A stretch of DNA of 64,000 nucleotides from NCBI GenBank assembly GCA_965202585.1, contig OZ241827.1:68448001-68512000 (forward strand), given 5' to 3'. Below, piece after piece: positions 1-64,000 of the stretch. The first letter of the stretch is position 1; the number at the start of each line of letters is the position of its first letter. This DNA is from Thalia democratica (Eukaryota). The notes below the pieces were generated by a model, which was given only the letters and a program-made list of their open reading frames with translations, had not been told where the DNA came from and searched no databases. The position numbers and the translations under genes are program-made.

Positions 1-120
1 GTACTATATTTACAAGAAAGTTGACAAAAAATCACAAGCTATCTGTTTGTAGCTAAAACTTACTAAAAAATCTCAATAAATAATAAAATCTTAATCTAAT
101 AAAAAGTAGTTAAGAGCCGA

Positions 121-452
121 AGTGGGGCCATTAAACTATAATTTGAAACTTACGCTAGAGTTGAAGATTAAAAGCAAAATAAAAAGGTCTTAGGAGTGTT
201 TAAGGATACCTTTTAAACTTATACTAAATATTATTAAAAAAAATAAAATTAGGAGGCCATAAGCAGTAAAAAGGAAGCCATAAAACCATAATCTGAAACT
301 TAATTTAGGTATTCTGGAGTTGATGATGAAAAGCATAAGAAATGGTTTAAAGAGTATTTAAAGGTAGTTGTATGAGAAATTGTTCTGGTGGGTTGATAAC
401 ATTTTTTATTTCTTTAAAGGGCCCATATAAAAAAAAAGTATGCAAAGCCATG
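121..452. mobile_element. Degenerate hAT-like MITE (two tandem internal copies), same family as 42218-42497
   Basis: Shares GGCCATAATTTGAAACTT and AAAAAGGTCTTAGGAGT blocks with 42218-42497 and ~33930-34020. Ends are poorly defined. Confidence 0.5.
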
Positions 453-544
453 GTCTAGCATCATGTAATAAATGCTAAGTTTTGGTATAATTAGGTTTTT
501 TTATTTTTCCTGAAAGACTGGATAAATTAAATAAAAGTAAACAG

Positions 545-1048
545 CAGGGTTGACAAAAAACCTGGAGTCATGGTAAACTTTGAACTTAAGTATTTATGCA
601 AAAATCCGGGTTAAACCTGGAATTTAAAAAGAAAATTATTGCCTAAAATTTTGAGCAAAAGTTACTGAAAAACCTGAAATTTAAAACATTTTTATATGTT
701 TTACAATGAAATATTGATAAGATATGAAAAATCAATCTATTCAGGGTTGAAAAAAAAACTGAACACCTGAAAATAGTCTAGAAAAACCTAGAATTTTCTA
801 CAACTTTAACATTTCATGTAGTAAAATTTCAATTTGACACAATAAATCTATCCTAAAGGTATTTTTTTGTCAAAAAACATTTAAAGTAGCTTTACAGTAT
901 CTATTCAATGTTTTTATACTATTTAACACTGTGTTTTACCTTAAACTGAACTTAAACTAAAAATAAACCCAAAAATATGTACTTTCAAAAACCTCTAGAA
1001 AATTTTGAAAGACTGGAGAAAATTTGCCAAAAACATTTGGCAAACCTG
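545..1048 (+). mobile_element. MITE family A (CAGGGTTG.. termini, internal AAAACCTGGAA repeats)
   Basis: Starts CAGGGTTGAC and ends GGCAAACCTG. Collinear with the copies at 35397, 40320 and 44029. Confidence 0.75.
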
Positions 1049-1460
1049 TCTACTACAATTTTTTTATACATTTATATTTTTGTTTCTTTATGAAAAATTT
1101 TTTACAAGAATTGTAAAGGTTGCAATGTGATAAAAAAATTTCACAACTCACTAAAACATTTTTTAACTGTTCAAAATTCAGGTTTAATTGTTTGCTAACA
1201 AAAGATCTATGCTTCTATTCTCTCATTACAGTAATTATTTTTTTACAGAACCCAGTTGAAGTGTGTTGATTCGTTGACACACAGAAACATATGTTGGTAG
1301 AATAAAGGAAGATTACTGTATAATTTGTTTTTATAAAACATTTTTTATAGTTTTTATAATATCTAAAATATCTAATATCTTAAGTTTATATTTACTTATA
1401 AAGAACTTGTTTGGTAGAGTTTTATCTCAGCTATCAGACATTTAAAACCATATGGGTTAA

Positions 1461-2064
1461 AAGGTAGTCAAGAGCCAGATTTAAAAAATCAAGTTATTTG
1501 TTGGTTGCAGTCGTAGTTTTAGTTTTTGCTCTTCATAGCAGATCCGAACTATCTTGTGTGAGTTTCAAATTTTCTGTTAATTTAAAAACCTTTTCTTTTG
1601 CCCATCACTTCCAACCTCAAAATACCAGTTAAGTTTAATTTTTTGGGCCACATTTGCATGCTGACAGGCCACAGGTTATGCCCTTCATAAGCTGCAGTTT
1701 ATGAAAATGTTTAAAAAAATAAAATATTTATGTTTTTTTTTATGTATAGATTCAAATTTTTAATAATTTAAAATACTTATATATTTACCTAAAGAATGCT
1801 TGCCAAAAATTTGAGCTATCTAGCAAAAAAAAAGAGAAAATATATATTTTGTAAGTTTTTAAATTTGAGAGAAAATTGACAATGAAAAAATTTGTTGTGT
1901 ATACTTCTATATCAAAAAGCTTTTAACAACATTCAAAACTTGCAAAACTTAATTAAAATTTTTAAGTTCCTTAAAAATTGGCTTGAAATTTGTACTTGAA
2001 AGTTTTATATAACAGCTAATGTAAATTTTTAAAAATAATGAATAAATGCTAGACCCCTATGGCC
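1461..2064 (-). mobile_element. Kolobok-like non-autonomous element, related to 39462-40117
   Basis: The reverse complement of 1980-2064 (GGCCATAGGGGTC..AAGTACAAA) matches the 5' ends of the 39462 and 57638 copies. TTAA lies at 1457-1460. Confidence 0.55.
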
Positions 2065-5000
2065 TAAATTTCTAAAAACTTTTGAATTGATACCAAAAAA
2101 GTTAACCAATATTGAATAAGAAATGAAGTACTATAAGCATAAAAATAGTTATTATTACTAGCATACAATGTTTATTCACTTTCCCGGACATGTTGGGCAA
2201 AATTTTCTATAAACATGTCTGGATAAGTACAAAAACATTTTCTTTATAAAATGATACAACTGCTTGTATTATGCATAAAAAATAATAAATTCTCAGCTCA
2301 TCTTTTTCTGCTAAAGTTTTAATTTTTCTTTGGTTTTCAAAATGTTGTACAAAGTCAACCTGCAGATGCTAAACTGCTTAATTATAAAATACTTTAGCAC
2401 ATTTTTTACCATTTTACAAACTTGGTATCATTATTAATGCAAGTCATTTAATTCTTTTTTGATGTTTTGTCCATTTCCAAAACCTGGTATGTTGAATGTG
2501 TCAAACTTTTATGATAAACTTACAAATAAAAGTTTAAAAAAAATCTCATGAACCTCATCTTAATCAAAAAGTGTTTGAATTAAGAATAAAACATAAAATA
2601 ACTGTTATACATTCATCTTCAAAAAAATCTCAGAGTATAATCAACTATCAAAAAAGCTTTAAAAGTTTTAAAGTAATATTTTAAATAACATAGTGTAAAA
2701 AAAAACTTTAAAACTGACTTACTTTACATACAAGGGTTTTTGATAACTAAACAAGTTTCAAACTAAGTTTTAATGTAAGCTTTAGTAGTAATATTATGTC
2801 ATAATAGTGAATTAAATTGAAGAACTTATAAAATCACTTAAAACTTGCTTACAACTTGAAAGCATGTATCACACAAAAATGTTTGACAAATATTAACTTT
2901 TTCAAATTTTTTTCTTAACTGAAAGTGTACAGATAAGTGAGTGTCTGGATAATTGAAGTCCCAATAAGTGTATAAGTACTATGCTAGATAAAATAGAATA
3001 ATCTATAGTTTTTATTGTACAATTATAATGCAGATTTTTTTCAAGTAGTGCTTCTTCATAATGTAAAATAAAAGTTTTACACTAAGACATTATAATACAA
3101 AATATTTGCTGTTTTACAATCCTTTAAAAACTTTTATTAGTAAATATGTTAAAATCTTCCACCTTAGTTGTTACTTATTCAATTTTTTTTTTAATAAATA
3201 AAACTTAAATTATAATTTCAAAAATATGATTAAAGGAGTTAAGTTATTTTGACTACAAATGTTTTTTGAATATTTAAAGTTTCTGATTTGATTCTTAGTT
3301 TGAAAATTAGCAGCTTGAAGTTTCTGATACTTAATGAATGTTCTTAATTATATAGACTTTACAGTTTTTTGTAGTATATAATTTGAATTTGTTACATTTA
3401 GTATCAGTGATGGAAAGATTTAACAAATAAAAAGTTGACTTCTTCAATAAAGTCACCAAATTCAATTAAGTTTGTAACTTATTCTTTACATAGTTTCCTT
3501 TTTTGAAGTTTTTTTGAGTTATGTACTTTTGTTTGTACATTGTATGCACAAGCAGCTTTAAGATTACAAAAATCTTTCAATGTAATTTTATTAATGTGAA
3601 AAAACATTTAAAAGTCTGACATTCAATGAATTTTTAAATTTGTAACTGTAAAGTTGTGAGTTAGCATGTTAATTTTTTAACTTTCTTACTGGTTCAACAT
3701 CTATTTTTTGTTATAAAAACAGTCTTATATTTTAGATGGGAACCACTTGCAACTACTTTAGTTAAGTGAGGCACAACGAAACTGACAAACTATTTTTTAA
3801 TTAATTAATTAGATAAAGCATAATTAGCACTAGTAACATTAAACTGGGGGCTCCCACACTAAGGATAACATAGACTAGTTTAAATTTTTTGAAAAGCGCA
3901 GGTTGATTCAGGCTTGTTTGATTTTTTTTTCTAAAAAACTTGAGCTAGTATGGATATTTTTTTTTAATTTCAAGCCAGGTTTTTGGACTAAAATTTTTCT
4001 TAATTTAAAAATATCTTTATATCAACTCGTTTTGTTATTATTTTGGTATTTTAGGTGTTTAAACTTGATAAACTGTTTGTTTTTAATTTTTGAGCAATTT
4101 GTTATTATGTTTTCACCTAAATTCAGTCTATTTTTTATCACTCAGGTTGCTTTTTTGCGAAAAAGTGTAGTAATTTAGTTCACTTAAATTTTTGCAATTA
4201 TTTTTATTTGAAAGGCAATCAATGTCAAAAAGAATTTTGATTTAACATTAAGTTTATAGTCATCAAGTTTCCGTTTTAAAAACTAGAACAACTTTGTGAT
4301 AGCTAGACTAATAAAAGATTCTAAGAAGTTTTTTATTAAGTAATTTAAAGTAGACATTTTCTAAGTTATGTAGAATGAAAAGATTGCAAAGATTAGGAAC
4401 CATATTTTTTTATGTACAGTAGCTCTCTGTTTTGTTCAAAACTTAACTTCTTGCTAAAATAACTTTTTAATTTCTCTTACATTTTTAAAATCAATATAAA
4501 AGTAAGTTCTTTTTTTTTTAATTAAAAATGTAAATTTATTCTAATGTAAGTTACTGAGAATTTTATGATTTTTTTTCAGTCACAAATTTTATATTTTTTA
4601 AATTGTTTTCTGATCTAAAATTCTACTTTTAGTGTATTTTTTTCAGTTTTATTGTTTGTTATAGCTATTTTTATTTTTTAATAAATATATTATTTTTAAG
4701 AGTAGTATCAGTTTTTGCATTTTTATTTACTGATGATTTCAGTAGTTGAATATTTGTTAATTTCTTCATGTTTCATTTTTTATTTTACCTGAAAATTTTA
4801 GTCAAATACTGAAAGTTAAATAAATAGTATAAAAAGAGATTAGTTACTATTGATTTGAAACCAGGCTTCAATTTTTTACAGATGCAACAACTGAAATATT
4901 TATATTGATAAATTGGTAAAAAAGTAGTTTTAAGTAATATACTAGCAATTATATAACAAGAAAAATATTTTTTAAAGTTAATTATTATTTTATTTAAAAC

Positions 5001-5422
5001 TCTATTACAAAAAATGTTAATTATTTGTTTTATACACAATATACTTTACACTTTTACACAATATGTGAAATAAAAGGAACTATTAAAATTAGTGATTTAG
5101 TTTCTAACAGTAATTGCTTTTTTGCTTTCGTTTACTTTTATGAGCTTCTAAGAAAAGTATACTTAAATGAACATAGTTTGAAAAGCAATTTTTTTATTGC
5201 TAAAAGTTTATATTGAATTTTATATGAACTTTTAAGGTTTGAATTTAAAGTTTGCTCTACACATTTAAATAGTTATAAATCTAGTTTTGTAATAGAAAGT
5301 ATAAGTTTTCTGAAACTAGCGTTTTTGTTATGATAAAAAAATTTGATCAAAATTTTACTTTTTACAAACTTATTGTTTTTACTAACATTTTTAATTCAAT
5401 AATACAAAGTTTGTATAACAAG

Positions 5423-6524
5423 TTTCCGGCCAGCTTCACGTTCCCCTGCAGCCAGGCTCTGAGCAGCCCGCCGGCAAGGAGGGGGTCATCCGTAAGCAGT
5501 TCCAGCCCGCGAGTTCACATGGCCAGCCCAGTGACAAGAAGGTGGTCAATTTTTTTATGAATAAGATTAAAATTATTATGTAGTACTAATTATGCTTTAA
5601 AACATTTCCACTATGTCTAAAATTATGTTCAAGTTGTAACTAAAATAAACTTAACATTTTTATTAAACATGAATATTACAGGCCTTCTGCCAGCAAGCCA
5701 AGCCCTTCCTCCCACCACTCCAGTCCCTCGGTGCACGTGAGGAGCCCGCCGATCGCGAGCGGCAGCAACCAGAGCACTCCGAGGAGGAAGAAGCGGACGG
5801 AGATGGAGCGGAGGAACGCGCGGAATCCGGAGTTCAGGGAGCCGGGGGCGTTCGTGCCCGACTGGAAGAAATTGGAGCCGTACACGTCGATGCGGATCGA
5901 GCAGGAGGGAATCGCGTTCGCAAAGGAGAGGAGGGGGACGACAGCGGGGAGGAGCAGGGTGAGCTACGTGGAGATCAGCGACGACGAGGAGGAAGACGTT
6001 AGTTTGGAAGTAAAAGTTAAATAAAGTTTTTCGATTAACAGTTATTTATTATACATTATATATTGCAGTTATTATTATTATATTTAATTAATTGGAAATA
6101 AAGTTAAAGTTTTTTAGTGTCGTTAGATCTCGATTTGAAATAGATTAATTAAAGTTTAGATAATTTGTTTATTAATGAACATGAGGAGGAATTAAAAATT
6201 AAATAAAGTTTTTCGATAAACAGTTGTTAATTTAAGTTCTAAATGCTATTTTTGTTTCAAATTTAATCACACACTTCAATTCTTATGTAATACTAGTTTT
6301 TTTGTTTTTTTATTTGTTTTGATTACTTTTGTTTATATTACTTAATTTACACAGTTGGTGAAGTATGCAAATCTTTAAGAAAATAAAATTTTTCCAAGTG
6401 GTTTTCTTTTAGCTTTGCAATAAATGTACTAAAGTTGAGACAATTGGTTAATTGAAAATTACATGTTTTTTAGGACGAGGAGGAGATGTACGAGTATAAT
6501 GGATCGGTGAAGCAGGAGAAGTAG
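5423..6524 (+). CDS. 3' exons of a Ser/Pro-rich, basic/acidic low-complexity protein (5' end unresolved)
   Basis: GC-rich exons 5423-5541, 5682-5997 and 6474-6524 join in phase through GT-AG introns (486 nt): ..MASPVTRR|PSASKPSP..RRKKR..VSYVEISDDEEED|DEEEMYEYNGSVKQEK*. Confidence 0.75.
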
Positions 6525-7337
6525 GATGGTGTCTAGGAAATAAGATTAAGTTTTTTGGATCAAGTACGATATACAAATGTAATATAATGTTGATCTTTTA
6601 TAAAACTCTCAAAAATGAGATAATGCAGCTGAGTTTTATTTGATTGGTGTTTTAGGAAATAAGCTTAAGTTGTTTTTAAAATTTTTTACTGATGTTCTAA
6701 TTCCTGTGCTGATAAAGTTTCTAAAGTATAAGTTGCTGATTTAAAATATTTTTTAATGTTTTATGTTGATCTTCTTAAAGTCGGACAAAAATGAGAAAAT
6801 TATTTTATTAATTAAGTTTTAAATTTTAAAAATTAAAATTTTTGCTTTTCAGTTTTGCTATAATTTAAGATTAATCTTTATGTTAATTTAAAATATTCAT
6901 AGGTTTTATTTTGATTTATGCTGACCTTTTAAAAATCTTTCAAAATTAGAAAAGTTAATTAGTTGGAATTCAAAAAAGACAAGTAAGTTTTTGGTTTGTT
7001 ACTATAAAAGATTATTTTTAAGTTTATATGTATGCAACAGTAAAACTTAAAAATTCAATAACTTTTTTATGATGTAACAAATTAAAAGTATAAGTAGTAG
7101 AAAAGTTTACATTCTTTTTTACTAGTTTCTTATTTAAACTTATGCATAGTAGTTTTATTTACCAAGCTGCTATGACAAATTATGACACAGAAAATTTTTA
7201 TAAAGTTTTTCGATAAACAGTTGTTTGTTTTAATTGTAAACGCTACTATTTTAAAATTTTTCTACACACTTCAATTCTTATGTAATACTAGTTTTTTTTT
7301 TGATTACTTTAGTTTATACTACTCAACTTACACAGTT
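6201..7337 (+). repeat. Local ~140-150 bp duplication (6201-6356 vs 7199-7337)
   Basis: Both copies contain AAAGTTTTTCGATAAACAGTTG and CACACTTCAATTCTTATGTAATACTAGTTTTTT. Confidence 0.8.
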
Positions 7338-8177
7338 AGTAAAGTTTCTTGGAAAAAGTTATCGCAGTTTAATCGTTTACTTGGAAATTATGTTTTTTTT
7401 TTCAATCATGTCGGTTGGAATTGATTTAAATGACATTCACTATTAGCTGACGTGTCTAGAAAAACTTTTTAAGTAAAGTATGTATCACATGATTTTTGTC
7501 AAACAACTTAACTTTGTACTTTTAACTTGAAAACATCCAAAAGCTTGTTTTACCAAAACATTTTTGCCGCTTCATATATTGTCAAACACGACTGCAGTAG
7601 ATTTTAAAAGTTTTTTTTACCAGAAGCTAAATTTTTATTTAACCGCTTGTTAATTAAGTTGTATAAATTTATTAGATATTTGTATTTTAAAAGTTTTGAT
7701 ATTTTCATGCTTTGATACAATTGATAATTAAAGTTGTTTTGATTCCTTTTTTAATGTATATTAATAAAATATTACGGAAAAATAAATATTGTGCTTTATA
7801 TGCCTGCTAGTTAAAAGTAATATGCCTTAAACTTAGATATTATTTTTAGCCATTAATTTTGAAAATTAAAGTCTCATGTATTTGTTTTAATTAAAACTTT
7901 GTTTAAACTATTACATATTTTTATACCTGTTCAATAAGATTTAAAGCTATTTATATAAGTTCATGTTTTTTATGTTTAGAAAAAGTTTTCTCTAAGTTGG
8001 TGAAACTAATTATAAAAACACTTGTTTTGAATTTTTACATTAGTATAACCTAAAAGTTCAATTAATAACGTTTATAGATAAGCACTTAATAAGTTTTTTT
8101 ATCTAACATTTTAAAATTATTTGTTGTACTCATTTTGAGTCTAGCAGAGCTATTCAAATATTTGTTTGTCTCTAGTC

Positions 8178-8529
8178 AAGGGCTTCCCAAACTTTTTTTC
8201 AAATAGTCCCCTTAAATAAATTGAAAAAGCCATGACCCCTCCGACTAGGCTACTCAAAAAAAAAAAACTACCATTAAAAACACCTAAGACCTTTTTTTTT
8301 GCTCTTCATCTGCAACTCAAGTATATCTAGTGTACGTTTTAAATTATCACCTCAGGGTCAAATATGCATTAGCAAGCTAAAATTAGTAAAATAGTAAGCT
8401 AAAAAGTAGAAATTATATGACTGCCTCAAATATTAAAAAATCCCCCCTTCAGACCCTTTACTAGTTATTGCCGCCCGACTTGCTAAAATTTCCCCCAGAG
8501 GGCGGTATTGCCCACTTTGGGAAACCCTG
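8178..8529. mobile_element. hAT-type MITE with perfect 8-bp TSD
   Basis: TIRs (A)AGGGCTTCCCAAA / TTTGGGAAACCCTG. TSD CTCTAGTC at 8170-8177 and 8530-8537. Confidence 0.85.
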
Positions 8530-10675
8530 CTCTAGTCCCTTTTTGGCGATTTTAGTAACTAGAGTGGCTACAATAATATAATAAAAAAATTCTGTTCTAG
8601 TAAAACGTTATACTTCTCAAAATTTAAACAGAACTTTTTGTCTTAATTAATCAAGAGGTTTTGTTAGTTTCAAACGCTTTTATTATAACAAACTCAAATT
8701 AAGATAGAATGTATCTAAAACCTTATTTAGACTTGATTTTCATTTAAGTTATCCAAAAAAAGTAACTAAGCTTTAATCTACATAGCATCGTAAGCAATAG
8801 GCTTCTTTAAAACATATAATACTATGTAAGTTAATATATAAATAGAAATATATTAACTAATTACAAAAACTTAAATTCGTTATAGACTTATACGACTAAC
8901 TTTGTATTAACATATTTGTTTTATGTTTTCAATTTTATAAGTTCTAGTATTTTAAAACCAAGTAAAACAATAGATTAAGTAAATGAGAAGCCATACTATG
9001 AGTTTATTCATTGTTTAGTTGAAGAAAAAAGAGTACTATTTTTGTGTGGTTAGCAAAGTTAAACTTTAGAAACAGTGTCACGAAAGGCAGTTTACAGCTA
9101 TTTTGTATAAATTTTTTTTGTTAACCTTAATTATAGTTTTACCTTGATTTTGAATAAAAATACTGTATTGATTTTTCAAAAGCGAATAGTATCTTTACTC
9201 ATTTGTTTGTACACTTTACTAAAAGATACTTTTTATGTTATTGAAATATTTTTATTAATGCAGCTTTAGGTTAAAACTTGTTTAAAAATTAACTTTACTA
9301 ATGCTTTAAAAGTGAAAATCCAGAATAAATTTTGTTTGTTATTTTACAAGAAAAAGTAACTGTGTAAAATAAAAATTTAAATTATTACGATTACTTTTCG
9401 AGTATTAATACAACATCTATCAAAAACTAATTTAGCTTTCATTAAATTAGTACAATAAAAATAGAGCTAAATTATAAGTTTGTTATGAATATATTCCCTC
9501 AACTGATATGCTAAACGATTAAAAAATAAAAAAATAATTACGTTTTTGACATTGGAATTTAAAAATATTATATTTGAATGATCAAAACTCATTAACAATT
9601 TATAAGTTTTGTAAATGAACTATAGTTGTACCATCGGCACAGTTGCTAAAAATAAAAAAACAAAATTTAACAACATTGAACACATTTCGATATAAATTTT
9701 TATTTATTAACTGTAAAAGTAAGCATTTTCATTTTGGTGTTTGTTCTTTCTTTAAACAAAAAATCACTTGAAAAATTTTGTGTAGAAAATATTTAAACTT
9801 AAAGGCATAGCTCAAAAGTGTTGTTTGTTATGACATAAGCCGCTTAGATACAAATGCTTTATGCACCTTATAAAATATTAAAATACAACAAATATCTGAA
9901 AAATATATGACTTAGTGTTAAAAATGTTTACTAAAAACCCTTAATTGTAAATATACGATTTCTAAACAGCATATTTAAAAGTATAGTGATAGTTTATAAG
10001 CTTTTGATCAAAACTAGAATGCTTAAAATCAAACATGTAACATTTTAAAGTGTACGCCAATTAGGTGTATAATTTATAAATGTGAGTTTATAATATAGTT
10101 TTGTAAAACAATTATAAACAAACATTAAAGAGATAATAACGGAAATAAACTTTAAACTGTTAAACAAAAAAAAAACTAATACATAACATACGCACCAAAA
10201 TTCAAAACATGGATAAAGTATTATTATAAACAAAAGCGTGTTATAAATTATCGTCAAAACTATCTATTTACGCAATATTATTTTAAACATCCGTGTTTTC
10301 ACAACTAGGTGTTATTTCCTTGTAACTCAGAAAATTTGACAAAATACATAAAATTTCAAACTTAATACTTTTTTTTTCTGCTTTGGAGCAAGTTTGTGAA
10401 AAAAACGAGCTCAATTTGTAAAACATCAGTGTCAAAATAACATAACTGCGTTAACATTTTTGCAAAAACAAAAACATCATGTTTGTTTACAGCAGACAAG
10501 TTGTTTTTAAAGGATTATATTGTAACGTAGATCGAGTTAGAAAAAACAAAAACACTTCTAGTATATAAGCAGTATACGAGTTAGCAAAGTATTAATTAAA
10601 ATTGAGTAGTCATAGACTAAAAAGTAATTTCAGTAAAAGACCAGTTTTACATTCACTAAAAAATATTCTATAAAA

Positions 10676-11131
10676 ATGTCAGATCAACAACGTGTTTTGA
10701 TTCAATTAAGTTACTATAAACGCTTGCTTGCCCTACTCTTACTCAAGAAGGGTTTTTGTGCAGCAGTTAATTGCTACGTATCTCTTTTACTCATGGTAAC
10801 AGTTATTATTAGCTGGCCATTCGTGGTGACATTTCTCTACTTGCAAGGCGACAGTGCGTACACGATAGTGGTAATTTCTATCGTGTTTCTCACAGGAGCA
10901 GTGGTGTGGTTCATGTTGATAAAAACCTTGCTCGATTTCTACTTCACACCGTCAACTGGTAGCGTAGCAGTTTCTTATGAAAACAAAGCAAATGTATGCA
11001 AGTTGTCTCCTGAAGTAATTCAGCATTATGAGAACGTAATAGCGTCAAAAGATGACTTTGTGACGTCAGAATCAGAAGGAAAAGACCCGTATGACATTTC
11101 AGTACCTACAAAGTTTCTAACAGCGGTCTGA
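10676..11131 (+). CDS. Intronless 151-aa protein with about two TM helices and a C-terminal T-x-V motif
   Basis: ATG in AAAAATG context, GC above the flanks, two long hydrophobic segments, ends FLTAV*. Confidence 0.6.
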   Translation: MSDQQRVLIQLSYYKRLLALLLLKKGFCAAVNCYVSLLLMVTVIISWPFVVTFLYLQGDSAYTIVVISIVFLTGAVVWFMLIKTLLDFYFTPSTGSVAVSYENKANVCKLSPEVIQHYENVIASKDDFVTSESEGKDPYDISVPTKFLTAV

Positions 11132-13216
11132 ACTTAATCAAAAAACTTTTTGTAATATTTTTACAAAACTTTTTTCTGCTTTTCTCAACTTTTTTTTATG
11201 GATATTTATAATTAAAGATTAGTGTTAACATTTTAACGTATATTTTTTTAATATTTATATCAAGTTTTATGTTTGAATGTTTTGCTTTGTCTTTATTTCA
11301 AATAACAAATAATTTTTAGTAAACTTAAACTTCGTTACAAATAAACTTTGTGTTAAAAGTAAGTTGTACTAAAACGTAGAGTAATTTTTTTGTTAGAAAG
11401 TAGCTTTGGTGTAAAATTATCTTATTTAGGAAAATAAATAGCATCAGTTTGTAAATAATCAGTTTAAAAAACAACTGAAAGTACAAACGGTTTTGCATTA
11501 ACATGTACATATTTTTAGCTAATTGCTAGAAGCTGTCTAACTTAATTTTAAGTTTCAAATGATCATTTCAAATTTAAACCTTACTGGCTAAAAAACTACA
11601 GCCATGCAAATTTTTTGACACAAGCTTGTGTTATACTATTTATAGATGGTATAACACAAAACTGCAAATAAATATATAAAGCAGTAATACAGAGTTTAAC
11701 ACGTTAAAAAATGTATAAGTGTTTCAGTTATGTTCATATTTAATAATTTAGCTATGCTAGTTTTATAAAACGTAAACTTTTTTTCGTAAACTCATCACTT
11801 AAAATGTAGTACTTTTATATTTAAAAAAAGTTGTTTTTATACTGTAAGTTTTTGTAAAACTAATCTAGTAAATTTATTTGAGATAAATAAAGTTTAAAAA
11901 AAAGTTTTACCATTTTAATGCATATAATTACTTAGAACAGTACTGTTTTTAGTCAAATACCTTAAGTGCTTTAAATTTATAGTTAAATTGATAATAAATT
12001 GTGGCTCTTAGCTTATTTTTAACGTAAAAATATTATCAGTATCTACTTATAAGACTGATTATAAGTATTTGAATGCTTTTTTTGTGTCCATAAAGTAGAT
12101 ATAAAGTTATGTAGTTTAAATTTACAAAAAATTATGCTATGCACTGCAGGCATAAAATGCAGTCAAAATTTTTCTTTAAAAAAATTTAGGTACTTAAATT
12201 ATATTTGTACAAAGAAAGCTGACTACCTACTTTTTTGTCAATCTATTGTGATAAAATGCAAAAATTTACTAAGTCAATCGTAATGTTTTATGAATAATAA
12301 CTTTTTAAACTAAAAAATTAAAAAAGAATTTGCATCGGTAACAATTTTCTATTGTTCATAAAGTGTCATTATAAGCTAAGTATGTTTTGTTATTTAAAAC
12401 GTTTTCAGTCGTTTTATTAGTTTTAGCACAAAATTATAAGAAAGCTTTCAAGTTGCTTGTATGCAAGTTTGTACACTTATAGAACATTTTTTAATTTCAT
12501 AAAAACACGTAAGTAATTTTAAGCGCACAATAGTGTAATATATTTTGTATTAAAAATTATTAATTAAGCGTCAACAAATAGACAATAGAAAAGCGTGTAG
12601 CATACGTCATTTATTGCGTTTAGCGATTACATATACAACAAATGATTTCCTTTACCGCTAAATAAGCAGTATAGTTTTGCATAAACATTTTTAAAGGTTT
12701 TTGTGAGTCTTATTTTAACATTTTAGTCGTTACATATAGTTTTGTCATACAATTTTTTTTTTTGCAAAGTATGATAGTTTGAAGAAAGTAAGTAGTGTTT
12801 TATATTTTTCTTTAACTTTATCAAGTACTTATTATTACTATTCAGATGAAAGGTGTTTGTTAACCTGCAAATTAAGCAAAATATTATTTTTATGTTTTAA
12901 CTTTATGTAATAATTAAAATCAACTATTTTTTTCATTGAAAACTGTAGTTAGATTTTACATGTTTCGTTATATTAAAAAAGCAACAGTCAAATTTTGTGT
13001 ATTGTTTTGATCTTGTTTTTTCTTAAAACTTTTTATACAGCAAACATTATGCAGCATCCGCAAAAAAACGTTTTTTGTTATCGTAATTATAATATTAGTG
13101 GTTTAATGTATTTAAATATTGTTTATTTAGTATTGCATTTACTCAAACTGTACTTTCTTATTGACATCAACTTTAATTTTAGTTAACTATAAATTAATTT
13201 GATTCACATTTAAGTA

Positions 13217-15871
13217 ATGGTAGAAGAAATAACGGGATCTGTCGAATACAGTTTTGATGTAAGTTTATCTGAAATATTTTTTCAGATTATTTTAGTAATA
13301 ACAAGAACTTACTTTTGATGTAATTTTTTTTCTTTAACGGTTTAGTAGTTATCATTAAACCGATGAGTTTTAATAAATTCAAAAGTTTTCAAAAAATTGA
13401 TTTTAGTACATTTTTTAAATAAGCATATGTTTTATTCTTAACTTTTAAAACGAACTTACAAAAATTTTATATATGTCTTGACAACAGTTTAACATTCATT
13501 GCATTTTTTTTTATTAGCAGACTTTACTTTAAGTTCATGTTTAATTAACTTGTTATATGGTTGTGCTTTAGAAAGAAAGTTTAGTTTTGCACATTTTTTT
13601 CAACCAACTAAGTAATGATGTATGAAACATAAAAAAACTTAATTTGAACAACTTATGTGATTAAAATTTCTTAGGTTACTTTTTTGGTTTTAATAATTCA
13701 AAAAAAAGCTGAGCAGAGTTTTGTTTGTATTTTATCAAAAACATCTTTGATAATCAGATATTATGAATTTTTATTGAAATAACTATAACTTATAAAAGTT
13801 TGTAGCGTTTATAGAATTAACTTTTAAAAAGATAATCCTTACTTTAAATAACTAACCCTGAAAAATAATTAATACGTATAAACTAGAACTTGTAAACTTA
13901 CAAACTCAAATGTTGGTAATTTTATTTAAATATCTATGTAAAACTTTTAGTTGAAGTCTTTTACTTTTAAAGTATTAAGTAAACAATAAGCGTTTTATTA
14001 ATATATCATACAAAAATATATAAAATAGATTAATAAAAAATAACCAAGATTGTATATCATTATTGAATAATCGATATGTAAAGACTACAGGTAAGAATTT
14101 AGAAATTCCAGTTAATCCATGTTAATTCTCTCTACAACTTCTTATCAACTTGGTAATTATAACTTTATTTTAAAAGTTATATATAAAAACAATATATGAT
14201 TCAGCTTGGTAAGAAAGGGAATGGGGACGGGGAGTTCAACTTGTGGGTTCAGCACTTCACTGCGAGCAGAGATGGTAGCGTCATGTACGCCTGCGATCCC
14301 GTCAACAAGAGAATCCACGTTTTTGACCTGAAGACGAGAAAATTCAAGTGATAAAAAACTTTCAGTTTAAACTGATATTTAAAAAATAAAACATACGTTT
14401 TGTTGTTAAAATTTGTTTAAAAGAAATTTGCATAATGAAAAAAAAATAATTGGAAATTCTATTTCAACGAACTCTTATGTATTCTTTTACAACAAAGTAT
14501 TCTTAGGAAAAAAAATTGAAATACAACAATTTTTGTTTTAGTTAAAATATAAAACTAACTCCGCACTTAATGATTGGTAGTCATAAAACTTATCAAAAAA
14601 AAAAACATCTTATCAAATACTTCGAACTTCCTATAACGTTCCAAAAGGTTCACAATACCGGTGACTGTCGGTCGTCATTCCTACCAACCCAGGGGCATAA
14701 ACGTTCTGAGGAACGGGAACATTTGCGTTTGTTGCGTGGGACTCGACCACGAGTCCCGCATCGCCATATTCTTTCCCGAGGGGAATTTACTGAGTTCTTT
14801 CGGTGAGGGATCGATCGGGTACCCTTCGGCGATGACCGTTGATCCTAGCGATATCGTCATCGTGTACAACAAGTTTGATTTTGAATAAATAAAGTATTGA
14901 ATAAATAATAGATTAATATCTACTATTAATATACATTTACATTTTATGATTAAATTGTTAAAAAGCTAATAAACATCAACGATTAAAAACTTATTAAGTT
15001 TCATTTGAGAACAAGCAGCATTTTACTAACCTTTGAACATAGTTGTCAAGTTTTGTATTAAAGGTATATGGTGTTTATTTTTTTAAATTAACTGTTACAC
15101 CTACTATGACGTCACAGAAGGAACACGTCGGTGAGCAGGTGGACCGCAGACGGGTGCCAGTTGAACGAGTTTGCGCTCGATGACCTCAACGGGGACATTT
15201 TGAGGATGGCAGCAGACTCCATGGGAAGGATAATCATCCCCGAACACCTTGATAACAAGGTTTTTTACGAATTTTATTGCTAGGTGGCGTGCTAAAAGTA
15301 AAGAAAATGTTAAAATTAAGATAATATAACATGAAATTTCAAGTCTTTCTGACTGCTAAGCTCTATTTTTTCTTAAGCATTAAGTTAAAGCATTTTTGTC
15401 TAAAGCATTAAGTTGAAGTGTAAACAAAATATTTTAGAAAATTTAAAATCCAAGCTTTTTTATAAGCAAACGCAGTAATGTTTGTAACGCTTGAAGCATT
15501 TTTTCCATTTGAATAAAAATATAGTTAAAAATACTTCTTGATTTTTTTCACTTTGAAATATTTCTCCCAAGGTGCACATATTCAACCCGAACGGGGCGAG
15601 GGCCATGATCATCTCGCCCCATCACCGGAGCCCCCACGCGTTCAAGTACCCGGCGGGGGTGTGCTGCGACCGCCATGACAACGTGTACGTGTGCGACCTC
15701 GGGCACCACCGAGTGGTCAAGTTCTCCAAGCAGGGGGAGTACCGGGGCGCGGTGCTGAGCGAGTTTTCGAACGAGGGGGTTTTCGACTGCCACGACGCGC
15801 AGGTTGTTTTCGGCGGGAAAATTCTCTACTCGCACCTGTCGGCTACTTTCGTGAAAGTTTTCTGCTTTTGA
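13217..15871 (+). CDS. NHL-repeat beta-propeller protein (~283 aa)
   Basis: Exons 13217-13258, 14205-14347, 14648-14872, 15118-15259 and 15572-15871 join in phase (852 nt). NHL motifs: FDLGKKGNGDGEFN, YQPRGI, YPSAMTVD, FKYPAGVCCDRHDNVYVCDLGHHRVVKFSKQG. Confidence 0.85.
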
Positions 15872-18549
15872 GTTTATTGAACATTGAAGTCTGTAGTTTT
15901 AATTTAAATTTTAAGTGTCTCAGTTTTTTTAGTTGTTTTAAAGTTTTACTCATTTTACCTTGTTATGGTAACCTATCAATTTTTATTTAATTTAGGTATT
16001 TTTTATATCTCCAATAATTTTTATTAAAATTTAAGCTTTTATTAACAATTTATTGAAAATTGAAACCTTTCCATCTGTCTGCCATCTTCGTGAAACTTTT
16101 CTGTTTTTAGTTGTAATATAAGTCGTAGTTTAAAAATTACTTTGTGTTAAATGTAACCTTTCCTTCCGCTTAAAGTTTAATTTCTATTATTATTTAAAAA
16201 CTTATTTTGACAACTTCAAATTTTTTTAAAAGCTTTTTGCTTATTGTTGTGGTTTATTACGCATTGAAGTATTTTGTTTATTTGTGTTGTTTATCAAGCC
16301 TGCCTTGTTTAAATTAACTATTTTTTACTACATGATTTCTTCAATACTCATTAAAGTTCTTTTTTCTAACTAGAACTTGTTGAACATTGCAATGTGATTT
16401 TTTTACTCATTTTTAATAAAAATTACCTGCCATATTATTGTTACTTATTGTTTTTTTACTATTTATATAATCGTTTTTGATAAATTCAATAATTCTTACA
16501 GCATTTTCTGGTTTTAACTGTAAATTATAAAGTCTACAAGTTTTAGCTTTTACTAAACTGTCTTGAGTTTTAATCTGTTCTCCCTCGTTAAGGCTACTTT
16601 TTATTTGTAAAACAGTGTATGAAACAGAATTTTTTAACGAAGTTTTCCATTTAAAGGTTGTTACGGCTTGAAAACAGATTATAAATAAAGGTTTTTTTGT
16701 TATTCCTTTGTTTAAGTCAAACTAAAACAATTAAAAGTCTAACTTAATCGTTTGAATAGTATAAATAATAAACATTTTAAAGAAAGTTTCTTTCTCTTGT
16801 AATTATAAAAAGTAGCTTCAATAACGAGTTTCAAACTTACTTACTTTAACTACACTAAACTCGATTATAAAAACCTAACACTTTATTACCAAAAGTAAAG
16901 TACTTTTCGTTGTTTGAAATTTATACTTTGCTTGACTTTGATATTAATTTTTATGAAATATGGAACCTTTCTTTATAATTATTTCACCCAGCTTAAAGTT
17001 AATGTGTTATAAAGTAATTCATTAAGTATAAATGTTATGACAAAAGTAGCAAAGCTTTTTTACTGATTTAAGCTCTATACTTTTTCTTATGTATTTAGTT
17101 GAATAAGTATAAATAAAAGCAAAACAATGCTATGATCATATGTAGTGATGTTTGTAATGTTCTAAACAACTTTGTCATAAAGTTAATAATTAAGAATTAA
17201 AAACTTTGAGTTGATTCATCAATTACTGTCTAGTTTTTTAAGTGAAAAAAAGTATTATGCTTTAAAGCAGGGTTTCCAAAGCTCAAGTCTTTAATTTCCT
17301 CTTTTGTAGAAAAATAAAATGTAATCGCCCTCCTATTCAACGATCGGTAGGCAAACTTTTGAATATGTAGTATAAGTTTCTAGAGTTTAATTAATTGTCC
17401 GTCTAACCTATTTTTTCTCTTCATAAAAACATAGAATATCTAATATACGCTAGCTGTTGTTAGCATACTAGTTACCGCCCAGTAATAATATCTCCCACTT
17501 GTTTGTTTAACTTATATTTTTCTAATTTAAATTGTAACAGAGAGTCTAACAAGGTTTATAATTTAGAACCTGTTAATTAAATATCAATAATAAACAAAAT
17601 CCAACAAATTCAAAACCGCATAAAACTATCATAAAATTAAGCTCGTTACTAGGAAACATTTCAAACGTATCTTTAAACAAGTTGTTTTGTATAAATATTT
17701 ACAAACTATTTAGTAATGTTTTGAAACATCAACAAAATGTTATCTCGTTGTATAAACAAATGCAATTTAAATAAAGTTGTTAGAAGTTCAACTAAACTGC
17801 TTGCAGTATACCAGCCAAGAAACACAGGTAAAAAATATTATTCAGTTATTATAAAAGTATTACTTGAATTTTATGTGAAACTGTAAACTGTGTTTTACTT
17901 GTCAAAGTGAATTGTGGCGAATGTTTATCTTATATATCCGGTTTAGAAAGTTGCTACAAGTAATCAAGATTTTAGTTTTTAACCAATAAACAGTTGTTTA
18001 AGACTAAAATTTTACAAAGTTTAATTACACAAACTTTTTTTTGTTTAACACAATTTAATGATTAGCTATCATAAGTGCATATAACTTACATATAATTTTT
18101 CAAGCCAGAATAGCAAGTTAAAAAGTTACATATGAACAGGCTGCAAAAGGAACTTTAATCAGGAACTGAGCTCATTGGACAATTACTTGTCAAGTTACAA
18201 TTAAACTCTCAAACTAGACACCAAGTTTAAATTCAAGGTATTTTTACTTTGTATTGTTTTTTTTACTTACAGTTTAGCAAAGTACAAAATGCAGTAGTTT
18301 TTAAACTGGAAAATCAGTTTTTGTAACTTTATCGCTGTTTAAAACTTCAAAGTGTTTTGAGTAACAAACTTTTTAAAGAACAAAAACAAATTGAGCAAAT
18401 TGTAATGATGCTTTAAAAAGCTTGGTTGAATTTTAATACATTATATACATTTTTATTATATATTGAAGTTGTTTTAACAATAAATTTTTAAAGAGCTTCA
18501 CAATTAAGGAGCCTTTATACAATTATGACAAAAGTTAAATTGTTAAAAA

Positions 18550-18605
18550 GTTTATTACTTAACAACTGTTTCACGCTAGTGCGATGATCACAAGTAAAAG
18601 TAAAC
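18550..18605 (-). ncRNA. Type I minimal hammerhead ribozyme (G3-C8 variant), copy in the PLE 3' UTR
   Basis: Minus strand reads GTTTA-CTT-TTACTT-GTGATCA-TCGC ACTA GCGT-GAAAC AGTT GTT-AAGTAA-TAAAC. Confidence 0.7.
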
Positions 18606-18810
18606 AAACTAATAAGTTGCAACGGACAAACATTTTATATAGTTTTAGATAAGTAATTAGTTGATTAGGTGATTAGTTAACTAATTGAATTTTAGTAATA
18701 TTCAGCAAGATAAATTATAATTAACGTAAATACAATCATAACAAAAATCAAACGATAAAAACAAAACTATATAATGAAAACAAAGGTAGATTAAACTTAA
18801 ATCTAGCAAA

Positions 18811-20242
18811 TTAAGACTTTAAATAAAATTTTGTAAAATGTCTACATTTTCCCACCAGTTCCGATCTCAAGTTTAAAAGTTTGTTTTTATCCGCAAATGC
18901 GATTTCGAGTCTTTCTAAGTTACATAGGGTGCAAATTTTACTGGGCTTGTTTTGGTTACTGCGATGAACAATTTCCCATTTTATCATATTTCTCCAATCA
19001 GGGTTACTATTCTTTATTTTGTGAATTAATCTACTTAATCTTGTGCTTTCTTTCTTCTTTACATCATTAAAGGATTGTGTGTGTTCGTAAAATCTATTTT
19101 TAAATTGTCTCCCAGTTGAACCAATATAAATATGTTCTTTTTTGTTATACATGACTGTTGCTTTGTAAATAACTCCTTTGGTAAGACATTCACCTTTAAC
19201 TGGACAATTGTTTTTTGATCTACAATTGCATAATTTGCGGTTTTTTTCAGTTGTATCATTTGAGTTTTGAAGTAGTTTCTGGTTGTGATTGGACAATTCT
19301 TTTTCCAAGTTGGACATGCAAGAATATGAAATCTTAATTGTGTTTCTATTAAATATAGAACCATAAAAGCCTGATTTGGGAAAATGTCTGGATACTAATT
19401 TTAGGAATTCTTTCCCTATATTCGTCTTTATAGAATTACTAAAAGGAGGATTGAAGTAAAAAACTTTCTTTTTCCTTAATTTTCTTCTACTTTTTCCAAT
19501 AGGATTACTGTGAACATATAATAGTTTTGTTTTAAAGCCACTGTTTTCTAAGGTTTTTTCATACGGATCTTTTATCTTGTCAAATATGTCTTTAGTTTTG
19601 GATAGTGATGATAACCTTTTTTGTATCATTGATGGGATTTCTTTTTTTATTGGGTATGGATGGTTTGAATTAAAGTTCATATAAATATTCTTAGCATTTT
19701 CTTTTCTAAATGGAAGGTATTCATCTTTTTCCAGGTCCATAGTTATGTCCAAAAAATCCACCCTCTGTGTGCTGAGTTCAATTGTCACTTTTAAGTTATG
19801 TTGCTGAAATACTTTCGTTAGAGATTTTCTCAGTTGATCAATAAATCTTGGTAATCGTTTTTTCACTATAAGTAAACCGTCATCTCGATAAAGGCCGCAA
19901 TTGGATATTTCGATCTTCTTATCATTAATAATCTCATTTAGGATAAATAATCCAACCAGTTCACAAATCTCTGCTCCATGAAAGCTTCCCATTGGGATGT
20001 CAAAAAGATCATGAGCAGAATTCTTTTTTATCCAGCATTCATTATTGAAAAATAGGATAGTTTTACATGAGTGAAAAATAATTTCAACTTGATCATAACT
20101 AATATCAATAAATTTTCTCGCAAATTCAATAGACTTTGTTAAGAGTTCTTTGGAAATGCTAGGGTAAAAATCTACGACATCAAATTTTATGAAAGCGTAT
20201 AGTTTCTTATTTTTAATATTGTTAAACCATTCAAGGACTTCA
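18811..20242 (-). CDS. N-terminally truncated PLE reverse transcriptase + GIY-YIG endonuclease
   Basis: RT motifs FDVVDFYPSI, PMGSFHGAEICELVG, YRDD and FLDITMD; then CNC..CP..G.C, GVIY..YIGST..RFYEH and a C-terminal CTLC. The frame is uninterrupted but has no native start. Confidence 0.9.
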
Positions 20243-20597
20243 AGTAACCAAAACAAGCCCAGTAAAATTTGCACCCTATGTAACTTAGAAAGACTCGAAA
20301 TCGCATTTGCGGATAAAAACAAACTTTTAAACTTGAGATCAGAACTGGTGGGAAAATGTAGACATTTTACAAAATTTTATTTAAAGTCTTAATTTGCTAG
20401 ATTTAAGTTTAATCTACCTTTGTTTTCATTATATAGTTTTGTTTTTATCGTTTGATTTTTGTTATGATTGTATTTACGTTAATTATAATTTATCTTGCTG
20501 AATATTACTAAAATTCAATTAGTTAACTAATCACCTAATCAACTAATTACTTATCTAAAACTATATAAAATGTTTGTCTGTTGCAACTTATTAGTTT

Positions 20598-20653
20598 GTT
20601 TACTTTTACTTGTGATCATCGCACTAGCGTGAAACAATTGTTAAGTAATAAAC
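20598..20653 (+). ncRNA. Type I minimal hammerhead ribozyme (G3-C8 variant), copy in the inverted arm
   Basis: Stem I TTACTT/AAGTAA plus GTTTA/TAAAC; core GTGATCA; stem II CGC-ACTA-GCG; GAAAC; palindromic AATT loop; GTT cleavage triplet. Confidence 0.7.
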
Positions 20654-21313
20654 TTTTTAACAATTTAACTTTTGTCATAATTGCATTTTTATTATATTTT
20701 TAAATGCATTTAGAGTAATTTTTTTACTATATGTAAAAGTTTAACACAAAAGTACTAGTTTTGATAACAACTAATAATATTTTTAATAACTTATCAATAA
20801 ACATCTAGTTTCTGTTTTTAGTTTTTTACAAAACGTTTTTAAAAACAGCTATAATTTTATTTTCCTTGCAGCTAGTTGTTTCAAAATAGTGATTTACACA
20901 TTTTTTATGAAGTTTACATTCTGTTTATCATTTTAACTTTAATGAACTTTTTTTTTATCTGACTTACACAAGCAAGTTTTATTTTTCAAGCTTTTAGTTT
21001 TTGTATTTGTGGCATACACCAACAGCTTTTTACAAAGAAGCTCGATAACAAAGCTTCAACAAAGAATTTGCTTAAAAATCAATTAGTTGCAATGCATAGC
21101 AATTCCCAACGGTGCCACAAAAACTATATTAATTTACTCAAAAACTTAATTTTCTAAACTAAAAAGTAAACCATAAAATTTGAATAAAAATTTCCAAACG
21201 AATATTTCTGGGTCAACATAAAAACCCAATTGCACTTAAATTTTCTTTAAACTAACTTAACTGAAAAAAACACAGAAAAATTTCTTCAAACTAAAATATT
21301 TAAAAAAACACAG

Positions 21314-24300
21314 AAAAATCCCCAAGACCACGAGAACGACCTGTACTTCCAGCTGGGGCTGGCCGACCCGGGCGAAACCGGGTTCAAGTTCAACTTCGAG
21401 CACACCTACGACGACGTTGAAGCGAACTCGCACGACCTCCCTGATGGAAGAAAAAGTTTGTATGCTGTTTCTATGTTATTTTGCTATTTGTCTGATGTTT
21501 GTGTTTTGCTTTAAGGGTTTTAGCAGGTTGTGTTGATTTTTTTTTTGGAAGTTTGTAAAATGGCTCTTAAGTTTTCAAAACGATTTCGATTAAAACTTGA
21601 AAATCACTTGTATTATTAAAGCAAAAATTTTAAGTATGTGTACTAATATCACAGGTTTTCAATTACAGCTCGTGTAACTGTAATATTACTATTTATAAAA
21701 AAAAAACTTTCCTAAAATGAGAAAACGTAGGCCAATCATTTAAAAAACGTTTTATAAACTATCATTCTAACAACTAATGAAATGAATACTTTCATGTACA
21801 GTTTTAGCAGTTACATTAGTCATATATTCATTTTTTATTAACAGTCTTAGCAGTAATGGACGAGTGGAATCCGAATTTTGTTTACCTACTGAGGGTTTCG
21901 TTCATGATGAGGTACTAAATTGAAAATTTAAATTAGAATTGTTTCATACAATAAAAGTGAAATTGCTTCGTGAAAGATTAGAATTTACTTTTAAAAGTTT
22001 TTTATGTGATTCAAACTTATATTAAAAACTTTTTATGTTTTCTTAATAACTTTTTTACAAATAAATACAGTAAAGTTTAATATTTTTTTTTTATAAATTT
22101 AAGAAAATTGTTTCAATTACAACTTAGATGCTTCTATTGATTTATAAAATAACAAAAAACTCGACTGTTTTACAAAAGAATCTCTCAACTATTTAAACTA
22201 GGTAAAAAGTGATAACTATAATTTTACTTTCCAGGATTCTTCTGAGCAAGATGGACCAGCTGATGAGCGGAGAAATGAACAACTTCCAGTCGCTCTGTGA
22301 CGTCATAATCAACGAGCTGGAGCAGCACGGATCCGAGGAGCAGCTCAGCTACACCATCCAGAAATTAGTGCAGTAAGAAAAAACACTTTATTACATTTTT
22401 TTAATACTTTTTGGAGTAGATAAAAGGACTGTATATGTATAAAGTGAAAGTTTGTTAAGTATAGTCGTAAAAATTTGTTCTCTTTTAGTACAACTTTATA
22501 TTTACAAAATGACATAAGTATTCTATTAATTTAGTTTATTTTTTCAACTTAGATATATGTGGCTTGTTATCACAATAAAGTAAAGTAAAAAGAATAATTT
22601 ATTGCACATTTAAAGAGTATAAACATGGTTTACTACTTAAGTAAAACTGTATTTGAAATATATTTGCAATACAATTGACTTAACTTTATTCAAGTACACG
22701 ACAAACTAACACAAAAACTGTACACCACATGAAATCAATTAGTTTTTATTACCATTTCTTCACTCCCTTCCACTTTTTCCATTTCGACTAACTCACGACC
22801 GCCCCACTTCAACAGCGACCTGATGAAGGAGGAGCTGCCGAAGCCGCGCAAGAAGGACACGTGGCAGGTGACCGAGGCCAAGAACGATTTGCGCCAAATT
22901 GTCAACTCCACCCACCATTTACTCACCGTCCCCGACCAGTACCGCGCCTCGTTCGTCTCCGAGTGGATCCGGCTGTACCTGGAGTTCGCCGCCCACCTCA
23001 AGCAGTTCCCCACCAAGCACCGTCACCTGGACGACCGGGTGCTGCACAAGTACGGCAGCCCGAGCACACCGTACCTGTTCCATCTGGGCAACATTAAAAA
23101 AGTTTGTTTCTTGGAACTTTTATTAGAGAAAACTTGTTTGTTGAAAAACTAAAATTAAATAGTACTTTTTAAGCCCTTATTTCTTTAAAAAATAGTTAAA
23201 AGAAAAAATAGATTTATGTTTAAAATTGAAATTTAACCCCAACATTTATCTTTTGATGTAATCTTTTTTGTTTTTTTTTGTTTTGTTAGCTTAAAATTTT
23301 TCAGTTTTTATTAAACTTAAGTAGCTTTATCACGGCTTATGTAGTTACATTTGTTCTTGTATAACTAGATTATTAACACAGCAAGCCTTAAAAATACTTA
23401 AGAAAAATTGCAAACTCGATGATTATATACACCTATAGCTGTTTTAGAATTAAATATAAGTTTTATTATAGTTTTTAATTCTCTAAAGTAATTTTGATTT
23501 AGCTCTTATAAACTGAAAGTTTATCGATTTCTATCAAACCGAAAATTTCCAGCTTCAAAACGAAAAACCCTCCCTGCAAACGCTGGAGGAGAAAAACTTC
23601 CGCCAGATGTCGTTCTCGAGGGACGTCTTGGGGTACGTGCACTGCTACGCCAACCTGAACGTGGACAAGAAGTCGGACCAGCAGGCCAGGGACAAACTGG
23701 CGTGCACCATAATGGACATACACGCCAACTTTTTCGGGTTGGGGGATTTTTTGTAAATGTGCTTGAAATTTATACTTAAAACTTAAATAGCGACTAATGA
23801 AAGGAGGTAGAAGTTTTGTAAAGTTTTTATTTATTTTATAAACTGGCCTGCATCTTGATGGGTATACACTGCAAATTTTTCTGGTTTTTTATTTTTATTT
23901 TTTAGTATAATTGGACAACTTGATTTTCTTTAAAAAAAATAGAATATTATTTTCCTTCATTTAATCATGGACCCCCACTCCAAGTTTTTTAGGTTAGGGG
24001 ATTTTTTGTGCTTTTGCACTTAACCTGGTCAACTGATGTTGCTTTAAACTTTTTTGTGTCTTTAAGTTTTTAAAAAGCTACTGACGCATAGTGAGAGATA
24101 TTGGAAATAGTATTTTTTTCTAGTTATTTTAAAGTTTTCTAGTTATTATTGTAGTAAAGGTTCTAGTTATTGCTCCGGAGGCAACAAAAGTTAACAAACC
24201 AAGAAGCTGACTTCCCTAGTTCCGCATTTATTTTTGCATAAAATAAATCAAATTGTCACATAATAATTTCAGTAATTGTAGCTGCTACTCCAATAATGTA

Positions 24301-24753
24301 TCACATAATAAATCCCGAATACTTCATTGTTTCAGTTAGTTCTCGTAACACGTTAAAACATATTCTTTTAACAACTCAGGTTGCAGCAGAGGGGAGGTTC
24401 ATTGCTGCTATTCCAAGAAATGAATCAAAATATTATATGAATTTAACCAGTAATTAGTTTGTAATTTGTAAAACAATTTTACCTAATCCTCGCAATCACC
24501 GAGTCTTAATTGCCATGAACTCACTCCTAAAATTTTGTAAACAATAACCTATTTAGCCTGTTTCAAAAATATCAATTATCACAGTGATTGCAGCGGAGGG
24601 GAAGTACCCTGCTGCTACTACTCCAAGGAGGACTACTACGACTTCGTGCACGCCATCATCAAGCAGCTGAGCAAGCTAAAGGGGATCAACGAGCTGGAGG
24701 GGCACGATAACACCCTGAACAGCTGCATGGAGATACTGCAAGTGGTTGGTTGA
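21314..24753 (+). CDS. Orphan multi-exon, predicted helical protein (5' end and last exon uncertain)
   Basis: Exons 21314-21455, 21845-21911, 22235-22372, 22816-23101, 23553-23737 and 24594-24753 join in phase (978 nt). A CTAAC branch point lies before 22816. No family recognised. Confidence 0.75.
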
Positions 24754-27499
24754 AAAAAAACATGTGTAAAGAAAGTATATAGTATAGTTAAGCATATGGA
24801 AACTATACTGAAAGTTTTGACTAATCGATCAAACTATTATGGAGATACTTTAAGTCGTTGGTTAATGGTTTTTGTATAGTAAAAAGTTTTCAGTTAGCCG
24901 TGATATCATGCTTTCTTGTATAAAATGTTGGAAATAATTATTAAGATTTTGATTAATCCAAAAAAAACAACGGATAAGCCGCTGGTCGTAAAAAAAACGT
25001 AAGAAAATGTTTAAACGAAAATTTGTTTAAAAATATGTATTAGAAAGTTATTTTTCTTTTGTAGCTAGCAGTTTTTTTCAAGCTATATTTTTAAGTTTAT
25101 CTTTTATCAAATTAACAAAAAATCGTTCTTAGCTAAAATAAACTAAGTACTTTTAAAGTTGTTGTAATTTTTCTAAAGTATAATTATTATAGTCAGTAAA
25201 TATGGTAAGATTTTAATTTCCTACGTACTAGACTGAACAAACTTTTTTTTTTCTTATTTAGTTTTAATAAATTAGCTTGCCAACTATTACCCTTAGTTTA
25301 GATTATTTTTAGCTTTTTAGTTTGTAAACACTATTACTTATCTTAATCAAAGTTTTTTTTAGTACCAATCAATCTAAAATACTAGCTAAACATTATGTAA
25401 AAGGTAACGCTTTTAAAGAAAATTTGATACACTACTACTTTAAATTAAGCAGAAGTACTAGAAACTTAAAGTAATCATTATCCAAGATGTAATACACACT
25501 TTTGTTTTTACAGTTTAGCTTTCAACCAAGCCCTTGATGTGAGATCTAAAGAGGAAGAAGTTTTAATAAAAATAATAAACTACAACCTACTTTTATTTTG
25601 TATAGTTTATTACTTACCTTACACTAAATAACGTATATATATGCTGTGCAAACTAGTAATACGATACTAGCCGTTTTTCTCAATATGACTAAAAACAGCA
25701 TATTTTCAATATTACTGTCATATTATTATGTCAATATTATTGTCGTATTAAGAAAAATATTACTCAATATTTTTCTTAATGTGACACAGCAAAATTTAAA
25801 TAAAGCTTAAGTCAGGGGTCGGCAGCCTTTTATAAGGAACGGGTCATGTTTACTGAAAAACGTCCTTCGCGGAAAACACTAAAAAGAGTCTTTTGAAAGT
25901 TTTAAAAATAAAAGTTTAAATCTTTATTCAAAAGCGCGCTTGTTAAGTTAATATACTTTAAATTTAAATTTAAATTTGTATAACAAACTTGTTAAACTTT
26001 AAACAAAATAATTCAAGTAAGCAAATACCTTTTAAAAAATGTAGGACTAAATGTATCAGGAAATCTAAAGTTAAAACTTTAATAAATTTTGAGAATGTAT
26101 TTCATATTTAAAGTATTTAAACTATGTTCTTAAATTAATAATTAAAAAAAGTTGTAATACACTAAAGACGGTACAGAAGGTTCTGTAAAACAAAAACTGC
26201 ATTATTTTTTTTCATTTTTACAAATTATTAGATTATTTAAACTAACTATATTATAAGAATTTATTGTTATTTTTTAAAAATGCTTAAATTTTTTATGAGT
26301 GCAACATGTGTCCTTCGTTATGGATTTTTTCAACATCGTATTTTTTTTTTGCTTTGCTTGAAATGAGCAAAATAAAAATAAAACGTTGAGTGATTTGAGT
26401 AAGAACAAGTTAGTGCACATAAAATTAGTTGCTTTGACAAGGCTTGGTACAACCAAGATTTTTGTCATCAATGAGCTACTACTTTTCATTAAAAAAAACT
26501 TAATGCAAATTTTTAAATCAGTGTTTTAGCTATCAACATCAAGGAGTATTATTTACTAAAACTGTATCACTTAAACTTTTGAGGTTAAGATAAAAAAAAA
26601 AGTTCAACATTTCGACACATTTCTGAAATATTTTTTGTAGAATGAGTTATTACTTAAGGCACTCATAGTAATCTAAATACACAAATAAACTTTACAAAAT
26701 GACTTTCAATTTTGTATGATGTTTAGAAAGTAAATTTTGCTGTTTTTGTAGATTTAGATCTAACGAATAATTTTGTAGTGATTAGCTGCCCACTTTTTCT
26801 TATAACCTTTATCTTTGAATGTTTAAACATATATTATTCAATACTAGATTTCAACTTTTATCTAGCTTATTAGTATATATATATACTATATAGTGTTAAA
26901 GCTAACTAGTCATAAAAGTGACAGTTTTAATCAAAAAAAAAACGTATAACCATGTTCCTTTAATCTACTTATTTATTTACTGTAGCGTTTACATATTTTA
27001 TATTTTTTTTACAAAATTTCCCAAAAAGTTGGTTGAAAAAGGGTTAAACATAAGCTTAACCTAAATATTAGAAAAAAAAAACTGAGGTTAAACTGTTAGG
27101 AGTTTACAACTAAGCAGTCTACTTTAGTTGCTGTAATCTTTTAATTGGGTTTAAACTTAGTTTTACTTATCGAGCTTGAGCTTGTTTTGAAATCACAGCG
27201 AAAAACTAGACACTTTCAAAATATTTTTTTTAAAGACAAAAGTCGGCAGCCGCTTGGTGGTAAACTCGCTTATATAAAAGTCTCCCGCGGCTGGCAATTG
27301 TTTTAAAAAGTTTAGTGATCAAAAAGTACGACTGTTTTAAAACAAAAATTTAATCACGTTTGCCGTTAGAAAACACAAAAAATTACCAACTAACGATTTG
27401 AAAGTTGCAATATAAGTTGTTATGAAAAAACTGTAGTTCATTTGAATATATTGATTCAAGTCAAAATTATTTTGTGACCCACAGGTTTTTGCTTTGCAG

Positions 27500-27589
27500 A
27501 TCAAAGCCAAAAGGCCGCAGTTCGTTCATTCTAGAACGACAAACCGTTTTCAGATCGCAAAGTTAGAACAGTTTTGGAACATAAACAAG
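27500..27589 (+). CDS. Candidate further exon of the 21314 gene
   Basis: TTTTGCTTTGCAG acceptor, open phase 0-0 frame IKAKRPQFVHSRTTNRFQIAKLEQFWNINK, AAG|GTTTGC donor. Confidence 0.4.
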
Positions 27590-28815
27590 GTTTGCAATTG
27601 TTTATGTTCATAAACAAAGCCCGCAAAGCAAAAATATGCAACCCTCGACGTACTGTTTAACTCTAACCATACTTTTATAAAACGTTTAAAAATTTCTTAA
27701 TCATTTATATTTAAGTTCTTAATCTAATAATTATTACTTACTGGTGCGCAGTTTTTTCTTATCACATTTTTGGCTTAATACTATTTTTTTTGTATTATTA
27801 GTACATTTATCTTAAAATAACTGCGGCCCTTACAAGACTTTTTTCTATACAGTGCGGCCCGCGGCTTTAAACAGTAAAAAAAATAAAAACTGAAAATTTT
27901 AAATATCTAAATTAAGAGGTGCCTTAAAAAACTACATACAAAAAAAAGAATATTTTAAATTGAAAAAGCAGACAAAAAGGCCTAACTGAACTGAGTTTTT
28001 GACCCTACGTTGTTAAACGTAGCCCTTTACTTGCATTGATTTATTTAGTTTTTTTACCGCCTTACCAATTATTACCCCTACATATTCAATATTGACCAAA
28101 AAGAAATGCCCGCTTTTAAAAACTCTGACATAGATTTCGAAGCCAGTTACTGCAAATTTAAACCAAACTAAGAAATTTGTTCTAATTGTTCAACTGCAAC
28201 ATGTCACTCGTCTTTAAATTATTAAATTTTAATTGTTGTTGTTGATAGTTTTCAATTGCTAACACTAACTTAAAAAGTTTGTATACAATACATGTTATCA
28301 AAGTTAAGTAGAAATAAACAAACAGTTTTAATGATAACTTTAAACAATTCAAGTTTTTGTTATAATTTTACAAGGGTTTTAATATTTATGTATTTTGTAT
28401 TAAATTGCAGAATATTTCCCTAACTTTACTAGAAGTTAGTCAAAAATTTAGACATTAGTTTATCTTTAAAAAATAACTTAAATTAAAACAATAATTCTAA
28501 ACAACATTTTTACTGATCGAACTGAAGCTTATATAAAGACCGTAGCAAAAAAACGGGACACTGTCAATAAATATTTTTTTAAGTAGCAAAACAAAAACTG
28601 AGATAATGTTAACCAACCTTTTCTAAATCATTTACTTGAGAAAAACTTGTAATAGTTTATCAAAACCGCTAAAATTTTGAAAATTGCGTTTTTAAACCGG
28701 ATAAAAATTAACATAATCTCTATTATGACGTATATTGAAAACTATAAGTTAATAACAAAAATCAAACATTTCAAAATTAAAAAGCAGGCGAGCCCAGGTG
28801 AAGTGAAACTTCAAA

Positions 28816-29685
28816 ATGTCTGACTACTCGGGTTATTCGAATTATTCGGGCGGGGGAGCTAAAAAGGCGGGCATGAGCCCCGCCGTGATCGGAGGAATAG
28901 TCGCGGCTCTGCTGGTGGTCGGAGGCGTGGGAGCCGCGGTGGTCGTCCTTTCGGGAGGTGAAGGCGGCGAAGGCGGCGATAAAAGAGGCCTCTTCACAAC
29001 AGGTACTTCAAATCTTGCAAATAAACATATCAGTTTAGACCGTTTCAAAGTAAACTTTTTTTTGTCAGGTCAAACCTTGTTTTATTAACGGTTAATTTTT
29101 TTTTTGACAACAATAGTCGTTAATCAATAAAATCAACATTTCGTTTTTAAGACGACGGAAAGTGCATCAGGGTGTCGAAGGCGGCGGAAGGCGTGTCGAG
29201 GGACGAGGCGGTGCAGGCGTGCGCCGACCTTGGCGGCAATCTGATCGGAAAAGTGTTGCAGGAGAAGGGAATTTTCGAGTGAGGGCATTTTTTTTTTTTG
29301 CGAAACAACAGACAGCTCGGAAAACAAACTTTTGACACTTTTTTTCGGCAGCCAGTTCACGGCGCTGCTGGGAGAAAACTACGCGTGGACGGAGCTGAAG
29401 GAGGACTTGGAGGCGAACAAGAAGGCGAAAGCGACGGGCGCCAGGAGGTCGTTCTCGTGGCCGAGCACGGGGGAGAAGTTCGTCGGCGGGGACTTTGTGT
29501 GGTGCGAGGGCGAACCGAACAACAGCGGGGGCGGCATTCGGGAGGAGTGCACGGTGGTGGCGGGCAACCGGCCGTCGAGCGCCGAGGGCAAGCCGTGCCT
29601 GGACGACAGGGCGTGCGCGCAGAAGGTGGACAAGGTCTCGCAGACGCCGCTGGCCGCCATCTGCGAGGTGGTGGAGGACTGCTGA
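28816..29685 (+). CDS. Type II transmembrane C-type lectin (~215 aa)
   Basis: Exons 28816-29002, 29152-29278 and 29352-29685 in phase (648 nt). TM segment VIGGIVAALLVVGGVGAAVVVL; lectin domain with C..A..AC, F.W, WCEGEPNN, EEC, LDD..C and ICE. Confidence 0.85.
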
Positions 29686-32072
29686 GGTTCTCGCGAGGAA
29701 ACGATAAAATAATGATAAAAGCAACTTGTGTGATTTTGTTGTTTTCTTTAGTATGAGCTTTATTATTAATGTTTCATTTAAGTGATAAAGGTCAAGTTTT
29801 ATAGAAATCTTTAAAAAAAACAATCGTTAGTTGATGTCAGTGGTTTAAGTTGTTTAGTTTTTAGTTTAAAGGAGTTACCAATCAGCCTTACTTAAAAAAA
29901 ATTTCAACAAATTTTAATTCAAGCCGCACACAATTTACATTTTATAATAATTTCTAGTTTAATTTAGGGTTTTGTACCTTTCGTTTCACTACATTCCCGT
30001 GTTTATTAAAACTAATTTTACCTTCATGTTATCCTCATCGATTCTTGATAGGAGAAATAATATAAATAAAATTTTCTTAAGTCTAGTGGTCCTAAAACTT
30101 ATGCTATTGAAACTTAATTTCCAAGACTGAACTAACACGACGGCAACTGTGGTTCCCATATACTTTACAAAAGTTTGTCGATTTAAAATATTAAAAGTAC
30201 ACTGTTATTAAATGTATTGCTTTATTAAAATAAGGCCTATTGCCTTATGCTCTGTGCGTGAAACATTGTAAACAACTGCAACTGGTGCATAATAGTTTAA
30301 CATAATTGACACGTTTGGTGCACGGTCGAAAAACAGCTATTAAAACGTTATATCGGAACCTGAAACCAACTAGTTGAACAGTATCACATGATGTAACGTC
30401 ATAGCCACAAAAAAGCTAAATTAGTTCCAAAAAATTGTACGTAATGTACAACAGAAAAAATTGTAAATCTTGTTCGAAAAATAGAAAAGCTCACAAAGTT
30501 TAGGCGTTTATTGCTAGTACAAATTTCCGTTAACAGTTTCCGACCAATTATTAAAAGTAATGCTACTATCTTGGTTTAAAAAGAGATATCAAAAAGTATT
30601 ATTACAATTAGTTCAAAGAAGTTTGTAATTAGAAGTCTTAAAAAGCTTAATACTTTAAGTTGAGTTACAGAATTATAACTTTATGATTAACAACTTCTGG
30701 AATACAAACAATTTGAAAAAATAAAAAACCATGTATAGTAAAGCTTCGATACGTAATAAAATATTCAACTATATAAACTTTATTACTCTCGTTTAAATAC
30801 ATTATTGGTATATGCTACAGTAAAAAATGTTTGAAGTGATAAAGCTAAAATATTTTAAGAATGTTTCAATTAATAAATACTAGTTAAGAATTAAATCACA
30901 CTCCTTATTCTGTTCATTTTTTAATTTAAAATTATTACTTTCGATAAGGATATACAACAAGCTTATAAAAGTTTTAAACAACCTAATTTGTTCTGAGTTG
31001 CAAAAAAGTATTGTAGTATATTACGGTATACAAGCTTAATAAAAATCGTTAAAACTGGGATAAATCTTAAAGAGAAGTAAAAAGGATTGTGTTTATTAAT
31101 TTGTTGTTTAAATGATTTAGAAATCATAAAAAGAACAAATTATGATGAAAATATATAATTTTTTCCATAGTTCGCCAAATTTTCTATAAAAGAGGTAGAA
31201 GAAAGAAGTAATGATACAAAGTTGATTAGCAAAACGAGTATTGCGCTGTTAAACAAAAACTATTACATCATAGATAAAATAAGTCGGTTCAATATATTTA
31301 CTTAACAGTATGCGTGAAATTTATTCTTCTTTATTAATAAAATTATTTATAAGTACTAAACAAACTTCCATTTTTTTAAGACTTTGTTTAAGACTTTATA
31401 TAGCTGGGTTTTCATAGATTTATCATGTTTAGCTAAGAAAGTTAAATGATAAAATAAAGCATGCACTGCTTCGACAATATAAGTTTAAGTAACAAAAAAT
31501 ATGTTTTAAATTTAAAAAAAATTAAACATTTATTCTGCACAGCTTTTCGAAACTGATAAAGTCATTTACTCAGAGTTAGATTATCAAGACTTGTACTGAA
31601 ACCTAACTTAACGTTTGCGGTTTCCGCATGTCGTCGATAAACTTCAAACCTCCTTCTCAAATTAAAATGCATGTGCTCATAAAAGTTCTTCACTAAACTG
31701 AATCAAACGACCCGCAAGCGTTTCAAAACCAGGCTTGCTGACTTAACTTGTTTTGTAGTAGCTAAAATAAAAAGAAATAATTAAAGTTTAATTTTTACTA
31801 ACTTTTTTATATTATATGAGTTGATATTAAATAATGTTTTGACTTACCTGATTTATATAGTTGCAAAACTAGTTTAACAAACTTCATTAATTTCATTTTA
31901 AACCCGCGGCGTTGCTGCTTATTGTTATTTTTAATGTCAACAAGCTAAACGCAAGAAAAAAACACAACGAAATATTTTCAATGTAGAGGTTCTGTCCACT
32001 CGGAGGGCATGGTGACACCGGAGAAACAGGTTCTGCTTCGGAGTCACTTGCGACTCTAATAGTCTAGTACCC

Positions 32073-32246
32073 CAGTGCTATGAACCTTTTTCTAGTGGCG
32101 GAACCCTTTTCCAAAGTTCAACTTTTCGGCGGAACCCCTGACTTTTACTTTACATAAAATGTTTAATTAAATAAATGTTCTTTTTTAAATTTCGAAGGGC
32201 TTCGCGGAACCCTTGGGTTCCGCGGAACCCCATTTAAGAAGCACTG
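32073..32246. mobile_element. 174-bp hAT-type MITE with 8-bp TSD
   Basis: TIR CAGTGCT/AGCACTG; TSD TAGTACCC at 32065-32072 and 32247-32254; internal GCGGAACCC repeats. Confidence 0.85.
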
Positions 32247-32354
32247 TAGTACCCTACGTTACGCTTACTTACACCTCTTTTACTCATCTTAAAATACAAT
32301 TTAAAGTAAGAGAATGTCAGATATCAGAATATTAAGCATCAGAATGTCAAATAT

Positions 32355-32480
32355 CAGACATAAGACATACCAGTTTATTGGACGATAAAAAAAGACGCTT
32401 CAAATATTTGGTCCTAGGACCTGGTGCACGAAGAATCTTACGGTTTTCGAATCGCACACCACGGATACTTTTTAACGTTT
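32355..32480 (+). repeat. Dispersed repeat with an inverted copy at ~54645-54765
   Basis: GGTCCTAGGACCTGGTGCACGAA matches the reverse complement of TTCGTGCACCAGGTCCTAGAACC. The flanking TTTATTG.ACGATAAAAAAA motif is also shared. Confidence 0.6.
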
Positions 32481-33296
32481 TTAAAAATACAAATATCTTA
32501 AATTAAAGATAGGTGAATAGTATTTAATAATATTTGACCAAAGTTTACTAAGATTTTAGGTTAAATACTACTTAATTTTCAAAATGAAAATGAACATCAA
32601 TTACTCCAAAGTTATTCTAAACAATAATTAATAATAATGAACAAAAAAAAAGTAAACTTAAAACTTAACTATCAATAAAATACTAACAAAAATTCCTAAT
32701 AAACTATATAAACAGCTATAAAAATACAACATTTTATTCTTAAACTAATTGATACTACGAGGTTGAAAATAATAAAATAATAAAATGTAGAGAGAAAACA
32801 ATTGAGACTAACAGTTGCTTTTTACCAACAGATATCTTAGCAAATCAACCCAAGTTTAACTGAAGGCACATTCATGTCTTCAAAAAACAAAACAGTCATT
32901 AATTATGAAATATAATCCCGAACATAGCGTGTCTAAAGTTCTTAAACTATTTTGTCCTTTCATAACTTTGTCTTTTTTTACAACGGTACTTTTCCCAAAG
33001 TGAAAGGCGATTAGGGGGAAAAATTCGCTTCCATTGAGAAACCATTTGTTTTAAAATGGATCTGCGTCAATAGTTATGAAAAATGGTTTAATGAGTGCTT
33101 ACTTTAAATCTGTTAAACCATTTCTTAATAAAAACTAGTCTGCTATATTTGCACGCATGATCCAAATTTTTGTATGTTATTGTTGAATACTTTGACGAGA
33201 TTTAAACAGAACATAATAAAAATTTAAGGCAAACTAAATTCTTTTTAATTGATACCCCAGTTTAAAAAATTAAAATTTTAAGTCTTTTCAAAATAA

Positions 33297-33798
33297 GGGG
33301 TAGCTGTCAAATTTGCATAAGCGTACAAAATTGTTCAAGTGGACAAAATTGCACGCAGATAATATTGCACGAAGACATTTTTGCACGAGCAGACAAATTT
33401 GCACGGAGACATTTTTGTACGGGTTGAACTTTTTATTTCATTTTATTTTATTTTATTTACTATCACTGTTATCCCGAACCCTTACCCTCGGTCGGTAGCT
33501 TTATTTTTATTTTTTTTTATTCTTGTTATTTAATAATGATAACTTTTATTAGTTATTTTTTTGTTTTTATTTTTTATATAGCTGTTATCCTTAACCCTTT
33601 CATTCGGTCAGTAACTTTTTTTCTTTTTCTTTGTTTATTAGTTTATTAATTAGTTTTATTTTTTTGCTGTTTTAAATATCTTTTTAATCTTGTGCAAAAT
33701 GACCCGCCATGCAAAATTCACCCTCGGTGCAAAATTGTCTTCGTGCAATTTTGTGCCCTCGTACAATTTTGTCTTTGTAAAATTTTGACCTGTTCTCC
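33297..33798. mobile_element. Foldback-like MITE with subterminal (CAAAATTGCAC)-type repeats in opposite orientation at each end
   Basis: Left arrays read ..AAATTGCACG.. and right arrays read ..GTGCAAAAT..; imperfect GG..GTCAAA TIR; no TSD found. Confidence 0.6.
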
Positions 33799-34044
33799 AA
33801 GCTACAAGTTGTGTGCGACTTAGATTAAAACTGGAAAAACTCTTTTCTAGTAGAATACTAGAGCATACAAAACTATAATCAAAATAAAAGAGTTTAAACG
33901 AAAACTATTTCAAGTTGGTCAGATGACCCACTTGGGGGCCATTAGCTGCAAAGATTAGCAAAGGATTAATTAATTTTGATTAGCAAAGGAGCCATAAGGC
34001 CATAATTTGAAACTTACTTAATATATATACATATCTATTTAAAG

Positions 34045-34707
34045 TAAAGGAGGGCATCGTTTTTAAATCAACGAGCCGGATTCGGAAAAAAATTAGTCTC
34101 TTGCGGGCCGGAGCATTTCGAATTAGTGATTTACTGGATCAAGTATCCAGAGCCAGCCGAATAATGACTTTTTAAATCCAAATCCGAATGGATACTTATT
34201 TTAAGTCGAGATCTGGATCCACCCAGACGAGTCTAAATTTATGGATTCAGTAGATCTTTTTTTTGAACCTTTCGAATGCACAAAACTTTCTCATGTCTGA
34301 CAACTTAAGATGTAGATTACGACATGTCAGATGTTTTAATAATGTCTACAAATAGAATTGATATAGTAAATGACAAAGGTATGTATGTAAAATATCACTT
34401 AAAATTGCACTTTGTCTGGGGTAACTTGACAAAAAGATATTCCAACTAGGTTAGAATAACACAAAATATTAGGATAAAATAGTGTACTTATAAGTACACA
34501 TTAACTTATAAAGTAGTTTTTTAGCATGTTTTTAAAGTCAAATTCTTACTATTTTGTAAAATTATGATACAAAGTTTTGTAATTTTTTTGTAATATTGAC
34601 CCTTTGCGTACCTGTCACTTCGCTTACGGGCCGGATTCCATTAAAGTTTTAAAAACGGTTGGGGGCCGGTCATTTTCACTCTGCGGGCCGTACATTGCCC
34701 ACCCCTA
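34045..34707 (-). mobile_element. Internally deleted hAT element, same family as 52444-53789
   Basis: Ends ..GCGGGCCGTACATTGCCCACCCCTA. TSD ATTTAAAG / ATCTAAAG (one mismatch). Confidence 0.8.
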
Positions 34708-34889
34708 ATCTAAAGTTTTTGTCCTAGATTTTAAAAATTTATAGATATTTATTTACTTTACTATAGTAAACATTTAAGAGGTAATTATGCTTAGAAAAAA
34801 AACTTCCCCTTAAAGAAAAATTTTGCAGAAGCTCTCCAATGTATCATATAAAATGCAAAACTAACAACTTGATTACCAGATAATACTCA

Positions 34890-36670
34890 ATGGAGTTCAT
34901 CAAGAAAAATCATGAAGTAGAAGAATGTATGTTACAAATTTAAATTAAAAAATATAAAAATAAATGTTTTAATTAACTTACAAAGGAATATAACTATTTT
35001 TTTTCAAATTAATGTTCTCTTATCAGTAAATAATAAAATAACTTGACCCAGTATTTTAAAGTTAATGGTGTGTAGCTCATGACCTATAGGTATTTTCCAT
35101 TCCATTTCTTTGACTGTACTTATGAGAGTTCACGTTTTTGTGTTTTATTTAAAAGTATATACACAACACTCATACAAACTTACTTTTGTGGTTATTCTAA
35201 ATAAGAGGTTTATTATTTGTATACACTTTTGTTTATTTTAGATTCAGTACAATTTCAATTTTATTTTACTGGTTTGAAAGAACTAATAGAAAAACAAATT
35301 GATGAAAACTTACTGAAGCTCCAAAACAAATTGGAAATGTACAATACAATAAATACTGGTATGTCATTAGTTTATTCAATTATATTCTACTAGCAACAGG
35401 GTTGCCAATTTACCTGCAATCCTGGAAAAACCTAGAATTTGACAGTTTAGGCAAAAAAAAACTGGAAAATTTGGAATTTTGAACAAAAATCACTAAAAAA
35501 ACCTGGAAAAACATGAAATTTTAACAATTTTCACATGTTCAGTAGTAAAGTTTCAATTTGACTCAAAAAATCTATAATACAAATAAAATTTTTTTATCAT
35601 CATCAAGTTTTTTTTATTAAAAAACATATTTAAAGTAGCTTTACAGTATCTTTTCAATGTTTTACTATTTAACACAGTTTCTTACCTTTAACTTAACTTT
35701 ATACTAAAATAGACCCAAAAATTTGTACTTTGAAAAACCTGGAAGAAAATTTAAAAACCTGGAAAAAAATTGCAAAAAACTAGTGGCAACCCTGTAGCAA
35801 ATAAATTATCACTAGGTTTTTCAAGAATTTCAGAAAAAATCTGTTTCACTTATGACTTTTTTTTCAGTTAATATTTATAAGCCTTATGTAAATATCCATT
35901 TGCAGATCTAAATCAAGCTCAGTATTTAATATATAGTTTGAAAAACCATCTTTTTGAAAAACAAAACGAGGAATTTTCAAATTTGTGTAACAAAATTGAA
36001 ACTTTAGAAGAAACAAATAAATTGCTAATTGAGGAACATAATGAGACATCACATAAAGTTTTATCAAAAGAAAAAGGAACTAATATAAAGTAAGTTAATT
36101 TTAAGTTAAAATTTATTAGTTGTTTTGTTGTTTAAAATCATCAAATTTTTATTAGATTTTAAGTTAATTGTAGTAACTTAATAATTATTTTAAAGGTATA
36201 TATTTGTTTATACTATAATAATTAGTAAAATGTATTTTTAATTACTTATAATATCACTACTAATATCATGTTTTAGGTACAGTAGTAAGATTAGTAAGCC
36301 ATTTTTGAACACAAGTCAAAACTTTTCAAATGACAGCAGCACTGTTCAATGTGAAAATGGTTTGTTCTTTTAAAATTTTCTAAAGGTTAAAATCTTTGTA
36401 GCATTATATTGTAACTTGAAACTGTTGTTTTTAGAGGCAGCAGCAAACAAAGTAAAAAAGGATCATTTGCATCAAACTGAAATAAAGTTAGAACCAAATG
36501 ACAATATACTACAACAAACTGATCTTACTTCAAATAGTCTAAAATTATTACAAAGTTTAAACAAAAATGGAATGCAAAACACAAGTAAATTTTGATATAA
36601 AGTTTTCTTTTTTATGCTACGAATATTTCAAATGAAGTCATCAAATGTTTATTTAGTCTCATGGAAAACA

Positions 36671-36703
<33 letters not shown>

Positions 36704-39700
36704 TAATTGATTCCTTTTTACTTCTAGAAATACCTAGATGAGTTATTGACCTTGCCAAAGCAAATTATTTTTATCCTTAATTGTAATATACATATCAATG
36801 TAAATTAAAAAAAAATAATGCACAACAGAAGTACTTAATGCTGAAGTTGAAAAAATATTTTTCTGATGAGTTAAAAAAGTTGATCAGTGAATTAAGGTAT
36901 CTTTTAAATTAAACTATTTTACTAGCTGAAATTTTAAACTCTCTCAAAAAGAATGATGAAAAGCAAAGTCATGTTGAAATAAAACCAGATGAAATTGGTC
37001 AAAATTTCTCAGAACAAACTGACAGTACCTCCAACAGTTTTGAACTATCACGACATTGTAACGGAAATGGAGAGCAAAAAACAAGTAAATTTTTATTTAT
37101 AATTAAATATTCTGGGCCACTTTCAAAATCCACCTGATCAAAATACACCCGGTAAATTTTGAGAACCGCTTACCAATCGAGGGTAAGGGTTAGGGGAAAC
37201 AGTGATAGTGAAAAATAAAAATATACATTAAATAAACTAATAAATAAAGAGACTTAAACAAAATTGGATTGATTTTGAACAAGGGTGGATTTTGAACGCA
37301 GGTGGATTTTGATAGTATACTAAATATTCTTTGTTTTAACTGCTATAAATGGTGAAGAAAATAAGTTAAAGCATTTATTATGGTTAAAACAAAAATTTCA
37401 ATAATTTTATTTATTCTACAAATACCCAAAACAGTTGATATCCTAGTCAAAATGAGTTAAATTTTCATCTGATGATAACAAGTTTAATACTTGTATTATT
37501 GCAAATTTTCAAACATAATATTGTACACAAGAAAAGTAGCAACTACTTACAATGATACTATATATTTTTTAGTGTTACAAATTGAACAAATATATAGTTA
37601 TATAAACAGTTCACAAAGATTTATTTAAGTTTGTTTTTACTAAACAGCAAGAAGTATAAGTATAAAGTATAAGTTCACAGAAACATTTATAAAATCAAAC
37701 TTTTGAGTGTAGCTTGACAAGATCTGTAAATTAAAGTTTTCAACTTTTTTTTTTGTAAAACATAGGTTTAGTACTTTGCATTAAAAAAAAAAAACACATT
37801 ATATTTTACATGAAATTAGAAAAAAATGATTAATATAAGTCAGATTTTAAATAAGAGTTTTAAAAAGAAAAATTAAGCTGACAATTTTTATGACTACAAT
37901 GTATAAGTAGAATAAAGTTAATAGAATAGTTTTGACTAGGTAATGTTAAAAGAATTTAATTTACTAAAAGAAAAGCTTGTTTAAAGTCTTTAAAAAACTG
38001 TCAATGATTTTTGTTGCTCAGGAGTATTTTTCAAAATCAGGCCATATTGAATCTTACTAAAAATCTCAGTATGGTTTTTGTTATTATTTATATTTTTTGT
38101 ATCTATATTGTTTTGAATTTTATTTTTTTTTAATTTTTAAGTTTGTGTAATTCTTCTTCCTTATATTCTTCATTACAAAACGTAATTTGTAGCTAATATT
38201 TGAATTTATAACTGATACTTTTTCAGTAGCCTTTAACTTGTTTATAACAATTTACTCTTGAAATCCAGCTAATTCAGGCTGCTTTTTGTTTCATTTTGTT
38301 ACTTTGCTGAAGTTGACAGATATATTTGCCATACAAAAATTTTGTGAAGTTTTTTTTAAAAGGGGAAGTTAATTATTTTTGCATTTAATTAACTCTTCTA
38401 ATGTTTGCAAAACAAAAAAAAAACTCACACATGTTTTCTCACCCATCTGGCCAGTACAGATGACATCAATTTTGAAAAAGTTAAAATTATAATACACATA
38501 AATTTACTTTCAGCTAATTGACAGGTCAGTACCAATATACTCAGCAGGATCTTGAATTTAATCAATTTTACAGACTCTGCAAGTTTTAACTTCAGCAAAA
38601 AAGTTCAAAGTTCTATTGAAGAAGATGTAATGGAGATTAAAAGAGAGACTAATGACTTGAATTTCCACCGTGAGGTTTCTGATATGCTTGGAAATAGCAC
38701 AATTGAATCTTTTACTGAAAGCAAGTATAGTACTATTTTTGATAATATATTATTTTACTAATTGTTACATTTATGCAAGTTATCATTGTGAATTTCTGAA
38801 TTCAAAAAGTAGAGTGATTAAATTGGTAAAGATGTTGAAAATTGGCATTTTTGAATACACTAGTGAATCAAAAGTTTTAAATTGATTAGGATATTTTTTT
38901 TCACTTTAACGATTTAATTTCACATGTTACTCAAAAATAAAAATGTCTTCTGAACCTAGATATAAATGATCAAAATACAATTTTCCTTATATAAAGTAAT
39001 TATGGTAAAAATTAACTTTCAGGTACCAGTTCAAACAGAAACACATAAGTTTTTACATTTTATTAAACTCCATTGACTGGTTTCAACATGACATTAGTCA
39101 CTGTCAAAGTACAAACTGAATTAAGTCATTTAAATATTGTTAGAAAATAATACAATAACAAATAAACATTACACTAACAACACTTAATTGCTTAGATGGA
39201 AAAGAGCTGTATCAGAACAAATGATAAGTTTGACAAGTGTATAAATGTAAAAATAACAGTTAATACCTGTAAATTATTAAAATAATGTAGTGAAACCTGA
39301 CAATATGATATATTTACTAAGCATGTTAACTTAAAAGTATGATGCTATTTTAAGTAAACAACTTATAAAACCATGAACAATACATACATTAAGAATTTTT
39401 GACTAGTTGCTAGCTTTATTTTGTTACTAATGATCTATATAAGTGTACTACTTCATGTTAAGGGCATAGGAGGTCATTTTTTTAAAAATAACATTGGCTT
39501 TTATAAGAAAGCTTTAAGTACAAACTACAAGCAAGTTTTTGTAAAAACTGAATTTTTTTTTTTAATTTCTGAGATTTTTGTAAAAAGTTTCCTGGAGTGC
39601 AAATTGTTTGCTGTAAATTCTTTCAAATTAAAAAAATCACTAAAAATCTACCTTCTTCATTTTTTAAGCTAGAGACCTCAAATTTTCATGAAATATTCAT

Positions 39701-42700
39701 TTTATAGTTTAAAAGACTTCCAATATTGCGATTGTAAAATATCAAAAAAAAAAAAAATTCAGATAAAAAAAAAAAAAAAAAAAGCTAGGTGTTTTTTTTA
39801 ATTATTATTATTATTTTTTAATTAAAAAAAATCCTGCGTTCAATCTTTTCGAAACTTAATTATAGACTTTCTGTTAAATTTTAAGAGGATTGGTTAATAA
39901 ATTAAGGAGTAAATATTTTTGTAATGAAATACCCTTTTTTTTTGCCTTTTTGGTTTGCGCCTTTAATTAGGAACCTGTTGAGGTCACCAACTTTGAGCAC
40001 TCATATCTCAAAATTAGTTTTAATTTTTTTCAAGCAATTAAAAATATCTGATAGCTCAGGTAAAACTCTATAAAATAAGATCAACTTATAAAAATCAAGT
40101 TGGACCCCTCTATGCACTTAAGATTTATTTAGTACTAGTAGAGTCGTTTTGCTGTTTGTATAATCTTATTTATTATATTAAACTTGTATTTGAACTTTGA
40201 TATTGACAAACACTGTGTTGAAACCAGTCTATTAAGTTAAACAAAATTCAAAAGTTTATTTATTACTGTATAAACTACTGGTTTTATATATATCTTGTGA
40301 AAAAAAAACAGTATATATACAGGTTTGGCAAAAAACCTGGAATTTGAGAGAAAAAAAACTGGAACTTTGAGGAAAAATCACTAAAAAATCTTAGTTTTAA
40401 ACAGAAAATCACTAGAAACCTGGAATTTTAATCGATATTAAATGTTAAGTAGTGAAATTTGATTTGACACAAAAAATCTATTGTATAGATTAAAAAAAAT
40501 TGTCATCATCAAAACTTTTTTAAACAAAAAACACATTTAAAGAAGTTTTAAGATATCTTTTCAATGTTGTTATACTTTTTAACTCAGTTTTTTACCTTAA
40601 GCTAAATTTTAAACTAAAATAGACCCAAAAACATGTAATTTTATAAACCTGGAAAAAATTTTCAAAACATGAAAAAAATTTGCCAAAAATATTTGTAAAC
40701 CCTGTATATTAAACCAGTTATTTACTTGAAAGTATTATTCCTTGAAAATAACACTAACAAACTTTTATACTAAATATAATATATGTGAATTCTACTTACA
40801 GTTCTTTTTTATAAATCTTAAGTAGTTTAGGAGTTCTTGAATTAAACAAAAATTACCAAAAATTTTGATCTTTTTTTAACCCTTGACTTTTTGACTTAAA
40901 TAAGTTGATTTTTTATATCTGATTTTTTTTTTGTATTTTGATATTTTTGATTTTTAAAACCATGTACAGCTAAGTTCTGCTTGAAAATATGAGAATTATT
41001 TTTTAATTACAAACTTATAAGCCAAAAGTTTTGTGCTCAAAATTAAAATAAGTATGATAATTATACTTTTGGTTAATATGTTTTTTAACCAAAAGTTTGT
41101 TTCAGTGAGCAATGATAATTTTATTTTTCAATATATAAATCTAATTACAATTTACATACTAAAATTTACAGACAGCTGTGATGAATTTTCCCAGAGTGGA
41201 CATTCAACTTCTAATAGCTTGAAAAGAAAAGTTCCAATCTCAAATTCGGACTTACAGATTCCAGTTAAGTGTTTAAAGTATGAACCAGACGAAAAGCCAA
41301 AATGTGTTCAATCTAAGCTTGAGTTTTTGGACCCAACATTCAGACAGGTTGAAATACCAAACACTCTGATTGAAAAACTCAACAGGCTTGAAGAGATGAA
41401 AAACAAATCAAATAATTCACATTCTATCACCAACAAAGTCCAATCAGAAGCAACTTTTTTTTTCCTGGATCAGTTAGTGCCGAACAAAGTCCTCTGGGAG
41501 CAGTTGGACTTGAGCGAGGCGACGGCTTCCGAGCTGAGAGGCGACGTTCGCATTGACAGCTGCATTGAGAGCCAGACGTATGGAGTTTCTAAGGTGATCA
41601 ATTTTGACGGTGACGTTGACAGGTTCAAGTACATACTGGCGTGCGACCACGTGCGGTCCAGGATGGTGAACGTGGAGGAGGACTGCCAGTTTGTTGCTGA
41701 CCACCTGCTCAACTTTGCCGAGCATTTCGGAGGCAAGTGGGTTGGTGTGGAGAGCAGGCAGATCGTTGTGTGTAGAGGTTTGTGTTTTTAGTTTTTTTAT
41801 AGAGTCATAATTATCAGTAATTTTTGGAATAAAAAAAAAAACAATAAAATAATATTCAAAATAAAAACAAAATACAATAAAAATATTTGTTTCATAATAA
41901 GTAAATCGATAAGAATAAAATTATGTGTATACGTATTTGTATTGTAACATTATTTTTATAAAGAAAATTAGAACTTGTAAACTTTCAAAAAAAAACTTTA
42001 AAGTAAAATAGCCAGTATTTATTTCGGCCATCATCAACAAAGTTGAGATGTTTTATGCCATCGAATATAAACAGTGAACTTCACCGCAACGTAATGATTG
42101 TGCGGTGAAGTTCATTGTTTATAAAGTAAAACAGGAAAAGTTATTTATTATTTATAAAGGTTTTAAGTACCATCATAGTTTTGTGCACAGATTCCTTTGA
42201 GAAACATTGGTCTAAACCAGGGTTTTCCAAAGTAAGCCTATTGCCCCCTTTGGGCCATTTTAGAAATTTAGGAGGCTATAAGCTGCAAAGGTGGAAGGAG
42301 CGAGAGTAGTTAGAGAGCCATTTGGGGGGGGGCATAATTTGAAACTTGCATTAAATATTTTAGAGTTTATGATGAAGAGCAAAAAAGGTCTTAGGAGTAT
42401 TTAAAAATAGATTTTTTGGGACATCTTGTCTGATGAGGCCATAACTTTTTTATTTTCTTTGAAGGGGGCCATATGAACAAAAGTTTGGAAAACCCTGGTC
42501 CAAACAAAAGTGATGTGTATTCATAAACTTGGGTACAAAAGTTTTATTTACTATAATCAAAATTTTATTTCTTAGTATTTCAAAGTTGTTTTAAATTTAA
42601 CAGGTGTAGTCTGCCACTATGAGCTCAAATCTAACTGTTTGTATCCAAGTTGCACCAAGGAGACTTACAGAATAAATGACAGGTTAGAAGCTTTTCATTT

Positions 42701-45700
42701 AAAGCTTGGTTTAACCGAAAACTGGTGTAAATAATTTAGTGCAAGTTTAATGATTTTGATACCTCAAACAAAACATAAATTTTCAAAAAGTGCAAATTTT
42801 CAGTTCATTACTTTGTAAAATATACAATAGTTAGAGCTAAAATTGTGCTTTTCTGTAACTAATGTTACAAATATTTTTTATCAAAAAGTGTTTAACTCTT
42901 ACTTGAATTAACTTTTAACATTTTATAACCAATTATTTACTTCAGTTTTCTTTGTGATAAATCTAATAATTTATGTGCATACAAACAACTTATTACCTAC
43001 AAGTTTGTAGGCCTTTTGTATAAATAATGCTTGGTGTGAATTTTCAGAACATTTCTTCCATTCTTTATGTAATTGCAATTGTAACAATTTAGAATAAACA
43101 CTATATTATTTCAGGGTCATGTACGTTTACAGGAACGTGCCTGACAGCGGCCACCAGATGTCGCTGGCGGCGGCAACGTTCGTGCACGAGACCATGGAGG
43201 GGATGCGGCTGGCTTGCGAGATGCTGCTCAACTTCGGCATGGGCGAGTTCAGGCCCAGGTGCCAGTGGGTGTTCGTGAGCGCGGGCAACACGGGTTCGGA
43301 CAACACGTCGTGCGATTGGAAGAACATAAAGTTGGTTTTTGAAGTTTTAGTAAGAGTAAGCTTTTATTCAGAGTTCCTGCTTCCCTGTGAACTACGTTTT
43401 TTTGCTTGGTGATTGAAATTTAATAGTCAAAACAGGGACAACGTGTAGTGTAAAAGCACGTTATATTAACTTTTTTTTAAATCAAAACTTTGCAATTTTA
43501 GAACAAAGCTGTGATTATATTGTGCCACCTAGCGGTTTTTACTTTTTTATATTTAATACAGTTTATTTAAACTTGATTTATTTTACTAAAATTAGAGCTC
43601 AAAAACCCTCGAACTTTCGTATTTTTTTTTATTAAGACTGTGCTTTTAAACGTTTTATGACATATTTTACCTTATGCACCTTAAAAATATGTTTGTAACA
43701 TTTAAAAAACATTGTTTTTAAATAGTCTCCCTATAAACTTGCTATATTTTATGAATTTTCTGTTATTTTTTTTTTTGTGAAATTTTAGTCGGAACCCTGT
43801 TGATAGTATTAAACACACATTGTTGAAGAATTTTAGTTTCTTGTAATGTGTTTTTTTACCAGTGGCGATGTGTTGTTATTTTGGTAAGGGTCGCACAGAG
43901 TTCAAAATAAAAACTGAATGTCCCAAGTTTGAAACTTTTGTTTGAGATGGTTTGGAGATTTTTAAGTAATAATATTACATTAAGGATATATTGGGATTCC
44001 TACCTATTTTTATTAAAAAATTTTACACCAGGGTTTTCAAAAATCCTCGAACTCCGGAAAAACCTGGAATTTAACAATTTAGGCTAAAAAATATGGAAAA
44101 CCCTATTCCAGAAATTTTTAAAAAACCTGGAATTTTAAATAAAAATTACTAAAAAACCTGGGAAAGCCTGGAGTTTTAAACAACTTTTACATTTTAGATA
44201 GTAAAGCTTCGAATTGATACAAATAATTTTCGTATGAATAAAAAATTTTTGTCATCATCAAAAATTTTTTTATTAAAACATATTTAAAGAAACTTTACTT
44301 AGTCTTTTTAATGTCGTTATAGTTTGTTACCTTAAACTTAATTTTAAGTTTAAAATAAACCCTAAAAAATAGTTGTTGAAACCTGGAAGAAATTTTAAAA
44401 ACCTGTAGAAAATTTGCCAAAAACATTTATCATTGTCTTTTAAATGAAAGCTTAAAGTGCGAACTATAAGCAAGTTTTTTAGGATATAAAAAACTTAATT
44501 ATTTCTTGTGATTTAGTCATCTTTATAAAGTGTCTTGTCAACTTTTTGGAAGTTTAAATTTTGTTTAAAACATATCCTCTTTCGTGCTTTTCGAAATTGA
44601 GACTTCATATGTTCAGCTTTTGCTTTTTTATATCTAAAGTGCTAAAAGGGCAATTTAAAGTTATATTGAATGTCATATAGTTCAAATTCAACTAGGAAAC
44701 ATCACCTTTTTATTACTAGGTTAGAGCATATGCGATAGAAAAGTCAAATAAAATATTTTATAAAAGTCTGATTAGTGGCATATAAAACGTTTTTTAGGTT
44801 TTTAGAATGTCAGCATTTTAAAATCTTTTTTGAAAAAGTAGCAGTTTAAAAATAAATCAAAAGTTCTAACTAAAGCTTAAATTTTTAACACATTTTTTAA
44901 TACTTTTTGATAAAATTAAAAATATAATTAATAAAAACTGTGAAAATACTTATAATAAGTGTTTCAAGTATTTTTGCGTAGATTTTACATGCCTTTTTTT
45001 GACAAAAACTAAATATGCTAAATATGAAAAATATTGAATAAGATTTGGATTAAAAAACAGAAAAATTTAACTGTACTTGAGTTTAATATTGTTGAAATAC
45101 ACTTCACTATTAAACCAAACATAAAAAGATGCCGTCTGAAAAAACTATGTAAAATTTTTGATTTAATTTTCACATTTGGATAAAAAAGTTAACCCTCTAT
45201 TAAAATTAAGTTAAAAAGCTTGACCTATCTTTTCAGTTCAATGTGGGGAACTTTGGGTGTTTTCGTCATAAACCAAGGCCGGAAGGTGTACCACACATGA
45301 TAAAAATGTTAAAAAAAGAATGTTTTTAATATTTTTGACCATTTTTAAAAATCGGTAGTTCAAAAAATTGAGTATACTGCTAATTTTAACACAATTTTGA
45401 TAAGTTTTTTTTCGAAAAGAAAATTAAAAAATGAATGGTTTCTCTGTTGTACATATTGTTGATTTTAATTAAGAAGTTACTATATAATAAACTTAAACTT
45501 TGTAAAAAATCTTCATTTCTAGTTTAATTTATGCATTTGAAATAAAACAATAACATATAAGTTTGTTAGATTAATTGTATTTAATCAAACTTCTTTGCCA
45601 CATACTTTTATTTGGTCACAATTTCTTAAATGTCTTTTTTTGTACTTGAACTTAATTTATGTGTTTAGAATGAAGTTAGAATAAGTGTAAGAATTAGATA

Positions 45701-46613
45701 AAGTTTTTAAAATTAAACAAAAATAAATTGAAAAAAAAACTAATCGAAGGGGGCATTATGAAAATAAAATTGAAACCCTGCACTAGATATTTAGGGAGTT
45801 TTTTATTAAAAGTGTTCAGATCCGTATCTGGCTGGATATCAATTTTTTGCAAACGGTAGAACACTGATTAAAGTGCATAAAACAGTGAACACAGTACATT
45901 TAAAAAAAAATCTTATTGGAGGAGAACCATTGCTTATTTTATTTCTTTAAAGGGGGTGTTAATGAAAAAGTTTGAGAAACCCTGTTTTAGATATAAATTG
46001 TAGATAAGTAATCTAAAGAGTTTATTGGTGCTTTAAAAACCTAGGCGTAGTTTTTTACAAATAAAACATTTAAAGTTTAATTTATTTCTTTATTGTATTG
46101 TAAGTAAAAAACCCAAGTATTTTTTTTTTGCTTTTACAGGACCATATTTTCAAATGTTTTATCATTTTTAAGTTTTTGCTTTGTCTAAATTTTTATGTTA
46201 ACTTTTTGTACTTTTCAAGCGAAAAAGGTCGGAAAATCAGGGACGTGCAAATATTCGAAGAATTCAACGAGTTCGTGTCCAGGTACGGCTTCGACGAAAA
46301 GCGCGGGAACACGGTGGCGCGCTTGAGGAGAGAAGCGGTCAAGCGTAGCGGTTGCGCGCCAAATTTCAACAAAGTGACTTTCCACGTCATGAACCACAGC
46401 TTGACGGTGTTCACCGGGACCAAGCCCACGGTGCCCTGCTCGTGCGTGATTGGTCAGCTGATCAAAGATTACAGAAAGTCGCTGGTCGCTTCGGGGGAAC
46501 CTTCCACGGTGCTCTACTCCAGGCATCCGGACCTGTTCAGCTCGAGCGAGTCGATTCGTACGATGAGGAGGCAAATGAGGAAGGACGCCAAGAAGAAAGG
46601 CGACGGGTTGTGA
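34890..46613 (+). CDS. 12-exon orphan protein (~733 aa): coiled-coil/disordered N-half, Cys/His-containing globular C-half
   Basis: Exons 34890-34926, 35242-35358, 35906-36089, 36277-36359, 36435-36584, 36926-37084, 38574-38724, 39023-39048, 41172-41777, 42604-42682, 43115-43330 and 46220-46613 all join in phase from ATG to TGA (2202 nt). The C-terminal exons are the best supported. Confidence 0.7.
35397..35794 (+). mobile_element. MITE family A, intact, with 6-bp TSD
   Basis: TIR CAGGGTTGCCA/TGGCAACCCTG. TAGCAA at 35391-35396 and 35795-35800. Confidence 0.85.
36670..36703. repeat. (TA)n microsatellite
   Basis: Near-perfect TA run. Confidence 0.9.
37115..37320 (+). mobile_element. ~200-bp MITE (TCAAAATCCACCTG termini)
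   Basis: Inverted TCAAAATCCACCTG / CAGGTGGATTTTGA ends. Second copy in opposite orientation at 53854-54064. Confidence 0.7.
39462..40117 (+). mobile_element. Kolobok-like MITE with TTAA TSD
   Basis: TTAA|GGGCATAGGAGGTC ... GACCCCTCTATGCAC|TTAA. Purine-start termini with a TTAA target fit Kolobok rather than piggyBac. Confidence 0.75.
40320..40704 (+). mobile_element. MITE family A
   Basis: CAGGTTTGGCA ... TAAACCCTG; flanks TATATA/TATATT. Confidence 0.8.
42218..42497. mobile_element. hAT-type MITE with 8-bp TSD
   Basis: TIR CAGGGTTTTCCAAA/TTTGGAAAACCCTG; TSD GTCTAAAC/GTCCAAAC. Confidence 0.85.
44029..44428 (+). mobile_element. MITE family A, 3' TIR missing
   Basis: CAGGGTT start and a body collinear with the other copies; ends at GCCAAAAACATT. 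Confidence 0.7.
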
Positions 46614-49609
46614 CGTAACAAAGAAGAAGAGCTGGAGCGAATTTTTTCGAATACTGCTAGGAGATTTTTTAGTTAGCAGAAAGCTAACCAAAAAGCTGTT
46701 GTTTTGTAAAAATGTACATTGAATAGGTTTAAAAAAAAAAATTTCAAAAAGTAATTGATTGAGTTTCTTTGAGGCCTTATGTTTCGTTAAATTGATACTA
46801 ATTGTTACTGAGTTGATTAAAAAGTAATTACCAATTAAGCTATATTTATTAAATTCTAATAGTCATTGGATTATTAAAAAGTAAGTAAAACGCCGGCAGA
46901 AAGATGTTTCAACTCAAAGTATACTTATTAAACAAGTTTAAAACAAGTTGAATTTTAATCTTTTATTCAAAACGTGTTTCTATTTAAATTGAAAAAAACA
47001 AACAACTAACATAAGTCTCTAACAAAGTGCATGATAATATGTTTATAAACATATAAAAAATTAAAGATATTAAATTAATGAATATTTTTTGTTATAACCT
47101 AAATTGATTTTACTTTATTGATTTATTTTTAAAGCTTGAAAAAGTGTGTAAATGCTGTTTTTTTTTTCAAAAACAATTAAAAAACAGTGCTACGGTTTAA
47201 TAATAAATTTTTAGTAAAAATAGGTAAATTATATATTACATTTTGTTTTTTTCTAAGAAAATTCCTTTTTGTTTTTTTCTGAAAAAAATGTCTTTATTTA
47301 TTTTAAAGGTAATTTGTATAAATATGTTTTTTTTCTTTTCTTTGTTTAGGTTAATATGTAATTAAAAGCAGTAGATGATTGTAATATTTCTTTTATATTA
47401 TGCAACTTATAAGACTTATTGTTCAAAATTATAATTTAAGTGTATAAAAAAACCGTCTAAAGGTTTTAAAGTTTGTTTTATTAAAACTTATCAACGAATA
47501 CAAATAAACAAATGTTAATTATTTATATAAAAGTTTTTGTATTGATTCAACAGATTAATTTTGTTTACACAGATTTAAATTTTTACAAATTTTATTGTTT
47601 ACATGAGTCATAACTGATGAAGCACTTAAATTTTTGATTAGTTATATTGTTTTTATTTCGGTATGAAAATAGTTTTGCTGACTAAGATGTTGATTAAAAT
47701 ATAGAAAAGCTTTGAATGATGAAACATATTAATGATTTTTTTACATACTTCGTTGCAAGTACAACGTTAGTAATTGTAAAAATTAATAAATTTATGTTTC
47801 AACTAGAGAAACGAATTTAAAAAAATATGTAGATGTTTTATAAAAAGTAGTTTCTAGATTAAATGGAAGCCAATACTTTCCAACTTTTTACATGTTAACT
47901 TGCGTTCGTTTAAAAAAATTACGTTTTAGACTCAATTTATTTTACTCTAACTTTTCTATTTTTTTGTTTCCTAAATTAATGTATTATATTTTAATTTGTT
48001 TCTAATCTAAATTAATTTCAATAATTTTTTTTATACAATACTAGTTTACTTGAATTTTTCAATAATTTTTAAGTTTTTACTTTATAGCTGCAACTAATTC
48101 TCGTTTATTAAACTGTAATTTCAACAAATTTTTATTACTATTGCTGTGTGCAGCAAACTTTTAAAACATGGCATTAATATTGGTATGCAGTTAAATCTAG
48201 GGTAGACTAAATTAAAATAAGATTTTATCTTAATAGAAATATGTATTTAAACTGAGGTTAAATAGAACTCAATTTCATTAAAATGAAGTTAATGTTAAAT
48301 TCTAAACGAATCGAATTAAAAATATTAAGCTAAAATTGTAAGTTTTAAAAATTGGTTGAAAATTAATTGGGTTAAAAACTTGAAAACTTAAGATAAAACC
48401 ATTAAAAAATGAGAAGCTGTAAAATATAGTCAACCATATTAAATAAATCATAAAATAGTATGTATTACTTTTAATCATGCATAAAGTACAAGCATTTTGA
48501 TTATTGCCACTATTAATTACTTAGTAAAAAGTAGTATACTATTATACTAGGTTAAGAATGTATTCTTAAAAAACTAATATTGTTTATATCCATCTATGAT
48601 TGAATGAATTAAATAGTTAAAAAACTGCGTAATTACAAAATTTTTTAGCAAGTATATAAAAAAAATCAAACATTACTATAACATCAAATTGTTTCTACTT
48701 TTTATTTCTTCCTAAATACTACAAATCATTTATACAATTTTCTTTAACTTTTTGTCAAGAGGCCCCCTTTAAAAAAAATTTATGGTCCTCTCCGACAATA
48801 TTTCTCAGAATACTGCCAATAAATAAGCCTAAAAATTCGAGCCTTACTTGAAGACTACTTAGTTTGTTAGTAATTCGATTTAAATAGCTGTACTACATTT
48901 TAATTTAGAGAAAATTTATAAAAGACTAATGTAAAGCATAAGGTTTTTATTTATATTTGCCAAAAAAGATTTTTAAAGAATTACTTATTTATCAGTTGCC
49001 GAACGGATCCGTACTCTAGAAAATTTAAAAAAAGATAAAGAAAAGTAAGTACCAAAACGAAGAGAAAAAAATTCTATTGTTTATAAAACAATTACTAAAA
49101 CAGTTGAAGTACCTGTAGATAACAAAAATTTTAAGTTAAAAACAATAGTAGTATGAAAAAAAATTAAAAATGTGTTTTTTAGTTGCTGATTTTAAAATGA
49201 AAAATTAAGACAAGTCATAAGTACAAACGAAGTATATAAATAAAATAAAAAAGTATTATTGAGATTTTTTTGTTTATATAACTAAGTTTAGAACAAAAAA
49301 GTTTCCTAAAACCTTAATTTTCAAGTTTTATCAAACTAATCGTAAGCTGGTCAACCTTTTATTTAACTTAAATTTGTTCAAAAATACAAATATTTGATTT
49401 CGTAGAAATTTAATGTAACTAATTCATACAACATCTATCTTTAAACTTATTTTAAGCAGATTTAAATTTTTTATTCAGCTGATTTACTTACTTTGAAATC
49501 AGTGTTATAACGTACTTCAAGCAATAGATAGCGCAAAAGCAGCAGGTGCTAAGAAACAAAAACTATTAAAAATACTAGTTTATTGAAATTTAACAAAAAA
49601 GTGAGATAC

Positions 49610-50831
49610 TTCAATAGAATGATAAACGAGTTTATCTTGTTCGTCCACCTGACCAAGTCGTTCGGATTGCTGAATTGATCAATCAGGAAACAGGTGTGGC
49701 GTGGTTGCCTGTAAACAAAAACAATTTTTCAAGTTTGAAATATATATTATAACAAAGGTTTTTCTTACACCTTGAACAGACTTTTTTGGCGCTTTTTTTA
49801 TCGTTCAATAATAAATATGTATAATTATGTTCATGATTTTATAAAAATTTAGGTAATATGTAATTTTTGGAATTAAAATTGGTTAGTTTGAAAATTTTCT
49901 TAACTTCAATGTTAGTTTAAACTGATTTAATATATACAAAAATTAAATAGAAATAGACAGAAAGTTTTATTGTTTAAATGCTCAGTTTTGTATACATTTT
50001 TGTGGCGTTTCAGATGTTTTAAGTTAAACAAAATAACTCTTTTTTTTATAAGTCCTTAAAAAAATTTTGCTCGCTTAGTTTTTATGAAAAGTTCTTGATA
50101 AATAAAAAACTACACGATATTTCTGTGATCAAGTTTCATTTGTTAGGAAAAACAAAAGTAAATTATTTTAAGATTAATTAACTTCAACATTACAACAGTA
50201 AAACTAGCTGAGGAAAGTTTTTACCGGAAATATTTTTGCCATATATTTACAGCTAGTTTCAATAATGGTGAAGAATTTGGCTTAATAATTAAATGCATAA
50301 AGATCGAAAAAAAATTGACCTATACTAGTTAAAAATTTAGAATAAAAATGTAAAAATAATAATAGTAGTGAATTTTATGAAACTAAAACAATAGTACTCT
50401 AAACAAATTACTTTAACTTTTCAGAAAATCTGCTATTTCTTCACTGTTAAACAAATTTGTTTTAGTTTAATACTGATAAGTTTAGCTTAAATGTACTTGT
50501 GCAGTTTAAAGAAAACCATCAGATTTGGTTACCTAATTTTTATCACTAAAAGTTTTGAAAAAAAAAGAAATTCAAAAATAAATTAAAATATTTTTTTTGT
50601 GTCGGTTTTACTAATAAAGGTAACACAAATAGATACAATTTTTAAAATACCAACTAATACTATTTATTCTGTACATCTTTGCTAAATCAAAATACGTGTT
50701 TTGAACAAACATTCACTGTTGGTATTCCAAACAATAAATCCGCACCAGCGTGACTCTTACCACAGGTTGAGGATCTCTCAACACCCTTGACAACGAGTTC
50801 TCTGTTGTCCCGCACAATTTTTATGATTTTC
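49610..50831 (-). CDS. Partial multi-exon gene, product unassigned
   Basis: Minus-strand exons 50831-50761, 50252-50225 and 49708-~49610 join in phase: KIIKIVRDNRELVVKGVERSSTC|AVNIWQKYF|RQPRHTCFLIDQFSNPNDLVRWTNKINSFII. Both ends unresolved. Confidence 0.45.
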
Positions 50832-51557
50832 CTACTCGTAATTGTAATGTTTACAATATTATAACACAGTTAAGAATTTTAATTCTGGTTTGTTTTATAA
50901 AACTCACTTTAAAGTATTGTAATAGAAATATGCCCTTTTTTTAATTTTTTGATAAAACTTTCACCTGAGTTGGCACACAGTGTATAAAGTAAACAGTTAA
51001 TGTTCGTACACATTTTAAAACTAGTATTTTTTACGAAAATTTATAGAAATCTTTAAAAAAGCATATTAAGATAAGTTTTTTTTTTAATATTATTTTTATT
51101 TGATGAAAATGAAAATAAATATCTTTGCAACTTATCAAACTGAAATACTTACGATTAGATTGAGACATAAAGAAAAAAGATTAAAATCAACTATTAAACA
51201 TCATTGAAGATTATTTTTTACGTTGTACAGACAACTAAACATTAAAAACTAAACGAGTGAAAAAAATCTTGCAATTTAATTTGTTAAGAGTTGTTTACTG
51301 CAATTGGATAGCTAGTCAATAAACACGATATTACTTGGTTTAACCCTTTATTAAAATTTTCTCTTAATCTCAAATAATTATTTTAATCTAATATACTTAA
51401 GAAGTAGGATTGTAAAAACGATACATTCTAAAACTAAACGTGTTCTATTGGTATAAGTCATTAACTGTAAGAAAAGAATGTATTTTTATTAAAACTAATA
51501 GTATCATGAACTTAATAAAAGCATAAATTTTTAAGATGATTTCTAACTGATAAAATA

Positions 51558-52281
51558 GGGTAAGTGTCAGAAAAGCACACCGTCACTAAAGCATGGGTAG
51601 ACACTTAAGCACGGGGTGACACTTGAGCACAGAGTGACATTTTAGAACGGAGTGACATGTTAGCTCTTAATAACTTTAAATGAATAAAATGTTCTAAAAT
51701 AATTAGCTTAACGAATAAATAATTGTGAAAGTTAGTTCTAACATCTTTAAAATATCGTCTTGAAAAAATTATAAATGAAGTTATTACCATGGGCTTAAAA
51801 TGAAGTAAGAAAGTTTAAAACGTTTGCATATCTCACATATTATTTAAAACTTACGGTTAAAGTTTAGCCTTAACACAATTAGTTAAAGCATTTCAAAAAG
51901 TGTTTTAATAATCCTAGAGCTAGTATCTATTGCTAGATTCATTAAAATGTTTTTGTAAAAATTTAAAGTAAAAGTATCAAAATATTTTCATCTAAAAATA
52001 AATAGTAAAACAACTTAATAAAGTTTATAAATTTACTTTTGTCTTAGTTTTAAATAAAGCTTAATCTCGTAGCTCATTTAAAGCTTGTTAACTTTTAGTT
52101 TACATGTTGCATAGTTTGTTTTGAGATCTTAAACAATACAGTACCTAATGTGACTTAAGCAAAAAAAATAAAATGCATAATAAATTTTGTGCTAAAATGT
52201 CACTCCGTGCTAAAAAATCACTCCGTGCTAAAGTGTCATTCCGTGCTAAAGTGTCACACCGTGCTTTTCTGACCCGTTCCC
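51558..52281. mobile_element. Mutator/Foldback-type non-autonomous element with 9-bp TSD
   Basis: TIR GGG....GTCAGAAAAGCAC; ~19-20 bp subterminal tandem repeats (GCACGGAGTGACA-like). TSD GATAAAATA at 51549-51557 and 52282-52290. Confidence 0.85.
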
Positions 52282-52443
52282 GATAAAATACTATTAAAAC
52301 TGAATTAGTCATTGTCATAGTTTTTGGAAATTTAACAATTTTTTTTTAAAAACTACAAGCAAAAGACACACTGATAATAAATACTTGAGCGTATAAGTGG
52401 TCATTACATAACAACTTTTAGAAATATTACTATTACTTTAAAT

Positions 52444-53789
52444 TAGGGGTGGGCAACGTACGGCCCGCGGGCCGGATCCGGCCCCCGGAGTCATAATGAC
52501 CGGCCCCAAACCATTTTTAAATTTAAATGGAATCCGGCCCGCGGACAAAGTTTATCCGGCCCGCAAGTGTATGATCCGGCCCGCTAGGCATTTTTAAATT
52601 TTATATGAAATCCTACAAGCCAATTAAGATATTACAAAATTGGTACAAAATCTTTAAGAATTATTTTCTTAAAGTAAACTGTAAGACTTTAACTTGAAAA
52701 CGTTTTTAAAAATGGCTTTTAATTTCTGTAGTATTAAAAACACTCTCTTGTTATAGCACCTTGTTCTGTTTCAAGTCAGTTGAATGCATTCTTTTTCAAA
52801 TTATCCAAAAAAAATGTTTGCTGAACTCACTTTGATGATCTTACCTATCATAATGATTTTCATAAAAAATGACATGTAAAAAATTGATGTCTTTCCCAGA
52901 TGTATAGAGAATTGTTTTTATGAATGTTAAGAAAAGTAGTTTAAAATAACATTGACACCTACTTTAAGTAAAACTGCTCAACTTTACATTTTGGTAGAAT
53001 ATTCCAAGTTGAGACTACAGTTTGCTCTCTTTTCTGCTATTGATATTTTAATTAAGGAATTTTTGAATAATTAAAAGGTTAAGTTTAATGATGACCAACT
53101 GATGACAATATTTCAAAACAATATCTCATTAACTTTAAGTATTACTTGTTTAGGAAAGTTATTTATGTATGTTTGTAATAACAGTTTACAATCTAACAAA
53201 ATTTTGAATGAATCTTTTTTTTTTTTTTTCTAATTTAATTTTTTTTAATTAAAAGATAGTAGTTTAATATTGAAATGTTAATTAACTTCTGAATAGTATT
53301 ATTAATGTAGCCTTAAGCCAAGGATTACAAAAATTAAATAATTTCGAATAATTAAAAATGTTTAATGCTTTTGCTTCAAATCTTAGGCTCGAGTAACTTT
53401 AAGTAAGTAAATTATTATTTTATAAAACTAACTAGTATTAATTCAGTCCAGAGTTATTATAAATACAGAATTATGAGTACTTAATAAAAATTAACTTAAC
53501 ACTTTATACTTAAGAACCTTGGTAATTAATAAATTTATTCAAAATTTTAAAAAACCAGATCAATTAAAATCCACCCGGAACCAAGTCTTTTGAAATTAGT
53601 TCTATTCGGATACGAAACCTTGTCTAAAATTAGTATTTAGCCGTATCCGATAACATTTTTGAATAAAGATCCGGATCTAAAAAAAGGATCCAACTGATCC
53701 GGTAGATCACTTACTCGAAATGCTCCGGCCCGCTGAGGACTGTTTTTCTTTGGATCCGGCCCGTCAATTATTTATGTTGCCCACCCCTA
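52444..53789 (+). mobile_element. 1.35-kb non-autonomous hAT element with 8-bp TSD
   Basis: TIR TAGGGGTGGGCAAC/GTTGCCCACCCCTA; subterminal CCGGCCCGC repeats. TSD CTTTAAAT at 52436-52443 and 53790-53797. Confidence 0.92.
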
Positions 53790-53853
53790 CTTTAAATGTA
53801 TAAGTTACTTTTTATAAATAATAAGGTTATCATTTGGTATAAGATGAACTTTT

Positions 53854-54064
53854 GGTATACTATCAAAATCCACCAATTTTTTTTCCTTATTTATAATTTT
53901 TTTTTTTTTGCACTTATTTTATTTATTTTTTACTAACACTGTTACTCCTAAGTCCTAACCCTTAACATCGATCAGTAAGCGGTTCTCGACTTTGACTGGA
54001 TGGATTTTTATTTTGTGGATTTTGAACCCAGGTGAATTAACGCAGGTGGATTTTGAACGTGTCC
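53854..54064 (-). mobile_element. Second copy of the 37115-37320 MITE
   Basis: GTATACTATCAAAATCCACC ... CAGGTGGATTTTGAAC. Confidence 0.7.
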
Positions 54065-56763
54065 TGAGCTTTTAATTTGTGAATCATTTATATTTTTTTT
54101 AAAGTTTTTGAAAGCTCTTAATAAGTTCTATCATGTCTTTTTATTTCTGTAGTGCAGTAACTTTGAGTTAATTTTGAGTTTAGAATAAACTTTTTGCTAA
54201 AAAACTATCACAAACTAAAAAACAACTACTTTAAAATCAAACAAAAGTATGTAACTTCAGTCTAACACAATTGTAAATTATTATCTACAAAATTAATTCA
54301 ACTGTCATTTTAAAGCAGTAATTTTTTTAAAGCTGGTACATACAACAGAACGCAACGTATTATAATTCTTAAATATCAAAAATAAACGTTAATATCTTAA
54401 ATGTTGTAAGTAACAACTTGTTTTTGGTTTTATATAAAACTTTTAAAAAGTTCAATAAGTATATATAATTTATAAAAAGTATATAAAAAGTAAACAAAAA
54501 AATGTACTTATAAGTTAAATAACTAAAGTGTCTTTATTGCGAAAATTAAACTTGGCGGAAAGTAATCGTATTGATTTTAGTGGGTAATATTCAATCTTTA
54601 AATATATATCTATGTATTTATTTATACCTAATATATTATTTCCTCGACAAGACTTTAAAAGGTATCTAAGAGTGTACGACTCGATAACCAAAAGGTTTTT
54701 CGTGCACCAGGTCCTAGAACCAAACACTTTGAGCGTTTTTTTATCGTTCAATAAACTAAATTTAAATGTGCCAAAAGTTTACTTAATCAGTTCAATAAAT
54801 ATCGTTTACCTATGTACTTTAGCTTGAGTTTACGCACAGCACGAAAAAAAAAAGCAATTCGCGTTCCGAACTGTACAGCAAAATTTCTTCTTTCAATTTA
54901 AATTTAATTAGAAAATAGAAATTTAAGTTTAGTGTGTTTTAATGTAAACTTACGACTTAATTTTTAGAAAAAGCATGTTTTAATAAGTGTTTAGTTTAAA
55001 CTGTTTTTTTAAAAGCTCAGCAAAACACAAAGCAGGTAATTTTATTTGATTAAAATTTATTAACTTTTTATTGTACAATTACTTCAAACTTATTAAACGC
55101 AAACATAATTATAAATAGTTAAACTGTTAGCTGACATTAATCACCTTTTTATGAACTCGTTTTTTTTCACGCTCATGAAAGGGTGACTCTTGTTAGTAAC
55201 TTGACACTTGAACAACGCCTTAGGCTCGCTTATATTTTTTCATAATTAATGTGAGAACAAAATGAGAGATTGACACTTTTTTAATGCAAAGTTCAAAAAA
55301 GTATTTTTTCAAGAGAACTATTTTTTTTTGAAAAAACTACACTTTCAGTTTAGTTCTTGTAATGAGTTCAAACGAGTAACAGCGCTTTTTAAAATATCAT
55401 TAATTTTTTTTAGGTGAGTTTTACTTAAAATAATCCATGTCATTTAAACGGGTATGAAACTTGATTCGTTCATGTATTAACTGTCCAGTTTTATTTGGAT
55501 TTTTTGAAATTATGTTATTAAACTTAAATTAGCAAAAAGTTTTAGCTATTTGTATATTTTTAATTTTTATTTTGTAAGCAAGGCTAGTTTTGTTATGTAA
55601 CGAATGAAATTTTGTCAGAAAAATTTTTGAATTATCCTCCACTTGTAATTAGTAGTGTTTTGTTATAAGTTTTATTACATTTTATAACTCTTAAATTATG
55701 AATTTACAATTTTAAGTTTATACCCTTAAATGTTTATAATTAATGTGCTTAAAAACACAAAAACAGTTTCAAAAAGTTATTAATAAATAAAATAGGCTTT
55801 TTACTTATAAAAATTATTTTCACATTTTTTTATTTTTCTAGCAATAGGAAAGGTTATTTTTAGGAAGCTAGCTAGTTTTAACTAAAAATGTTTATTTTCT
55901 GTACAATTTCGCCTTGTTTTACTACTAGAATAACTTTCAAACTTTAAGGTAAATTTCACTATCTTATTTTAAATCAAAACTTTAAAGCTAAGAAAATGAG
56001 AACAACTTTGTTTTATTTATATAGTAACTTGACAAACAGAATTATTAGATTAATTTATTTGGTTTTACATTCTAATAAAAAATGTATATGAAATAATTAA
56101 CTAGTTTTCCATTTTAACAGTTTTTAAGTAGTAAAAAATATTTCAGTGAAGCTAATTAAAAAATAGAAATGACTTGGGCTAAAAGAATTATTAAATTAAT
56201 GTTAAATAAAATATACGAAAATGCTTTTTACCGATATAACTATGCATCTATAGAAAATAAATTTACATAGTACTGTTTTCAATTCTGCTAGAGTTAAGTT
56301 ATTCAATTTCTTTTACAAATAACTAAGTGTAGTTACAGTTTTGCGACTTAAGTTGAAACTGTATTTATCAGCGAAAGTCTGTATTATAGAAGCTTGGACT
56401 TTTGTATGCCATGAGACAAGCTAAAGTTTAACAAAAGGGTTGATAGTACCAATTCGACCATCAGACCACAAACCCTCAGTAGACTGGTCAGTGTAGACTT
56501 CAGTCTAGTGAAAGTATTTTTGGCTTAATGATCGAATCGGTATGATCAACTCTTTAGTCGTAGGTAGTTGTTTTAACACTTGATTTGGTGGTTTAATTGT
56601 TTATTCGCAAATAGGTTATCCGAATTCGGTTTTATAAATGGGATGTATTTGTTGTTGGTTAGGTTAAACTCTATGTCTAGAAAGGTTTTTTGAACTAGGT
56701 CTGCGTCTGTTGTTATTTTGAAACCCAAATTATTACAAATCTATTGAAGCCCTTAGGGTGTAT

Positions 56764-57464
56764 CAGGGACGTGGCTTGGTACGTTTCTGCAAATCTACAG
56801 AAACGTATACTTATGTGCGAAAAAACTTGCTTTTGTTTCAGCTTGAAAATACTCGGCTTTCTTAGCTTTTAGTACTCATTTATGCTTAGTTATGCACTCC
56901 TGAGAGATAATTTTGACATATATGTACTCTTTAGCACTTTTAGTGTCGTAAAAAAATTAAACGAATTAAATACATCCAAATTGTAACATTTAGCGCGTTA
57001 AAGCTTTGTTTTGTCAAAAAGCTACAATGCAAAATTAAACCTATTGGAAGCTGTAGCTTCAAAAATCAAAATCAATGAATTTTATAATACAAAAATTTGC
57101 ATAACTTGTTGTTACTATTGACTACGTTAAATGTTTTATTTTATACGTTTAAATGTTTGAATGAAAACAATATTAATGTTTTGAGTTAAATTTTGATTTT
57201 TTTTAATGAATGTTTTCTGTATTTACACAAGTGGCATGGCATAAAAAGTCATATGGGGTGTGGAGCAAAATATATTGCCTTGTATACAGTTATCACTCGT
57301 ACTTCAACATTCAATTTTTGATGTATTAACATAACTGCATATTTTCAGATTAAATTCAATAATATTAGAGGTAGTTTAAATTGCTGTGTTCCCGCTAGGA
57401 CGTGTTATTTCAGATGTTTTAGTTTTTGCAGATTCGTAACTTTTTTGAGCTAGCTACGTCCCTG
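56764..57464. mobile_element. hAT-type MITE nested in the PLE remnant, 8-bp TSD
   Basis: TIR CAGGGACGTRGCT. TSD GGGTGTAT at 56756-56763 and 57465-57472. Removing it rejoins the RT frame. Confidence 0.85.
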
Positions 57465-57637
57465 GGGTGTATTTTCTGCGGTTCTTGCCGAATTCGGTTG
57501 TATGACCGCGAGGGCATCGTCTTTATAAATTTCAAACTCTTTGTTGTTAAATATATATTTTTTGTTTTTTCTTAGCATAAAGAGTCCTACCATATCGCAC
57601 ACTTCGGTTCCATTGCAGGATAACAAGCTAATATTAA

Positions 57638-58295
57638 GGCCATAGGGGGGTCCAACATTTTTTTTGCAAAAAATAACTTAGGCTTTTATATGAAAGTTAT
57701 AAGTATAAACTACAAGCCAGTGTTAATAGAATTCAAAAATATCATTTAACTTTTGAGATGTTTAATTTTTTGTAAAAATTTTCCAATATAAACCTATCGA
57801 CCGCAAATTTTTCGGGGTCAATTTTCTTGGAATTTTTAAATTCACTAAAAATCTATCTACTCCTTCATTTTTCAAGCAATCTTCTTCAAATTTTCAGGAA
57901 ACGTTCCTTATAATATAAGGAAAAAGCGTTACTTTAGAATTTTAATAATTTATAAAAATAAAAATTTTATCAAAAAAATTAAAAAAAAGTGTTTCTTTTT
58001 CAAACAAAATATATTTTTACAATTTTTTTTTTAATTCCAAAGTAACGTTTTTTTTATTGTATAAAGATTAGACTGTGAAAGTTTGAAGAAGATTGCTCAA
58101 AAAATGTAGGAGGAGATAGATTTTAAATGAAATAGTCTTTTTTCGCTGTTTTAGTTTTCCCTTCCTATAGGGAACCTATTATGCGGCCCGACTTTGACTG
58201 GTCATATCTCAAAAAATAATTTGAATTTTTTAAAAAAATAAAAAAAAAATTGAAACTAAGAAAAAACTCTATAAAATAAGATCAACTTGTAAAAA
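57638..58295 (+). mobile_element. Kolobok-like MITE (3' end lost) with an internal inverted repeat
   Basis: TTAA|GGCCATAGGGGGGTC start; shares both ends of its body with 39462-40117. Internal inverted-repeat arms at ~57850-57945 and ~58030-58125. Confidence 0.75.
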
Positions 58296-58905
58296 ACATA
58301 GTGGCCTTTGATTGTGATAAATGCGGATTTTTGTTCAATTTTTTTAGTTCTGCCTTGTATTTTGTATTTATTGATAAATTGGTAAGTTTTTTCATTTAAT
58401 TGTTCGATTATTCTCGGGTTTGATTATTTGTGTTCTTATGTGCTGTTTTCTTTTAAAAATTTGTTGTAAGTGTTTTTGTCTATTTCGTAAATGTTAATTA
58501 GTTTGTCAGAATAAATAAACTATTTGTCGGAGGATTTTAATTTTTTGATTTCTTTTTTCATAGTATTTAATGAACTGTTGTTGTATCTTTATAATTTATT
58601 GGTACTTATCAACTTGTACAAAGCGTTTTCAAAATCAGCTAACTTTGCGTCCGGTTGTGGTGTGTTTCTGGTAAAACATTTATTTGATGGTGTTTGTCTT
58701 CGTCTTGATAGTTCTTTTGTCGGGTTGCTGAATCTCAAAGAAACTTGCGCGCCATCTCAGTCTTTCTACGAAGTTATATACTTGTTTACAACATTTATAT
58801 GTATTCATTTTAATACATGTATGTTAAGTAGCGTTTTAACATCCATTAAAAAGTATTCTTTTTATTTTTTGTTTTTTACAGACCAAAAAAAGAATATACA
58901 CTTTA

Positions 58906-59980
58906 ATGATCTACAAAATTGAATCGAAATGGCGATCTGATTTAGCATTAGTAAGCAGAATGCCAGGATTGGTCAACAAAAACCTAAATTGCTACGCAAA
59001 CTCTGTAATGCAGACCCTTATGCACACACCTTCGGTGTTCAACCACTTTTTGAAGTACGACTGCACCTGCGAAAAAGGTTGTCACTACTGCAATATGAAG
59101 CAAACTTTTTTCAACTTAGACAAGTTGAGCAAAACTGGAATTAAGAAGCCAGTTACCATTGAGCCAGTTGCCTGTTTGAAAAAAGTCATGGATGGAAACA
59201 ATTTAGGTATGAAGATTAACGACAAAAATGACCCGATAGAGTTTCTTACTCTTTTGGAAGAACAAATGGGAAGAGTCGATGATAAAAGCTGTTCAGGAAA
59301 CTTTCTGGAAGATATTTTTGTGTGCAAGCAAGAAGAAATAAGTCAATGTAAGGCCTGCGGTAGTGAGAGTAGAATTAAAGGCTTTCCTTACCTTGGCTCA
59401 GGAAAAGGCGGTGTTGTAGACAACCTGAATAAATACTTTGATGTAAAAGATTGTAAAAAAAATTGTGATCAATGCAACAAACAAACGAGCTGGACTGAAC
59501 AAAATGTGATCACATCTTGCCCGCAAGTTTTGGTTGTGAAAGTGAGAAAACCGATAAAATTCCGAAAATTTATTGACATAAGCTCGTATCTACGAGATAA
59601 ACAAGACGAAACGGCGTTGTATGAGCTGTACAGCGTGATAGTTTACGTGGGCAACCGTAGGACAGACAATGGGCATTACTATGCTTACTGCAAGGCACCT
59701 GATGGTCGGTGGAATGTGTACAACGACACGTCGGTGAGAAAAACTGATTTGAAATTTGCTTTGAAAGCCGCTGCGTATTCTCTGTTTTATAGAAGAATTT
59801 CTGAATATGATGGCAGTCTTACTTGTGAAACAGAAAGTGAGCTAAGTACACAAAAAGTAAGTACCGATAATCAACAATCAAGTTGTGGAGCTGGGAGTAA
59901 AACAGATCAAACTAGTGGTGATACTAGCAAATACTTGAATGACAAAGAAAAAAGTGAACTGGCACTCAACAACCTAACAG
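58906..59980 (+). CDS. USP (peptidase C19) deubiquitinase catalytic domain, USP36/42/17-like, on a single large exon
   Basis: Cys box GLVNKNLNCYANSVMQ; CTC..GC.YC segment; NDPIEFL; finger CKAC/CDQC; His box YELYSVIVYVG..GHYYAY..W..YND. Acceptor TTTACAG at 58881. Confidence 0.9.
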
Positions 59981-60374
59981 GTTAGCATTAATCATTCTTT
60001 ACTGTCTTTTCTTTTGTATTTAAACTTAATACTTTTAACAAGCAGTAAGAGCATAGCAAAAATATTTTTAGGTACTTTCTTGAGCCCCCTTAAAAGTTAA
60101 AAAACTTATAAAATTAAAGTATTTACAAGTGATTTACCCGATCCACAAACCAGCTTTTCACGCTAAGTTGCGGATCCAGTTGGATTTTTTGTGAAAAAAA
60201 AGATCAAGATCCTTTGTCGAATTTCCTTCTGGGCGATTATAAAATTCTTAGCAGTCATAGAGTACTACATTATGGCTTGTTATTTTATCAAAGCTATTCA
60301 GTTTTATACCGTAAATTTAAATAAAATAAAAACAAGGCTTTTTTACTCATTTCAAATGAAAACGGTGTCTAAAA

Positions 60375-60559
60375 CAGGCTTTCCCAAAATGGGCTATATT
60401 GGTCTTCTTGAAGCAACTTTTGGTATCAAGGGTTATAATTAATAGTGTTGGTAACAATCGCAAAGGTAATTTTAATAATGTGGGTAATAACATTTAACTA
60501 AGGGTCTAATATTTATTTGATTTATTTGAAGGGGGCGGTTAGAGTTTCGGGAAACTCTT
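60375..60559. mobile_element. Degenerate hAT-type MITE
   Basis: CAGGCTTTCCCAAA ... TTCGGGAAACTCTTG termini resemble the 8178 and 42218 elements. Confidence 0.55.
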
Positions 60560-61092
60560 GTTTAGTTTTAACCCTCGATTTCGATAATAATAGTAAAATA
60601 CTAAACACATCCATAGGTTATCTAAATTTAAATATCAACAATGATATAAAAAGTTTTTGTTTGAAAATGATTATTTACTAAACAAATCAAGTGTTTTTAT
60701 GTCATATTTGTAAAATTGATATTAGTAAGTCTATTTTTGTTGTCTAGCATTTGTAGAAGTTTAAATCAAACACATAAAACTTTACTTTTATTAAATTCTT
60801 CTAAAATAGTATGAACGAAACTAATATATATAATAGTATAATACAAAAACAGTTATAAACTCTCGTGTTTTTTTTTTGTTTAAAGCCAGAGTAGTTATAA
60901 TTTACAATTTATACTGTATCTTTAAAATGAACAAAAGTTTATTAGTTTGATGAACTAAATGTAATAAACTACAATCAACTATAAGATATCTTACTTATTA
61001 CATTAAATAACTTATTTACAGCCAACAAGTTGTAAAAGTTATGAGGTTTAAATTAAAAGTCAAGTAGTAATAAAGCAACAAAATAAACACAG

Positions 61093-61832
61093 GCTTGAAA
61101 GAAAATTTACCTAAACCGGAAGAAGCTACATTTAACGACTTATCTGTGAAAATAGAAGGTAGTACTGGAATTTAATTGATTTAATCTGTCTTTATAATAC
61201 ACTTATTTCCTTAGAATCTTTACGTTTTAGACAAGTTTAAAAAACCTTACCTATTTAAAAAGTGTTTACACACTTGGTGAACTCGTTAACTTAGTCTTAA
61301 CTTCGTATTAATTCATCAAAAAGTTATATTTTACAAAAGTATTCATTTACATTTTATTGATAATCCGTTATTTTTTAACACTTGATTGTATATTTTAAGT
61401 ATAAATTTCTTAATTACTTTTTTTTTTTGATTATCTGTAAAAGTTGCTAAGACAAATTTAAGTAAATACAATTAAACACTTTTGATACTATACTACGAAG
61501 GTAAAACAGTTGATTTTTATTTTCAACTCACTGTTTAATACAGTCTATTCAGCTCAAAAACTATTCAGACTTTAAGGTTACAAAATTAAACATAAAGTTA
61601 AAAAAAGTTGAACTAATTTTCTAAAAACAAAAAAAACAATTTTTGTTTACGCCAAATGTCTTACTTTCATATCACATTAATAACTTAAAAACAGTTTCAA
61701 AACAAATAAAAGTTATAAAATTTCAAATCTCCTAGTTAAGTAGTAAAAATTACATATCGAAAACAGGTTTAGAAGGAAGTTTACGTAATTCAGGAAAAGC
61801 TGAAGTTGATGATCTGTCTAGCAGTAAGAAAG
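61093..61832 (+). CDS. Two paralogous 66-nt phase 1-1 linker exons (61093-61158, 61767-61832)
   Basis: ACAG|G acceptors and G|GT donors. Translations GLKENLPKPEEATFNDLSVKIE and GLEGSLRNSGKAEVDDLSSSKK align without gaps. Confidence 0.6.
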
Positions 61833-62256
61833 GTTTTTTTTTTCATTTTGAGTTATATCATATTTTTCTTATAACTTTAAGTTTATATATTTTACATAAA
61901 AGGTTTTTGACTTAAGTAATAAAATTAAAAGTCTTTATTAAAAACCTAGTTTTCACACTTGTTGTAGTTCCTAAACTAACCCTAAATTTCCTATTAGTTT
62001 AGTTATGCTTATATATTTGATGCTTGACTAAGAAATTAATGTTTCTGATTAATAGAATTTCAATTTTTATCTAAATTTATTTGTAAATTTAAAAGTTATT
62101 TCAAATTTAATCTATAAAAGTTATTGAAACGAAACTAGTTTGCATAATTTTAAGTTTTATATTTGAGAAAACTTAACGCTGTAAACAAACAGTTGAACTT
62201 GTTTTAATACGTCTTATCAAGCCCTTAATCATAGTAAGCTTATAATTTTGTTTTAG

Positions 62257-62600
62257 ATTGTAAAGATACAAACAAAGCCAAAGAAAAGAACAGACTTGCT
62301 CCAGATGCGAAAACGGGCGATGAAAGGCCTCAATGCGACGTTTGCCTCAAAACATTTGCAACCAGACAAATTCTCAGAAAACACGAGAAGATTCATACTG
62401 ATAGAAAAAGGCCGTTTGCATGCCCATTTCCAAATTGCACGTCCACATTTTACAGGAGAGTCCACTTGACAGCTCACCAAAGGGTTCATAGCAAAAACAG
62501 AGATTTCGCATGTCCTCATTGTCAAAAAGCTTACAAACACGTACAATCGTTGCAAATCCATGTGAAACGCAATCATCCGAAAAATAAAAACGATGAATAA
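62257..62600 (+). CDS. Terminal exon encoding three tandem C2H2 zinc fingers
   Basis: TTTTGTTTTAG acceptor (phase 1): CDVC..F......HEKIH-TDRKRPF-CPFPNC..F......HQRVH-SKNRDF-CPHC..Y......HVKRNH, then TAA. Confidence 0.9.
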
Positions 62601-63181
62601 GGAATAAAACAGTTTGTCATCAAGTGTTTTAACTATCAAAAATAGTTGAAATTTTTTTACAGCGAAATTTGACAATTTTTAATAAATTGATTTTATTTAA
62701 TTAAGGCAAATTTAATGCTATGACTACAGAATATGATTTTATTATGTTTAAGAAATTACTCCTTATAATATCTGATTAACATAAAGTTTATTTATTTCAG
62801 TAAAAAATTAAGTTGCCTTTTTTTTTTAAACTAAAGCTTTCTAATAAAGCTTAGCTGTTCTTAAAATAGAGTTAAAACAAATAAAACTCAAATTTTGTCA
62901 TTTTATTTACTTAAAGTAATTGTTTTTGCTAATAATTTATTTAAATACATAAATATATGTTAGTTGTAAAAATATTTAAGTTGTCTAGGTTTTACATAAT
63001 AAATGTTAAAGAAGAGTAATACAGTTTACAAAGTGATTGTTTTATATGTTTTTTTTTATGTTTGCACTTGTTGTATTAAAATTATAATAGTATACCAATA
63101 TAGTTAAAGTCAAAAATACTATATATATCTTTTTTTTTAATATATCATTTAATAAATAAAGAATTTGTTAGTAATAACTTT

Positions 63182-63866
63182 TTAGTAAATAGTTTCTTCA
63201 ACAAGTATAAACTTTAGTTTTCTAAAATCTTGGTTTTTTGCAGATAAAATAGGCATCAGTTTTGTATATATTGAGTTATATATGTTTTCTAAAGGAAAAT
63301 CTGAACATTCATCAGCATTCAAGTTAAGGTGGTAACACAAAATTGGGTTTAAGTATTTGGTATAACACTGCAAATAATAAAGCGTCATCATCGATACAAA
63401 GAACCGTTTCAAACTAATGTTATTTTTAAATATTTCATACTTGAAGTCATCTTCAACTTGTTCGTTTCTCAAGTACGTACTTCCTAATAAGTACGCGCTT
63501 TTGAATTAACTAACTCTGTATTTTAGGTAACTTTCTTATTTGAAAAACACGTTGTTGAGTACGCTCTTGTGTGCTGTGTTCAAAGTACAACACTGAAGCA
63601 GAAAATATTTTTGAGTTATAAATTTCAAAGCTCGAACACTAAATGATTTCAGCACACCCAAGTCATTTCTTTTTCGGTTTAACTATAATCGATTACATGA
63701 CTAACCAACTTACGCAATTTAATTTCTTTTTTTTATATGTTTTCTTGATAAAACACCTTGACAAAACTACCCGAAAAAACAAGAGGTTTTCTTTTTTGTT
63801 CATTATAAAGACGAACTTGGAAAAGTATAACTATTGCTGCAGAGACAGATGAAACAGTTATAAAAA
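63182..63866 (-). CDS. 3' exons of a minus-strand gene continuing beyond the window, with an N-proximal hydrophobic segment
   Basis: Exons 63866-63757, 63638-63551 and 63483-63182 join in phase (FITVSSVSAAIVILFQV..FVK|CSSFEIY..TQQ|RSTYLRNEQ..EETIY*). A GTAAGT donor sits at the last bases of the window. Confidence 0.6.
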
Positions 63867-64000
63867 CTTAGTTATAAAAAATGGATAATAATAGTATACA
63901 CTATACAGACAGAATATTCACATACACTAAAATCAAGTATACGAAGTACAATTAGTTTATGTATAAACTAAAATATATTTTTATTCAGTATTCAACTTAC

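Follow-up and report, generated by a model that had tools for sequence, protein, structure and literature searches.

A single gene of four coding exons, encoding a 516-residue protein in which a USP domain is joined through a linker to three zinc fingers, is probably present in the window, that is, in the whole stretch of 64,000 nucleotides that was analysed. The gene would belong to a lineage-restricted family. The source genome is that of a marine animal and is AT-rich. The predicted protein would consist of a USP17/36/42-like deubiquitinase domain, a low-complexity linker, which appears to be assembled from shuffled modules of 22 amino acid residues, and three C-terminal Kruppel-type C2H2 fingers. 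The elements of the locus are as follows.

58690-58780, plus strand: upstream block containing GCGCGCC, 96-98% identical to the C1 paralog and one metagenome ortholog
58871-58881, plus strand: 3' splice acceptor TTTTTTACAG/, about 25 nt 5' of the ATG, present in all copies
58906-59980, plus strand: coding exon 1, complete USP (peptidase C19) catalytic domain and Ser/Thr/acidic tail
58990-58992, 59674-59676 and 59725-59727, plus strand: catalytic residues Cys29, His257 and Asp274, all present
59981-61092, plus strand: intron 1, unusually conserved (about 0.72 identity to the cluster paralogs)
61093-61158, plus strand: exon A, 66 nt, phase 1-1, AG/../GTAGTA, part of the linker (GLKENLPKPEEATFNDLSVKIE)
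61159-61766, plus strand: intron 2
61767-61832, plus strand: exon B, paralogous to exon A, 66 nt, phase 1-1
61833-62256, plus strand: intron 3, 3' end TTTTAG
62257-62600, plus strand: terminal coding exon, basic linker and three classical C2H2 fingers, TAA at 62598-62600
62334-62396, 62421-62489 and 62511-62576, plus strand: the three classical (Kruppel-type) C2H2 finger units
62603-62608, plus strand: poly(A) signal AATAAA, 3 nt beyond the stop

The members of the family fall into three types.

Type 1, window type: 2 loci and the metagenome orthologs
Type 2, segmentally duplicated cluster: C2, 81.4-84.9 Mb, with 1-2 extra linker exons of 252 nt
Type 3, older four-finger member: C2, 80.87 Mb

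The first-pass annotation had proposed two in-frame splice routes from the USP exon to the finger exon, and one of them is well supported. Rebuilt by script, the first route (58906-59980, 61093-61158, 61767-61832, 62257-62600) gives 1551 nt and 516 residues with a single terminal stop, as had been claimed, and the conserved sites, the phases and the open frames in paralogs and orthologs argue strongly for it. Coding exon 1 ends on codon position 1 (phase 1) at the donor CAG/GTTAGC, and the TAG of the USP open reading frame itself (59983-59985) is located inside intron 1. The finger exon lies directly 3' of TTTTAG/ and contains no Met, in agreement with the annotation, which had it begin at an acceptor without an in-frame ATG of its own. 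In the window copy the donors at 59981 (GTTAGC) and 61833 (GTTTTT) depart from the consensus. The second is the weak donor of exon B, a site that reads GTAAAT in C1, in a metagenome copy and in the cluster. As a symmetric cassette, exon B could be skipped with the frame preserved. The second proposed route (donor GTAAGT at 59857, acceptor AG at 61734-61735) is in frame in the window and was rejected: its donor GT occurs in the window copy only, the position being AC or TT in C1, metagenome and cluster copies, and its 33-nt extension carries TAA in both metagenome contigs. A transposon cargo was also considered and rejected; the homology to C1 and the metagenome runs into the flanks (54721-56203, 56388-56762) with no sharp ends.

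The identity of the upstream block to the C1 paralog and the metagenome ortholog is above that of the coding sequence, and the block is missing from cluster-type paralogs. It is possibly a promoter, a 5' UTR or an outron. A GT donor near 58774 is lost in the metagenome copy, and a spliced 5' exon is therefore not claimed. We infer that the acceptor at 58871-58881 serves either a 5' UTR intron in cis or a spliced leader. The conservation of intron 1 rises to 0.78-0.85 identity to cluster paralogs in the segment 60920-61092; an Rfam search for a non-coding RNA inside this intron gave no match. Signals of the ATTAAA/AATAAA type are found at 60113 and 60320, 130-335 nt past the USP stop, and could give rise to a USP-only isoform.

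The USP open reading frame (58906-59985) is intact and has 359 residues. It matches Pfam UCH (PF00443) with an E-value of 1.1e-28 (score 100.9 bits, cut-off 23.9 bits) over profile positions 2-254 of 254. Across 80 related USPs, 28 columns have a conservation of 90% or more; it agrees with 27 of these, and at the remaining one, a Gly column, it has a gap. The intact Cys, His and Asp motifs noted earlier are recovered as C29, H257 and D274. These residues, together with N24 and Q36 for the oxyanion Asn/Gln, which are also present, fall on invariant columns of the 80 relatives. The zinc ribbon CxxC...CxxC is complete (C148/C151 and C187/C190). The domain is apparently active as a deubiquitinase. 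The best PDB match is human USP36 (3e-18), and among named database entries a rodent USP17-like tandem array comes first, which fits the earlier assignment as USP36/42/17-type; the placing in this subgroup is tentative and follows the top matches, at about 33% identity.

The finger exon matches Pfam zf-C2H2 with 1.4e-10. The fingers are arranged in tandem with the canonical F/Y-x-C...F...L..H...H pattern, and their zinc ligands are all retained in 11 copies. The H-C linkers between them are of the 7-residue, TGEKP-like Kruppel type with conserved length. The L070 paralog (SGKKPFK, SNEKPFK) and the cluster (TGKKRFK) have canonical linker sequences, and those of the window (TDRKRPF, SKNRDF) are degenerate. 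Tandem canonical fingers with Kruppel-type linkers are the signature of polydactyl nucleic-acid binders. The fingers would be expected to bind nucleic acid, most likely DNA, and the deubiquitinase would therefore be tethered to specific chromosomal sites. There the enzyme may strip ubiquitin from chromatin proteins (such as H2A/H2B) or from DNA-bound factors, a role close to the sequence-targeted deubiquitinase that the first-pass annotation had proposed.

One may go further, tentatively, and propose a natural family of DNA-sequence-addressed deubiquitinases whose paralogs act at different genomic addresses, although we consider this broader proposal rather doubtful. A USP17/36-like core would be tethered through the exon-shuffled linker to the Kruppel-type fingers, the family would have grown by segmental duplication with finger contact residues differing between types, and the paralogs might erase ubiquitin marks (e.g. 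H2A/H2Bub) or stabilise bound factors. The other way of reading the fingers, and an unlikely one in our estimate, is that the fusion is real and that their ligand is RNA, a protein partner or ubiquitin, the last in the way of the UBZ fingers of ZUP1/ZUFSP. They would then govern the choice of chain or substrate and not genomic position. Weak matches of the fingers to Pfam zf-C2H2_jaz (dsRNA-binding) and zf-Di19 are consistent with this. However, UBZ fingers are isolated, while the cluster, L070 and the window all have tandem canonical fingers with the 7-residue linkers described above.

The joining of the two domains is best judged from the family. At least 12 paralogous loci in the genome have a USP exon followed by a finger exon 2.3-4.5 kb downstream on the same strand, and two independent marine-metagenome contigs (ERZ907909 and ERZ27291330) have the same order and strand as the window locus. 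The layout in the window is far beyond chance, since its exon order, phases and splice sites are found again in these loci and contigs. The window group and the cluster agree in all six splice dinucleotides (12/12 bases), although their intron identity is only 0.60-0.73, and every intron is in phase 1. Exons A and B contain 0 indels, whereas the aligned introns, about 1960 bases, show about 57 gap events; substitutions in exon B are as fast as in introns (0.62 identity). In every copy the USP open reading frame stops 0-2 codons into the intron, just after CAG/GTAAGC or CAG/GTTAGC. Six cluster paralogs give complete frames of 594-680 residues via 5-6 phase-1 exons. The L070 paralog, only 36-38% identical, gives an in-frame protein of 592 residues with a USP and four fingers, also with phase-1 introns; the USP is followed by a separate phase 1-1 exon with one finger and then by three fingers.

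Both the USP and the finger domains are under purifying selection. The omega values are 0.24-0.5 for the finger exon (Fisher p 0.0008-0.05) and 0.38-0.7 for the USP in most pairs (Fisher p 2e-7 to 0.002), with 1.1 in one near-identical pair. The window copy and C1 have roughly 5% coding differences. Of the 4 copies with a broken USP exon, 2 also have a broken finger exon, against 0 of the 9 with an intact USP exon. The USP family as a whole is multi-copy in the genome (91 matches). One member, L013, has a USP and a K/E-rich tail without fingers, and no C2H2 motif was found within the 1.5-kb flanks of the other USP paralogs. The cluster copies are at least 100 kb apart in an inverted block arrangement, which indicates segmental duplication.

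From these features we infer that the four exons are joined in the mRNA. It is important to weigh against this the explanation of two neighbouring genes that are always co-duplicated. One would be a single-exon USP ending at TAG 59985, the other a small gene for the zinc fingers, made up of exon A, exon B and the finger exon and expressed from a separate start. The latter might, for instance, be the downstream cistron in an operon of the tunicate kind, resolved by spliced-leader trans-splicing. Operons and SL trans-splicing are known in tunicates, and the poly(A)-like signals past the USP stop would suit this arrangement. The three sequencing runs that match the locus are likewise compatible with it, as they are DNA contigs that cover exons and introns alike with no exon-exon joint. 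The exon-junction 27-30-mers are absent from the JGI metagenome contigs and, at up to 3 mismatches, from this genome, where no processed retrocopy was seen; the spliced 516-residue protein was not found in protein databases. In the cluster paralogs exons R and B contain an in-frame ATG in good context (AAAATGG), which could start a finger-only product. However, the finger exon is under purifying selection, yet in the window copy, in C1 and in the two metagenome copies no usable Met occurs in exon A, exon B or the finger exon; the only Met beyond the USP exon in the window group is found in one copy, 8 residues from the C-terminus. In the window group the fingers could therefore be translated only through the USP exon. 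In addition, the USP exon donor is conserved, down to 36% identity, in the phase (1) required by every acceptor downstream, and among 14 candidate ATG first exons in the introns the sole conserved one is 13 nt long with the poor donor GTCTTC. Two separate genes are accordingly improbable, and a single fused gene is preferred.

It is still less probable that the window copy is a decaying or non-functional duplicate with working members elsewhere, as the weakened exon B donor, about 2.5 kb of additional upstream DNA relative to the metagenome orthologs and several visibly broken family members could suggest, because the four coding exons are open, the catalytic and zinc-ligand residues are all intact, omega against C1 and the metagenome copy is 0.24-0.49 and exon B can be skipped in frame.

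Deubiquitinases normally get to chromatin via partner proteins or ubiquitin- or histone-binding modules. If the fused gene is real, a USP joined to a polydactyl C2H2 array would be an architecture unseen among the nearest database relatives and a natural instance of sequence-addressed ubiquitin erasure. Such an enzyme might serve as a template for programmable deubiquitinases. On the broader proposal of paralogs with different genomic addresses, the family would be the natural, cis-encoded equivalent of engineered targeted deubiquitinases and a mirror image of KRAB-ZNF-type expansions. The family also illustrates clean phase-1 exon shuffling and duplication within the linker, and a rapid rise in the copy number of USP17-like genes outside mammals.

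The combination appears unusual, as the first-pass annotation had suspected: zf-C2H2 occurs in none of the 89 nearest USP representatives scanned, and a literature search found no paper on a USP with C2H2 fingers. The family also appears lineage-specific within database reach, its only close relatives being marine metagenome contigs. USP36, USP42 and USP17 (DUB-3) share with the window protein a compact core of about 300 residues, the Cys box, the His box, the Asp and the four-Cys zinc ribbon; USP17 shares in addition a core on one intronless exon and a family that is multi-copy in the genome. However, the identity is only about 30-35%, and these enzymes are without C2H2 fingers, whereas in the window family splicing would add a modular linker and three or four Kruppel-type fingers to the core. 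USP36 and USP42 have nuclear and chromatin substrates. Other deubiquitinases are directed to DNA in trans or via other DNA or chromatin modules, BAP1 with YY1/FOXK and MYSM1 with SANT/SWIRM. They resemble the proposed enzyme in that a deubiquitinase is aimed at chromatin sites by a sequence- or chromatin-reading module, but there the reading function lies in another protein or in a domain other than a finger, while in the window family reader and enzyme are predicted to lie in one chain through exon joining. In ZUP1/ZUFSP, C2H2/UBZ fingers and a C78 deubiquitinase are found in one polypeptide (PMC5824887). The likeness lies in C2H2-type fingers on the same chain as a deubiquitinase; however, its protease fold is unrelated (C78, not USP), and its fingers are N-terminal, of the ubiquitin-binding UBZ class and without Kruppel linkers.

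The window consists of AT-rich eukaryotic DNA (G+C about 27%). The two domains considered here are encoded by the following features:

58906-59985, + strand: USP open reading frame, 359 amino acid residues
62257-62600, + strand: finger exon following TTTTAG, 113 residues, three classical C2H2 fingers, no methionine

The USP frame matches Pfam UCH across the whole profile (E 1.1e-28). Aligned with 80 related USPs, it agrees with 27 of the 28 columns conserved at 90% or more, the sole exception being a gap at a Gly column. The intact Cys/His/Asp motifs reported in the first-pass annotation correspond to Cys29, His257 and Asp274, and a four-Cys zinc ribbon is present as C148/C151 and C187/C190. 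The core is predicted to be catalytically complete. The nearest solved structure is that of USP36 (3e-18), and the best named match in an exhaustive phmmer search is a rodent USP17-like tandem array; all closer matches are unnamed marine-metagenome proteins. The finger exon begins, as that annotation had stated, at an acceptor and has no in-frame ATG; its reading frame closes at TAA 62598-62600.

The genome of Thalia democratica was searched with each domain, the USP and the fingers, separately. Every close USP paralog is accompanied by a matching finger exon in the same orientation, 2.3-4.5 kb downstream. A single copy on sequence C1 is 91-92% identical to the window copy, about 11 occupy a segmentally duplicated block (the cluster) at C2 81.4-84.9 Mb with identities of 63-65% (USP) and 55-60% (fingers), and one distant copy, L070, at C2 80.87 Mb shows 36-38% and 40-44%, respectively. 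The same layout is found on two independent marine-metagenome contigs, L061 and L072, the USP of L061 being 84% identical; with the C1 paralog and the window copy these form the window group. Six of the seven cluster loci with an intact USP exon give complete frames of 594-680 residues with all exons assembled, and the seventh has a single TGA, located within a skippable cassette exon. L070 has an independent 592-residue frame across two phase-1 introns, in the order USP core, acidic linker, donor, 162-nt one-finger exon and terminal three-finger exon; its donor AAAA/GTAAGT is consensus and lies 13 nt ahead of the ORF stop.

The cluster paralogs contain one or two extra 252-nt exons (L063-L069, L071), bounded by AG and GTTAGC and of phase 1-1, for example:

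L064 2693-2944 and 4351-4602: chimera of exon-B-like module and USP tail

These exons are seamless chimeras of a 66-nt module resembling exon B and a copy of the USP tail (residues ~297-358), with the junction where the donor of exon B lies. They record exon shuffling or illegitimate recombination with phase 1 preserved.

USP-core matches are numerous in the genome (at least 91 in total), many of them intronless, arranged in tandem clusters and sharing about 30% identity with the window USP, in what looks like a large USP17-like expansion:

G000 (this genome) C7 50.96-51.30 Mb, C14 0.01-0.13 Mb, C4 35.8 and 72.5 Mb, and C415: tandem USP clusters, USP-core matches

Another paralog, L013 (G000 C5:24769507-24771168), is a 553-residue single-ORF USP of 41% identity without fingers; its long tail is Lys/Glu-rich and repetitive (repeats such as KRKIxSGVLxES).

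Two splice routes between the domains had been proposed. Route 1 was described as an in-frame join of 1551 nt and about 516 residues, and the rebuilt join (58906-59980, exon A 61093-61158, exon B 61767-61832, and 62257-62600) gives exactly such a frame, with 516 codons, a single terminal stop and phase-1 introns throughout. All six of its splice dinucleotides are retained in every copy examined in the locus alignment; the chance of finding 12 of 12 splice-site bases unchanged is about 0.006 at 0.65 identity per base (our own arithmetic). The USP frame always runs into CAG/GTAAGC (cluster) or CAG/GTTAGC or AAG/GTTAGC (window group, including the window donor at 59981), with the stop 0-2 codons into the intron. 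Each of exons A and B measures exactly 66 nt in all copies. Comparison of window-type with cluster-type introns gives an identity of 0.60-0.73 and about 57 gap events in ~1960 aligned bases, while the 132 bases of exons A and B contain none against ~3.8 expected from the intron rate (Poisson p ~0.02, our own arithmetic). The exon B donor is GTTTTT in the window and GTAAAT in every other copy; therefore, exon B may often be skipped there, with the frame kept (494 residues). Downstream of the USP frame, a USP-only isoform could be produced through the ATTAAA and AATAAA signals at 60113 and 60320. Route 2, the second proposed route, was rejected as a conserved isoform: its GTAAGT donor at 59857 exists only in the window copy (AC or TT in other copies), and the 33-nt exon extension contains TAA in both metagenome orthologs.

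The ~2.5 kb at 56204-58670 have no counterpart in either metagenome ortholog, where the equivalents of 56203 and 58671 are adjacent, and are only partly shared by the C1 paralog (57465-57637); they probably represent an insertion, possibly a transposon, a short distance upstream of the gene's conserved 5' block. The segment 58690-58780, containing GCGCGCC, matches the C1 paralog and a metagenome ortholog at 96-98% identity, exceeding the conservation of the coding sequence, and is absent from cluster-type copies; it is a candidate core promoter or outron. In intron 1, directly 5' of exon A, 60920-61092 is non-coding with many stops, has no Rfam match, and is conserved between window and cluster types (0.78-0.85) to the same degree as exons. 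It may act as a splicing or regulatory element, or represent an unknown RNA.

Both domains are under purifying selection. Nei-Gojobori estimates of omega are 0.24-0.54 for the finger exon; for the USP exon they are 0.38-0.71 in all pairs except the near-identical L065-L068 (1.11). For finger and USP exon, Fisher tests of synonymous versus non-synonymous changes give p = 0.0008-0.05 and 2e-7 to 0.002, respectively. All C2H2 ligands are retained in 11 copies. The gene family is real and under selection. The decay of the two exons is linked, the finger exon being broken in two of four copies whose USP is broken and in none of nine whose USP is intact (Fisher p ~0.08, our own arithmetic).

One alternative is that of two neighbouring genes or an operon, with the finger exon expressed from its own start. 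It keeps some weight for cluster-type copies, whose R and B exons contain an in-frame AAAATGG at which translation of a finger-only product could begin. It does not hold for the window group, which has no usable start Met in exons A, B or the finger exon: neither the window copy nor the C1 and metagenome copies have a Met in exon A or B, the finger exon has none in the window and C1, and the only Met of the L061 finger exon is 8 residues from the C-terminus. A convincing ATG-bearing first exon was not found in the introns. The finger exon is kept by selection but is unable to start translation, and its reading must therefore begin in a coding exon further upstream; the USP exon is the only one in the conserved unit able to carry it. 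No exon-exon joint was found at the locus in three matching runs, which are short DNA contigs with exons and introns alike; no spliced product was found in protein collections, and junction oligomers were absent from JGI metagenome contigs and, as retrocopies, from elsewhere in the same genome. The one-gene case therefore rests on comparison. The USP and the fingers probably form one fusion, which the comparative anatomy supports well.

No zf-C2H2 domain occurs in the 89 nearest USP representatives (9 + 80) or is listed for the top 100 language-model neighbours, and no description of a USP plus C2H2 architecture was found in the literature. Judged against its nearest USP relatives, the family would represent a new domain architecture within a known enzyme class. 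The three fingers may be nucleic-acid binders, with DNA the most likely ligand, and this binding would tether the deubiquitinase to particular sites. By our own reading, 7 of 12 putative contact sites (positions -1, 2, 3, 6) differ between window and cluster types; this does not exceed the overall divergence, and would fit different targets without being evidence for them. The main mechanistic rival is that the fingers bind ubiquitin in a UBZ-like manner, as in ZUFSP (PMC5824887), and the tandem Kruppel organisation speaks against it. The fingers of ZUFSP are UBZ-like and bind ubiquitin, whereas those of the window family are three in tandem, of canonical pattern, with 7-residue Kruppel-type linkers (TGKKRFK in the cluster, SGKKPFK and SNEKPFK in L070, degenerate in the window).
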